Assembly: GCA_963733675.1 (NCBI GenBank)
Contig: CAVTET010000003.1
Location: forward strand, 352,001 to 416,000
DNA from: an uncultured Methanosarcinaceae archaeon
GTDB taxonomy: Archaea > Halobacteriota > Methanosarcinia > Methanosarcinales > Methanosarcinaceae
Length of the DNA stretch: 64,000 nucleotides
Direction: 5' to 3'
How positions within the stretch are numbered: the first letter of the stretch is position 1; every line of letters begins with the position of its first letter. Below are positions 1-64,000 of this stretch, piece by piece. The notes under the pieces are model-generated. The model made no database searches, had not been told where the DNA came from, and saw only the letters and a program-made list of their open reading frames with translations. Position numbers and translations under genes: made by a program.

Positions 1-1150
1 CAATAAATGCAAGTATTAGGTAAAATGGTAACACATACGGGATTATGAGAGTTACTCCGGCTACAAATCCGGTGAAAGCTCCATTCCATATGATACTTTC
101 TATGGGACCTGTAACGACTGGTTCATACTGCTCTATCGCAGTTAAAAAATTTTGTATAATATCCGAAATACGGGCACCTATGATAAACGTCCAGACCAAC
201 AGTCCCCCAATGACCATGATAGCAGTTACATATCCCAATACTGGGTGCAGGGCGATATTATCCAAAGCTTCTGTCAACGTTCTTTTTTTCACACCTGGCA
301 TGACATCCCTGAAGACCTCATGAGCAATCATGTCAGCTACATGATATCGCTCACCGGTGATCACTATTCCAGATGGCTCACCGTGTATCTCCTCAATCTC
401 TTCAGCCAGTGAATCAGCTAATATGGGAACATTCTGGTCAGCCTTCTCGAAAAGGCTGCTAATCTCAGCGTCTTTCTCGATCAGTTTGATAGCCGTCCAC
501 CGTGAAGGATATCCAGTTTTTACATTCCCCAGGGCTACTATAAGCTTCTCTAAGCGCTGCTCTATTTCTTGACCATATTTTATTTTGTTCGGAAGTTTTT
601 TATTTTCGATTGCATCTATTATTTTTTCTGTCAGGTTGTCGATTCCGATTCCCTTGATTGCTACAGTGGTGACTACAGACACTCCCAGGATTTCCTCAAG
701 TTTTTTAGCATCGATGGATAATCCTTTCTTTTCCATGAGATCCACTTGGTTGAGTGCTATGACCATCGGCACTTCTAATTCTATCAGTTGTAGTGTGAAA
801 AACAAATTTCTTTCCAGTGCCGATGCGTCTATGACATTTACGACTATGTCCGGCTTTTCAAGAGCGATGAAATCTCTAGATACGATTTCTTCCATTGAGT
901 ATGTGGAGAACGAGTATATCCCTGGAAGGTCAATTATCTTGATCCTCATACCTTTATAATGCAATAATCCCTCGGCACGCTCTACCGTCTTCCCCGGCCA
1001 GTTGCCGATTATCTGATCCACGCCAGTTAATTGATTAAATATGGCACTCTTACCCACGTTAGAGTTCCCTGCAAGAGCAACCACCCTTTTGAAATCTTTC
1101 CTCTTTTTAGTTGCGGAGTCGCACTGCCCACAATTTTTACATTCTGCCAT
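1..1150 (-). CDS. feoB: Ferrous iron transporter FeoB (runs off the window start; absent from the ORF track)
   Basis: Manual translation from ATG at 1150: MAECKNCGQC...VALAGNSNVGKSAIFNQLTG..QIIGNWPGKTVE...IIDLPGIYS...VIDASALERNL...ALNQVD (FeoB GTPase motifs), followed by hydrophobic membrane segments. Confidence 0.95.
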   Translation of the reverse strand, partial: MAECKNCGQCDSATKKRKDFKRVVALAGNSNVGKSAIFNQLTGVDQIIGNWPGKTVERAEGLLHYKGMRIKIIDLPGIYSFSTYSMEEIVSRDFIALEKPDIVVNVIDASALERNLFFTLQLIELEVPMVIALNQVDLMEKKGLSIDAKKLEEILGVSVVTTVAIKGIGIDNLTEKIIDAIENKKLPNKIKYGQEIEQRLEKLIVALGNVKTGYPSRWTAIKLIEKDAEISSLFEKADQNVPILADSLAEEIEEIHGEPSGIVITGERYHVADMIAHEVFRDVMPGVKKRTLTEALDNIALHPVLGYVTAIMVIGGLLVWTFIIGARISDIIQNFLTAIEQYEPVVTGPIESIIWNGAFTGFVAGVTLIIPYVLPFYLILAFI

Positions 1151-1162
1151 TAATACTCCGTT

Positions 1163-1867
1163 TTATCTTGACACGTTTACAAAAATATTATCTGCTATTT
1201 CCCTTGCTATCGCTAGATTCGTCCTTCTGATGCATATTTCTATGGGGCCATTCATTGGTGCTTTTCGCAGTAGTTCGACTTTTGTATTCAACGTTAATCC
1301 AAGGTCAGATAACCGCTGTACGATTTTCTTATCTCCCCTGAGGAATTTGATGAAGCCCTTTTCACAAGGTTCAAGGTCAGTTATCGGAACAATGCTCCCA
1401 TCATTTGTTCTACGCTTCCGTGAACTAGTAGCTCCGTTGCAATCATCACACGTACCTAAAAACATGGTACAGGAACTAATATGGCTTCCATGTGGGCACC
1501 TAGCAGGAGCGTTAAGAATTTTACATAAAGCGTTTTCCGTCTCGTCAGAGATATTGTGCTCCATCTTACACGCTTCAGCATGAGCCTTTTTTTTATCTAT
1601 ATGGAGAGTATCAGTGAGAAATACTTCCAGAAGCCTATGTTTACGTTTAATTTTAATAGCTATTATCAACCCTTCCTTTGTTAGAGTAGCTCCTTTATAA
1701 GGCGCATAGACGACAAGACCCTTTTCCGCCATATGTTGAATCGCTTCTGTAACGCTTGCTGGCGATTTTTTAAGGCATTTTGCGATCTCAGTAGTCCTTG
1801 CGGCTCTGTTTTTGCCCGCTATATCATAAATAGTTTTAAGATATTCTTCCACTTGTTCTGATGGCAT
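1163..1867 (-). CDS. DtxR/MntR-family metal-dependent repressor with C-terminal FeoA domain
   Basis: EEYLKTIY, RKHRLLEVFL, EACKMEH, CPHG motifs; FeoA-like tail RLSDLGL..KAPMNGPIEI..LAIAREIA; likely start MPSEQ at 1867 (ORF open to 1900); directly upstream of feoB. Confidence 0.93.
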   Translation of the reverse strand: MPSEQVEEYLKTIYDIAGKNRAARTTEIAKCLKKSPASVTEAIQHMAEKGLVVYAPYKGATLTKEGLIIAIKIKRKHRLLEVFLTDTLHIDKKKAHAEACKMEHNISDETENALCKILNAPARCPHGSHISSCTMFLGTCDDCNGATSSRKRRTNDGSIVPITDLEPCEKGFIKFLRGDKKIVQRLSDLGLTLNTKVELLRKAPMNGPIEICIRRTNLAIAREIADNIFVNVSR

Positions 1868-1899
1868 CGAATCACTACCACGGTTAAAAACAATCCCCA

Positions 1900-1928
1900 T
1901 ATATATAAATTTTGGCTAACCTAAATTA
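1900..1928 (-). promoter_or_regulatory. DtxR-type operator next to the TATA box of the regulator-feoB operon
   Basis: Minus strand reads aaTTTAGGTTAGCCAAAAtttatatat: an imperfect palindrome matching the DtxR consensus TTAGGTTAGCCTAA, directly 5' of TTTATATA. Confidence 0.75.
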
Positions 1929-2585
1929 TCAGACATGAACTTTTTAGCTAATCAAGTTTCACGTTTTCATATTTGTCAGAAAGAGTCGAAGGGCATCGAA
2001 AGTAATTTATAATATAAACCATAATAAGAAAAGATCTGAGTTCTTCCAAAATTTTCAAAACTCTGAAATCCGGTATGAAAACATGGAACCAGAGGGAAGA
2101 GAGTCACTGAAATACTGCTACAGTGCGATCATGAGAACAATATTGTCCTGAAGAAAATTAATTTCAATAAAAATCGAAAATATTTTTCAAGTGGATATAG
2201 ATTCTGTCAACAAAATGGGATTTAATGGAAATCATATCGTAAGAACACTTCGATGTTGAGTATTTAAACTTCCTGCAGATGCAACAAAAAACAGCGAAGA
2301 ATCTTATATTTTCAATTTTGATAATACCATCTTTGAAGAAGGTGGTAACACTGGAAGTGAAAATTAGAACCTGTAGAGTGAGACAACTAAACTAGTGAAC
2401 AGTATTGTAGATAAGCCACTCCACAACTTAACTCAATTTAACCTGGCTTTATCACATTTCCTGTTCATAGTATTGATTATCATAATAACTTAATTTATCT
2501 TTCCATACTGGAAAATATTAAAATAATGGAAAATTTTGTGCTGTTGATATATTGTATAATAAACTTATGAGAATTTATAAACTTA

Positions 2586-2629
2586 TGTGGATTTAGATGA
2601 TTATTTGTTGTGGATTTAGATGATTATTT
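2586..2629. repeat. 21-bp near-tandem direct repeat
   Basis: tgtggatttagatgattattt at 2586-2606 and 2609-2629. Confidence 0.9.
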
Positions 2630-2768
2630 TACTTTAACAAGTAATTTTAATATTATTTATAAACATATAATGAAATTTAGGAGTTATAGAAAATTTTCTT
2701 ATATTTCTACTGCACAAATTAGATGCCACAGTTAAAGAAGACTAATAATTGACGGTAAAAGATAACTA

Positions 2769-4610
2769 ATGATTAATACTAGCGCAAGCAAATTTTTGGA
2801 TAGACTAATCAATAATTATGCGTTTCATATTATATGTGTATTTTTTGTAATACTGGTAATTGTAAAAATTCTATTATCATCTCGTTTTTGTGGTCCATTT
2901 ATTTTTCCAGATGAAACTTTATACAATAGCATTGCCCAAAGTATTGTACACGGTAAGTTATATGGAAAGTTAGGTTCGTTTTCTCCAGGATATCCATTTT
3001 TATTGTCATTAGCATATAATATTTCCAATGACCAAAATATTATTTATCACATAATGTTAGTGATAAGCGCTTTCATATCTAGCACCATCATTTTTCCTTC
3101 ATTTTTTATTATGGAAAAATACTGTTCAAAGGCAGTATCAGTTCTGGGTTCAGTTACCGTGTCAACATTACCATCTTTAAATTTTTATAGCTTTACACTA
3201 ATGACTGAGACATTATTTATACCCTTATTTTTATTTTCCATATGGTTTATCCTTAAAAGTTATGAAACTAGCAATAAAAAATGGGAATTATTAGCTTCAT
3301 TGTCAACTGTATATTTATATATCACTAGATCGACTGGATTGGCAATGCTAATAGCATTTGTATTGACATTTATATATTATATTATTTCAAATTTAAATAA
3401 AGATCGAGTGCTCGTTTTAATTAAAAAAAAGTTCATTTTAATGGCTAGTATCATTATATTTTTATTATGTTGGCTTACTTATTCAACATATTTCGTGGAC
3501 ATAAATCAACCCTTTAGTGATAAATTAACGAAAACTTATGATTTTGGATCAGCTCATAATATCAAAGGGGTGGTAGAGCACGGGACAGACATTTTTGCAA
3601 GTATTAAAAATATGTTGATATTTACTAAGTTCTTTGCAAATTTAATAAGTTACCTGTTAGTTGGCTCCTCTTTTCTGTTATTCATCATTATTTATTATTT
3701 TATCTTGTTACTCATCAATAAAAAACCATTGAAAAATCATACATTATCAATGCCAATTTTCTATGCTTTCATCAGTTCCCTATTATTGATAATCGCTACT
3801 ATCAGCTTTCTGTTTAAGGATAAAAATACAAACTTGATACTTGGAAGATACATTGAGCCAATCATACCAATAATAATGATCCTAGGAATTATATGTATAA
3901 GTAATTTTGATCAAAAAATAATGAACAAAAGGAATATTATTTATTTTATCATTAGTTCCATTCCACTTATACTTATTATACCATATAGTTTCGCCTGGGA
4001 TAATATTATTATCAATGTATTCAATGACCTACAAAATAATCCGACACTATATGTATATAATATATTTTATGGGTATACTACGTTTAATGCATTCGCAAGA
4101 TTCTATGAACCGAGTTCTACAATTATAACGCGAGCAATCTCATCATCTTTACATCCATCATTGGTTATGTACATCTATTTTTCGGTGACTGTAGCATTAA
4201 TAACACTATCAATGAAAAAAAAGCATTATATCAGTTTACTATTGATCTTTATTATCACTTCATCCCTGATTTTTTCTACCACATTATACCGCGTTTCAGT
4301 AGCAAAATCAAATGATGAAATGGATAATAGTATAGCAAAATTTTTAACAAATAGCACCAATAACAGGACTACCTATCTCATCGACCAAGCTACTGCTCCT
4401 GCAAATGTAAACATCGAAAAGTACGTGTACGGATTTTGGAATAAAGGAAATATTCGTTATGTCAATGCTGGAAAGACTTCTCTAAAATCTATGGAATTAA
4501 ATAAAACAACATATCTGATATCGACAAAATCTTTGCCATATAATGAAATAGCTAAAGATGGTAATTTCACTCTTTATCTAATAAAGAATGCCTCTCCATT
4601 AATTAGTTGA
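2769..4610 (+). CDS. Polytopic membrane protein, probable GT-C (ArnT/PMT-like) glycosyltransferase
   Basis: 613 aa with many TM helices; first-loop acidic motif PDETLY, PGYPFLL, MTETLF, GRYIEPIIP. Confidence 0.65.
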   Translation: MINTSASKFLDRLINNYAFHIICVFFVILVIVKILLSSRFCGPFIFPDETLYNSIAQSIVHGKLYGKLGSFSPGYPFLLSLAYNISNDQNIIYHIMLVISAFISSTIIFPSFFIMEKYCSKAVSVLGSVTVSTLPSLNFYSFTLMTETLFIPLFLFSIWFILKSYETSNKKWELLASLSTVYLYITRSTGLAMLIAFVLTFIYYIISNLNKDRVLVLIKKKFILMASIIIFLLCWLTYSTYFVDINQPFSDKLTKTYDFGSAHNIKGVVEHGTDIFASIKNMLIFTKFFANLISYLLVGSSFLLFIIIYYFILLLINKKPLKNHTLSMPIFYAFISSLLLIIATISFLFKDKNTNLILGRYIEPIIPIIMILGIICISNFDQKIMNKRNIIYFIISSIPLILIIPYSFAWDNIIINVFNDLQNNPTLYVYNIFYGYTTFNAFARFYEPSSTIITRAISSSLHPSLVMYIYFSVTVALITLSMKKKHYISLLLIFIITSSLIFSTTLYRVSVAKSNDEMDNSIAKFLTNSTNNRTTYLIDQATAPANVNIEKYVYGFWNKGNIRYVNAGKTSLKSMELNKTTYLISTKSLPYNEIAKDGNFTLYLIKNASPLIS

Positions 4611-5625
4611 TATCTTAAGAGTTATATAAATTAAAAGCTCTTTTAAAAAATAGTCAAGTAAAGTCCAACGGGTCTACAAATGTCGAATTTATTGATATAA
4701 GTAATTTCAGAGATTATTTTACCCATTTTGGAGATGGATCTACATATGGAGTACATCTTTCTCTAAACCTTTATATTAAGCGGTGAAATAACGGTGTACT
4801 CCGAATTGTTTTAAATTATCACTTTTTTTTCAACACCGCTTCTTCATTTTATTCTCATTTCTATTGTAGTATTCCCGTGGCTCAGTAAATATGGGTCAAA
4901 AGGCAATTTATTGAATTGAGTCTATCCTAGATTCAAGCCATCTGTTGTGAATAAGGTACTATAAATTTATGAGTACCTTTGGAGTCAGTTGTTGACTGTG
5001 AATATTCAATTGTCCCATTCTGATCTATAAAGATTGTCGTGCTTATTTTTAGGATCTTATTCTGGGAGGCGGTTCTTGTTACTTTTACAATTTTAACATA
5101 TTTACAAATATTAACATAGCTTACATATACTTAGAAAATATTTTTCTCAAAGAATAAATTGTAAAATTGTTTATAGATAATTTTCTAATTTTTGTCTACC
5201 TATGTTTCATAAACCACAGTATACAGTTTCAAGTAATTTTCATCAAAGATGTGTACCTTTGGCTGCTTTTTTCAGTAAATCTAAAAATTAAATCAAGATT
5301 AATAAATTATTACAGTGATCAATTAGGATTAACAAATTTTTTAATCTAACATATTCAGATTTAAGATAATTAATGATTTCATGCTATTGATTTTTTAGTT
5401 TAACAATCTAAGTTCAATTAAATTTATATTAGTAACAAAGGAGTATATTTTCAGCGATACATATCCATATTAAACCATATTTAACTATAAATAATCCAAT
5501 ATGCATATTATTATACTATACTTCCATATTCAACTACCAGTTTTAAATTAAAAATCCCTTCTTTCTAGAATTGTGCCTATCATTCAGCAAAACTATCAAA
5601 ATAATACTTAAAAGATGGAAATATT

Positions 5626-7606
5626 ATGGAAATGAGATATAAAAATACTCTTATGTTAATTAGTATGATTTTATTGTCAACGACTGCACTTGCAGCAACT
5701 CAGACTGTAAAATCTGCCGCACAGCCATATCACATTGACCCCCACCATAATTTGTGGATCAAAGTTAACATGAATGGCAGCGCACAACATTTTAAGGTGT
5801 ACAATAAGCCGGGATACTCACCCAACGGGGAAGCAGTTATGTGGGCATACGATAACTTTAGCTCAGGCAGCTTAAATACATCAAAATGGACAGTTTACAA
5901 AGAAGGAAGCAATAATGCAACAATAGACGTACAAAATGGACATCTAGTGTTGTCAGGCTCGGGTAATACATCTTCTGCAAATGTTGTGCTGAATAAACAA
6001 TTCACTAACGGCATTGAACTGGCGATCAATGAAACATTGGCAGGGGGTACCCATAACTTAGGCACATTCTCTGATGTTTCTTTTGGTTCTGGTGCACCAG
6101 TAGGTGGGATTAGGGGAACAGATTGGTGGCATACACATTTCAAAGCTGGTGGTGGCTCATTCCAAAGTCAAGGAATAGACAAAGCAATGATTTGGGTAAA
6201 CTCAAACAGTTCGGATATTAATGTGCCAATCCCTGGGATCAGACTAAATGATTACGTCCAAGAGAATATTTCACATACAGTGGCATACAGTTATGATTCT
6301 TCTGGTAATGCAAACATGTACATGCTAAATGTAACTCAAAATCGTCTACCCTTATCTATACCTGATCCATATGGGTATAACCAGTTCAATCATCCATCCA
6401 TCTATTTCAATAAGACTGGCATATTTGGTCACAAATGGTGGATGTTTATTACACCATATGCATACTCCGAGAGGTGAGCTTGAAAATGCATGTTTGTACT
6501 ATTCTGATGATGGACTAGTTTGGCATGTACCGCCAGGAGTGAAAAATCCTATTGGAACACCAATAGAATCTGAGTATGAATCAAATGCTTATGGTCTTGA
6601 TCCGTATGGTTCTGATCCATACGGTTCTGATTCATGTGGTTCTGATCTATATGGTTCTGATTCGCATATAATATACAATCCTAATATCGGGAAATTCATG
6701 TGCTACTATGTAATAGTAGATGTCGTTGGTGATGAAACCGTAGAAGATCCGAAGGTTAAGACTTATGATAGTATTACTGTTTCACCAGAAATAAATGTCA
6801 ATGGTCATGGTGTATCACCAGCTGTATTGTATGATGAAGCTACGAGAACATATTACATGTGGATTGTTGATATCGATCCTACCCCGCATGTAATATACAG
6901 ATACACGTCCACTGATGGGATTCATTTTAGTAATAAGCAAGCAGTGGGTCTATCAAGTTAATATCACCCCTGGCATATTAATGTAATGAATTATCCAGGA
7001 AAATCGACAATTTATGCATTACTTACAATGTATAGTAACAACGGATTCACCGGTGATCTACATATTGCAACTGCAAATAACTACACCGATAATTTTACAG
7101 TTCAAAATACATCACTTCTAAAACTCAAGGAATCATCATGTCCAACACATAAGGATACTCTGTTATATCGTAGTGCAGGTGTATTTAGTGATGACGGAAA
7201 CATCTTGAAACTCTGGATACCTGCGCAAGATAATAATGGAGTTTGGACTGTTTTTTACACGCAAGCAACTAAGGAAAAAGGTGTCTGGAAAGTTGGGACA
7301 TTCATAACTCCGCATGCACCGCTTATGACAACCAAAAACACACAATATCTCTACACACCAAAACAATGGATGATATCACAAGGCGATTCACCAAAAAGCC
7401 ATGGAGTCAAAAGAGAAATCAATGAAGTTTGGGGGTATAAAATAGGTCACACACCAAAAATAAATGTAAAAAATATGGGGACGTACACTCAAATTGATGT
7501 TAAGCCAACCGATTTACAAAACGTGTCTGATTACCAGGTAATGATCCCTTCTAGTATGTTTAACATATCATCCCAGAGAGAATCTCTGGATGTTGAGCAT
7601 GCATAA
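5626..7606 (+). pseudogene. Secreted protein (DUF2341-like plus beta-propeller glycosidase-like domain), disrupted
   Basis: Signal peptide; frameshift near 6470 links ORFs 5626-6477 and 6371-6961; TAA at 6959-6961 is in frame with the 6986-7606 ORF (YHPWHINVM links them); propeller-like motifs HPSI..WWMFITPY, YYSDDGLVW, YTSTDGIHF. Confidence 0.7.
6590..6664 (+). repeat. 15-bp coding tandem repeat x5 (YGLDP-YGSDP-YGSDS-CGSDL-YGSDS)
   Basis: tatggttctgatccx-type units. Confidence 0.9.
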
Positions 7607-8135
7607 GTACACAAAATAAACAGCGTTGTATAAAGGGCAGCTTGTAAATCTCAATTTTAGTAATTTAATTAGGGCTTACAAGGCTGTCTTCTGCAAGACT
7701 ATGTTAACAGGGGTTAAAAATCACATTTTCTGAAGTTCAAAAATTCCAATATTCAAAAATTATGCGGATAAAACAATGACTTTAACATAAAAATATAGAC
7801 TACAAGATATATTCATTGGTACGCTGTTTATCAATTGCCTTTGAAGTGTGCATAAGCTTAAAATGGTTAGGATATTATAAAATATCTTATTATAACATAT
7901 TAGAATGTAATGAAGATAATCAGATATAATGCTGCTGTTAAAGTGTCTGGTTTACCATCATTTTCATCCATTTTGCTTCCGTTCCGTGACTGATCAGATT
8001 CTGTTTTACAGAACTTTCAGGACACTGTTTATCCAGGTAAAGTACCAAACATCCGATAAAATCTGATTAACTTCGTACTTTTTTCTTTACCACAACAGAA
8101 AAGGATAAAGAGCTGGTCACACTTTACAAAACCTA

Positions 8136-8483
8136 TCAACTTTTTTGAATTTTTTCGTCAATTTGCAGCTTATTCTCCATTTGAGTACCGAAATCGCCTT
8201 CAGAACTATTTTTTGCTCTGTAATACCCAAGGAAGTAACCAATAATTATTGCACCAGTAGCTGCCTTAAGGCCAAAAAGCAGACTTTCGATTTCATCACT
8301 TGGGGGAACCCAGATAGGTTTCGCAATAGGTTTGTAAGCCCCACCTGTAATTTGATCAATAACGACTGCAGGTTTGTCGTCAGCTCCACCATATTCGGCA
8401 TGTGTAGTAGAAGACATATAAAAGAACTGGGCTGCAAAAATCAGAATTATAGCAATCACGATAAATTCAAGTTTCCTGCTCAT
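8136..8483 (-). CDS. cbiN: Cobalt ECF transporter component CbiN
   Basis: YGGADD...YKP...PIW.PPS.EIESLLF...[10 protein letters not shown]; overlaps the cbiM stop. Confidence 0.92.
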
Positions 8484-9187
8484 GCAGCACGCCCCCTGAT
8501 TTTGCGAACTAAAGATTCGGTCAATACGTTCATTTCAACAAGGATATCACTCTTGACTTCAATCACGTACTTGAAGAGTAGGGCACTAACAGCGCCTTCG
8601 ATGATTGCCAGGGGTATCTGAGTAATTGCGAAGACTTCCAGAAATTTGCTGAATGAACTGAAGAAACCCACATAATTTAAGATTCCTCCTGCAGGAAATG
8701 CCAAAGCAAGTTCCGTAGAAGTTGTAATATAAGTAGCCCAGTCTCCGAAAGCTGCAGCCAGAAAGACAATTAAATAAAAGTTGATTTTGGCTTTCATTCC
8801 GGCCTTATAAATTAGGTATGACACCACAGGACCCACGATGCCCATTGAGAATACATTTGCTCCGAGGGTCGTAAGCCCACCATGAGCTAGGAAGAGAGCT
8901 TGGAAAATCAGCACAATCGTCCCAAGAACTGCAGTAATCGCAGGTCCAAAAATGATTGCACCTACACCTGTTCCTGTAGGGTGGGAACAACTTCCTGTAA
9001 CGGAAGGCATTTTCAAGGAGGAAAGTACGAAGATAAATGCACCTGCGACAGCAAGGATAGGTAACATCTCGCGTTTTTTGTTCACTAATTTATTCATTTT
9101 GTAAACACCAAATGCGACCACTGGTATTGATACTGCAAACCATACTAGACACCAAAACACCGGTAAAAAGCCTTCCATTATATGCAT
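8480..9187 (-). CDS. cbiM: Cobalt ECF transporter S component CbiM
   Basis: Signature N-terminus [39 protein letters not shown]; the metal-binding MH N-terminus implies a start at 9187. Confidence 0.95.
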
Positions 9188-9566
9188 AAGATCACCATGA
9201 AATATCAAGTCAAGTAACTATGCTTAAGACTCAGGCACTTGAAGTACAAAATCAAGCTTAATAGACTAAGTAATTTAAACTTGAATTTTAACCAGCATAA
9301 GGTTTGATGCAGTTGATTTTTCAGTTAAACAGTGTGAGTCTTAATATTATCTTAAGTAAAGGTTAGTTAATTTAAACCAAATTTAGTTGTTCTAACCCTT
9401 AATAAAGATTGTTATTTTAAAAAAACCAAGTGCATAAAAACTTATAAAAGTAATTTAGTGTAACAATTGCACTCAATGCAAAATAAATTATAGATTAGAA
9501 CAAGTTAAACCTAAATCAATGGATTGTTCTTTTGGAACGTTATTTATATTGCTTCAAATAATCCCC

Positions 9567-9961
9567 TTAAGAAACCTGAGATGTTCCCACATCTCCAGAC
9601 GTCGGTGATCTTGGAGATGAGATGAGTCTAGATGTGCTGGTGTTTATGCGGCTGGTTTTGTTCCTGGATCTTTTGATGCTGTTTCTGGAAATAGAGTTGC
9701 TCCTGCAAGATTTGGACTTGGATCTGGAGCTTTTGCGGGCTCTGCAGGTTCTGAAGCATTCACTGTGTATGGCATTCCACCGTATGAAGGACAAACCCAA
9801 GTTAGATTTCCTGCATGAGTGAAGATTGGATATATCATGAATAGAGTAGGTCTGATATTCTGCCAATTTGAAAAATAGTAGATTGGCAGGACGGAGTGGT
9901 AAAATCCTTCTATAAAACTTGATATTTTGTTTAAAAAACCTGAAACACCAGCTACCTGCAC
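9567..9961 (-). pseudogene. Relic of an unknown gene with a Pro/Ala-rich linker
   Basis: Overlapping short ORFs; WVCPSYGGMPYTVNASEPAEPAKAPDPSP reads as protein-like, but there is no clear start. Confidence 0.35.
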
Positions 9962-10416
9962 TTATATATACGGAATTTCACTACCACAGGTTCAATGAAT
10001 TACTTCAGATTCTCGTATTTTTGATATTTTTTGGATAGACATATGAATGTATAACAACTTCATATTTAATATTTTTCTTTATTTTCTTCATATTTTATGT
10101 TATTAAGCTTAAAACTAATATTACTTGTTTTATTTTAAGTCAATCATTATTTCAATTTACTTTAGTTTCTGAATTATTATTCATCACATATTATAAATCA
10201 TCAATAAATATATCCTGATAAGGAGATGTATAATTATACTATTCTCCAAATAATAAAATATAATTATTTCATAATGTGTTTCCATTTATTTTCTTAAAAT
10301 AGACTATCAAAAATCGCAACGATTTTTACCAACGATTTGAGATTGGGAATAAATGGGAAAAATAACAGCTTTCTAAAAATAATACAAAGTGAAAACAATT
10401 TCGAGTGTATACAAAG

Positions 10417-10697
10417 ATGGGGAAACAAAAATTTGATAGAATGAAAACAATACTTGGCATTCTCATATTAGTCTTTGCAATAGTGCCGTTGCTAACAGTG
10501 TCAGCGAGTGCACAGAACTCTTAATACTAGTTCTGTTGGACCTATGGTTGGACCTATAGGACCGTTTGGATTATTACCCACCAGCTCCCTATGGAGATAG
10601 TGGGGATAGCGAGGTAGTCTGCGGACCTTATGGATGCTATTGGAATGAAGCCACAGGATACATCCCGAAGGCTATAATGGCCAATAATGGTTGGTAA
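10417..10697 (+). pseudogene. Small secreted Gly/Pro/Tyr/Trp-rich peptide gene, disrupted
   Basis: MGKQKFDRMKTILGILILVFAIVPLLTVSASAQNS* (TAA at 10522-10524); a shifted frame continues DYYPPAPYGDSGDSEVVCGPYGCYWNEATG...NNGW*. Confidence 0.5.
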
Positions 10698-10997
10698 AAA
10701 TAAACCGTTATTTCGTCAATGATCTCAATCGTTGACTAATTAAGCGTGGAAAGGAAAAGACATTTAGTATCTGCTTGTAACCACAAAAATATATTGGACT
10801 GAAAAAAAAGCTGATTTACTAAAAATTAAATGCATCTACTTTTTGCTATACTTTTCAGTTTGTGGGTTGGGTACTAATGAATAAAATATTAAGGGAAAGT
10901 TCACGCTTCGAACCTATAATATTAAACCCATACATCAATGAAAAAATAAGAAAAAGACATTTGTCCGTAAAGATATTGGCTTTTCATTAACTTAAAA

Positions 10998-11271
10998 AAA
11001 GGACAAAATAATAACTACGGAAGAAGATAAAAAATAGGGCAATATTGATAACCTTAAAGAATATCGTTATTGCCCTGAAAAATTGAGTGACCAACAATTT
11101 TAAATTATACCTAGAGTTAATATTTATAAACATGAAATTAACAACAATAAAAGATTGTGTATGTAGTTAGTGAGATGATCAACTCGATACTTTAAAGCTG
11201 ATTTTTCCTTAACTGTTTAACTTGTTCTGCTAATAGACTAAGTAATCCCTGTTTTTCATTGGGAAGAAAAA
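10998..11271 (-). repeat. Dispersed ~270-bp non-coding element, copy 1 (candidate sRNA locus)
   Basis: Aligns with the reverse complement of 32655-32915 and partly with 16200-16333; contains the hairpin GGGCAATA..TATTGCCC next to a T-tract. Confidence 0.8.
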
Positions 11272-11701
11272 TTTACAGAATTTTTGGTACACTCCTAGTT
11301 CTATATAAATATTACTTCCTCATTTTTTTATTTGCAATGGTTGTTTGGTTAATTAGTTCCAAGTGTTCCAGGTGTTCCAAAAGCTCCATGAGTACGAGAT
11401 CAACAAGGTTTTCTTACTATTGATGGCATTTAGGAAATCCATAGATTTAATCACTAAAACTGTGTATTCATGAGAATTTGATGAATTGTCTGGTCAAATA
11501 GTGAATCTGGTTTTTCAAAAATAGTGAGGGATAAAAGAACGAGTATATAAGAATAAAATGGCTATAACTAAAATTAAAAATGTATGTAGAAGCCTACATT
11601 GGTATCTGTCCAAGAGTTTTGCTTCCAATACTTCTTTGCATATTATTCTCCTCTTTCAATGTACATGGTAAAGGTGCTCGTGACTACCTAGTCCAGAGTG
11701 G

Positions 11702-13405
11702 CTATGGTGACAAACTTCTGCGATTAGCTTTACCAACAGCCATGTTATTATGACTCACGCTATTAGAAGTTCTAGTTGACCTATTAAAGCTGTTAAAAGT
11801 TGTTGTTGGTTTATTAAAGCTTTCAAAAGTTGTTGTTTGTTTATTATAGTTTTTAAATATTGCTGTTGGTCTATTATAGTTCTTAAATATTGTAGTTGGT
11901 TTATTATAGCTCTTAAATGCTGTAGTTGGTTTATTATAGCTCTTAAATATTTTTGTTTGTTTATTATAGCCATTAAATGTTTTTGTTTGTTTATTATATT
12001 TCTTAAATGTTGCAGTTTGTTTATTTAAGCTTTTAAATGTTTTTGTTGACTTATTATATTTCTTAACTGTTGTAGTTTGTTTATTTAAGTTCTTGAATGT
12101 TGTAGTTGGCTTATTATATTTCTTAAATGTTTTTGTTTGTTTATTATATTTCTTAACTGTTGTAGTTTGTTTATTTAAGTTCTTGAATGTTGTAGTTGGC
12201 TTATTATATTTCTTAAATGTTTTTGTTTGTTTATTATATTTCTTAAATGTTGCAGTTTGTTTATTTAAGCTCTTAAATGTTTTTGTTGGCTTAGTATATT
12301 TCTTAAATGTTGTAGTTTGTTTATTTAAGCTCTTAAATGTAATTGTTTGTTTATTTACGTTATTAGGACTGGGATTTGGATGTAATGGACGTCCATTCTC
12401 CATGCTCTTACCACGAAATTCGCCATTACCATAATGCCCGGGTCCTTTATCTCCAGGACCTTTAAAGCCATTACCACTTAAAGGACGGCGATATTGTCTA
12501 TGATCCCAGGATCCCCAGCTAGGCTCGTGTCTACCGTACCACCAGCTTTTATCACCATACCAGCATCTACCGTCAAACCAAGCCCCGTCTTGTAAGAAAC
12601 TACCTCCCATCCAGAGTACACCACCAAAGAATCCTTCTGGATAGTCGATTCCTTCTACTACAACGGGTGTTGCATCTATAATCCACACAGGTGCGATTCT
12701 ATTGATCCACCAGCTTTTATCACCAATCCAATAAGCACCGTCAATCCAAACATTATCTACTAAGAAACAACCCCCACTCCAGAGTATACCATCATACAAT
12801 CCTTCTGGATAATCGGCTCCTGCTACTACAATGTTATTAACTACTACATTATTATTTACTTCATTACCTGCTACGGCGCCTCCTCCATTAACTACAACGT
12901 TATTATCTTTTACCTGGATAGAACTCGGATTAGGTACCTGTCCGAATGCTGTTACATGGATGCGATTTGGATTAGGCACCTGTCCAAACGGACCGGACGT
13001 GTACCATAGGTTACCGTCGCTTCCACGCACATAAACTGTATTGGCATCTACGGCCTGAAAATCCACCACATTGCCATCCACCTGGATGCGATTCGGATTA
13101 GGCACCTGTCCGAACGGACCTGGCGTGTACCACAGGTTACCATCGCTCTCAAGCACATAAACTGTATTGGCATCCACAGCCTGAAAATCCACCACATTGC
13201 CATCCACCGGGATGCTATTCGGATTAGGTACCTGGCCGGACGGATCGAGCGTGTACCATAGGTTACCGTCGCTTCCAAGCACGAAGGCGTTGTTGGCGTC
13301 CATGGCCTGAACTCGCGCTTTTTTTTCTGCACTTACTATTGTAGCTGCCAACGAGACAACACAATACACTATTAACAAAATTGCAATTATCCTTCGAATT
13401 TTCAT
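11702..13405 (-). CDS. Secreted modular repeat protein (propeller-like blade repeats, Trp/Gly-rich duplicated domain, basic decapeptide tail)
   Basis: 567-aa intact ORF; signal peptide; about 3 x 42-aa VDGNVVDFQAVDANTVYVLGSDGNLWYTPGPFGQVPNPNRI; 2 x DYPEG..G.LW.GG.F...W.DG..W.GDKSWW; 19 x NKQTTTFKKY-like; ggag RBS upstream. Confidence 0.9.
   Translation of the reverse strand: MKIRRIIAILLIVYCVVSLAATIVSAEKKARVQAMDANNAFVLGSDGNLWYTLDPSGQVPNPNSIPVDGNVVDFQAVDANTVYVLESDGNLWYTPGPFGQVPNPNRIQVDGNVVDFQAVDANTVYVRGSDGNLWYTSGPFGQVPNPNRIHVTAFGQVPNPSSIQVKDNNVVVNGGGAVAGNEVNNNVVVNNIVVAGADYPEGLYDGILWSGGCFLVDNVWIDGAYWIGDKSWWINRIAPVWIIDATPVVVEGIDYPEGFFGGVLWMGGSFLQDGAWFDGRCWYGDKSWWYGRHEPSWGSWDHRQYRRPLSGNGFKGPGDKGPGHYGNGEFRGKSMENGRPLHPNPSPNNVNKQTITFKSLNKQTTTFKKYTKPTKTFKSLNKQTATFKKYNKQTKTFKKYNKPTTTFKNLNKQTTTVKKYNKQTKTFKKYNKPTTTFKNLNKQTTTVKKYNKSTKTFKSLNKQTATFKKYNKQTKTFNGYNKQTKIFKSYNKPTTAFKSYNKPTTIFKNYNRPTAIFKNYNKQTTTFESFNKPTTTFNSFNRSTRTSNSVSHNNMAVGKANRRSLSP
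11781..12350 (-). repeat. 30-bp coding tandem repeat x19 with a 90-bp higher-order duplication
   Basis: Units like ttattatatttcttaaatgttgtagtttgt in exact 30-bp register; 12051-12140 is identical to 12141-12230. Confidence 0.97.
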
Positions 13406-13532
13406 TTGTATTTTACTCCATTTTTATTCAGATAAATATATTTTAATTAGATTGGGACTTGCACAGTTGAGCTAGAAAAGTATATTATTGACTAAATTGT
13501 AATTTTTTTAACCCTGATAATAATTTGTTCTG

Positions 13533-13664
13533 TCAGTGGTATGCTGGACGTAGTGGATGTACTTGGTCTTGTAGTTCAGCTGCGGCGCTTACTGCAGTAG
13601 CTGTCATTGAAATTGTTATAGAAAATGCTACCAAAATATCTAGTGCATTTTTCTTCTTTCCAAT
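13533..13664 (-). pseudogene. Relic of a small secreted protein (signal peptide plus short tail)
   Basis: IGKKKNALDILVAFSITISMTATAVSAAAELQDQVHPLRPAYH*; no ATG start. Confidence 0.35.
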
Positions 13665-14325
13665 GCTTTTTTTGTATTCAATAAACTCCAGATTTTTTTC
13701 TCAATTTGATACACGTTTAACCTGTTTTTTAGATATTCTTTTCTTTTGATAAGTTCATTCACTCAACTTTTTAGACAAGTATCGAAGATAATTTAGATAA
13801 GTTTCAATATTCGTTTTAAAAACATTTTCTTAAAATTCTAACTCAATTAATTAAAATAAAGATACTTATGACCATACTTACTCAAAAATAAAAATAATAA
13901 ATATAAGTATGTTCATAATCTTTATATTTTTAACATAATATAAATATACTAGAATCAAAATTTCGTAATATAAATATCCTAAATTCTTCAATCTAAAGAG
14001 ATACACTAATCTTAAAGTACAGTTAGATTGATTCAGCAAAAACTATGCATTCATGATAACGTGATCTTTTCATATTTGTATGGTGATAACAAAATTTAAT
14101 CCAGTTTTTCAAAAAGGGCAGGGGAAAATATTAACATCTGCTGTAATTCATGAGATCAGGGCTAAAAAATTTATGTACTAAATAGTTATATCTAATAAAA
14201 TATAGTATATGTTCAAAAACTATATAAATAATAGCATATATTTAGAATCATGTGAATAATGTTTGTGTAATCTCTAGTTAACACAGGGAAAACAAAATTT
14301 TGTGGAAAATGAAAGGAGTTCTAAT

Positions 14326-14537
14326 ATGCAGGAAATTATGAAAGTTAACATAAATGAGGCTACTTTACAAAAGTTGACTTTAACCGGAGAAACTTCAAAA
14401 GAGTTAATCTTATAGGAGTTGACTTTATAAAAGCCAACTTAAAAAAATCCTGCTTTGAAGGAGTTAATCTTGAAGGAGCTGAATTTAGAGAAGCTCACTA
14501 TTTAACATTTGAACAGCTTTCTAAAGTGAAGGCGTGA
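14326..14537 (+). pseudogene. Pentapeptide-repeat protein fragment
   Basis: aaggag RBS then ATG; after a frameshift VNLIG-VDFIK-ANLKK-SCFEG-VNLEG-AEFRE-AHYLTFEQLSKVK. Confidence 0.75.
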
Positions 14538-15070
14538 TCCCTTCCCTTCATCACGAAAATTTAGTTCTGTATCAACTAACTAGAATGAAATTACCACACT
14601 AGAGAGACATCTTCTCAGCAGTGTACTGCAAGTTCTATAATATCTGATAGACTCTATGTCCTTTTCCTATCATCACAAAAATGGGATTTATCGTTTTACT
14701 GACGCTGAAGTTTTCATACAAAAAATATGCACCTGGGAAAACGATAAAGACCTAACTCTTTTCGTGGATTTGTAAGCTGTAGTGATTTATTTGATGACTT
14801 TAAGTAATTTTAGGAATTTTATTTAAATCACTCTATTTAATTTTATATTATTTAGTACTTTTAATGAATAAATCGAATTAATTTCAAAAAAAATAAATAT
14901 TATCTATCATATTATTATTTTTAATGAAAATTCCACATGAAAAGATAGTTTTTTACTTGATTCATTGCGACTTGGTATTATAATTCATGTACTTATGTTT
15001 CTTATTATTTTGTCTGTTTTTAAAAATCATTTTTAAATGAATCTTTTTTGAACCATCTTTTTTTTATAGT

Positions 15071-15961
15071 GTGTTTTATGGTTTTTGTATAAATTATGGC
15101 ATGTTCAAAAAAGTAGCTGTTATAATTAAATATACAACTGAAGATAAAGTAAGTAACTTTGCGATATTCATTGACTATTATTTTTACAGTCTTAGGGATA
15201 TTATTTTTTCTTCTTTGATATATTTTATATTATATTATTTTGTGTTTAATGACCCTTTTATTATTATCTTTTTTTCCGTGATAACTATATGGCTATTCAC
15301 GATAATGCGAATTTTGGAAATCAAATATTTTGCTAATATTAAGTATAAAATGAAAATGTTGAATGTCATTTTTTTGAAATGCCTATATGAAAATACAGAT
15401 TACAGACAATATCGATTTTACTTGGCTAAATTTAAGTCTTACTTAAAAAAGTTTTTAGATAGCATAGACAGGCTTTTAGAAGTAGGTGTTAAAATCGAAG
15501 ATTTTGAACGTGAAAAATCACTTTCAATAAAAAAAGTAATTACAGATTACTTGATTATTTATATCAAATACGGAAAACAAGATGAGCTCAATTCTTTAAG
15601 AAGTAATCTCAGTTGTATCTCCACTTTAATTGAAGGTGAAAATCAAAGAAAAACTTTAGATCTTATTAAACCTATTTCTAAAATATATTCAGATATAGGA
15701 TCCTTCTTAGAAAAAAGAAAGTATAAAGTTGATCTGCACAAATTTTCGTGGTTTCATAGATATAGGTCCGGAATTCTATTAATGTCTATTACTTTATTCG
15801 CATTCTTATTGGTCAAATTCCATGATCAATTTAACTCATATTTAGATGAGTATCATCTTTCAAATGTGGATTCAATTCAGAAATCTGTAGCCTTAATTAC
15901 AGCTGTTTTCACTTTGGGTACTATAATAATCCAGACTTACAAAGAACTGATTAAAAGATAA
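15071..15961 (+). CDS. Hypothetical membrane protein
   Basis: 296-aa ORF in very AT-rich DNA; two TM pairs flank a soluble Lys-rich domain; start uncertain. Confidence 0.6.
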   Translation: MFYGFCINYGMFKKVAVIIKYTTEDKVSNFAIFIDYYFYSLRDIIFSSLIYFILYYFVFNDPFIIIFFSVITIWLFTIMRILEIKYFANIKYKMKMLNVIFLKCLYENTDYRQYRFYLAKFKSYLKKFLDSIDRLLEVGVKIEDFEREKSLSIKKVITDYLIIYIKYGKQDELNSLRSNLSCISTLIEGENQRKTLDLIKPISKIYSDIGSFLEKRKYKVDLHKFSWFHRYRSGILLMSITLFAFLLVKFHDQFNSYLDEYHLSNVDSIQKSVALITAVFTLGTIIIQTYKELIKR

Positions 15962-16199
15962 CATTTGGATAAAAATAAATACTATTTTAAAAAGATTACG
16001 TACCAAAAGTTCGTAAAATCTAAATAACTTTTTACCTTCTTCCATCATCGCAAAAACAGGATTCATCTTTTTTATAAATACATAGGTTTTATAACAAAAA
16101 CTGTGCATCATTATAGACGGTAAATTTTCTTTTTTGCGTTAAAAAGTGTCGATAGTCAATCGGAATTCACAAAACCTTTGGTAGATTACTAATCTTTTA

Positions 16200-16333
16200 A
16201 TTAATAACAATAACATATTGTCTGTGTAGTTATTGAAATTATAAACTCGATGTTTTAAAACTTCTTTTCCCTTACGTGTTTAGCTCTTTTTCTAATATAT
16301 TGAGCAATTCCTATTTTTCATTGGGAAGAAAAA
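16200..16333 (-). repeat. Dispersed ~270-bp element, partial copy 3
   Basis: aacaataacatattgtctgtgtagttattgaaattataaactcgatg...tttttcattgggaagaaaaa matches 11140-11271. Confidence 0.7.
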
Positions 16334-16633
16334 CAGGATAAACCCATTTAGGATTTGTACGCGATCAGAATTTGGTATGAGATTTAACTTAGTTATTTTT
16401 TAGAAGGAAATCCATACTAAATTTAGGAATTTCTTTGAAAACAATAAAAACATAATTAATATCAAATTGTTGTTCAAAATTAAAATTTCTTATGTAGAAG
16501 TAACTTTCGTTCCGAAACTATTTTTTGTGCAATTAATTAATAATAATTGTGGGGTTTTTGTATATTTTAACTGAAATTAGTCTATTAAGAAAAAGGGTCA
16601 AATAACTTTATCAAAGAGATGAGGCACAAAATT

Positions 16634-17395
16634 ATGAAGTTTCACACGCAGATATTTACAATCTTAATTTTGGCTATTTTAGTGGCCACTGTCGCGAGCA
16701 CAAGTGCTCAACATTACAATGGAGCAAAGCAATGGAGCAAAGGATAAACAAATAACATCGTTGAAGTTTCCGAATATTATGAACAATCCCGTAACACCAT
16801 GGAATCATGAGCCCATCTATCCTGTAATTGATCCCACAGCTTATATCCATCCACAGGCTTCGGTCATTGGAGATGGGATAATCGGTGCTAATGTGATGGT
16901 TTCTCCCATGGCATCTGTCCGGGGTGACGAGAGAATGCCGATTTTCATAGGTAAGGATAGCAATGTCCAGGATGGAGTTGTGATTCACGGCCTCGAGACA
17001 ACTGATGAACAAGGTAAGCCGGTCAAAAAGCACCTTGTTGATGTCAATGATAAAAAACACTCGTTTATGTGGGAGAAAATGTTACTCTTGCCCACCAGTC
17101 CATGGTGCATGGTCCGGCTTATGTAGGTAATGATACATTTATTGGCTTTCAAACTCTTGTTTTCAAGGCAAAAGTAGGAAACAAATGTGTGCTTGAGCCA
17201 AAATCAGTAGCTATTGGCGTAACCATTTTTGACAATAAGTACATTCCAGCAGGTATGATTGTCACTTCCCAGACAGACGCTGATAAGCTGCCAATAATTA
17301 CCGAAGACTTTGCATACAAGCATACAAATGAAGCTGTAGTATACGTAAATACAAACTTGGCTAAAGGATACAATAGAGCAGCTGCACCTGCTTAA
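16634..17395 (+). pseudogene. cam: Gamma-class carbonic anhydrase (Cam) with two frameshifts
   Basis: MKFHTQIFTILIL signal; NPVTPWN.EP..PVIDPTAYI.PQASVIG, SNVQDGVVIH, LAHQS.VHGPA, HTNEAVVYVN as in Methanosarcina Cam; 13-bp duplication at 16717-16742 and a 1-nt loss near 17063. Confidence 0.93.
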
Positions 17396-17648
17396 CCACT
17401 ATGGAAAATCAAAATTCATTATGAATAGAAGGTCAATAAGTGATGAAATATTAAAAAGCTGAAAATATTATATGTATGAACGGATAAATATAAATGAAAC
17501 AAAGTAATTATTTAGCTTATATACTGAACTTATTGATACTCATTCATCAACTTATACCCCTGCTCCAATGTCGAAGCAAAAATGATCCAAACAACGTTGC
17601 GAAATAATATTTGCTTAGGACTATTAAAAATATTTTTATAGACCAATT

Positions 17649-17770
17649 AGGACTTACGCGGGTGAACTCAGAAATTAACAGCTTAAAGCATAAACTACAT
17701 AAATCAAGAATTCAACTTCAAAGGATGCAATCATTTTGATTGTATCTTAAAAGCGTAAATCACAATTTAA
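17649..17770. mobile_element. Partial non-autonomous element (AGGACTTACGC-type end), truncated at an IS5/MITE-like end at 17770
   Basis: aggacttacgcgggtgaactcagaa resembles aggatttacgcagttgaactcagaa at 24990. Confidence 0.5.
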
Positions 17771-18318
17771 GGGATTTCGATAAAACTCTGATTGATCGTC
17801 TTCTCAAAAATTCGCATAGCTTTACATATCAGGAAATAATTGAATTACAAGCGACTTCAGATATTGTGGGTTTGAATCGTGTGTATGATTGGGCCTTTAA
17901 AATAAAGTGGAAAGGCATGAAAAGAGCTGATCTTTTTAATAACACAAAAATTTATGATAATATTAAAACAGTTATTTTCAACATGGAATGGATATTCGAA
18001 TTCTTTTGACCTGAATTATCTGTTAAAAAACAATATCATTCGAATATACCAAACTAAATAATCGAACTCTGCCTCAAGAGATAAGTTTGCCACTCGAACT
18101 TAAGTTATGAGAGAAAATCGGATCTATGAAATAAAGCTTTTAATTGGGACTGAGCAGTTAAAATGAAAGATTAATAACATTAAACCTTTAATTATTTTAA
18201 AAGCAAAAGGATTATAACAAATCATACGGGGATAAATTTTGTCAGCCAAAAAGTTATAATTGGATAAGGGAATGATGTGTAGAATTCATTGAAACTAAAT
18301 TAAATTTTTGGAGGGTCA

Positions 18319-18507
18319 GTGATTAAACTTACAACAAATGAAATCCATGAAATTGAGACTCTTATAGAACAATTTTCAGAAGAATCAGAATGCACAACAT
18401 GTATTGAAAGAGTAATTAGAAAGTTGGAATTCAACGGGAAAAGCTATAAGATGAAGGTAATTATCGAAGCTGAAGAAGATTATTTTGAGGATATTTTTAC
18501 TGATTGA
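18319..18507 (+). CDS. Small acidic hypothetical protein with CxxC
   Basis: 62 aa; GGAGG RBS 5 nt before the GTG start; ECTTC; acidic tail. Confidence 0.6.
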   Translation: MIKLTTNEIHEIETLIEQFSEESECTTCIERVIRKLEFNGKSYKMKVIIEAEEDYFEDIFTD

Positions 18508-18746
18508 TTAATTAAAAAGTAGTCAAAAAAGCACCAGTCTAAAACATCAAATATTTATTTTTCTGGAATTATTGGGAACTTGAATGCAAGAACGCTGGCG
18601 CAGTTTCATTAAAACAGGTCGGTAAGTCAGAAAAATAGGCGGGCATGAACACCCACCTATATAGTTGATTCATGTATCTGTTGTGATTTAAATACCATGA
18701 TGCTATAAATTTAGTTTGTGTTTATCTATCTAATAGTACTTATAGA

Positions 18747-18810
18747 GTGCGGAAGGTCACGAATACCCCCGACTTTAGGTAGGCTATGACGTTAACCTTC
18801 ACCTCATTTT
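18747..18810. mobile_element. Orphan IS200/IS605-type end
   Basis: gtgcggaaggtcacgaatacccccgactttag...aaccttcacctc resembles, from memory, the hairpin-forming IS200/IS605 ends of Methanosarcina; no tnpA or tnpB nearby. Confidence 0.45.
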
Positions 18811-18989
18811 GTTTTCTTTAAACACCTAAATCATCGCTTCATTATAAAATGGGTTGGTTCTTGGAACCTTGGTCTGAGGTAGTACCCTCTCATACCTATG
18901 ATTTGGATGTGATAAGCATTGGAAATTAAACACCTTTATCTATGTATCGAACAAAATAAATTTCAATTGAGTCATCCCTATTTGGATGC

Positions 18990-19352
18990 TTGTACCTAAA
19001 TTATGCTTTAGTCATGAAGGGCTTAGAGGGTAGCATTAATTCAGATGGAACCAAAAGAGAAAACATTTTTTGGTCCTTAGTTCAGTGGACTTTTTTGGGA
19101 CCATCTCTCATAACTTCGATAATCGCTTTTTATTTCTTAATAGAACAACCGTCAGTTCACAATGGTGGGCTAGAACTTTGTGTACTTTTGGGAGTAAGTT
19201 TTTTGTCCTTATTTGTAAGTCGGTCAGAATTCGACTCGTTTGAGAAAAGCTGTCGAGATATAGATTCGGAATGTAAAGATGAGTTAGAATGTGAATGCAC
19301 GAAAAAATATAACTCGATACAAAAAACTTTTAAAAGAGATACATTGTGCTGA
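18990..19352 (+). CDS. Small hypothetical membrane protein (2 TM plus Cys/acidic tail), possibly a fragment
   Basis: 120-aa ORF with two hydrophobic helices. Confidence 0.45.
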   Translation: MYLNYALVMKGLEGSINSDGTKRENIFWSLVQWTFLGPSLITSIIAFYFLIEQPSVHNGGLELCVLLGVSFLSLFVSRSEFDSFEKSCRDIDSECKDELECECTKKYNSIQKTFKRDTLC

Positions 19353-19809
19353 CTTCCAAGAAGCAAATAGTTTTTAGTTCGTAGCATGTTTTATTTTTGA
19401 GAATTAACTCTTTCAATTTGGATAGCCATTTTGATTTCTTTAATACATCAGTTGTTAGTTTATAAGAACTGGATTATTAGTCAACTTTGCATACTCTTTG
19501 TATTTAATTTGATTTTATTTTGTTTAAATAGGTTAGGATTTCGCTCGCTTTGCCCGATAAAAATAAAACTCAATAAAAAGCTTTAAAATAATCGGATTTT
19601 TGGCTCATTTAGATGAAAATAGTCATTCGAAAGTATTTAGATCATTATATCGAAAACAGCTCTAACCCTGGTTTTAGAGCTAGGGAGATCTTCCAGTCTG
19701 TAAGATCTTTGAAGTCATGAATTAAGCATAGTTTTGTATGAAAACTTCAGCGTCAGTAAAACGATATATCCTATTTTTTGTAGTGACAGAAAAAGGACAT
19801 GGAGTCAAT

Positions 19810-19945
19810 CAGATTTTGCAGAATTTTCGGGAGCTGATCGTGTTATTGATTGCCTGGATAATAGCTATGAAGCAATGCTAGGAAAATGGTTTGGCAACTG
19901 TACAAAGTTAAGTATTGGTGAATGGCAAAAAATAGCCTATAAGGC
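19810..19945 (+). pseudogene. ABC exporter ATP-binding domain fragment
   Basis: GADRVIDCLDNSYEAMLGKWFGNCTKLSIGEWQKIA is the ABC signature region (LSxGEWQKIA). Confidence 0.7.
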
Positions 19946-20187
19946 CTCTGAGTGCTTTGCATTAAGGATGCTTACCTTATAGTAAGTAGGTACAAAATAT
20001 CCTCTAGTGTAGACAACAGCAGTTTCAACAACAACAATAATCTAACGGAAAGCTTCTTCAAAACTCGGGGAGATTTTTGCTTCAAAGTGCTTTTCGATGT
20101 ATTTCCCAGAATTTTAAAAAAATCTTTACTATTTTCATATATTTTTCCATCAATACTTTCTCTGTCACTATCACCACCTTTAAACAC

Positions 20188-20634
20188 TCAAGTTTTACTG
20201 TATTTTCCCATAAGTTCCCCTTCTGCTATGATATGGCCTATCATCTCGCTTTCAAGCTCTTTTCTGCTTTTCCCTGCTTTTAGGCCGAGCTGCTTGTCTA
20301 GAGCATATACTCTGAAAAAATACCTATGGGTTCCTGAAGGAGGGCATGGCCCCCCATACCCTATTTTCCTGAAATCATTTATTCCCTCAACCCCGGGTAT
20401 GCTGTCTTCGTCTATTTTTGCAATAGGTACTATATTCCATACAATCCAGTGAGTAAATATCTTCATGGGAGCATCCGGGTCATCCATTATAAGAACTAAA
20501 CTTTCAGCTTTTTCAGGAATACCTCTGAATTCCAGAGGGGGATTTATATTCTCCGCGCTACAAGTGTACTTTCTCGGGATAGTATCATTAGATTCAAATG
20601 CGCTGCTAATAACTTTTATGTTTTGGATGTTCAT
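20188..20634 (-). CDS. YbhB/YbcL (PEBP / Raf kinase inhibitor-like) protein
   Basis: IPRKYTC...NINPPL, MDDPDAP..FTHWIVWNI, GYGGPCPPSGTHRYFF. Confidence 0.95.
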   Translation of the reverse strand: MNIQNIKVISSAFESNDTIPRKYTCSAENINPPLEFRGIPEKAESLVLIMDDPDAPMKIFTHWIVWNIVPIAKIDEDSIPGVEGINDFRKIGYGGPCPPSGTHRYFFRVYALDKQLGLKAGKSRKELESEMIGHIIAEGELMGKYSKT

Positions 20635-20810
20635 AATTTCATCCCCTTTGGCATTATCAAGAAATCCTCCGCTTTTAAGTAACTTATTCTATCCTAAGCT
20701 CATACAGAAATCAAGAGCATTTTCGCAATTAAGAGCATCCAAACTAGATTAATTTTTCTTGTCATGGATGATTCAACCTTCTGATGACCGTAAAACTGCT
20801 CAGAACTATG

Positions 20811-20898
20811 GAGGATTTCGATAAACCCTAATTTGTTACTGTTTGTTTATAATGCCTACATAAGCATTCATAAAAATATGAGGTTTATCTAAATTCTC
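20811..20898. mobile_element. 88-bp MITE (IS5-type TIR GAG..TTTCGATAAA), copy A
   Basis: gaggatttcgataaacc ... ggtttatctaaattctc. Confidence 0.75.
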
Positions 20899-21215
20899 TA
20901 TTATATTAAAACTAAAGAGATATAACTTTAAGGCTTAATAGCAAAGCACCTGCTAAAATTCAACTTTAAAATACCTCAAGTTTAAATTCAAAAACTGATA
21001 CTAGCAGTTTAATCCTGATACTTGATTCCAGGCTCAAAATCCAGACTCAAACTCCGCTTCATTAGGGACTAAAGTTGTAGAGACGGCAGATTTCAGGTAT
21101 GACCTCCAAATAATCTGGTTTAGTCGACTTTGTAGAAAATGCATCCATGAAAGATTTTTTGAAGCCGTTCTCTGAAAGCAACAGCCTAAAATCATGAGGC
21201 TTTGAAAGTCTGAAA

Positions 21216-21422
21216 TCAGTCTTCTACTTCAAGGGCTTGAATTACATCATGGACCTCTAGTTCTCCTTTGGCTACACGCTGAACTAGTGGATAAATAAAT
21301 GAACAATCATCTATTGCTGCCCAGCGTTCTTCTCCTACTACTCTGACAACTTCATCGAGTATATCGCCACATGTTTTACAATATCTTCCTTTGCTTTCTA
21401 ATCCACAAGATTCGCATTTCAT
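21216..21422 (-). CDS. Small zinc-ribbon protein (68 aa)
   Basis: MKCESC..SKGRYCKTC (two CxxC); ATG at 21422 is preferred over the longer ORF start. Confidence 0.75.
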   Translation of the reverse strand: MKCESCGLESKGRYCKTCGDILDEVVRVVGEERWAAIDDCSFIYPLVQRVAKGELEVHDVIQALEVED

Positions 21423-21884
21423 TGAAAATACCCATAAAACTATGGAGCTGTCGAAAATAAATAAATTATGGTGAAATGTAAGTATATTTACACAGTCACT
21501 AGAAAATCGGGTGTAGAGTAAAAAGAGGAACGAAAAAAATAGTTCCTGATACTTCAAACTTATAGAGCGTTATGAAAGGAAGGTCAAAAAAGAGAAAGAG
21601 GGTAAAATAATAATCGTTTAAATGTTCAACTTGTTCTAGCAAGCTTCTCTTTCTAGTGTAAGCAAAATAAGGAAACTAATCACCTAATAAACCATCTACC
21701 TTAGTTATTCTACACATTATGAGTTAATAACGATAGGTGCATAAACATTACACTCGTAGATATAGTAAGGAATGGGCCACTCATAGGCCCAAAGTAGGTT
21801 TCTCATTCAATGGACATAGGAGAAAAGTATGCTAGCACCATAAAATCTATCCTAAAGTCGCTAAAGTGATCTATATGGTCTTTG

Positions 21885-22029
21885 GGGCTAAGAGGTTTTG
21901 GTGACCGTGGTGACTATGTCGTAGATCTTAGTAGAATCTTGATCTTGATAGAGCCCATGACATAGACTACGACTGTTTCAGTGGACTGTTTAGCCATAGC
22001 AGTTTGTTTGGTTACGGTGGTTTGGATGA
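21885..22029 (+). pseudogene. Relic of a Gly/Asp/His-rich low-complexity protein
   Basis: GLRGFGDRGDY.. then, after a frameshift, DLDRAHDIDYDCFSGLFSHSSLFGYGGFG*. Confidence 0.3.
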
Positions 22030-22257
22030 GCTATGTTTATTTGAAATTAATTAAAAAACAGTAAATAGCGAATTTATTTGAGATTTATTTGATGATCCTC
22101 GCTAATTTCGGGGATTTTATTTGAATTATTTGATTCATTCCGATATTTTTTGCCATTTTCATTTAACAAGTTGATTAATTTTAGGATTTGTTTGTAAATT
22201 TATGCCTACGCAGGAAACGTCAAAAACGTTTATATGTCCGTATAACTCAGCTTTCCA

Positions 22258-23035
22258 TTAATTAGCCTGGAATTGCTTTATATCCACAGTCTGATCTGGC
22301 TTTACAGTACGGTAAAGATGATGGTCAGATGGAATCACTTCAACCATAGTATCGATCATTTCTTGTGGATCGCTCTGATAGGAGAAAGCATCTCTGTAGT
22401 CAGGGAGTTTTATTAAACTTTTTTCAGGATCGTACCACTGATACATATTTTCTGCTCCAGTATCATTAAAACCAGTTCTGAAGTCGCCTGGGTTAATAGT
22501 CACGACTTTCACGCCATAGGGCTCAAGCTCTTCTTTCATTGTCCAAGCAATGGTTTCGATAGCAAGCTTAGTTGCACAATAAGTTCCTACAAATGGGGCC
22601 TTCAAAATTTCAGCCATCGATGAAATCCAAATAACCTTGCCATGATTTTGTTTTACCATTTTACGCACAATTAACCCTGTGTCAGCTCTAGATGACTGAA
22701 CACATTCGTCTCAAAGGATTCATGTACCTTTCCACAGGTATCTCGACCATTGCACCACTTTTCATAATTCCGGCATTATTAACTAGAATATCAATATCAT
22801 AGGTCAGAGCATGCTGTCGATCGATATAATCTCGAATATCGAGTTTAATTACTTTAAGTTCGATAGCTTGTTCTTTAGCTTCACATCTTAACTCCCAGAC
22901 TTGGGGCCAGATTTGCACAGCAGCAATAACTTTATGACCTGCTTTGGCCAAAACAAATGCTACCCCTTTACCAAAACCATGCCCAGTACCAGTAATAAGT
23001 ATTGTCTTGCTCATAATTTTGTCCTTATTTTTCAT
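22258..23035 (-). pseudogene. Short-chain dehydrogenase/reductase (SDR), frameshifted
   Basis: TGTGHGFG and LVNNAG in the 5' ORF; YCATK and VVTINPG in the 3' ORF; frameshifts around 22670-22730. Confidence 0.92.
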
Positions 23036-24989
23036 TTATCATCTCTCTTACTCGTTTCCCCTTAAGTTTAGTTAGCATCTCGTTAGGTAACCTTCCGATG
23101 GCTACCGGGAAATTACTAGATTTTTAAATTGGTTAATTTCCTTTGAACACTCACACAGTGACTGATATTTTTAGATACCAAATGTTAACTTTTATTGAAG
23201 AAAGAATTCTTCCTGCAAATTCAGTGTTTCAGTATAAAATGCAAAGCTAACTATATTTTAGTCCAGATTTGAGATCGTATCATCTAAGAGCTAGTTAGTA
23301 TCGTCAACCTAGATCTTCAAAGTTAGGTACTCCCGAATCCCTGCAAGAGCTTTTTCATTCTACTAGATGATTGTTTCAACATTTATTTCACCACGTTATG
23401 GTTAAAAATTAAAATAGAATGGAATTTGTTTTTGGTGACTAGTCAAGCTATCAAAAATTAGTTGATAGATATCTATTCTATTACACCAACAAATTTCGAT
23501 GAACTACAAAACTTATTTAGCTTGTTAGTTATTTTAAATTAATTATAAAAAAATAGTTTATAACCAAAAAGTCTTTGCCAATTGAATATTTCAACATTGA
23601 ACAACAATTAGATATAAATTATGTATTACGATAATTAAGGAATAATGCCCACTTTTCTATCATTCATTTTTCCACAAAACATTTTAAAATCTAACATAAG
23701 GCGATTCGACTCTTGACATCAAAAAGTAGTCGATTCTGGGGCGATTTAAGTCATATTTTTGAGTCATATAGGGAAATCCTAAGGAATAATCAAAGAACCT
23801 CTTTTAGGTGCTGAGATTACGTCATTTATTGATTGACTGAAGAAGGCGCTTGTCTGTCATAATTCATGAGATCAGGACCGTATAATTTCCGTACTAATTA
23901 TTTTAAATTATTAATATTTGAAATATGTACAAAAAAATATATAATTGATTAAATATAGGTATAATTTGAAGATTTTCCAGTGCCTTCAAGCAGATCTTCT
24001 ATTAGGCTGCTGGCATTTCCTAACCTGCAGCTTACAATGTCAACTTTTTGACATATACTGTCGTTAATGACCATGGGGTCTCTGGAATCTCACAACGGAC
24101 AGCAGCTGCAGGATATCCAGATAGATCTTCGAAGGGTAGCGTGCCTAATTTTCTGTAAAATCACAATTCTCAAAAAGTTAATAGGAAGGGAATCCCAAAT
24201 TAGAAGAATTAAATAAACACAGTCAACAAAAATTTAGCTATATATTTACAGCAAATTCGCGACACAATCGAAAGTTTTGTAAATTAGAAACTTTTTACTA
24301 TGTTATGAATTTTTGATTGATCGCAGTCAATTGCTAGTAGAATTAATGGTAACTTTTGCGAGTTCAGGAGATATTAAAAAGTCTCTTTGTTCTCAGGCTG
24401 ATTTATTGTTGGATAATTAGTCCTACGTTTTTTTATGAGATTTGTATAATTAAAGCGCTAACTCTACTACAAGTCCTATAGTGAACATAATGGTCAGGAC
24501 AACATGCTTCGCAAAACTATTAAAGAGAGATACAAACGCAAATGTAATTAAACTAATTGCAATTCATAGAAATCCTTTTGCTTTGTAATAGTAGAATGTA
24601 ATTTCACATTATGATTTACTAGTTCATCACCATCTCTATATCCGATCGAGCCGACTTTTTTTACTAGCCTTTGGTGGTGAGATATTGCTAGCACATTAAT
24701 AATTGAAATTAAAAGAGCTAAGAATAGAAAAAGAAAACATAAACTGATATGGTAGTTACCAAGCTCTTCTCGAAAGGTAGCGGATTTGCCACATTAAAAA
24801 TTAATAAGTGTAAAAGAGAACCCAGCTGATGTGAATATTAAACTTATCAGTGAATGAAAATTCTCCAAAACTCGGTTATGTTCATCGAATATATCTTTTT
24901 CGATTTTTTCTTGTTATTTTGGATATCCATTTCTACCATACAGTTAACTCCATGATCAATTTTAGAATAAATGATATCCTTAATTAATC

Positions 24990-25152
24990 AGGATTTACGC
25001 AGTTGAACTCAGAATCAGTAGCATAAAACTTCTACTGGTTAGATTAACACTTTAGGTACAAAATCAAGTATAATAGACCTTGCAGTTGAGAATAATTTTT
25101 TAGACAACTGAAGATTTAATGTTATTTATTTCCCAGTTCAACTGCATAAATA
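24990..25152. mobile_element. ~160-bp MITE-like element with TIR AGGATTTACGCAGTTGAACT
   Basis: atttacgcagttgaact ... agttcaactgcataaat terminal inverted repeats; no ORF. Confidence 0.7.
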
Positions 25153-25266
25153 ATGTATAAGTCATATATTCTACTTTTTATATTAGATCTCTTTTCAATT
25201 CTATCAGGTTTTATGTCTAGAGGGTTTTAGGGTCCGTTGAAGTGCCATCACATGTTCTTGAAGTCC

Positions 25267-25830
25267 TTATCCCCGTCTAGGAATTACAGATTCATTTTCC
25301 GAGTCCGCAAAATGAAGGGGAATATATGAAACCCCTGTTGCCATTACAATATCTACATCTATCAATGCTTTGTAAATTGCTGTGTTGAGCCCATCCTCTG
25401 AAATTCTGGTATCACATAGTTTTCTATCCAGCATCTGACTTTGAACTGCACTCCAAATTATGTAAACCCGCATAAGAGAGCCTTTATAGGTTTATCATGC
25501 ATGATCCAGTCTTCGTGCGCCAGATACTCATGAATCCGATTTCGAACATGCTCAACGTCATGGCCAAGTATACGATGACAAAGGTCTCAACACGAAACAT
25601 CCTGTCAGATAGAAATCACTCCTGATAAGTTCATTGCTGATTACAGAATTATATATTGCTACCTTACGGTTATCTCTTATAAGAATCCAGTTGACCTCCA
25701 GGTGATATCTTTCACATCTCCCCAGATATCTAGCCTAGCTTTTCTATCCTTATATGGTCTTCAATTCGGAAGTGGCGATCAATTGAAGTTGCCTGATCAA
25801 ATTTCCTTCCCTTTTCCTGTCAAAGCTGAG
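25267..25830 (-). pseudogene. Small-conductance mechanosensitive channel (MscS family) relic
   Basis: Fragments across frames: FRIEDHIRIEK, DIWGDVKDITWRST, DVEHVRNRI, VQFKVRCWIENY, DGLNTAIYKAL. Confidence 0.7.
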
Positions 25831-25912
25831 AGAAACATTATGTTCGGACACAAAATTCTCTTTTTCCAGGGATCAAGGATAATTATTTACTCTCATTTCC
25901 CCTATTTTTGCC

Positions 25913-27010
25913 ATGATTTTTGATCCTATCACAATCTGCAACATGGAAATCCAGAATCGATTTGTAAGATCCGCAACACATGAATTCATGGCTGAAAAGG
26001 ATGGAAAACCCACTTCAAGGTTAGGGGATCTTTACGAGGTACTTGCAAAAAATGAAGTCAAGTTAATTATAACTGGCTATTCTTATGTTCTTCCTGGAGG
26101 CCAGAGTGATATTTTCCAACAGGGAATCTATGAAGACCGTTTTATTGAAACCTACCTGAAGATAACTGAAAAAGTGCACAGATACAAAAGTAAGATAGTA
26201 CTCCAGATAGTTCATGCAGGTAGGCAAGCAACTACTTCTGAAGAATACATGGTTCCAATAGCTCCTTCCAAAATAAAAGATGTATACTCAGCAGTTGTGC
26301 CGAGGGAAATGACCGAGCAGGAAATTCTGGAAGTAATCGAGGCCTTCACGATAGCAGCTGCCCGGACAAAAAAAGCAGGTTTTGACGGTGTACAGCTCCA
26401 CTGTGCCCATGGTTTTCTTCTAAGTGATTTTATCTCCCCATATACAAACAGAAGGACTGATCGGTGGGGTGGCTCAGTGGAAAACAGAGCAAGAATAGTT
26501 ACTGAGATTGTCAGGCGCATCAAAGAGCAGGCTGGATCTGATTTCCCTATCCTGGTCAAATTGAATGCAACGGATGCTTTTCGGCCTAACTCCCAGAGGA
26601 CAGATATGAGAGTTGAAATTTCACAAGCTATTGAGACTGCAAAAGTTTTGGAGAAAGCTGGAGTTTGTGCAATCGAGGTTAGCGGAGGGCTAAGTAAGAC
26701 AAGTGGGGTAGCCATAAGATTAGCTATTAACTCTCCTACCAAAGAAGCATATTTTAGAGAATATTCTAAAGCAATAAAAAAGGCCGTAAATATACCTGTA
26801 ATCCTTGTAGGTGGCATTAGATCCCTTTCTGTAATGGAATATCTTCTCGAAAACGGATTTGCTGATATGGTTTCCATGAGCAGGACATTTATCTGCGAGC
26901 CTGATCTTGTTTTACAACTCAAATCCGGGAAAACTACAAAAGCAAGGTGTGTATCCTGTAATCTCTGCTTTGATATCGAGGGGATCAAGTGCAACTTCGA
27001 GTTTAATTGA
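25913..27010 (+). CDS. NADH:flavin oxidoreductase (Old Yellow Enzyme family)
   Basis: NRFVRSAT, QIVHAGRQ, GFDGVQLHCAHGFLLS.FISP.TNRRTD.WGGS.ENR; C-terminal CVSCNLC. Confidence 0.95.
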   Translation: MIFDPITICNMEIQNRFVRSATHEFMAEKDGKPTSRLGDLYEVLAKNEVKLIITGYSYVLPGGQSDIFQQGIYEDRFIETYLKITEKVHRYKSKIVLQIVHAGRQATTSEEYMVPIAPSKIKDVYSAVVPREMTEQEILEVIEAFTIAAARTKKAGFDGVQLHCAHGFLLSDFISPYTNRRTDRWGGSVENRARIVTEIVRRIKEQAGSDFPILVKLNATDAFRPNSQRTDMRVEISQAIETAKVLEKAGVCAIEVSGGLSKTSGVAIRLAINSPTKEAYFREYSKAIKKAVNIPVILVGGIRSLSVMEYLLENGFADMVSMSRTFICEPDLVLQLKSGKTTKARCVSCNLCFDIEGIKCNFEFN

Positions 27011-27223
27011 AGTTCAGATACCATAAACTATCTATCAATCTCCCTTTTCAACTCTCGATAAACTTTGTTTTCGTATTTTTCGATTGTTTTTTCAACAAAT
27101 TTTAACGTATATTTTATAAGAGAGAAGCAAAAGAAATAAACATGTAAAGCTAGTAAAAGGGATTTTGTGTTATACTTTTCTTCAAGGTCCACTAACTTGA
27201 AATCATGTATGAGGATCAGAATA

Positions 27224-27802
27224 ATGTCTAAAGAAAACCACGTTGGCAATAAGATATGCCAGCTTAGAGAAGTCAAGGAAATGAGTGTTGAAGAACTGGC
27301 TGAAGCCAGTCAAAGCAGCGTGGAATTAGTTCAACAGTTAGAAAACGGAGATCTGGTGCCATCCTTAACGTCTCTTCTGAAGATTGCCCGAGCTCTAGGC
27401 ACCCGCTTAGGTACTTTTTTGGATGATATGCCACAGAGCGGACCTGTTATTGTTAGGGCAGGATTACTTAAAAATGTGGTACGTTTTTCGGGTAAGGCTG
27501 AAATCCCAACGAAAAGTTCTCTTGAGTTTTATTCACCTGCCTCAGATAAAGCAGACCGCCATATGGAGCCTTTTATCATCGATATACATCCCTCTCCTAA
27601 GGTAAACCACAAACTCTCTTCCCATGAAGGAGAGAAATTCATCTATGTCCTTTCAGGGGAAATTGAGATTTTCTACGGGAAAGATGTTCAAAGGCTAAAC
27701 TCAGGAGACAGCATTTACTATGACTCAATTGTCCCGCATGATGTACATGCAGCAGGAGAAGAGGATGCAAGAATTATGGCTGTGGTTTATGCTCCTGCAT
27801 AA
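27224..27802 (+). CDS. XRE-family HTH plus cupin transcriptional regulator
   Basis: [19 protein letters not shown]...LENG; cupin [28 protein letters not shown]; gagga RBS before ATG 27224. Confidence 0.92.
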
Positions 27803-27908
27803 AGTCTCAGTCTGGATTGAATAGATTAAAAACTTAAAATATAATATCTGGAATCTATAGAGTTGATAAATATCAAAATACAAGTATTTCAAAGCACAGG
27901 AATCCAAA

Positions 27909-28352
27909 ATGTTCAGTACAAATGTTAGTCCGCGATTTGGGGACATGGACGGGCTTGGGCATATAAATAATACTGTCCTCCCAATATGGTTTGAAACAGG
28001 AAGAAACCCCTTATTCCGGATATTTTCACCGGATCTTGATCTTAGTCCTGATGTATGGCATCTGATCCTCGTCAGGACCGAATTTGATTTTCTTCGTCAG
28101 ATGTATTATAGGTCTGACGTGGAAATTAGGACTTTTATTGTGAAGATAGGAAACAGCTCCTTTACAGTTGGGCACGAAGCCTGGCAAGAAGGGGAACTCA
28201 AGGCCAGGGGTCAAGCAGTACTAGTCTATTATGACTTCAAGATCAAGAAATCAATGCCTCTTCCAAACAAGATTCGTGACATTTTGAAAACGCACATATC
28301 TCCTGCCATAGATACTGATGAAATGAATGTTGATTCCTCTTGTTCTATTTGA
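27909..28352 (+). CDS. Acyl-CoA thioesterase (4HBT/FadM hotdog fold)
   Basis: RFGDMDGLGHINNTV..WFETGR, KIGNSSF. Confidence 0.92.
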   Translation: MFSTNVSPRFGDMDGLGHINNTVLPIWFETGRNPLFRIFSPDLDLSPDVWHLILVRTEFDFLRQMYYRSDVEIRTFIVKIGNSSFTVGHEAWQEGELKARGQAVLVYYDFKIKKSMPLPNKIRDILKTHISPAIDTDEMNVDSSCSI

Positions 28353-28580
28353 ACGTTCTTGATATAAAGCCCGCAAAATGAGCTTCACAGCATTGAAAAT
28401 ATTTTTACTCCCTAGTAACATTTTGAGCATATCTTTGGATCATTGATAAAATCTTGAAAATTAGTATGTCTCCAATTCTTGGAAAAATGTGAAGAGAGTC
28501 TTAAGTTTACGATTTTCAACAACTAATGGACAAAAACAAAAGTTTCTAAAGGTAGAAAATGCAAGTAAGAGGCTGAAACC

Positions 28581-30346
28581 ATGCTATTATTGAAAATTCC
28601 CTCGGGGAGTTCTACGAGAAACAAGTGACTTTAGATCCTGACCACGAGTTTGTCGTTTATCCGGACCGAAACCTGCGTTTTACTTACGGGCAGTTCGACG
28701 AAAGAGCTAATAACCTTGCTAAAGGGCTTCTTGCCATTGGGATAAAGAAAGGAGATCATGTAGGAATCTGGGCAAAGAACGTTCCGGACTGGCTTGCCTT
28801 TATGTTTGCTACTGCAAAGATCGGTGCAGTACTTGTTACTGTAAATACCGCTTATAAGAGCCATGAAGTCGAATACATACTCAAACAATCTAATGTGAAG
28901 ACACTGGCTCTTATCGATAGTTTCCAAGATGTTGATTATCTCAGAATTATCTATGATTTGCTCCCTGAGCTCAAAAATTCAGACAGGGGGCGCTTGAAAA
29001 GCAAAAATTTCCCATGCCTGAAGAGTTTGATTTACATAGGTCAGGAAAAACATAGGGGCATGTTCAATAGCAGAGAGCTTATGCTTCTTGGCAGTCATTA
29101 TCCCAATGATGAACTTCGGAAAATACTAACATGTTTGAACGGTGATAACGTTATCAATATGCAATATACTTCAGAAACTACTGGTTTCCCAAAAGGGGTT
29201 ATGCTGACCAGCAAAAATATCCTTAACACTGGCCTTTTCATAGGCGACCGTCAGAAGTTCACCCAAAAAGATCGAGTTTGTCTACCTGTGCCCCTTTTTC
29301 ACTGCTTTGGAATTGTACTTGGAGTCATGGCAGTCTTAACCCACAGAGCAACGCTTGTGATGCTTGAAGTTTTCCGAACTCTAGTTGCTAGATGCAGTCC
29401 AGAAAGAAAGATGTACAGCTCTCTACGGCGTACCTACGATGTTTATGCTGAGTACAACCACCCAATGTTTAATATGTGACCTTTCTTCCCTCAGAACCGG
29501 GATCATGGCTGGCTCGATATGTCCTGTGGAAGTTATGAAAAAAGTCATGACACAGGTATGAACTGTTATCAGATTACTAGTGTCTACGAGCTTACAGAAG
29601 CTTCCCCTGGTATGACCCAGACTGTTGTTGACGATCCTGTTGAGCTTAGAGCTGAAACCGTAGGTAAGTCTTTCCCTGAAATAGAGGTAAGAGTTATTGA
29701 CCCGAGTACCAATAAACAAGTGCCTACAGATACGGTTGGGGAAATTTGTTGCCGTGGGTACAATGTAATGAAAGGGTACTACAAGATGCCTGAAGAAACT
29801 AAAAAAGTTATCGATGAAGATGGCTGGCTTCATAGTGGAGACCTCGGAACCTGCGATGAAAAAGGTTACTATAGGATCACTGGCCGAATGAAAGATGTGA
29901 TTATTAGAGGAGGTGAAAACATTTATCCCCGAGAGATTGAGGAGTTCTTGCATGGAATTCCAGGAATTAAAGATTCACAGGTGGTAGGCATCCCTGACAA
30001 GAAATATGGAGAAATCGTGGGAGCCTTTGTAATTCTCAAAAAAGGTATAGAACTAACAGAAGATGACATCAGAGATTATACTTCTAGCCGAATCTCTCGC
30101 TATAAAGTCTCAAAACACGTTTTCTTTGTAGATAATTATCCCCTTACAGCAAGTGGTAAAATCCAAAAATATAAGGTTAGGGAATTAGCGGTAGAGCTCC
30201 TCAAAAAAACTGAAGAATTTGTAGTTAATTCATTCTATCAATATAATATCGATATCCTTTTTCCATTAAATTCTCAACGGATTCATTTTCTTGCCCAGCT
30301 CCAAAAAAAGAATAAATTTCTTCAAATAGCTGGTCCAAGCAAATGA
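28581..30346 (+). pseudogene. AMP-binding acyl-CoA synthetase with multiple frameshifts
   Basis: [12 protein letters not shown] (Gly to Glu change in the A3 motif), [46 protein letters not shown]; split near 28590, 29375-29480 and 29540. Confidence 0.92.
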
Positions 30347-30731
30347 AAGTACTTTTCATCTTATCTTCTATGACAATTTATTTAATAATTAACTGGAGCA
30401 AATAGGTTGCCTGATACTTGGTTCTCAAAAATTTGTCTAAAATTGATCCTGAATTGCCAACGAGAGCTTAAATGTGACATTGATAAACAACGATTTGCAT
30501 TTCCATTATAGTTACAGTTGAAATCCTCTAATTAAAGCTACCATTTCCATTCTAGCAATTAGCTGCACTTACTGTAGCTGTAACGGTTGCTATAAAAAAG
30601 ACTACAAATAATAGACTCAGTGTTTTTTTTTGTTCTGTAAATATTTGTTTTTCCATTTGAAGACCAAATATAAATTTGCATACAGTTGAATATTAGCAGA
30701 AATGGGTAGACTGTTAAAGAATACAATCTTA

Positions 30732-31586
30732 GGTTCCGTTGCAAAAAATCCTTTCTAATGATACAATAGAATAAAAAGAAAACCAAAGATAGTAACATGC
30801 TATCTAATTCCTTTAAATGGAAGCATTATGAAGGGGAAATTATCTTATTGAATGTAAGATGGTACTTAAAATATGCATTAAGTTATAGAAATTTAAAGGA
30901 AATGATGGCATAAAGGGGAGTAAAAGTCGACCATACAACAATCATGAGATGGGTACATCAATATTCCCCTGAAATAGAAAAGAAGATAAGAAGACATTTA
31001 AGACCAACAAATGATTCGTGGAGAGTTGATGAAACCTATATCAAAGTAAAAGGTAAATGGAAATATTTTTACCGAGCAGTTGACTCAAATGGAGATACAA
31101 TTGATTTCATGTTAAGTTCAAAACGAGATAGAAAGGCAGCGAAGAGATTCTTTAAGAAAGCTTTAAGTTCTAATCATAATCAAATTCCAAGATTAATAAC
31201 CGTTGATAAGAATCCAGCTTATCCACCTGCTATAGATAAACTAAAAATTGATAAAATACTACCTAAAAACGTAGGCATTCGACAAATCAAGTATTTGAAT
31301 AACATTATAGAACAAGATCACAGATCTATAAAGAGAATCGTTAATCCAATGTTAGGATTTCAGTCTTTTCGATCTGCTAATAAGACTTTAAAAGGAATTG
31401 AAGCTATAAATATGATCAAAAAAGGACAGGTAATCGATCTAAATTACTCTGTTCTTAATGAAGTCAAATACATTAATCAATTATTTGATATAGTTTTATA
31501 ATGTTAGTACATTTTCCTTGAATGTTTTGATTTTTATTAATCACTTATAGATTTACATATTTTGTTGAAGTTTTTGCAACGGAACC
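30732..31586 (+). mobile_element. IS6-family element, copy 1 (transposase 30797-31501 with premature TAA at 30911)
   Basis: TIRs GGTTCCGTTGCAAAAA / TTTTTGCAACGGAACC; WRVDETYIKVKGKW, TVDK, NNIIEQDHR DDE motifs. Confidence 0.95.
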
Positions 31587-31912
31587 CCTCCCAGACATCA
31601 TGAAAAGCACACAAGGTCAAGGGCACATGGCTTACTTCAAGCTGTCTTTTCGTATCCCTTAAATCTTACTGCGGTTTATTCAACTAATTGCTGGGCTGGC
31701 GTTGATTCCTGATTATAATTCTCGTTTATGGTGAACCTATTAGTTAACTCAATCCCTTGTCCCTTTTAAGTAAAGTTCTCCATCTAACTGGTCGACAAGA
31801 GAAGTTACTGCTCCATCAGAGGTATCAAGATTTTCAACACAAAGATCTTAGTTATCACCCCATTAATCAATGTTAAAAATTAAGTAAAGAAATTAAATGT
31901 TGTTTTTCCAAA

Positions 31913-32619
31913 ATGTCACTACTATATTTTACTAGTCCTAAAACTGGAACTTTTGAATATAATCCACAATCAGGAACGGTACTGAATGTAGGTATGCAAC
32001 AAACATTGAATACTGCTTTTACACCAACTGATAACGTTAATTATACAACAGTTTCAGCAAGTGTTTTTATTAATGTGCTCAATACTACACAGGTGACTCC
32101 TACAATCACCTGGAATAAACCAGCTGACATAACATATGGTACAGCATTAAGCAGCAATCAGCTAAATGCAACTAGTCCTGAATCTGGAAGTTTTACATAT
32201 AATCCACCACCAGGAACGGTATTAAGTGCAGGTCAAAACCATCAACTGGCTACGATTTTCACACCAACTGATACTGCAAACTATACAACGGCATCAGCAA
32301 CTGCTTTGATCAATGTCCTGACTCCTACGCAGAAAATCAATCAAATGATTACTTTTGTACAAGGTATAACCACTCCTAGTGAGCTGGATGAAGGATCATC
32401 TTATGAACTAACAGCTATGCTCCGAGCTTCAGAAAAAAAGTCTAGATGAAATGGAACGCGAGCCAACGGGAGGTATGCTGGCATTAATTACTAACTTAAT
32501 ACTTTTACTGGTAAGGTAAAAGAGTGCATCAATAATGGTCAACTTTCATCAAAAAAGGGCATATATTGATTAATGTAGCAAATGATATAATTAATTATGT
32601 AAGAAATCAAGTTAGGTAA
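31913..32619 (+). pseudogene. C-terminal fragment of a surface protein (MBG/Ig-like repeats plus helical C-terminal domain)
   Basis: TPTITWNKPADITYGTALSSNQLNAT..GSFTYNPP.GTVL.AG...FTPTD.ANYTT repeat (about 1.5 copies); no signal peptide; frameshifted tail LNTFTGKV..INNGQLS..LINVANDII. Confidence 0.75.
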
Positions 32620-32654
32620 GCAGAATTTATTCGGAAGGAATATACAACACGCCT

Positions 32655-32915
32655 AAAAACAAGAATTATGCAGTCTGTTAGCAGAGCGAGTTAAATAGTT
32701 AGAAAAAATAAGTCTTAAAGCATCGAGTTGATAATTCCACTAACTACACAAACAATATTTTATTGTTGTTAATTTCATGTTGATAGATGTAATCTCCATG
32801 CATAATTTAAAAGGGTTGGTCACTAATTTTCCAGGGCAATAATGAAATTCTTTAAGGTAATCAGTATTGCCCGATTTCTTTTTTGATCTTCTGTAGCAAT
32901 TATTGTTTGTCCTTC
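32655..32915 (+). repeat. Dispersed ~270-bp non-coding element, copy 2 (candidate sRNA locus)
   Basis: Reverse complement of 10998-11260; ends gggcaata...tattgcccgatttcttttttg. Confidence 0.8.
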
Positions 32916-32986
32916 AATTCATTAACTTTCATAGATCCAAATTCCTAAATATTGAATACAGCTACTAACTATCAAATATACTTTCA

Positions 32987-33287
32987 GGTACCATCACAGC
33001 TATAGAAAATAAAGAAGCTGGCATAATCTATAAGTTTGGTTACTATGGAGGCAAAACTGAAATACAGGATATAACTTCTGGAATACAAAGGGCTTTTGAT
33101 GCCGAAACTGGTAAATAAATGTGTGAATTCAATTATAGGAGCCCAAATTAGCATAGGTGGACCATCTATAGGAGCCGGTATGCTATTGATATCCACAGAA
33201 AACATATGGAAGCCGCAAACTTTGGGGGCTACACGTTGCCTTCGGACTTCCAAAAGAGTAAATGATTATACAGCTCGAGAGGCATAA
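32987..33287 (+). pseudogene. C-terminal relic of a PQQ-like beta-propeller protein
   Basis: RAFDAETGK*MCEFN / GAQISIGGPSIGAGMLLI / LGGYT / FGLP across frames. Confidence 0.6.
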
Positions 33288-33520
33288 AAGGATCCTCTCA
33301 AAGATCTTTTTGTGGATACTCACTTTATTGAAATTTTAAGTTAAAAACTTGAGAAAGCATTGGAATTGGAATCAATAAGACTTGGGGGTTGCCATAGAAA
33401 ACTTTGAAAAGCCTAGATATTCTCTGCCGAATACTCATGAAAAAAAGTTTTCCTGAAAGGTATTACTTCCAAGGAGGATATAAGATATCAAATACTGATT
33501 TCATAGCATGGAGAATAACT

Positions 33521-34438
33521 ATGATTGAAACTAGAGAGATAGCGAAAGTCCTTAAGAGCAAACCAACAATTGAAGGGGCTGGGGTCCACCTCAAAAGAGC
33601 ATTTGGATTCAGCCAGGTTCCCATGTTTGACCCTTTTTTGCTCCTTGATGATTTTAGGTCCGATAATCCAGAGCATTATCTCAAAGGGTTTCCTTGGCAC
33701 CCTCATCGTGGTATAGAGACAATTACCTATGTTCTTCGTGGTGACGTAGAACATGGGGACAGCATGGGAAATAAGGGGATTATTTCATCAGGTGACGTAC
33801 AATGGATGACTGCAGGAAGCGGAATAATCCACCAAGAAATGCCCAAAGGAAATCATGATGGCTCAATGTACGGATTTCAGCTATGGGCTAATCTCCCCAA
33901 AACCCACAAAATGATGGAACCACACTATCGGGATGTGAAGAGTGATCAAATTCCTATAGTATCGTTGCCTAATGGCACGAAAACCAGGGTCATTTGTGGA
34001 AGTGCAGGTGGTAGACAAGGGCCTGTGCGAGATATAGTCACTGATCCTGAATATCTTGATATAACCGTTCCAGCTGGATTGGAGTTCGCTCATCCTACCA
34101 AGCGCAAGCACACCGTTTTAGCATATATCATAGAGGGAAAAGGGTACTTCTGCAAGGAGAAAAAACCATTTTCCTACGAAATGGAAGGAATCAACTATTT
34201 CGACATGAAGCAAGACCCCTGCCTGGTAAACGGAGATCTTGTCCTCTTTGGCGATGGTGATCAAGTTATGGTCTCAACTGAAGGAGAGCATGTAAGGTTC
34301 CTGCTAATATCGGGAAAGCCCATTGGTGAACCGGTTGCTTGGTATGGTCCTATTGTAATGAACACGCAAGATGAGTTACGCATCGCTTTTGAGAAACTCG
34401 ACAATGAGACTTTTATCAAGCATAAAAGATCTTACTGA
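33521..34438 (+). CDS. Pirin family protein
   Basis: EGAGV, DPFLLLDDF, GFPWHPHRGIETITY, QWMTAGSGIIHQE, QLWANLP, GPIVMNT; ggag RBS before ATG 33521. Confidence 0.96.
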   Translation: MIETREIAKVLKSKPTIEGAGVHLKRAFGFSQVPMFDPFLLLDDFRSDNPEHYLKGFPWHPHRGIETITYVLRGDVEHGDSMGNKGIISSGDVQWMTAGSGIIHQEMPKGNHDGSMYGFQLWANLPKTHKMMEPHYRDVKSDQIPIVSLPNGTKTRVICGSAGGRQGPVRDIVTDPEYLDITVPAGLEFAHPTKRKHTVLAYIIEGKGYFCKEKKPFSYEMEGINYFDMKQDPCLVNGDLVLFGDGDQVMVSTEGEHVRFLLISGKPIGEPVAWYGPIVMNTQDELRIAFEKLDNETFIKHKRSY

Positions 34439-34551
34439 AAAGGGAGGGTTTAGAGTTGGATTGGGTGTATAGAGCAGATTTGACAGAAAATTATACACTC
34501 TACCTTTAAGATTGATCTTCATTGCTTTTTTAGGAAAAATCTCAATGTTAA

Positions 34552-34640
34552 AAGGATTTCGATAAGCCACAATTTTTGGTTGTTTGTTTCTAATCCATAC
34601 ATAAGCAATTTGTGGAAATTTGAGGTTTATCGAGGTTCTT
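34552..34640. mobile_element. 89-bp MITE, copy B
   Basis: aaggatttcgataagcc ... ggtttatcgaggttctt; interior similar to copy A. Confidence 0.75.
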
Positions 34641-34957
34641 TTAAGTTTGTGAAGATCTCCAAAAATAATAAAAATATAATTAATATAAGCTCATGTTTTG
34701 GTTTTACAGCATTTCATGGGGAAGTCAATTCATTCTGAAATTCTTATTAAAACATGAGTAATATTAAAATGTTGTTCTATTTTGAAATATTTTATGTAGA
34801 AGTAAATTTTGTTCAGAAACTATTTTTTGTATAATTCATTTGAAATAAATAAGGGGATAATTGTACATTGTGACTTAAAGTGAACAAACAAAGCTTAAAG
34901 CGAACAGATAAAAAGTGAAATGTAACTGTAGGATGCATTAATATCAAAATAATAGTC

Positions 34958-35045
34958 GAGAGTTTCGATAAAACTCGATTTCAATAAATGCTTACATTCA
35001 CTTATATAAACAATTAACCAAAAATTTGGATTTATTGAAATCCCC
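34958..35045. mobile_element. 88-bp MITE, copy C (opposite orientation to A and B)
   Basis: gagagtttcgataaaac ... gatttattgaaatcccc. Confidence 0.75.
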
Positions 35046-35099
35046 TATTGGATATTAATTATTAATTTATATATTAAATTTTGAGAGACGAAGATTCAC

Positions 35100-35198
35100 A
35101 TGGCTAAAAATGAAATGTTATATGAAATCAAAAAAGTAGAAGAGGATGTGAAAAAAATGATTGGTGATAGGAGTTTGAGAGGAGGTTCTCATGATTAA
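35100..35198 (+). pseudogene. Possible 5' fragment of A1A0 ATP synthase subunit H
   Basis: MAKNEMLYEIKKVEEDVKKMI resembles the Methanosarcina AhaH N-terminus as recalled (MAK.EILSEIKKAEE.AK.M); it runs into the RBS and start of the next gene. Confidence 0.55.
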
Positions 35199-35833
35199 GG
35201 CAACTCCTGCACCCGGTAACACTCTGCTGTCACCCGACAATCATGTGCTAATGATGATTGACCATCAATCGCAAATGGCTTTTGCAGCGAAGTCTATTGA
35301 TCCGGTAATGCTTCGCAATAATACCGCCCTTGTGGCGCATGCCTCCGCTATATTTAAAATCCCCCCGTTCTCACGACTGTGGCAGAGAAATCGTTCTCTG
35401 ATCCCATGTTTGATGAGATTAAAGAGGTTTATCCTAATGTCGAGGTCATTGATCGCACGACGGTAAACGCATGGGAGGATAGCCGTATCACGGACCGCAT
35501 CAATAAATACGGGAAAGACAAAATCGTTATGGCTGGACTTTGGACCTCAGTTTGCGTTGCGGGTCCCGCACTTTCGGCAATTGATCAAGGTTTTGAAGTG
35601 TATGTAATAGCCGATGCCTGCGGCGATATCACGGACGAAACGCATGAGAGGGCTATGGAACGTATGATTCAACGCGGCATAAGGCCGATGACATCGATGC
35701 AATATTTGCTTGAGTTACAGCGGGATTGGGCGCGTGTTGGTACCTACGAAGCCGTTACTGGCCTCATAAATAAACGGGGGGTACCTATGGGATTGGCATT
35801 GCCTATTTAAAGGCTATTGGTGGCGGACACTAA
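35191..35833 (+). pseudogene. YcaC-like isochorismatase-family hydrolase, frameshifted
   Basis: MIDHQSQMAF, DRTTVNAWED, AGLWTSVCV, ADACGD, ELQRDWAR; shifts at a C-run near 35361 and a G-run near 35777. Confidence 0.9.
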
Positions 35834-35859
35834 TATTTGACAACGCTAACCTGAAGAGG

Positions 35860-36050
35860 GGTTAAGCACTTCGGGTTGATAGCTCTATCAGAACCGTTAA
35901 AGAAGTTGTTGCCATTGACGGCAAAACGATGCGCAAGGCACGACAGGACGGTAGACACGAGAAAGCTCTGCCCGTTCTTTCTGCCTATGCTATAAAGCAA
36001 GATTGTTTATAGGTCAGTGCTGTGTTGATGGAAAAAGCAATGAAATAGGG
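35860..36050 (+). mobile_element. ISAs1-family transposase fragment
   Basis: KEVVAIDGKTMR...LPVLSAY...IGQ..VDGKSNEI. Confidence 0.8.
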
Positions 36051-36327
36051 TAACCTGAACTGATTTTTGCGCCCCAAATTGCGTCCCAAATGTGTGAGAC
36101 TTCCTGATTTAATATGGGCCCATAAGAATCAGAAGATCGAGAAGCCCGTCGTAAAATAGGTGCTTCTGCTCATTCTAGAGCAAGATAAAAGACGAGGTAA
36201 TGGATACCCTACCATCGGACGAGAAGACTGCCAAGACACGTGTAAAACGGCGGAGATATTACTTGTTAAGATTGGTGGTTCTGCCATAAAAAACTTTGAA
36301 AATATTGGGACATAGTGAAGCTGAAAG

Positions 36328-36974
36328 ATGATGATCACGCCGGAAAATGCAGCGCTATTGCTGATAGATCACCAAGTAGGCCTCATGCAGTTGGTACGAG
36401 ATATGACTCCAGAGGAGTTTAAAAATAATGTAGTGGGTCTGGCCAAAACAGCAAAGATTTTTGATCTTCCAGTAATCCTAACTACCAGTGTAGACTGGGG
36501 ACCAAACGGCACTGTTCTTCCTAAATTGAAGACCCCCTGTTCCCAGATGTAGAAGTCATTCGTCGTCCAGGTGTTATCAATGCCTGGCGCTGGCCAACAT
36601 TTAGGAAAGCTATTGAGAGTATTGGACTAAGGAAGCTCATAATCGCCGGGATCAGTGATTCAACATGCTTGCAGTTTCCTTCATTAGATGCGGTTCTTGA
36701 GGGCTTTGACGTCCATGCTGTCATAGATGCGAGTGGAACAGTGAGTGTTCTTGAACGTGAGGCCACCATAGCAACTCTTGCTCCGGCGGGTGTGGAAGGT
36801 GCGTAACTGGTGGTCAATTGGTGCAGAACTTCAAGCTGATGGCGCATAGATGAAGCAAAAGGATGGCCTTATGCTTTGGTATTTAGAGTGCATCTGCCCA
36901 GTTAGGGTCACTTGCTGGATACAGCGACGGCCTATAGCAATGGACAGATGGTCCCTCCAGAGAAGAAAGTTTAA
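36328..36974 (+). pseudogene. Second YcaC-like isochorismatase-family hydrolase, frameshifted
   Basis: LLLIDHQVGL, LPVILTTS..GPNG; then IRRPGVINAW, IIAGISDSTCLQFP, VIDASGT, AELQADWR in other frames. Confidence 0.9.
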
Positions 36975-37071
36975 TTTATGGTTACACTCAATAAATACCC
37001 TTTATTATTCTATCCCTTTTTATTCCTTTATCGACGCTTTGAGTCTGAATGGATTAAAAATTTGGTAGAAA

Positions 37072-37542
37072 ATGCCTTTCACTGAAGCACAAGAGCTGTT
37101 TTCATTATTCTTTGCAATTTATTTCGCTCTGATAATAGACCGCTCTCATGAAACATATAAACCTTGGGACACTTATAATGCCTGGAAAGGAAAGTCTCAT
37201 AATATTAATCGTTTATTAATGGCATGGATTATTTTATTCATAGTACCACTATCCCAGTTTGCAATTTTATTTGCTCTTCTTGGATTAATTGATGTTCGAT
37301 TCGATATGACTATAAGAGGCAGTTTAAATGTTGCTTTAATCGGCTTGGGTTCATTTTTTGAATTTGGTTACTTCAGAGTATATGAAGCTTTTTTGCATAG
37401 ATATCCAGAATCTTTTTTCGTAGATGAAGAAAGGATACAAAAAGAGCGCTTCATTCGTCCTGTTTTTTGGGCTCACTTTATACCTGGAGCTTTATATGTC
37501 ATCCTATCCACTTTGCTGGTACTAATAGCAGTTTATCATTGA
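37072..37542 (+). CDS. Hypothetical 4-TM membrane protein
   Basis: Intact 156-aa ORF with four hydrophobic helices. Confidence 0.75.
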   Translation: MPFTEAQELFSLFFAIYFALIIDRSHETYKPWDTYNAWKGKSHNINRLLMAWIILFIVPLSQFAILFALLGLIDVRFDMTIRGSLNVALIGLGSFFEFGYFRVYEAFLHRYPESFFVDEERIQKERFIRPVFWAHFIPGALYVILSTLLVLIAVYH

Positions 37543-37837
37543 GACTAGCCCAAAATTCATTTTAGTGTTAATCATTTAGACTTTTCAGAGACGAGCCTTA
37601 GTTGGTAGGACAGACAGAGACGTCGGTGGACTCCTTGACAAGATTAAGGGATTAAAAATGGAAGAAGAAAAACGGATACAAAATATGAGAGAGATGGAGA
37701 TATGCTAAGAAGCAGTAGTGGAAAGAAGGCTCTTAAGTTCAGCATAGATAAATCAAAGTTTGATTACTGGTCACTCTTTGATAAGGAGTTTATCTTCTTG
37801 AAGGACGCATAATCTATGCACAAAGACAACTGATCCT

Positions 37838-38135
37838 TTTATTTCCCAATTTTCCCTTTTTTCCAAAATATTCCCGTTTTTTTCCCATTAAAACGTAATC
37901 ATTTGACAGTTTGTTCCCAAAACCCGAAAATGCAAGAAGAAAATAGAAAAATATATTTTTCGGACATTCTAAACTTTAGGTTAGTACTTTAGAATATCAT
38001 ATATCATTTTTTTATTTTGGGAACATAATTCCCTTTTTTTGTGATTTTAATTCCACTGTTATTGTTTTTATATTATTTTTAATGGGAATATAATAGGAAT
38101 ATAGCGGGAATAATTGGAACTATTGGGAATATAAA
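37838..38135. repeat. Nested imperfect palindrome with two arms of five ~10-bp-phased TTCC(C)/(G)GGAA sites
   Basis: C-runs at 37845, 37854, 37863, 37873, 37884; G-runs at 38084, 38096, 38106, 38116, 38125; exact inverted pairs ttcccattaaaa/ttttaatgggaa and tgttcccaaaa/ttttgggaaca. Confidence 0.8.
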
Positions 38136-38453
38136 TACGGGAGACTCACTTTTAATAAGAAGTATATAGGAACGAACATTATAAAGCCTAGAATATCACA
38201 GTTTCGATTTATGATTTATCCAATGTAAGATACTCCGACCCTACTTAAGAAAATGCCTTTTCTAGTTATTTCTTAAATTTTTTAGCTAATATTTAAAAGC
38301 AATATAGTTATGTAAAACTGCGGTAGACTAGAGTTTTTTCCAGCTAGCTTCTAACTATAAAATTGTCCATATCCTGCAGACTTTAAAGAACTAGTAGTTA
38401 CACAGTTGCTATATAATATCGAATACAGAAAACCTGATCAGGATTAGTGAGAT

Positions 38454-38993
38454 TTAGACCATTGTGTATGTACCGTTGCTGTTTTTAAATTTAACAACAT
38501 AAGACGGAGCAGAATTTTTCATTTGATTGTCGATCATAACAGAATCTTTGACTGAGTTTAATGATGGCACAAAACCGTTTCTGATATTGGAAATCGGAAC
38601 AGAATTATTGGAAATCGGAACAGAATTTTTACCCAAATAAGATGAAGGAACTAAACTGCCCATTAGATAAGAAATTGGAATAGGACCGTTACTTGACCCT
38701 GATGACGGAATATGAAGTTCTATGATATGCAATTTCGAAATAGAAACTTTTGCTGAAACTGTTATCAGGTCAATAATTTTGATATAACCACTAATTGGAC
38801 TTGACGAATCAACAAAATATTTGCTTTCATTTGATTGCAGAACAGAATATTTGCCTGTGTATGATGAGGGAGCAGAATTGTTTGTGAGATTAGAGCTTCC
38901 ACTTACCAATTCAAATGTCAATGATACTACAACAAAGACTAGTATTGAGACTGTTAAGATTTTATTTATTTCACCAAGTATTTCTTTTACCAT
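38454..38993 (-). CDS. Secreted Ser/Asn-rich protein with degenerate decapeptide repeats
   Basis: Signal peptide; SSNLTNNSAP, ISYLMGSLVP, SSYLGKNSVP, ISNIRNGFVP, IDNQMKNSAP; 21-bp tandem duplication at 38585-38626; aggag RBS. Confidence 0.75.
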   Translation of the reverse strand: MVKEILGEINKILTVSILVFVVVSLTFELVSGSSNLTNNSAPSSYTGKYSVLQSNESKYFVDSSSPISGYIKIIDLITVSAKVSISKLHIIELHIPSSGSSNGPIPISYLMGSLVPSSYLGKNSVPISNNSVPISNIRNGFVPSLNSVKDSVMIDNQMKNSAPSYVVKFKNSNGTYTMV

Positions 38994-40261
38994 CCATTTA
39001 CTCCTAAATATTTGCTTATCTAAGCATATGCCTGATAGTCTCTATTTTGAAAAGGACTCATAGGTGAAAAATAAATCATATTTTTTAACTAAAAATTAAT
39101 ACAAGTTTTATTTGATATTATATATTTGTGGATTATATAGTAGCAATATAATATCATCAAACATAACTTTTAAGTGTATAATCTATGTATTAACAGTCAT
39201 ACTATATAATTAAAAGCGAACGTTAGATTAGAAATATAGCTATGCGATTTATAATATTTAACTGAACAAAAAAATCTTCAAATTTGGTCTTATTAAATAA
39301 AAAATTTATGGGAAAATTGTTTGGCTAATTTAGCTTCTCAATTACATGAATACCTGCTCTGAAAACTATAATAGTTATTTTAAATAATGCGATATTTTGT
39401 GCGTAAATATATGTTTTTTAACTATTCAACCTGGAGAAAAAAATGTCAACAACCATCTTTACTGAGATTAATTGATCCAATTTCGGTGGGCGGATTTTTA
39501 TATTATCATTGCTTTGAACTTGTTTAATTTCTCAGTGCCTATTTTAAGTCCATTTCACCAAGAGAAACAAAGCAAATATTCCTACTAAGATACCCAAAAA
39601 TGCAACATCAATAATGACCTTAACTATAAAATATACTGATTGCTTCATCTTAATTTTGTCATTAAGCATGTAAATAACAACCACTTTCTGGTCAAAAGTC
39701 ATCAATTACTTAGTTTTTTTATTAATTTAAATGATCAGGTTGATCTTAGATGTCAAAAAGGTGATTTTGTAGCCGCAGGGGAAGAGAACCCTGCAGCTTG
39801 CCGGAAGTCTGATGCAAGGTACTGGAATACCTATAGGATATAACAAGATGTGATTTAAGATATACTTTCTGCATATGTACTATATAGTATAGTTTGAAAT
39901 AAATAGTGTATGATAGAAGTGCAATCCTAGCTAAAAATCAAAAGAATTATCTCCTTTATCTTTAGTTATATATGCTTAAAATAATAAAAAGGTATAGAAA
40001 ATATCTTGAAGTCACTTACCATGCTGCTGAATTTTAATCATGGGGAATTAAATTGGTCGGAAAATGACTTAATCTGGGGTTACTAGTGAGACTTTTATTA
40101 GAAGTCCGCATTATCATTACCTTTGTAAAAAAAATGGCTCATTGCATCTGAAAATGGCTTATTTTTTGATTTTACATGTATAACTCCCGCCTGTATGTAT
40201 AAGATAACGAAGGAAAGACTAAAAATGAGAGTGAATAAAGCTCTAAATGAGCTCAATAATT

Positions 40262-40303
40262 AAAAAGGGGGTTATTCTAACCCCTGTATTTTTATCTTTT
40301 TTG
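40262..40303. terminator. Hairpin flanked by A/T tracts, downstream of the DUF1254/DUF1214 gene
   Basis: aaaagggggtta-ttc-taacccctgtattttt. Confidence 0.45.
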
Positions 40304-40304
40304 T

Positions 40305-41741
40305 CTATACCGCTTTCTGCACTTGTGGGATCTGGTAAGTCCCATTTAATATCTTGGGACTTGGTAGATACATTCTCAATATCAGTGAGAAATCTCCTTT
40401 AGGTGCAGTCAGCCAATTTGATTCCTTCCCAACTGGTTCTTCGTGTTGAATGTAGATATTCAGGGAACCATCTGGATTATACATAAGTCCGATTGTCTGA
40501 TCGCCTAGTGAGTAGTGATTGATAGGATTCGGTACGAACAAGAAAGTGGTCGCATTGTACATGCTTAATGACCAGAAGGCATCTACAGGCGGCATATTGT
40601 CTTTGTCGAAATGCACTATGTACTTGTTGGCACCTTTCAAGGGTTGTCCATCTATGCCAGTGTTTGTCTTTGCGTAGATCGCTTCTTCAGGGACATTAGC
40701 TCCTAATCCGCCTTCAGTAATGGCTGCACGTATCAGATAATTATAGCCATAGGTTCCAATATTGGTATTATACGTCCAACCATTGATGTAGAACCCTTTA
40801 GAGTTCTTTAAAGTGCTTTTCACGATTTGCTCCCCGTCCTTGATTGCCCGAGCAAGCCCATCAGCAATAGCTGAATCTAGGTTTGTTCCATAGGGTGTCT
40901 CATTCTTATCCAAGCTGATTCGATCGAAGACTGCCATGAGAGCTGCTTCTCCCGCTAGTTGCGGATTATTCTTCAGGGCAACCCGCAGTTAAACAGTATG
41001 TTATCTTGTGCATTAGGTGAAACTACAGCTTCCTTAAAGTCAGCAAGTGTCTCATTTTTAGCTGAGACCGTTGGCTTCCCGTACTGGCTCAGTGGTGTTA
41101 GAGTGAACTGTTTTTGTAGTGTTAGCACGTTGTACAGGTCAGACTCACCCTTAACCAGTATTCTACCAAGGATCCAGACAGTATTAGTCGGCGATTTAAT
41201 CACCTGGAATCTTGTGGGCAGGCTGCCGTTCCAGCCAGGTCCAACAATGGCAAAATTGCCTTCTCCTGTGCCAGTGGTTCGTTTACCCACGCTGTTAAAG
41301 GTGTTCGTATATGCGTCAAGCATCTGCTGGACATAGTAACGTCCATTGGTGTCCGGTACATGCAGTACTATCGGTTCCGTTCCCAATTCGAGAAATGCAG
41401 TATTGTAAAGCGTATCTGCGTTAGGTGTAACGACATCTGTGAAGCTGGCATTGACAAGGTGTGTAGAGTAAGTAGCCCATCTGATTTACCGGGGCGTGTC
41501 CCATTCCAGGCGTTGTGACAAAGAGATTTTCAGTCCGCTGCATCATTACTGGAGCAAGACCATAGATGTAAGCTTGGACGGCTATAGTATACGAATCGTT
41601 CTCAACCGCTTAGTAATCCCCATCAGTTGTACTGATTGCAGTTGTAAACGGTACTAGCAATAATAAAATAATCAATGAGCATACAAAAATGTTTATTGCC
41701 ACTTTTAACTTACCAAGACTAATTTTTAGTATTTCTGACAT
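40305..41741 (-). pseudogene. DUF1254/DUF1214 secreted protein, disrupted
   Basis: Signal peptide from ATG 41741; QAYIYGLAPV, VVTPNADTLY, EPIVLHVPD..RYY..QMLDAYTN, WILGRI, YG.NYL.RA..GLGAN.PEEAIY, PPVDAFWSLSMY, ESNWL.AP...LRMY.P; in-frame TAA near 41610 and frameshifts near 41480 and 40980. Confidence 0.92.
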
Positions 41742-42111
41742 ATCTATTACCTTCCAATCGTTAATGTACCAAAAGAGATTATGTGAATTTCTTGGCGATA
41801 GCTATCTGAAGCCCATAGCCTGTATGCTTAAATGCACCGGAAAAGCTCTAAACTATATATGAACATAATATATTATTATCTTAATTTAATAATAATAAAG
41901 ATAGTTTCTAAATAAAGTATTATTCATCGTTACCAACTTTATTTAGTCTGTTAGCTTACTCCAATGTACCTAAAAGACTCAAGAAAATACTCGAAATCTC
42001 CCTATAATCGTTCATTTTTGATATAATAGCCAAAAGGTCGGCTACTTCATGTATCAAATAACTAAGTAAATATTTAAAATAAGACTTACGTATATTATTA
42101 ACGAGAAGTCA

Positions 42112-42967
42112 GGTTCCGTTGCAAAAAATCCCTTCTAATGATACAATAGAATAAAAAGAAAATCAAAGATAGTAACATGCTATCTAATTCCTTTAAATGG
42201 AAGCATTTTGGAGGGAAAATTATCTTATTGAATGTAAGATGGTACTTAAAATACCCATTGAGCTATAGAAATTTAAAGGGAATAATGATAGAAAGAGGAA
42301 TTCAAGTTGATCACAGTACTATAATGAGATGGGTACATCAATATTCCCCTGAAATAGAAAAGAAGATAAGAAGACATTTAAGACTGATAAATTATTCGTG
42401 GAAAGTTGATGAAACCTATATCAAAATAAAAGGTAAATGGAAATATCTTTACCGAGTAGTTGACTCAAATGGAGATACAATTGATTTCATGTTAAGTTCA
42501 AAACGAAATAGGATAGCAGCGAAGAGATTTTTTAAGAAAGTATTGAGTTCTAATCATAACCAAATTTCAAGAGTAATAACAGTTGATAAAAATGCAGCAT
42601 ATCCGATAGCTATGAATGAACTGAAAAATGAGAAGAACTTGTCTAAAAACGTTGAAATTAGGCAAGTGAGGTACTTGAATAACATTATAGAACAAGATCA
42701 GAGATCTATAAAGCGGATAATTGCTCCAATGCTAGGTTTTCAGTCTTTTCGATCTGCTGATAAGACCTTAAAAGGAATTGAAGCTATGAATATGATCAAA
42801 AAGGGACAAGTAAATGATCTAAATTACTCTGTTCTTAATGAAGTCAAATATATTAATCAATTATTTGGTATAGTTTTATAATGTTGGTACATTTTCCTCG
42901 AATATTTTGATTTTTATTCATTACTTATAGATTTACATGGTTATTTTGAAATTTTTGCAACGGAACC
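42112..42967 (+). mobile_element. IS6-family element, copy 2, with uninterrupted 234-aa transposase (42177-42881)
   Basis: Same TIRs as copy 1; full ORF with DDE motifs. Confidence 0.97.
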
Positions 42968-43583
42968 CAAAAAACTCATCGTTTTTAGGATATTTGAGTT
43001 CAGACTCATTAGAATTTTTGTGTCACTCGAGAACTCTTTTCTACTCAAGTAATATATAATGCTAAGGATATAAATAAGATTGATAAAATTCGTTTTAAAA
43101 TATATCAATAATATCCATTTGAAATTAATTAGGTAATCTATTATGTTAATGTGACTACTACATTCTCAAATCATCTTGATTCCTATTTATGGATTTAAAC
43201 CTTCTTGTCCTGATTCAAAATCTAATATTTAAAATTTATTTATAATATTTGTCATAAAGTTTAGAATTTAATGAACAGTAGATCTTTTGCAACGAAATAT
43301 GTGCCTAATATCACTAAATCGTCATGAAGTTTTGGTTTTGACAACCGAAAGTGCAACAATCGAATGGATATACTAATAGTTACAAAAAATCGGAATTAAG
43401 CTGTTTGAATTAAGTTTTTTGTGAACTAGGGGGACCAAATTATAACTGAATAGGAAGAGCCTATCGGAACTACCGCAAATAGGAAGCACTGTTAGAATGG
43501 AAAAGTTTAAAGATTATTAAAAAGTTATGTGTATTAAGATTTTTTTTATGAATTATAAACAAGACAGAATAAGGAAAAAAGAA

Positions 43584-45281
43584 ATGAGATACACAAAATT
43601 TTGTTCTTCAATAGCCTTTGTTTTTGTTTTTATTTTATTATCACCTACGGCATTGGCAAGTAGTACGGACTCTGAATTTCCTCAAATAATTGTTCAAAAA
43701 CAATCTGAATTTCTAACTGCTGATCTCAGCGCCAATGTTACTAATGGAAATCATACCTTAAAAGATATGGAATCAAAAGATCTAGAGACAAATGTAAATA
43801 AAGTCCCAAATAAAGATAAAGTTATTCCTGTAGCAAACTTTTCATCCAATGCTAGTAGTGGCTATGCTCCTCGTTCGGTCCTGTCTAAAGACCTTTTACA
43901 GAATGCGACATTAAGGAGCTGGGACTTCAAGAATGACGAAACTGCTGATTCAAGTGATAAGATACCAGTTTACGTGTACAAAACCGCAGAAAACGATATC
44001 TTTAACACTACAAAGAAAAATGGAAACAGTACAAATTCAAAACTCTCTGCAATGACAGTTTTTAATCCTACTGATCCAGTATTTCCTATAGCAAACTTTC
44101 ACGCAAATGTCACTAGCGGCAATGCTCCTCTTTCTGTGCAGTTTACCGATCTCTCACAAAATGTAACCGGAAGAAACTGGAACTTTGGTGACGGAAATGA
44201 TTCTATTGAACAGAATCCAAAGCATATCTATTCTGCAAAAGGTAATTATACCGTTAATCTGACAGTAAATGATAATAATGGCACAAATTCAAAAATTCTA
44301 GAAATAATCGTTCACGAAGGATCCAATAACGATAAAATTCTTCCTGTTGCAAACATTGCCTCAAATGTTACTAGCGGATATGCTCCTCTTTCCGTCCTAT
44401 TTACAGACCGTTCGCAAAATGCAATCGTTTGGAACTGGAATTTTGGAGATGGAGGTACTTCAACTGAGCAAAATCCAATGCATACTTACTCTACAGAAGG
44501 GACCTATACTGTCAACCTTGAAGTAAGCAATTCAAATGGAACTGCCTCAAAAACTGTTACCATAACTGTGCAGAATCATGTCAGCACTGAGAGTAGTAGT
44601 GATGGAAGTATCGTTAGTAGAAGCAGCCACAGTAGCGTTGAAACTGGTCATGGTGGAGATAATGGAGCCGGTGACTCTTCTGAGCCTAAAAGTAATGTTT
44701 TGACTAGAGAAATTTCAGAGGCTTTCATTACAAATGGAAAAACTGCGAAGTTTGATTTTATTAAGAACACTACTTCTGTCATATATGTGAAATTTGATTC
44801 AAAGAAGACCACTGGCAAAACAACAAACACCATCGAGATATTGAAAGAGAAATCTACACTTGTTTCAGGGCTGCCGTCTGGAGAAATCTATAAATATCTT
44901 AATATATGGGTTGGAGACAAAGGATTTGAAATTCCAAATAATATCGAAAATCCGGCCGTATGCTTCAAGGTAGAAAAATCGTGGATACAGGATAAAAATA
45001 TAAATCAGTCTTCTATATTTCTGAACAGATACAGCGAGAATAAATGGAATCAGCTTCCAACCAGTCTATCAGGAAAGGATGACAAGTACCTCTATTTCAT
45101 AGCCAAAACCCCAGGGTTTTCTCCATTTGCGATAACTGGTATGACGAAAGCAGAAGAACCTATGACTGGAAAACAGAAATCTGAGCAGAAAGGAAGCAAT
45201 AACATATCAGTTATTGGAATGATTTGTTTGATAGCTTGTCTACTTGCTATATTCCTTTATAAAATAGATCAAAAGGAGTGA
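43584..45281 (+). CDS. Cell-surface protein with PKD domains, PGF-pre-PGF domain and C-terminal TM anchor
   Basis: Signal peptide MRYTKFC..TALA; G.APLSV.FTD.S...WNFGDG..S.EQNP.H.Y...G.YTV.L PKD repeats; YKYLNIWVG..FKVEKSWI..YF.AKTPGFSPFAITG. Confidence 0.92.
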   Translation: MRYTKFCSSIAFVFVFILLSPTALASSTDSEFPQIIVQKQSEFLTADLSANVTNGNHTLKDMESKDLETNVNKVPNKDKVIPVANFSSNASSGYAPRSVLSKDLLQNATLRSWDFKNDETADSSDKIPVYVYKTAENDIFNTTKKNGNSTNSKLSAMTVFNPTDPVFPIANFHANVTSGNAPLSVQFTDLSQNVTGRNWNFGDGNDSIEQNPKHIYSAKGNYTVNLTVNDNNGTNSKILEIIVHEGSNNDKILPVANIASNVTSGYAPLSVLFTDRSQNAIVWNWNFGDGGTSTEQNPMHTYSTEGTYTVNLEVSNSNGTASKTVTITVQNHVSTESSSDGSIVSRSSHSSVETGHGGDNGAGDSSEPKSNVLTREISEAFITNGKTAKFDFIKNTTSVIYVKFDSKKTTGKTTNTIEILKEKSTLVSGLPSGEIYKYLNIWVGDKGFEIPNNIENPAVCFKVEKSWIQDKNINQSSIFLNRYSENKWNQLPTSLSGKDDKYLYFIAKTPGFSPFAITGMTKAEEPMTGKQKSEQKGSNNISVIGMICLIACLLAIFLYKIDQKE

Positions 45282-45515
45282 ATTTAAAACATAATGAATC
45301 AGATATGATTGTATTCGTTAGTTATTTCCACCTTCCTAAGATATCACACTAATGTAATCTATTTTTTCAATATTAAGCGGTTAATAAATAATATAATTTA
45401 TACTAAATTATAGTTAGCAAATATGCAACCAAATTTTATATTTATGTACACCTGCAAAATCTAGGATGTATTTTTATATTTTTTGGAAAAAGGTACACAT
45501 ATGTTGTAAACTATA

Positions 45516-45602
45516 GAGGGTTTCGATAGACTCTGATTTTCACAAATCATTACATGTCATTTATAAGCATGGGCCGAAATTTAGGAATTTATCGAAATCC
45601 TC
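45516..45602. mobile_element. 87-bp MITE, copy D
   Basis: gagggtttcgataga ... tttatcgaaatcctc. Confidence 0.8.
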
Positions 45603-45702
45603 AAAGTTTTATGAGGCTAAAAGAAGCAGATCCATTTTATGAAAAATCAAAAAAACACTATCATATAAATATATGGTGTTTCCAAGCAAATCCCAATGCG
45701 AT

Positions 45703-45990
45703 TTATACATGACCTGATGCTGCATTCCTCAGACATGTTTCCCAATCATCTGGATGCTCTGTATTGTCACATTGCCACTCAAATTCACGCCTTGCAAGCT
45801 TGATAGTTGCTCTGGCCTTCTTGAGTGGAACTAATTCTGCACTATCATCGTATAACACATTTAAACAGCTTACAACATCAACAATAAAACTTTCTAAACT
45901 TTCTGGTCGTATAGATTCGTTCTTTGCATGTGTTTCTGCACATCTAGCGAGATATTCTGCAAGTACACTGATCAGTTTCTCATCACGCAT
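45703..45990 (-). CDS. Hypothetical helical protein (95 aa)
   Basis: ggagtgg RBS before ATG; protein-like composition. Confidence 0.6.
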   Translation of the reverse strand: MRDEKLISVLAEYLARCAETHAKNESIRPESLESFIVDVVSCLNVLYDDSAELVPLKKARATIKLARREFEWQCDNTEHPDDWETCLRNAASGHV

Positions 45991-47019
45991 GGTTCCACTC
46001 CTTTGTGCGACAAATGGGAAATCTACTTTGTCACACTGGATTTCAGATTTGGATAATTACTACAGTACAATATTTGTTAATGTGCAGGCGTATATTGCTT
46101 AATCCAGCCCAACATACCTGTTAATCATCATTTCCAGAATATTGAAATCGAAAAAGCTGATCAAACTAATATACGAGCGTCTAGAACAGGCTTTAAATCC
46201 TATTTTCCAAAGGATGGCGCCTGAAATACTCTTAAAGTATTTTTTTGTGATTTAAAGGGTTTCTAAATCGCTTAACTTGAGATAAACTTAGAGATCTGTG
46301 TTTCTGCTATTTAGGGGCTTTTACAGGTTGTCTTGCTATAATGCAAGTCCAAAGTATGCTCACAACATTTGACTTTTAAACAATTTTTGATCACAAATTC
46401 CCCACTTATGGTTCATAAAGACAAAAATTAACCCGTTTTTCATATATACTTAAGTATTTTCACAAACATCGCCACCGACTAAACAATAAAATGGGCATTT
46501 TATACCTAGAAGCCATTTCTGTAGTCAGCAATGATAAATGATTTCTTTAGAAATACTCACATACTCACATTTCGAATCTCATTTTCTACTCAGTTTACAC
46601 TTTTTTCTTGTGCAGGCAAGTCCAGAAAACGGGTGTACATGAGCAATGAATCTTAAAATGAATATGAACCAAATAATGAGGCAAGTCCAAAATATAAAAG
46701 GACGTTTACTTTCAATAATCTTTCTATTTTTCTCTTTATTTATGAAGTCTTTTTAGGTAGTTTGATCCAAAAGAGGAAACTAATCGGCTCATAAACCGCC
46801 TAACTTAATCATATAAGAGAAAGTGATTTGGAGTACCGGACTAATAAATATATGGCTTTTCGCTATTTCGAATGGATAATTTAAAATCAGTTTCTAAATT
46901 CGACACAATATATGTGATATTTGGAAAGTCTTTATGAGCAAGAGTATTTTAACACGTGGGAACCTGTAAATTAAATTCTTAATTAAAAAGCTCAAAAATC
47001 ACTAGATTTTTGAACTTAG

Positions 47020-47360
47020 TCTAGAGGTAGAATCAGGTCTGAACAATTAAATGCCAAGAAACTAAAGTTAGAAGATTTGATTGAATACCAAGAAGGAAAC
47101 GTGGTAAGCAGAAAAATTATCCATAAAAGCACAGGAACCGTAACAATATTTCCCTTCGATAAGAGAGAAGGATTAAGTGAACATACTGCCCCCTTCGATG
47201 CCATAGTTCAGCTAATAGATGGGAAGGCCGAAATAACTATCTCCGGTGATAAAAATATTCTAGAGAAAGGGGATATGATCATATTGCCTGCCAACGACTC
47301 CCACGCGCTCAATACAATGGAAAGGTTCAAAATGGTTCTCTGACCACGATCCTTTCTTAA
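47020..47360 (+). pseudogene. Cupin-domain protein, start codon lost and 3' end frameshifted
   Basis: LIEYQEG.VVSR, FD..EGLSEHTAPFDA.VQ..DG.AEITI, G.MIILPAN.SHAL, FKMVL. Confidence 0.8.
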
Positions 47361-47966
47361 TTTTTCAACATACTCTCGGTGTAGGTAGACATTAAATTGT
47401 TATAATTGCAAATGATAAAATTTTTTAAATTGTGTGCCATAATTGTGTGTAGTCATTAGGTTTATATAGACTATCTTGGTCCCTCATTAAACTTTATTGC
47501 AAAAATGTTTTATTGCTTATATGTGTCGTGAAGTTGAGCCATGCTAACCAACTTTAAATCTAATGTGCATTTATAAAATGTTCAAATTTACATCTCGACC
47601 TCCTTTCAAAAATAAGGTGATTTTTGCAACAACTGACTAAATATATTAAATTTTCCATGGACACGTGCTCAATAAAATCAATGATTTTGACTGAATCCCA
47701 AAATTCTACTGAAACTCCCACCAAATTCGCAAAAAATACCCCAAAATTGGCATATTTTTCAGCGATATCTATGAAAATTTGAACAATTAATTTAGAAAAA
47801 GGGCAAAATAGGCACTAACCGGTGTTAATAAAAATGAGTCTCTTTTTTTGGAGGAGGCGGAATACGTGTTCAAAAAAAATCTCTGAATCATTAATATAAC
47901 CTCTAATGTCGACCTGCCGAACGCAGGCTCTAAGGTATTATTTTAACAATAAAATAATTCTAGATC

Positions 47967-48647
47967 CTATATCACCACCTTCTCCCAGTCTATATCCAGC
48001 GCATCACCTATTTTCTCAAGCACCAAATTTGCACCAGCATCCTTTAAAAGTTTTGCACTCACTGTCTGTGCCACACCTATCGCATAAATTCCTGAACTCT
48101 TAGCAATTCTCATATCGCCAGGTCCGTCACCGAAATAAATTGCCCGTCTTGCAAATTCTTCAAGCGACAAGTTTTCTTTTTCCGCCAATATCTCCATATG
48201 CTTCTGGCTTTTTTTGTATGTATCAAAACCCAACAAAAAGTCAATATTATCCAAGATGCCAAGATCATAAATTCGTTTAATCATTGCACCCGTACTGCTA
48301 CCAGAAGTTATTAGAACTCTATACCCTTTATCTTTAAATAATTTTAACAACTCTTCAACTTTCGGAAAAAGAGAATATTTTTTCTCATTTACAATATTAC
48401 AAAATTCATCCATAAGCTTCGGAACTTCATCTGTTGAATATTTATGCAGATTAAGAACGTAAGCAAATTGTTCATCCCACGGAGTGCCAGTTACAGCAAC
48501 TGAATATTTTACTATATCGGGGATGTCAAAGTTTTCAATTTTGGTGTACCGTTTTAAAACATCACAAAAGACTCTGGTATATATTGGCATAGCGTCAACC
48601 AGAGTTCCATTGAGATCAAAAATTATGTATTTTATTTTAATGTTCAT
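47967..48647 (-). CDS. HAD-superfamily hydrolase
   Basis: IIFDLNGTL (motif I), ITSG (motif II), YFGDGPGDM.IAK..G (motif IV). Confidence 0.9.
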   Translation of the reverse strand: MNIKIKYIIFDLNGTLVDAMPIYTRVFCDVLKRYTKIENFDIPDIVKYSVAVTGTPWDEQFAYVLNLHKYSTDEVPKLMDEFCNIVNEKKYSLFPKVEELLKLFKDKGYRVLITSGSSTGAMIKRIYDLGILDNIDFLLGFDTYKKSQKHMEILAEKENLSLEEFARRAIYFGDGPGDMRIAKSSGIYAIGVAQTVSAKLLKDAGANLVLEKIGDALDIDWEKVVI

Positions 48648-49105
48648 AAATCGCACTTTCCAGGATTATAATCATAGTACACTCACAAATTAATTAAACT
48701 TTTCAAAATTGTTCATAGTTTCAAACTTAATTATTTACACTTAAATCTCTCGAAATTCGATTAGCAGCAAAATTTCCCTAAAATCTTTTTCTGGTACAGA
48801 GCTTGAACCTGCGTATGAGAATAGGCACTTCGGATGCAAAGGGTCAAAGATAAAGATTTGGATTTCCAAATAATGGTAAAGTTTTGTGGATCAAATATTG
48901 GAGGCCTCTATATAAATCTGGATGCTGTGCCAATAGTCATCGTTTGTTCAAAAAAGTTTTTCCCTGTATGTATTCAGGCAAGGGGATCTTCTAAGTGCTG
49001 GCCCTGATTCTTGCAGGGATAGAATCTGATTAATATTTCTCCTTCTTCCCCACAAGCAGTTCATTATTCCAAACGACATTCGTATGTGATAACCGTTTAT
49101 CCTTC

Positions 49106-49927
49106 TTAGCTAGAATTCCTGGATTGTGCCGAGGGCGCCAGCGAAATTATATGTTCGCATACATTCTTTCCTGTGATTTTACAGCTAACCTCCCTTACAC
49201 TGATATCTTTCCCAAAATAATCAGTCAGGTAACCTGCAAAATAGCCACTCATAAAGGCACAAACAGGCTGGTCAGCCGATCCGTAAACATCGGCTATAAA
49301 CGAGTCTTTCACAATGATCTTTCCTTCGTAAGTCTTTGGATCACATTCAATTTCGAGAATTCCCCAGCCTGCTGCTCTGTAGAACTCCTCAAGAACACTT
49401 GCGTAATTGCTTTCATTAATCAGCATGATGCTCTTGAAGTATTTTGCCACATGAATCCCTTCCTTAAGACCTGAAATGGTTAGAAGCCCCTCTGCACCAG
49501 GCACGCTTTCGATGAGATTTTTAATGATATCAACAATTGTGAATGCTCTTGTTATTACTCCCCTGACTCCAGCTACATTAAGAGGAAAGTTCACGGAATA
49601 AATCATCCCGTATTTTGAGATCCCGTACTCTACTTCACTTACAATTTCCAGATCTTTTATTTTTCTGGCGAGATTTTCAGGATCAATATTTTCGTTAAGT
49701 TCCGTAAATACCGAATATTCTCCCCTTTTTTGTGTAAAATTATCTAGATGACCAAACATAATGAAAGCCTTTTCTTTTTCAAGAAAATCAGTTATTAAGG
49801 ATAAAGATCCGGGCTCTTTCGAATAAATAATCTTGAACCATACAATCTGCGAATTTTCACTTAAGCCTGCAAACATAAATAAATCTCTAACCATATGACT
49901 CAAACTCCTATTATTGTTATTTGACAT
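49106..49927 (-). CDS. ACT plus V4R ligand-binding domain protein
   Basis: N-terminal ACT-like EPGSLSLITDFL; V4R AAGWGI...PVC.FMSGYFAG...VREVSC...G...CE. Confidence 0.88.
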   Translation of the reverse strand: MSNNNNRSLSHMVRDLFMFAGLSENSQIVWFKIIYSKEPGSLSLITDFLEKEKAFIMFGHLDNFTQKRGEYSVFTELNENIDPENLARKIKDLEIVSEVEYGISKYGMIYSVNFPLNVAGVRGVITRAFTIVDIIKNLIESVPGAEGLLTISGLKEGIHVAKYFKSIMLINESNYASVLEEFYRAAGWGILEIECDPKTYEGKIIVKDSFIADVYGSADQPVCAFMSGYFAGYLTDYFGKDISVREVSCKITGKNVCEHIISLAPSAQSRNSS

Positions 49928-50446
49928 TCAATTAAGCTATTGTTCTAAGTTTCCTGAGAGCATTAAACTTTTTGTTTGAGTACTTATATTTCATATTTTG
50001 TTCTATAATGCATATGAAAATGTAATCACTAGTTAGTAAATTTATTGGCGAAGTCTCAAAGGAATCTTCGCTTTACCCATATATAAGCCATCATTGATGA
50101 AAGTTTCACCATCTTTTAACTTGTTCATGCATTTGAAAGAGATTCAGTTTGCTTCAAAAGTGAATGTGCATATAGCTTAGAACCTATTCGAAAAGTCTTA
50201 TAATGAAATATTATAAAGTATCCAGATAGGAAGCGGGAAATATACATAAACGTTATGAGCTTATTAGAAGCCCGTGGCGGAGTTTAAACCGTCTGGACAA
50301 TAATGTATCATTAACTTATTGAAAATTGTGCTTTAAAAGAATTGTAAGATTTCATTTTTATAATTTTTATACCATAATGTATTTTCAAAATATCAAAGAT
50401 GAGATTTTTGGATCCAAGAGTATTATTCTTGAGTCATAAAAAATTC

Positions 50447-51298
50447 GGTTCCGTTGCAAAAAATCCTTTCTAATGATACAATAGAATAAAAAGAAAATCA
50501 AAGATGGTAATATGCTATCTAATTCCTTTAAATGGAAGCATTATAAAGGAGAAATTATCCTATTGAATGTAAGATGATACTTAAAATACCCATTGAGCTA
50601 TAGAAATTTAAAGGAAATGATGATAGAAAGAGAAATTCAGTTGATCACAGTACTATAATGAGATGGGTGCATCAATATTCTCCTGAAATAGAAAAAAGAT
50701 AAGAAGACATTTAAGACCAACAAATTATTCGTGGAGAGTTGATGAAACCTATATCAAAGTAAAAGGTAAATGGAAATATTTTTACCGAGCAGTTGACTCA
50801 AATGGAGAGACAATCGATTTCATGTAAAGTGCAAAACGAAACAGAAAAGCTGCGAAGATATTCTTTAAGAAAGCTTTAAGTTCGTATCATAATCAAATTC
50901 CAAAGGTAATAACCGTTGATAAGAATCCAGCTTATCCACCTGCTATAGGTAAACTGAAAAATGATAAAAGACTACCTAAAAACGTAGGTATTCGATAAAC
51001 CAGGTATTTAAATAACATTATAGAACAAGATCATAGATCTATAAAACGAATCGTTAATCCAATGTTAGCATTTCAGTCTTTTCGATCTGCTAATAAGACT
51101 TTAAAAGGAATTGAAGCTATGAATATGATCAAAAAAGGACAAGTAAATGATCTAAATTACTCTGTTCTTAATGAAGTCAAATATATTAATCAATTGTTTG
51201 GTATTATTTTATAATGTTAGTACATTTTCCTTGAATATTTTGATTTTTATTCATTACTTATAGATTTACATATTTTTTTGATTTTTTGCAACGGAACC
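50447..51298 (+). mobile_element. IS6-family element, copy 3, transposase pseudogene
   Basis: Same TIRs; TGA near 50575, further stops and frameshifts. Confidence 0.95.
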
Positions 51299-51494
51299 GA
51301 ACAAGCTGATACGATGTATTTCAGAGTAATTTTAACTGAAGATATTTTACTGCTCCATTAACGAAATTTGAGAAGAGTATTATAAAATAAAGGAAATTAA
51401 TATTAAATTTTACTTTTCTGTAAAAATCTCGAAAAATGAGCGAAATTTTGCTGAGTATATGAGTCAGTTGGTAGAGTGCTGGAACTGAGACCAA

Positions 51495-52793
51495 TTATTC
51501 CAGCATCCACTTCCACACCGATTTAACCGTTATTTTTTTCTTTTCAGCCTTGCCTTCAATAAACAGGACTTCTTCGTCGTCCATAGTTAGAATTAGTCCT
51601 TCTTCAAGCCCATAATCTTCCATAGCTTCCAGAAGTCCGGAAATTGCTTTTTCTCTGATTACCGGGCTTCCTAAATGGATCGAAGTTTGAATTGCAGCCG
51701 AAATCTTTCCGCTATCTTTTTCCTTAATAAGGAAATCACATTCATTCATGTTTCTTAAATAGAATATCTGTTTTTCTTGCCTGAGCAATTCAAGATACAC
51801 AAGGTTCTCAAATCTTTGCCCAAGGTTGTCTGGGTAATTTGGGCACACTGCTTTAAAGAAACCAGTGTCAGATAAGTAAATTTTACACTGAGCCGCCATT
51901 TCCGAGCTGTTCTCATAAGGAGGGGTGAGTTTCGGGATACGATACAGCAAAAAATTATCTTCCAGATAATCCAGATAGTTACATAGAATTTCCTTGTCTT
52001 CAATCCCACTTGCTTTTTTTAAAGTTTTCAAAAGACACTCTGAAGCCACGTTTGATATCAAGAATATCGAAAGCTTTTTTAATCCACTTATGACCTGAGT
52101 ATCACAACCTTTTACAGCCCCTTTTTGCAGGATTTCTTCAAAATATTTTCGGCAGAGCTGAATAGCGTTATTTCCGATCACATCAGGGAAGCCACCATTT
52201 TCAAAATATTGTAAAAACAGACACAACATTTCATCGCTTTGAGAAGGTGTAAGAAATTTAGACTTTGGTATTGTGATACCTCTCAAGAGAATGTATTCTT
52301 TAAATGAGAATGGCAAAAGCCTTATGATTTTACTTCTGTCTTTAAACCTTGTTAAAAATTCCTTCTCTTTTAAGCCTGAACAAGAAGATGTTATGAAAAT
52401 TTTTGCCCCTTGCTTGTTAAGTTTATCAACCCAGCTTTCCCATCCTGGGACATTATGTATTTCGTCGAGAAAATAATAAATCTGTTCTGCTTCATTTCTC
52501 AAGGATTTTTTCTCGTGAATTTCAGTTGCAAGTTTTTCAATGACCTGAAAACTTCCGGATCCTAATTCATAGATATTGCTGTCTTCAAAATCAATATAGA
52601 TTTTTGAGCCCTGCAGGTTACTGGCAATTTGTCTAAGAAGAGACGTTTTGCCTGCATGTAGAGGGCCGGAAATAAATGTGATTTCATTCCCTCCAAGGTA
52701 GGGGGAAAAAGACATCCTGGGAACCAAATTGAAGGAGTTTTGGAAAAAATTTTGGTGGCTAAGTATTGGGGGGGTAATCTTCAAATTTTGCAT
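51495..52793 (-). CDS. AAA_14 / DUF4143 ATPase
   Basis: Walker A GPLHAGKT, Walker B FLDEIH, PFSFKEY, GGFP, K.Y..DTG, G..FEN.V, ECDF. Confidence 0.92.
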   Translation of the reverse strand: MQNLKITPPILSHQNFFQNSFNLVPRMSFSPYLGGNEITFISGPLHAGKTSLLRQIASNLQGSKIYIDFEDSNIYELGSGSFQVIEKLATEIHEKKSLRNEAEQIYYFLDEIHNVPGWESWVDKLNKQGAKIFITSSCSGLKEKEFLTRFKDRSKIIRLLPFSFKEYILLRGITIPKSKFLTPSQSDEMLCLFLQYFENGGFPDVIGNNAIQLCRKYFEEILQKGAVKGCDTQVISGLKKLSIFLISNVASECLLKTLKKASGIEDKEILCNYLDYLEDNFLLYRIPKLTPPYENSSEMAAQCKIYLSDTGFFKAVCPNYPDNLGQRFENLVYLELLRQEKQIFYLRNMNECDFLIKEKDSGKISAAIQTSIHLGSPVIREKAISGLLEAMEDYGLEEGLILTMDDEEVLFIEGKAEKKKITVKSVWKWMLE

Positions 52794-52939
52794 ATAACCA
52801 AGAGCTTGTAAGTTGAACTATATAGTATTTCTGCCTCGCATAATACCTTTGAGTAATTGATAAGCTATAGCGGGTCAATCAAAAAAAAACATCGTTGTAT
52901 ATGGGCATGTGTGTAAACTTTTGGACGATGGATAACTTA

Positions 52940-53027
52940 GAGGAGTTCGATAAACCTCTGATTTCCAAGAATCAGTTATACGCCGTTAAGAAAAATGTGA
53001 CAAGTTTAGGAATTTATCGATATCCTC
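52940..53027. mobile_element. 88-bp MITE, copy E
   Basis: gaggagttcgataaa ... tttatcgatatcctc; interior resembles copy D. Confidence 0.8.
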
Positions 53028-53198
53028 CTTAATCTATAAATTTCTTTGTAGATTGAATTTGAATAAAATAATAATAGAGCAGATTCATCGAAACATATAA
53101 ATAAAAGATGAGTGCAAATATATTACGCAATCGTACTTTTCTTAACTTTATTACGCTACCTTATTTATCCATTTGATTAAAATTTTTCCCCACATCTT

Positions 53199-53530
53199 AT
53201 AGGCTATCCGAAAAGTCCTGCTGATCTGAATGTTATCAATGCGCACGCTAAATGTAGGATAGCAAGGTAATTTTCAATTTTCTTTTCCCATCTTATAAGG
53301 AGTCTTCTGAATCTATTCAGCCAAGAATGTGTCCTTTCTACAACCCATCTTCTTGCCCTAAAACCAGGTATGTCTCTCCTTATGTTTTCTTCTCCACGAC
53401 TTTTGATATGCGCAGTATAACCATATTCTTCAACCAATTTTCTGATATCGGTGAAATCATAACCCTTATCCATGAATATATTCTGAATTATGTCTTATGC
53501 AGAAAGTATATTATTTTTCGGATAGGCTCT
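53199..53530 (-). mobile_element. Internally deleted IS5-family element carrying a transposase C-terminus
   Basis: DKGYD...RRWVVERTHSWLNRFRRL.IRWEKK..NY (53204-53473); ends ggctatccgaaaa / ttttcggataggc are inverted repeats. Confidence 0.85.
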
Positions 53531-53608
53531 TAGTGAAATTATTAACAAAAAGTTATGTAGATTCCTTCAATATATTCAAAGTAAGAAAACTACTGTATTG
53601 TAACTCTA

Positions 53609-54486
53609 GAGAATTTCGATAAAATCCGATGCAGTTGAGTATTGAAGAGTTTAAATTTTTTAAAATTAATTTTTTTATGAAAAACCTCACTGATTTTGCT
53701 CTTACAGAAAAATGCAACCTCTTTAGATAGTTGTTAATATACTTGCTGAGATTGATTGCTTAATTGATTGAACACATTTTAGCATCATTTTTGGGTTCAT
53801 ATATTTTAATAAAAAAGTTTCCGGAGGCATAAATGAAGCTGACATAATCATTATGTTTTGAATACCTTTTTGCAGCAATTGCATGGTTTTCGGACTTTGA
53901 ACTTGAGAACCAACGTATTAGATCGAATTTTATTCAGGAAATTTATTGGTTTCCCTGAGCAAATACCAGACAGTACCAAAGTCTTGTCATTTGGGAAAAG
54001 AATTATTGATAACTGCAAATAAGAATAAAATATGGAAACAATTGCAACTTCAACTTTATTGCCTTGGTTTGAAAAATAAAAACTGGAATGACTAAGAACT
54101 TTACTTTTATCCATTCAGATCTTAGACATGCAAAAGTAAATAAGCCTCTACAAAATGAATCAAAAAAAGGAAGAAGTACAGATGGGACCTGGATACTAAA
54201 AATGATAAGTCCAATTTTATACAAACTTCATGGTATAATAGGCAGGAATTATGAGCTGAGAATCTTGTTTCTTGAGATATACTCATTCCCAGAAGATTTT
54301 CTTTTACTTTCTTTTCATTGTTGCATCATAACCTTTTGATTTTGTTCCAAGGTATCCTTTCTCTCTGTAAACTACTTCATTTTTTTCTGAAAAATCTACC
54401 TGCAAATAATGAAGTTATATAGTTGTTGTTTTGAATTTTCTGATCAGTTCATAATCCCTGCCTATTATACCATGAAGTTTGTATAA
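53609..54486 (+). mobile_element. Decayed IS5-family element with an inverted 3' segment
   Basis: Left end gagaatttcgataaa; relic MKNLTDFAL..LAEID.LID..LQQLHG.SDFELE..DRI.FRKF.GFPE.IPDST..TFIHSD..DGTW..YKLH; the continuation lies on the minus strand at 54260-54486. Confidence 0.85.
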
Positions 54487-54981
54487 GATGTGGTTAATGG
54501 TAAACAGATCTGGTGTTTATTTTAAGTTTTCTTTAAATTCTTTTATGAAAATGCAGTTATCACTGTGTATCTATTTTTAATTAGTAGTCTCTATTCTTTG
54601 CTCAAGTCTTTGCTATAGCACACTTTTCCGGAAAAGGTTAAAAAAATTGGCCTTTATCATATAGATAATTTTATATATAGTCAGTTGATTGAATTGCCAT
54701 TCAAAATTGTTCTTGTATTCGTACATTCCCTCTCAAGCACTTTACAGATTTTTATTTATAAATGTACTAATTTATGTGAAGACTATATATTGTTTTAAAG
54801 TTAATTCTATTGATTCTTTGTTCAACTACGTAATATTTCTGTTTGACAGCTGGGATTAACTTTAGTGATCAAGGTCAAATTAAGCGTCAAGTCGTGCGCT
54901 ATATATTGATGATACTTATATAAGCCAAATGTAAAAAAATCCAGCAAAATGATTAAAAATTGAGTGAAGGCTGAAATAATA

Positions 54982-56958
54982 ATGCAGGATATTGGAACAT
55001 ATATTAAAAAATTAAAGACTTCAATTATTGGAGCACCACGTAATCCATTAGATTCGAATATATTTCATAAAATTTCTTTGATATCACTTTTTGCGTGGGT
55101 TGGTCTAGGATCTGATGCAATGTCTTCCTCATCATATGGTCCTCCAGAAGCATATCTGGCATTAGGAGGGCATATTTATCTTGCCATATTTGTTGCGATG
55201 GGCATTATATTGACAATCTTTGTAATTAGTACGAGTTATTCGCAAATAGTTGAGTTATTTCCTACTGGCGGTGGTGGATATTTAGTTGCAAGCAAATTGC
55301 TATCGCCGTCTCTTGGAATGCTTTCTGGTTGTGCACTCCTGATAGACTATGTACTTACAATTTCCATTTCAATAGCAAGTGGTGTAGAAGCCGTACTAAG
55401 CTTCCTACCTGTAAATTGGCAAACAACTAAATTGTGGTTCGCTTTTTCTGTGATCCTGATACTTATATTATTGAATTTGAGAGGGATAAAGGAATCAGTT
55501 ATAGTTTTAATACCAATATTTGCACTTTTTGCAATTACCCATGTTATATTAATAATATATGCATTTTCTACCCATTTAGCGAACGTACCAACAGTGATGA
55601 ATAATACCGTCACCGATGTCCACGATGTAACATCTGGAATAGGGATTACGGGGTTGCTTTTTATTATTCTGCATTCATATAGCATGGGAGCTGGGACATA
55701 TACTGGAATCGAGGCCGTAAGTAACGCAGTACCAGTAATGAGAGAACCAAAAGTGAAGACAGCAAAGAGAACCATGCGTCTTATGGCGATTTCACTGGCA
55801 TTCATGGCAGCAGGACTGATGTTTGCTTATGTACTTTACAATGTCGTCCATGAACCTGGCAAAACTTTGAATGCCACCCTATTTGAAAATGTGACAAAGT
55901 CTTGGGGAACTCTGGGTAACTATTTTGTAATAGCAACTCTCATCTCAGAAGCAGGACTATTATTTGTAGCGTCACAGACTGGATTTATAGATGGTCCCCG
56001 CGTACTGGCAAATATGGCTCTAGACAGATGGGTTCCGACTAAATTCGCAACTCTAAGTGATAGATTTGTGACTCAAAATGGCATATTGATAATGGGCATT
56101 TCAGCGTTAATTATGGTTTTCCTTACTCAGGGATCAGTTGAACACTTGGTAGTCTTTTACAGTATAGCAGTTTTCATAACTTTTTTTCTATCCCAAGCCG
56201 GAATGGTTCGCCATTGGTGGGAATCTAAAATGGAGGTCAAAGATTGGGGGAAAAAATTTTTCATCAACGGTATGGGACTGGTAATGACTGTTTTGATATT
56301 AATATCAGTGATACTGGTTAAGTTCCATGAAGGTGGATGGGTGACATTGCTTATTATCTCAGTCTTTGCTGGAGTTGTTCTTATCATAAGACACCATTAT
56401 GACTATGCTTCAGGACTTATTAAAGAGCTGAATGCCACAATCATCAATTATACAGAATTTGCGGATCTAATTAAAAATGATACACCTGATAAAATTGACC
56501 TGCAAGATAAGACTGCTGTATTGCTTGTAAATGGTTTTAATGGTTTGGGAATCCATACACTGCACAATATATTCAAATTATTTGGTGGAATCTACAAAAA
56601 TTTTGTATTTGTACAAATTGGAGTAATTGATGCTGGAGTGTTTAAAGGAGTAGAAGAAATTAAAGGACTTCAGGACGAGGTAAATAAGGATATACATAAA
56701 TATGTAGGATTAGTTTCATCATATGGTTATTATGCCGAAAGTTTTACTTCAATAGGTACTGATGTTGTTGATGAAATTACAAAGCTGGCACCAGATATCT
56801 TAATGAAGTTTCCTAATTCGGTATTCTTTGGTGGACAGATTGTCTTTCCTAATGAATCGTTACTCTCAAGATGGCTCCATAACTATACTGTCTTCTCATC
56901 ACAGAGAAAGCTATATGCGGAAGGCATTCCTTTTGTAGTTTTGCCAATCAAGGTGTAG
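54982..56958 (+). CDS. APC-superfamily transporter, KimA/YdaO-like (potassium or amino acid permease)
   Basis: GLGSDAMSSSSYG, GGGGY.VA, LL.DYVLT, NLRG.KES, TGIEAVSN, GPR..MA.DR..P; about 12 TM plus a cytoplasmic domain; ORF open from 54964. Confidence 0.88.
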   Translation: MQDIGTYIKKLKTSIIGAPRNPLDSNIFHKISLISLFAWVGLGSDAMSSSSYGPPEAYLALGGHIYLAIFVAMGIILTIFVISTSYSQIVELFPTGGGGYLVASKLLSPSLGMLSGCALLIDYVLTISISIASGVEAVLSFLPVNWQTTKLWFAFSVILILILLNLRGIKESVIVLIPIFALFAITHVILIIYAFSTHLANVPTVMNNTVTDVHDVTSGIGITGLLFIILHSYSMGAGTYTGIEAVSNAVPVMREPKVKTAKRTMRLMAISLAFMAAGLMFAYVLYNVVHEPGKTLNATLFENVTKSWGTLGNYFVIATLISEAGLLFVASQTGFIDGPRVLANMALDRWVPTKFATLSDRFVTQNGILIMGISALIMVFLTQGSVEHLVVFYSIAVFITFFLSQAGMVRHWWESKMEVKDWGKKFFINGMGLVMTVLILISVILVKFHEGGWVTLLIISVFAGVVLIIRHHYDYASGLIKELNATIINYTEFADLIKNDTPDKIDLQDKTAVLLVNGFNGLGIHTLHNIFKLFGGIYKNFVFVQIGVIDAGVFKGVEEIKGLQDEVNKDIHKYVGLVSSYGYYAESFTSIGTDVVDEITKLAPDILMKFPNSVFFGGQIVFPNESLLSRWLHNYTVFSSQRKLYAEGIPFVVLPIKV

Positions 56959-58695
56959 AATAAATTTTGAAGACTGAAGTCACGTACTTGAGGATCAAAA
57001 TCAAGTACAATAAAACCTTTGTTTTAAATTTAGAACTTAGACATTAGAAGGTTTAAATGTTTTTGATTTTTCAATTTGGCTATATATGTCCTAAAATTTA
57101 GTTGTCATATGGAATAATTTTGTTAAAATAGAAGTTGTTCTATAAGCATCCAAAAAATGTACTTAATAATAAAAAAGAAAATATTAAGTGGATTTCTGAA
57201 ACTAATATATACACTATTGAAACTATATAAATATTTGAGCCACTTTAGTAGTTTATTTATCAATTTTGAAAAAAACGAATATTACCCAAATATTTGAGAA
57301 AATGCAAAGAGATTCTTATGCTAACCATTTTCAGTAACTTGTGGCCACGGTATAAAAGGTAAGATTGAAAAAATTAATGTAGCTTTGAAGGAAGACTCGA
57401 AAATTAGGAATTCTACCTATGGGCAAGACTGGCAGAATTAAGAGAACCACAATGAAAAATTGAGGAAAGAACTTAATAAAACCAGCCTAGCTAGATCGAA
57501 TTTTGAAGCCATTCTTTTCTATAATGACAAAATTTTATAGACTATATTTATCCTTTACAAGAATACATTATTCCTCTTACTTTTTAGATTGTGTATTTTT
57601 ACCCTAGCTGTAGCAAGGATATTGAGAATAACAATTTTCTTTAGATATCATACCCGATCAAATGAATAAGATATTATTTTCATATAGAGTATAGAAATAC
57701 AATAGTGTAAGGCTTAAAATTTAATTTTATAGATTATTTCGCATGGTTAATATGCATGGTTTTTACAAGGAAACACTCAAAGGAAAGTGTTGATTCTCAG
57801 GATTTATGTTGAAAGTTTGAGATGTGGACAGATTAATTACAATTCATTCTTCTTCATTTGTATCCGGTTAAGGAGTCTGTCAACTTTAAAATATATACTT
57901 CAATATTCTATTAATTTTAATTTATATTTATGAGTTTACAAAAAAGAGAAAGTAATACATTTCTTACGGATTATGTCTTTACCGAATATAAATGGAATTA
58001 ATTGAAATACAGAAGATTTTGAATTTACTTCTAGTTCTTTTCTCCGCAGGAATCCTGTATAATGAATCACATTTTTAATGTGTTCAAGTAAGTTCTTGAG
58101 AACGAAGTGCTTGGCTCCCGATTAATCGATATATGAACTAAAAATATATTCAAAAAATCACAAAACAATATCATAGAGACTATGCATAATTTTATTCAGA
58201 ACTCTACAATATTAAGTTATCTAGAGGGGTTTATAAAATGGGATCAAGATGTATTGATGAAATTTTTTCTTATGAACTATTGAGAGAGAATTAAAAATCA
58301 TATGAATGTTAATTCTGAAATATACAAAATAGGAAATACTGTAAGTTATATCATTGTTATTATAACTGCGACTAACTTATTTAAAAACTATTGTTCTAAC
58401 TCTCTCAATAAAAATCAACACTTCATATTATGAGAAAAATGCATTTTATGGTCAAATACCAAAATTTCTTCACCAATCTTAAATTTAGATATAAATTGCG
58501 TATAGTACGAAAAATACTGAAAAAAAGAAATACTGGAACAATTTTCCCTTGTCTTTTCATCATTTTTAACGTTTATAGAATTTCGGGTGGATTAAGTATA
58601 AGTGATTGCGTTTGAAACCATAATTGATTTAAGGAAGTGAAAATTATTCATTCGTTTACTATACTTATATATATTATATCCACACTCAATTATCG

Positions 58696-59388
58696 ATGAC
58701 GTTTATGGAGCCCATCATTCCTGAAGCTGAACGTTCTCCAGAACCTCTTGATACTGATAAAATAATTTATCACCCGGATATGTTAAGGGCCAACGACTGG
58801 ATTCTGAAAGAGTATGAAGCCCCTTCCAAAAAACTATGTGTTTTCGTTCCCTGCTCAAAAAAAAAACCCTATCATGAAAGTCCCTCTCACAAAAAGTTCG
58901 ATCGAGTAATCTTCGATATCGCAAAACTTGAGGATGTGCATATTGTCACCTTTGGAACCTGCGGTATTACTCCCAGGGAACTTGATACGCAATACCCTTT
59001 CATGCATTACAGTTTCATGATGGGAAAATGCAATGTGGTGCGGATTAAGAAAGATTTCATAAAATTGGAGAGCGAAAGAATTGCCGCTTATCTTGAAAAA
59101 ACTAGAAGGAACTACACTCACAGGATAGCTTACTGTATAGGAGATTTCCGGACTGCAATGGAAAAAGCTTTGAAAATAATCGACATACAAGTAAATATCG
59201 TTCCCAGGGAGACTACAATTCAGAAAATGCTCCAACCCTCTAAATCTTTCATTTTTAATAGTCTCTCCTGTAAAGAGTACTTGCAGGATCTGTCAGATTC
59301 AATTACCGACGCTCTTAAGCTTCCCAGAAGGACAGTAGGTATCAAGGAAAATCTTTCGGTCGATGATACCGACTGGTACATCATCTAA
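58696..59388 (+). CDS. DUF5591-domain protein (related to an archaeosine synthase domain)
   Basis: FVPCSKKKPY.ESPSH and G..PREL...YPF.HY motifs. Confidence 0.75.
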   Translation: MTFMEPIIPEAERSPEPLDTDKIIYHPDMLRANDWILKEYEAPSKKLCVFVPCSKKKPYHESPSHKKFDRVIFDIAKLEDVHIVTFGTCGITPRELDTQYPFMHYSFMMGKCNVVRIKKDFIKLESERIAAYLEKTRRNYTHRIAYCIGDFRTAMEKALKIIDIQVNIVPRETTIQKMLQPSKSFIFNSLSCKEYLQDLSDSITDALKLPRRTVGIKENLSVDDTDWYII

Positions 59389-59477
59389 AATTGCTGGAAA
59401 GGTGGTATTTCTTTATTATCCTTCTCAAATATCCGTAAAAAGAAGAAAGGCTTATTGTAAGAAGATAGCAACATCAA

Positions 59478-59852
59478 TCAAGTGTCTTCTATTTCTAAAT
59501 TTTTCCCCACAGAAAGCATAAGTTCTCCATAAAGTAATTTTTCCAATGTTTCAGCTACATACTTCCTTTGCTGATATTTCTGAAGATCCTCATGCATCCT
59601 AAGGTCGGAATCTACCTGAACTCGCAAGAGAGCAAAATGAAAAGCGTTTTCATTTTTTATATTTGCGTTGTAGAAGGTATCCAGTAGAGAAGGTAGTTTG
59701 AGTGGATCCTCTATAACCTCACTTAAAAGCAGCATCTCTTCTGGAATATCTTCACAATTTAGAGAGATATCTTTTTTTCCTGTTATAAGTTGTAAGTTTT
59801 TTCCAGAGTACTTTTTCTCAAGGATTATAATTTCGTCAATTATGCTTCCCAC
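59478..59852 (-). CDS. Hypothetical protein
   Basis: 124-aa ORF with GTG start and protein-like composition. Confidence 0.7.
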   Translation of the reverse strand: MGSIIDEIIILEKKYSGKNLQLITGKKDISLNCEDIPEEMLLLSEVIEDPLKLPSLLDTFYNANIKNENAFHFALLRVQVDSDLRMHEDLQKYQQRKYVAETLEKLLYGELMLSVGKNLEIEDT

Positions 59853-59983
59853 CTCATGTAAAAATTAAATTTCAGGTCTTTGAAAAGCTTTTCTACATTC
59901 TCAGATAAAATTATATGAACAATGGACATTTCGGGTAAAAAGGAATGGAAAGATATTATAACAGCATTTCTTTAACAATAAAT

Positions 59984-60262
59984 TAGTAAGTATCGTCTTC
60001 TTCAAGGTCATGGACATGAGAGTTTCTGCCACTTTTTCATTCACACAAATGATTTCATCTTCATGGATTATTTCAATCAGAGAATCATCAACACTTGCAA
60101 TGGGGATGCTTCAGCTTTTGAGTTACCCCTGATAACTGCCCTGCCGTCCACGTGCTGCAGGGCCCCGGGAGCATAACGCACAGTTATTCCCTGGAATTCT
60201 AACTCATCATCATCGGCAATGTCTAATAGCTTTTGATTATGCTTTAGGAATTTTTCACATTA
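59984..60262 (-). pseudogene. Frameshifted relic of an unknown gene
   Basis: LLDIADDDELEFQGITVRYAPGALQHVDGRAVIRG / SIPIASVDDSLIEIIHEDEIICV / SHVHDLEEDDTY* across frames; GC above background. Confidence 0.4.
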
Positions 60263-61660
60263 AGGGATATTTTTTCAAGTATTTTTATGTTGTCATTTTT
60301 TTTGTCCCGCACACCTCTCTATCTAATATATAGAATTTTTTTCCTTTATAAATGCTATAATCAAATTTTAGATATCCCACAATTGTAGAAATCAGTGAAG
60401 AAAAAGATAATGCAATAGCTGTTTTTTTCCAGATTGTGATATGGGCCATTGAAATTACCTGAATACTTCTATGAGAATCTTATAAGTGAATTTTAGCATA
60501 ATTTGATTGTACTTTTTTCCTATAAGTATCCTAGCATCCATTTTATGGATCACTTTCACAGCATTAGGTTATTGTATCGTGGGCAATTAGTTCAGCAGCT
60601 GAGCCTTCTTCGACCACAAAATGCATCTCGATTTTTGAAGCCCATCTTTTGAATCGCTTCGAAGCAGAGATGCACAGTAGTTTAATCTTCGACCTTTTCA
60701 TAATAACCATTTTTTATTCCCAGTTCCTTTTGCATTAAGAAGTTTGTTTCCGCCTTCCACATAGTTGCAAGCTTATGTTTATAGGGGACTGCGGCATCCA
60801 CCTTTACTGTCTTATAGGTTGCAGAGATGCCTTTCGATTATTTGGAAGATACTTTTTATTCTATTCTGGCTTTTATATTTCAACTCAAAATCATGTAAAA
60901 TAATCAAATTTATGGTGGCATACCCCACTAAAGCAACTAGATATGTTCGCGCAACTTCTCTGAATTGAAAGAAATTATCCAAAATCTATGGCTTATTTGC
61001 TTATATGCTTCTTCTCATTCCTGATTTTCCTAATTTTCAATATAGTTTTTAAATATATCGAAAATTGTACCAGTACCCACAGATCCAGTGTAGTCTCCTT
61101 CACGCCATAATTCTATTTTATGGTACAAAAGTATCCTAAAATATAACTCAGTTGTTAATAACGATTCTCGGGGAATTTTACATCCCTGCAGCAAGATACT
61201 GGGTGTTTGACTGAAATAAATTATTTATTAATTATTTGACGAAATTTAATCTAGTCAGAAATAGGGTGTTTTGCTCCAGATTAATAGAGATATCAGCTTA
61301 AAAATTTCACACAAAAAATCACAAAACCGTATAGTGAAAATTTACATAATTTATACTTCAGAACTCTACAATATTGAATTTTCTAGAAGCGGTTGCAAAA
61401 AAATGAAATTAAGATATCTGGATGAATTTTTTTATTAACTATTTTGTAAAAATTGAGAATTAATAAAAGTTATAATTCAAACTACAGCAAATTGGAACTA
61501 TTAAAATTTTTGACATTCTTCTACGAAGAAGATGAACATATCAAAAGTGAAAAGAAAACAAAGGAGGAAAAAGTGAAGAAAATGTAGGTAGATGAAAGTA
61601 AAGGAAAAGTCGGAAAGAAAAGCCAAAAAAAGTATCACTTTTTAGGGACCCTTATTAGTA

Positions 61661-62773
61661 TCAGAGTACTTCACCCATGATACTTAGAGCTTTTTCAATA
61701 GCTTTCGTTGAAGCTGAATAAGAAATTCTCATATAGCCGTCACCCTCGCTTCCGAAGGCTGTCCCTGGAACGACTATAACACCGTTTGAAATCAATTTAG
61801 AGACAACTGCTGCAGAATCTAAAATTTTTGGGAAGGCATAGAAAGCTCCTTTGGGAAAAGCACACTCCATCCCTAGCTCATTTATTCCCTTCACAAGAAC
61901 ATCTCTGCGCTTTCGGAATTCTTCTCTCATTGCATCGACTGAATCTTTGGGTCCAACCACTGCAGCATAAGCAGCTTTCTGAGCTACTGAATTGGCGCAT
62001 GCCTGCATATACTGGTGTACTTTGAGCATCTGGCTGATATACTCAGCTCTACCTGCCACATATCCTAGTCTCCAGCCAGTCATAGCATAGCTCTTAGAGG
62101 TAGCGTTTACAGTAATTACATTGTCCGAGTAGCTGGCAGGGCTTACATGCTCTCCTTCGTAGATAAAGTACTCATAGACCTCGTCTGAGATGAGAGTAAT
62201 ATTGTGATCCTCTGCAATCTCTGCAAGGGCTTTGATATCTGCCCTGCTTGCGACTGCACCTGTGGGGTTTGAAGGAGAATTGAGGATAAGAACTCTGGTT
62301 TTCGGTGTAATTTTTTCAAGCACTGTGTCAGGCTTCATAGTAAAGTCTTCTTCTAGAGGGACGCCTATTGCCTTACCATTTAGGATCTCGGTAAGTGCGT
62401 TATATGAAACGAATCCTGGATTTGCGATAAGTACTTCATCCCCTGGGTTGAGGAGGGCTGCAAGGGCAATGGAAAGAGCTTCCGATGCTCCAGAAGTGAC
62501 AATTATTTCTTGTGGGGAAACACAAAAGCCATTTTCGTCCTTGAATTTTGAGCTCAGAGCCTCTCTAAGTTCCGGAATTCCAGCCCCTACTGTATAACCA
62601 GTAAATCCCTCGTTTATGGCTTTTATTGCCGCTGCCTTAATATGCTCAGGGGTATCAAAATCCGGCTGCCCTAGACCAAGGTTAATGGAGCGCGATCCTG
62701 CTGCTTCAAAAATTTTTCTAATTCCAGAAGTGTCTATTCTTGCTACATTTTTTGAAAACTTTATCTCCTTCAA
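61661..62773 (-). CDS. Class I PLP-dependent (aspartate-type) aminotransferase
   Basis: LGLGQPDF, NSPSNPTG, SDEVY, SKSYAMTGWRLGY, GAFY, VPG.AFG..G..Y.R.SY. Confidence 0.95.
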   Translation of the reverse strand: MKEIKFSKNVARIDTSGIRKIFEAAGSRSINLGLGQPDFDTPEHIKAAAIKAINEGFTGYTVGAGIPELREALSSKFKDENGFCVSPQEIIVTSGASEALSIALAALLNPGDEVLIANPGFVSYNALTEILNGKAIGVPLEEDFTMKPDTVLEKITPKTRVLILNSPSNPTGAVASRADIKALAEIAEDHNITLISDEVYEYFIYEGEHVSPASYSDNVITVNATSKSYAMTGWRLGYVAGRAEYISQMLKVHQYMQACANSVAQKAAYAAVVGPKDSVDAMREEFRKRRDVLVKGINELGMECAFPKGAFYAFPKILDSAAVVSKLISNGVIVVPGTAFGSEGDGYMRISYSASTKAIEKALSIMGEVL

Positions 62774-62844
62774 ACTGAACTCTCCTGTATCCCGTAATTC
62801 GCTACTCCTGAAATATCTCCTTTTTTTCTGCAGATTTTAAGACT

Positions 62845-63459
62845 CTATTCGATGTTCGTGTGCCTTGATTTAAGTTCGGCTTCTGAAGCGCCGGTTAGCA
62901 TAATCAGCTGGCCAACAACAGAATCCAAGAAAACAAGTGAAGTAATCTCGAAAGAAGTTCCCAAAGGAGGCATGTTTTTGTAGTCACCACGCATGTGTCT
63001 TTCAAGGTAGCCGGCTTCATCAGGGTCATTTTTCTTTTTGCTTGGAATGATCACAGCAATATCAGAAATTTTACCCAGTGTAGAATCTTTTTTAGAAGTA
63101 ATCGTTATAAGGGTTGAGCCGATATCTTTTGCTAATTTTCCAAGGTCAACTATAGTACGGGTTTCTCCTGACCCAGAAATAGCAATCACAATGTCCTGCG
63201 GTACAACAGCAGGGGTTGTTGTTTCACCAACCACATATACACTAAGTCCAAGATGCATGAGCCGCATAGCAAATGCTTTGGCAACAAGTCCCGATCTTCC
63301 GGCTCCCATTACAAAAACTTGATGGCCGTCAATTATTTTTTGGAGCATCGCCTTTATGGCTTCCCTATCTAGTTTATCAATTACTTCTTCTATATTTTCT
63401 ATGATCAGTCTCATTGATGATAATACTTCTTCACAGTCATTTACCTTAATTTTTTTCAT
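62845..63459 (-). CDS. hxlB: 6-phospho-3-hexuloisomerase (RuMP pathway)
   Basis: GAGRSGLV.KAFAMRLMHLG, ISGSGET, PLGT.FE, RHTNIE. Confidence 0.95.
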   Translation of the reverse strand: MKKIKVNDCEEVLSSMRLIIENIEEVIDKLDREAIKAMLQKIIDGHQVFVMGAGRSGLVAKAFAMRLMHLGLSVYVVGETTTPAVVPQDIVIAISGSGETRTIVDLGKLAKDIGSTLITITSKKDSTLGKISDIAVIIPSKKKNDPDEAGYLERHMRGDYKNMPPLGTSFEITSLVFLDSVVGQLIMLTGASEAELKSRHTNIE

Positions 63460-63844
63460 ATGAGTTCTCCATAGAACATTGGGTTAAAAACCTGATTTAT
63501 ATAAGAATGATTTAATTAGAGCTTAATCTACCTGTCTGTATCAATGATGTATAGCACCACTGAAACTCTTTTTCTATAACCTGGTTCATTTTTATGTAAA
63601 ATTAATATGGACTTTCAGCTCACTTTCGGAAGCTGTACACAAGAATTACATATATTTTTACTAATATAACAATAACTTGTAAATTATCTACTATTAATGA
63701 AAATAATGGACACATAGGCAAACAAATGCTAGATCTGAGTGGATCCACAGAATTTCTGTTCCAAGGCAAAATCCTGGAATTTTCTTTTCATCTAATGGCA
63801 TGCCAACAAGTTGTCTTCTTTATCGATTTGTTTGTGATTCAGTT

Positions 63845-64000
63845 TTATAATTTATACATTTCAGTTCCCAGTTCTCTATATTGTTTTTTAATTCTTGGTA
63901 GAGCCTCTGAATATCACAGTCACTACCGTTCCAGTAAAAATCCTGACGTACGTCTCCCTTTTTGAGTTCTTCAAGTACAAATTTAGACATATGGAAGAGA
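63845..64000 (-). CDS. 3' end of an unidentified gene running off the window
   Basis: Open frame LFHMSKFVLEELKKGDVRQDFYWNG...EMYKL*. Confidence 0.4.

Follow-up and report, generated by a model that had tools for sequence, protein, structure and literature searches.

The window (the whole 64,000-nt stretch of contig CAVTET010000003.1, from an uncultured Methanosarcinaceae archaeon) contains an intact ORF of 567 aa with an ATG start, which translation of the DNA places at 11702..13405 on the minus strand, as described in the initial annotation. The product of this gene is an unusual mosaic and not a new kind of system, and its parts are listed in Table 1. The gene is real and confined to one lineage, a small clade of Methanosarcina from peat and soil. 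Our best reading of the protein, put forward tentatively, is a glycan binder that is associated with the matrix or surface and carries a flexible, polycationic tether. In the full-text literature, no paper joining Methanosarcina with tectonin was found, and no secreted or polycationic archaeal lectin propeller was among the matches listed.

Table 1. Features of the 567-aa protein and its locus (positions are those of the window)
Feature	Position	Strand	Basis
Signal peptide, aa 1-26 (MKIRRIIAILLIVYCVVSLAATIVSA), predicted	13328..13405	-	read from translation
Three 42-aa PLL/tectonin-like beta-propeller blades, aa 28-150	12956..13324	-	repeat, HMM, model
Partial fourth blade, aa 151-172 (…HVTAFGQVPNPSSIQVKDNNVVV)	12890..12955	-	HMM fragment aa 154-164
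V/N/G-rich low-complexity stretch, aa 173-195	12821..12889	-	composition
Duplicated 56-aa Trp/Gly/Asp-rich module, aa 196-251 and 252-307	12485..12820	-	direct repeat
Gly/Pro-rich linker, aa 308-350	12356..12484	-	composition; kept in orthologs
Polycationic tail, 19.7 decapeptide units N-K-(Q/P)-T-x-T-F-K-x-(Y/L), aa 351-547	11765..12355	-	TRF
Exact 90-nt tandem duplication in tail, aa 391-420 = aa 421-450	12056..12235	-	unit-by-unit DNA listing
Conserved non-repetitive C-terminal 20-mer NSVSHNNMAVGKANRRSLSP and stop	11702..11764	-	ortholog comparison
3.1-kb block common to window and metagenome loci	11497..14648	.	blastn of L018, L019, L020, ~89-90% identity

The head of the protein had been described as a set of tectonin-type blades too few to close a ring alone, and our data agree on both points. 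At the DNA level, a tandem repeat with a 126-nt period (2.6-3 copies, 12954-13331) encodes the 42-aa blades. A blade HMM matches aa 25-66, 67-108, and 109-150, together with an 11-aa fragment in the partial fourth blade, where the AlphaFold model has two short strands (163-166 and 169-172, pLDDT ~70). The blades are the sole confident part of this model (pLDDT 93-98). When applied to 122 related proteins, the same HMM gave six matches in 41 and seven in 55; the window protein, having only three blades and a fragment, lacks a closed 6-7-blade ring in one chain. In total, 125 relatives of the protein were collected (best E 7e-113), every one of which was aligned to the blades only. The blade family is large, mostly 6-7-bladed, and uncharacterised. 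Some relatives are fused to other domains, such as Astacin (in P0007), Peptidase_C1, and Trypsin (the latter two in precomputed Pfam assignments).

Searches of PDB sequences with the window protein or its relative P0008 returned nothing meaningful. A profile built from 34 full-size relatives reached the lectin PLL4 (8q82) with an E value of 7e-14 and two PLL entries with weaker values (5c9l, E 1.4e-3; 5c9o, E 2.1e-3). Moreover, when the confident blade part of the model was submitted to Foldseek, the top five rows included a tachylectin-2-derived designed propeller, tectonin 2 (E 1.5e-4), PLL4 (E 2.2e-4), and tachylectin-2 (E 2.5e-4). Residues that are invariant or nearly so in the family are present in the blades (W50/W92/W134, D46/D88/D130, R106/R148, and F116/F140), and the conserved D-G-x-L-W core occurs in every blade. 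In place of the wider family's nearly invariant W-x-E, the window blades and their nearest relatives P0035 and P0002 carry W-Y-T, so the binding pocket may differ. The sole Pfam match was Vgb_lyase (PF24684), which covers aa 40-137 only and scores 28.5 bits, under the gathering cut-off of 50. VIA-align of the full model was not discriminating, since generic WD40-like propellers tie at Z ~10; Helicobacter pylori IceA2 (7xfp) was aligned over 94/94 residues at 2.5 A (model residues 34-151). Complex prediction with two copies of the blade head (aa 28-168) gave a score of 0.00 against a mark of 0.42, a result that speaks neither for nor against a homodimer.

The blade segment is compositionally foreign: its GC3 is 0.536, compared with a genome mean of 0.362 (sd 0.065), which places it at the 98.5th percentile of the long ORFs of the genome. 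The GC3 of the Trp/Gly part is 0.31. Since, in addition, no close blade relative was detected in 176 other Methanosarcinaceae genomes, the blade part was probably acquired horizontally. Neither the foreign composition of the blades nor the restriction of the gene to a small clade had been mentioned in the earlier reading of the sequence.

The blades are followed by the V/N-rich stretch and the duplicated Trp/Gly domain that had been recognized before. NNNVVVNNIVV corresponds to aa 185-195, and both the orthologs and fragment P0122 retain the stretch. The module is encoded by two direct 143-nt copies that lie 168 nt apart and are 76% identical, and its dN/dS between orthologs is 0.16-0.40. An exhaustive phmmer search with this region yielded only the ortholog fragment P0122 and four weak matches. 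Three of the latter (P0123, P0125, and P0126, E 7e-5 to 8e-4) were judged uninformative because the aligned segments are short and fall within Ig-like, InlB B-repeat, or PKD repeats of giant proteins. In a comparison with known Trp/Gly surface-binding repeats (GW, choline-binding, WXXGXW), Pfam gave nothing over aa 196-310 at E values up to 1, and the similarities returned by an Atlas feature search (best 0.80; 0.76 for a WXXGXW cluster) are within the range of chance. Modelled alone with the linker, the module reached a pLDDT of 28.5 on a 3-sequence alignment. By these comparisons, the Trp/Gly module appears to be an orphan whose only relatives are the orthologs.

The tail had been reported as a decapeptide array with almost no acidic residues, and its composition bears this out: its 197 residues include 50 K+R, 46 T, and a single D+E (~25% Lys, 23% Thr), with a net charge of about +49 and a pI of 10.5. 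In the DNA, TRF reports a 30-nt period with 19.1 copies (11782-12355). The units carry a regular T-x-T ladder (T4 in 19/19, T6 in 15/19), along with K2 (18/19), F7 (17/19), K8 (16/19), and Y, L, or F at position 10. Lys lies between the two Thr residues of T-x-T in 6/19 window units and 10/18 units of ortholog L018, and Pro occupies position 3 in 15/18 and 13/14 units of the orthologs. The exact 90-bp duplication noted earlier is also present, the DNA for aa 391-420 being identical to that for aa 421-450. Because public short-read contigs stop short of bridging the array, the exact unit count comes solely from the window assembly. AlphaFold predicted no strands or other secondary structure in the tail (pLDDT 30-37, shallow alignment). 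In the whole model, 398 of the 567 residues (70%) have a pLDDT below 50 on a 3-4-sequence alignment, and such low values may stem from this alignment rather than from disorder.

No homolog of the tail was found by a word-based search of proteins of 30-310 aa and 311-993 aa, and Atlas gave no usable match; like the Trp/Gly module, the tail has no relatives beyond the orthologs. Tail-like matches in 16 other genomes of the family were dismissed as low-complexity noise (19-35% identity, many with stops), as both loci inspected (L005 and L006) encode unrelated repeat proteins. N-glycosylation of the tail is unlikely, the window protein having two sequons and the orthologs none. A multi-core peptide precursor is also unlikely in view of the large, folded N-terminal domain and the lack of a processing or modification gene nearby.

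Full-length orthologs were detected at three metagenome loci (L018, L019, and L020; 557, 557, and 517 aa), with intact ORFs in 3/3. The coding sequences of L018 and L019 are identical, which gives three distinct sequences in all, the window included. Another fragment (P0122/P0127) spans the junction of the blades, V/N stretch, and Trp/Gly module with 84% identity. For the head, a dN/dS of 0.21-0.32 (24-32 synonymous and 19-37.5 non-synonymous changes) indicates purifying selection. The tail is kept in frame in all three full-length orthologs (the initial annotation had considered that homologs might lack it), which argues that it is not an accident. The arrays have 19.7 units in the window and 18.7 and 14.7 in the orthologs, all with the same motif, frame, and C-terminal 20-mer; the orthologs lack the 30-aa super-period seen in the window tail. 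Tail identity between orthologs is 68-71%, compared with 90-95% in the head. The apparent tail dN/dS of 0.53-0.60, obtained from an uncertain alignment, fits weak constraint as well as compositional function. Of the six reading frames, only the annotated one is stop-free through the tail in all three orthologs. Comparison between repeat units gave 19 synonymous and 51 non-synonymous changes in the annotated frame (17.8% synonymous expected), a weak signal since the units are not independent. The tail thus changes fast in unit number and sequence but keeps its motif, charge, and frame. The C-terminal 20-mer, which is not hydrophobic, is identical in L018/L019 and has two changes in L020; for the last 27 codons, dN/dS is 0.17-0.42.

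Sequencing runs containing the gene come from soil, peat, and wetland metagenomes, and 176 other Methanosarcinaceae genomes lack it. Two peat metatranscriptome runs of one study contain contigs of a 90-95% identical relative that cover the head together with the beginning of the tail, and also the 3' end (word depths 40-390); these contigs belong to the relative and are no proof of sense transcription. An 85-aa gene call on a 983-kb contig (P0128) covers part of the Trp/Gly region only and may be a broken copy. The similarity between the window and the metagenome loci is confined to the 3.1-kb block, which comprises the gene, ~1.25 kb upstream, and ~0.2 kb downstream; the outer flanks differ, and the neighbour genes vary from locus to locus. 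The earlier description of an intact gene among many pseudogenes is only partly accurate. There are indeed broken genes nearby, namely a split short-chain dehydrogenase (22258-23035), split hexapeptide-repeat ORFs (16704-17395), and a decayed pentapeptide-repeat gene upstream, but the FeoB, CbiM, and CbiN genes, which are also close, are intact. An Rfam scan of the window matched no RNA family, and a scan for sigma-70 promoters and terminators, whose model is not applicable to an archaeon, gave nothing above shuffles.

With regard to export, the signal peptide proposed earlier is supported by a reading of the sequence by eye: MKIRRIIAILLIVYCVVSLAATIVSA, followed by E, has a basic n-region, a hydrophobic core, and V-S-A ahead of the likely cut. 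The predicted signal peptide forms a helix (residues 2-17) in the AlphaFold model and is kept in the orthologs. A lipoprotein was rejected because Cys15 has no surrounding lipobox. In archaeal sorting signals of the PGF-CTERM type, a C-terminal motif comes before a hydrophobic helix and basic residues. No such signal is present in the last 27 residues (NRSTRTSNSVSHNNMAVGKANRRSLSP), which are polar and basic without a hydrophobic run; NCBIfam gave no match for the 567-aa protein in this check, and the protein has no membrane anchor or C-terminal hydrophobic segment.

The tethered lectin inferred in the initial annotation is thus supported with respect to its lectin-type blades and to a tail that is no accident, and finds no support with respect to the solenoid or amyloid-like order of the latter. 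According to the glycan-binder reading, the protein would first be exported through its Sec-type leader, and the inter-blade grooves of the head would then bind a neutral sugar epitope, a step to which the Trp-rich module may contribute. The head would probably gain a closed or higher-valency form through self-association. The flexible tail (~+49) would hold the protein on a polyanionic partner by charge and by cation-pi/aromatic contacts, candidates for which are glucuronate-containing methanochondroitin of the cell itself, if it makes this polymer, extracellular nucleic acids, and humic or mineral surfaces. As the protein has neither a membrane anchor nor a C-terminal sorting signal, non-covalent attachment is proposed, and the protein would act as a matrix or surface cross-linker. 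According to one review (PMC12369344), methanochondroitin is a polymer of GlcUA and GalNAc that carries negative charge and reaches a thickness of about 170 nm, and M. barkeri reportedly displays extracellular nucleic acids on its surface (bioRxiv 10.1101/2025.07.06.663362). Several points count against this reading: three blades cannot close a ring, W-Y-T replaces W-x-E, most of the protein is modelled at low confidence, the tail dN/dS would equally fit weak constraint, and the RNA contigs stem from a relative in a single study.

Two other roles were considered for the tail. It might be a mere spacer, that is, a Thr-rich and possibly O-glycosylated stalk that holds the head off the cell, with the C-terminal 20-mer as the attachment or recognition element. 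Haloarchaeal S-layer glycoproteins have such Thr-rich, O-glycosylated stalks adjoining the C-terminus, and the freely varying unit number, the high Thr content, the prevalence of Pro at position 3 in the orthologs, the lack of predicted structure, and a 20-mer far better conserved than the preceding repeats would all suit a spacer. We regard it as unlikely, since Lys and aromatic residues at fixed positions (K2, K8, and F7) are needless in a mere spacer, and the short, polar, basic peptide at the C-terminus has no hydrophobic anchor or known sorting motif. An ordered Thr-ladder repeat (beta-solenoid, single-layer sheet, or amyloid-like stack) that binds ice, minerals, or a polymer lattice, as suggested in the initial annotation, is still harder to reconcile with the data and seems very improbable. 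The strict 10-residue period with conserved T4, T6, F7, and Y/L/F at position 10, the polar/apolar alternation of T-x-T-F-K-x-Y, which in a sequence reading suits a beta-strand as N-K-P suits a turn, and the occurrence of the gene in soil, peat, and wetland runs speak for such order. However, ten residues are too short for a solenoid coil, the 30-aa super-period is not shared by the orthologs, a net charge of ~+49 opposes stacking, and the tail drifts fast compared with the head. The AlphaFold model without strands also disagrees with a solenoid or amyloid-like tail, which, given the shallow alignment, is weak evidence. Ice binding finds its ladder in the repeat, but a quarter of the residues are Lys, and the Lys often found between the two Thr residues would be hard to bury.

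Other alternatives concern the gene as a whole and the blades. It is highly unlikely that the gene is a near-functionless accident, in which a bacterial propeller fragment was fused to local low-complexity DNA in a decaying region and awaits loss. The propeller is certainly truncated compared with the 6-7 blades of its relatives, the composition is mosaic, broken genes lie nearby, the 3.1-kb block occurs in different contexts, a possibly broken copy exists, and other genomes of the family lack the gene. On the other hand, the ORF is intact in the window and at 3/3 metagenome loci (of which L018 and L019 share one coding sequence), the head dN/dS is low, the tail frame and motif have survived many changes, and contigs occur in RNA libraries. 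There is likewise little probability that the blades form a protein-binding or enzymatic surface instead of a lectin, with the Trp/Gly module as the true ligand binder. The match to Vgb_lyase (an enzyme family), the tie with generic WD40-like propellers, the W-Y-T motif, and the fusion of relatives to proteases and other domains point in this direction, but the Vgb_lyase score is below threshold, PLL lectins are the only solved relatives reached by the sequence profile, and lectin propellers are the best Foldseek rows.

Very little is known about proteins in or on the Methanosarcina matrix, and a review notes that not even the genes for making methanochondroitin have been identified (PMC12369344). 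From its sequence features, the gene is a concrete candidate, in uncultured peat methanogens, for a protein that binds the matrix or surface. It also provides natural cases of a sub-ring propeller fragment under selection, which bears on propeller evolution from few-blade pieces, of domain capture across domains of life, and of a coding minisatellite that differs in length between close relatives. None of these findings overturns current views, and the function is one that we infer. A more specific and distinctly doubtful joint reading is a self-completing cross-linker special to peat Methanosarcina: the three acquired blades would work as a multivalent propeller only in a 2-3-chain assembly, and the decapeptide array would glue such assemblies to the anionic layer of methanochondroitin and nucleic acids in a mussel-glue-like manner, its unit number tuning reach and stickiness. 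If this were true, cell aggregation would be set by a fast-evolving repeat.

Among known systems, two secreted or surface proteins resemble the window protein in their possible working only. Mussel foot protein 1 is a secreted tandem-decapeptide adhesive rich in Lys, Thr, Pro, and aromatic residues, and the GW modules of Listeria InlB are polycationic, non-covalent surface anchors. The likeness lies in the decapeptides and in a proposed charge-based attachment to polyanionic surface polymers without a covalent anchor; no sequence relation was found, as Pfam gave nothing for the Trp/Gly module or the tail, and the window protein has an archaeal host and shows no evidence of Tyr modification.

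The blades are closer to known lectins. Tectonin 2 of Laccaria bicolor (5fsb), tachylectin-2 (1tl2), and 5c2m are top Foldseek matches (E 7e-5 to 2.5e-4), with identities of only 10-18% between such propellers and the window blades in structural alignments. The last of these entries belongs to designed oligomeric propellers that were reportedly made from tachylectin-2 fragments. Sub-ring propeller fragments can fold by homo-oligomerisation, as described for three-blade pieces of a 7-bladed WD40 propeller that form trimers (PMC6805158). The PLL lectins of Photorhabdus, whose sugar sites are reported to lie between adjacent blades and to involve Trp stacking (PMC6943638), are reached both by the profile of the relatives (PLL4 and PLL) and by Foldseek (PLL4, PLL2, PLL5, and PLL). 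Binding of fucose or O-methylated sugars at such inter-blade sites characterises this lectin family. The window protein differs from them in that, searched by itself, it matches no PDB sequence, has three blades and a fragment instead of seven in one chain, is archaeal and carries a predicted signal peptide for export, and contains ~400 residues of unrelated sequence. Its nearest blade relatives are the uncharacterised metagenome proteins P0035 and P0129 (74% identity), which differ in having another C-terminal domain and no signal peptide, Trp/Gly module, or decapeptide tail. Like the window protein, they have a short array (three blades in P0035 and four in P0129) followed by an unrelated C-terminal domain, and few-blade arrays of changeable number thus recur in this blade subfamily.

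The 567-codon open reading frame starts with ATG, and its product is predicted to be a surface or matrix protein, a lineage-restricted mosaic in which a known kind of domain is combined with orphan and low-complexity parts. The blades, the duplicated Trp/Gly-rich (W/G) module and the decapeptide tail were all recovered as the initial annotation had described them. Neither a hydrophobic C-terminus nor a known sorting signal is present in the protein.

Features of the gene, its surroundings and related loci
Feature	Sequence	Position	Strand	Description
Open reading frame	window	11702-13405	-	567 codons
Putative signal peptide	window	N-terminus	-	basic and hydrophobic, ends at V-S-A; read from sequence
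42-aa blades	window	N-terminal part	-	126-nt tandem repeat, about three copies
56-aa W/G module, duplicated	window		-	143-nt direct repeat, 168-nt spacing, 76% identity
Tail	window	aa 351-547	-	30-nt repeat, 19.1 copies
Signal-peptide-like remnant	window	13533-13700	-	~130-300 nt upstream of the ORF; …KKNALDILVAFSITISMTATAVSAAAE…, a stop following after 15 residues
Decayed pentapeptide-repeat gene	window	about 14302-14560	+	open pieces MENERSSNMQEIMKVNINEATLQKLTLTGETSKELIL and, in another frame, …VDFIKANLKKSCFEGVNLEGAEFREAHYLTFEQLSKVKA
Hexapeptide-repeat transferase pieces	window	16704-17395	+	in two adjacent ORFs
Short-chain dehydrogenase, split	window	22258-23035	-	ORFs of 115 and 136 aa, profile positions 1-100 and 120-189
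Papain-family protease with lectin-like and PKD domains	L019	7339-9615		close to the gene; absent from window
Beta-propeller/DUF7507 protein	L020	7428-9968		close to the gene; absent from window
Unrelated signal-peptide protein	L005 (G153:C12)	1146-2780		~20 C-N-G-N-S-x-E-Q-x-x units
Unrelated decapeptide-repeat protein	L006 (G137:C128)	2-2206		~30 S-S-S-I-V-(D/N)-P-L-R-(G/S) units

A search with the whole protein returned 125 matches, all confined to the blades and covering 11-42% of the query. The blade HMM found three blades and a fragment in the window protein, and six or seven blades in 41 and 55 of 122 related proteins, respectively. The best Pfam match was sub-threshold (Vgb_lyase, 28.5 bits vs a cut-off of 50), and searches with the window protein alone gave no match in NCBIfam or among PDB sequences. 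A profile built from 34 full-size relatives reached Photorhabdus lectins, namely PLL4 (8q82, 7e-14) and PLL (5c9l, 1.4e-3; 5c9o, 2.1e-3). The AlphaFold model, based on a 41-row alignment, is confident for aa 30-150 only (pLDDT 93-98), and the first five Foldseek rows for it include a tachylectin-2-derived designed propeller, tectonin 2, PLL4 and tachylectin-2; VIA-align tied many generic propellers at Z ~10 with no discrimination between them. Thus, the relatives' profile and the Foldseek matches support the earlier assignment of the blades as tectonin-type. The closest blade relative (P0035, 74% identity) likewise has just three blades, followed by an unrelated domain, and its cluster mate P0129 has four; short arrays of variable length are therefore recurrent in this subfamily.

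An exhaustive phmmer search of 1.84 billion representatives with aa 186-345, covering the W/G module, gave five matches. One (P0122) is a 188-aa contig-end fragment with 84% identity over the same junction of blades, V/N stretch (NNNVVVNNIVV region) and W/G module, and the remaining four are weak and lie within Ig-like, InlB B-repeat or PKD repeats of giant proteins. The AlphaFold pLDDT of the W/G crop was 28.5. For the tail, no match was found among proteins of 30-993 aa or in Atlas. Across the genomes of 176 other species in the family, the W/G module had no match, the tail gave low-complexity noise only, and the blades had only two weak matches (E 1e-4 and 7e-4) within unrelated large ORFs; no second copy of the gene was found in its own genome. 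The blade segment has a GC of 0.524 and a GC3 of 0.536 (98.5th percentile among 878 long ORFs of the genome, mean GC3 0.362), whereas GC3 is 0.31 in the V/N stretch plus W/G module and 0.17 in the tail. Thus, judged by composition, the gene is a mosaic: its foreign segment probably derives from a bacterial propeller, and the sequence fused to it is native in composition.

No characterised family matched the whole architecture. A metagenome scan recovered it complete, tail included, at three loci, L018 and L019 (identical coding sequences, 557 aa) and L020 (517 aa), with 90-95% identity to the window protein in the head and 68-71% in the tail. The gene was present in metagenome runs from soil, peat and wetland. 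Only window positions 11497-14648 are common to these loci, and flanks and neighbour genes differ; in L019 and L020, genes for other predicted surface proteins are found close by. An 85-aa gene call on a 983-kb contig (P0128) belongs to a further, more divergent ortholog, of which it spans the V/N stretch and the first W/G repeat only; this copy may be broken or mis-called. Two DNA runs from two studies contain 100% identical sequence on contigs that end inside the array. One study contributed two metatranscriptome runs with contigs (word depths 40-390) from a relative of 90-95% identity; they span the head, tail start and 3' end of its gene, which hints at in situ transcription, such contigs being blind to strand and DNA carry-over.

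The tail comprises 19.7 units, with N1 and K2 each in 18/19, T4 in 19/19, T6 in 15/19, F7 in 17/19, K8 in 16/19 and Y/L/F at position 10. The reported 90-bp duplication is indeed exact, the DNA for aa 391-420 and aa 421-450 being identical. The 30-nt consensus unit is stop-free in four of six frames, so an open frame by itself is a weak argument for translation. Translation is supported instead by the stops through the array in the window and both distinct orthologs (0 in the annotated frame, 3 to 52 in each of the five others), by arrays of unequal length (19.7, 18.7 and 14.7 units, with many residue changes as well), all followed by one shared, non-repetitive 20-mer at the C-terminus, NSVSHNNMAVGKANRRSLSP, and by fixed motif positions identical across all three orthologs. 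Differences between units (19 synonymous vs 51 non-synonymous) are only mildly skewed, and the apparent dN/dS between orthologs is 0.53-0.60 with uncertain alignment; thus, the tail looks constrained in composition and pattern rather than in exact sequence.

Further examination of the surroundings revealed several remnants. The signal-peptide-like remnant lacks an ATG and, compared with the intact 47-aa ORF of L020, carries a frameshift in an A-run. A ~130-nt segment of it recurs eight more times in the genome (74-86% identity; G000 C3:641736, C3:543872, C7:75622 and elsewhere), and three of the five inspected copies begin intact ORFs for secreted low-complexity proteins, Lys/Gln/Gly- or His-rich, with the same leader; secreted repeat proteins sharing one leader therefore seem to form a family in this lineage. 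The pentapeptide-repeat gene shares its break with L019 and L020, and has a copy at C5:93506-94049 (88% identity over 549 nt). The split dehydrogenase and the hexapeptide-repeat pieces are probable pseudogenes. Judging from two loci in other genomes (L005 and L006), repeat-tailed proteins seem common in Methanosarcina.

Our main reading, held tentatively, is that the head binds a sugar epitope and the polycationic tail tethers the protein to a polyanion. Following export by the putative signal peptide, the epitope would be bound in two inter-blade grooves, possibly once the head has self-associated. Sugar sites of the PLL family lie between adjacent blades and involve stacking on Trp (PMC6943638), and fragments of three blades from a 7-bladed WD40 propeller form trimers (PMC6805158). 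All three blades retain the (near-)invariant Trp, Asp, Arg and Phe positions of the relatives. The window blades and nearest relatives carry W-Y-T vs W-x-E in the wider family. With 50 Lys and Arg and one acidic residue (net ~ +49), the tail could be the tether, candidate partners being the methanochondroitin layer, which is negatively charged (PMC12369344), or nucleic acids at the cell surface, as reported for M. barkeri (bioRxiv 10.1101/2025.07.06.663362).

Alternatively, though we consider this unlikely, the Thr positions could belong to a stalk, Thr-rich and perhaps glycosylated, whose working end is the conserved C-terminal peptide; Lys and aromatic positions are conserved as well. The ordered Thr-ladder structure proposed earlier is less probable still. 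It is similarly improbable that the blades have a non-lectin role, or that this mosaic is a near-neutral chimeric remnant. Nei-Gojobori dN/dS over codons 1-350 was 0.21, 0.30 and 0.32 in the three pairs (blades 0.11-0.37; V/N stretch plus W/G module 0.16-0.40), and, although the divergence is small, selection on the head as estimated from these codons is clearly purifying in direction. The finding is real; it hangs together better than a pseudogene would.
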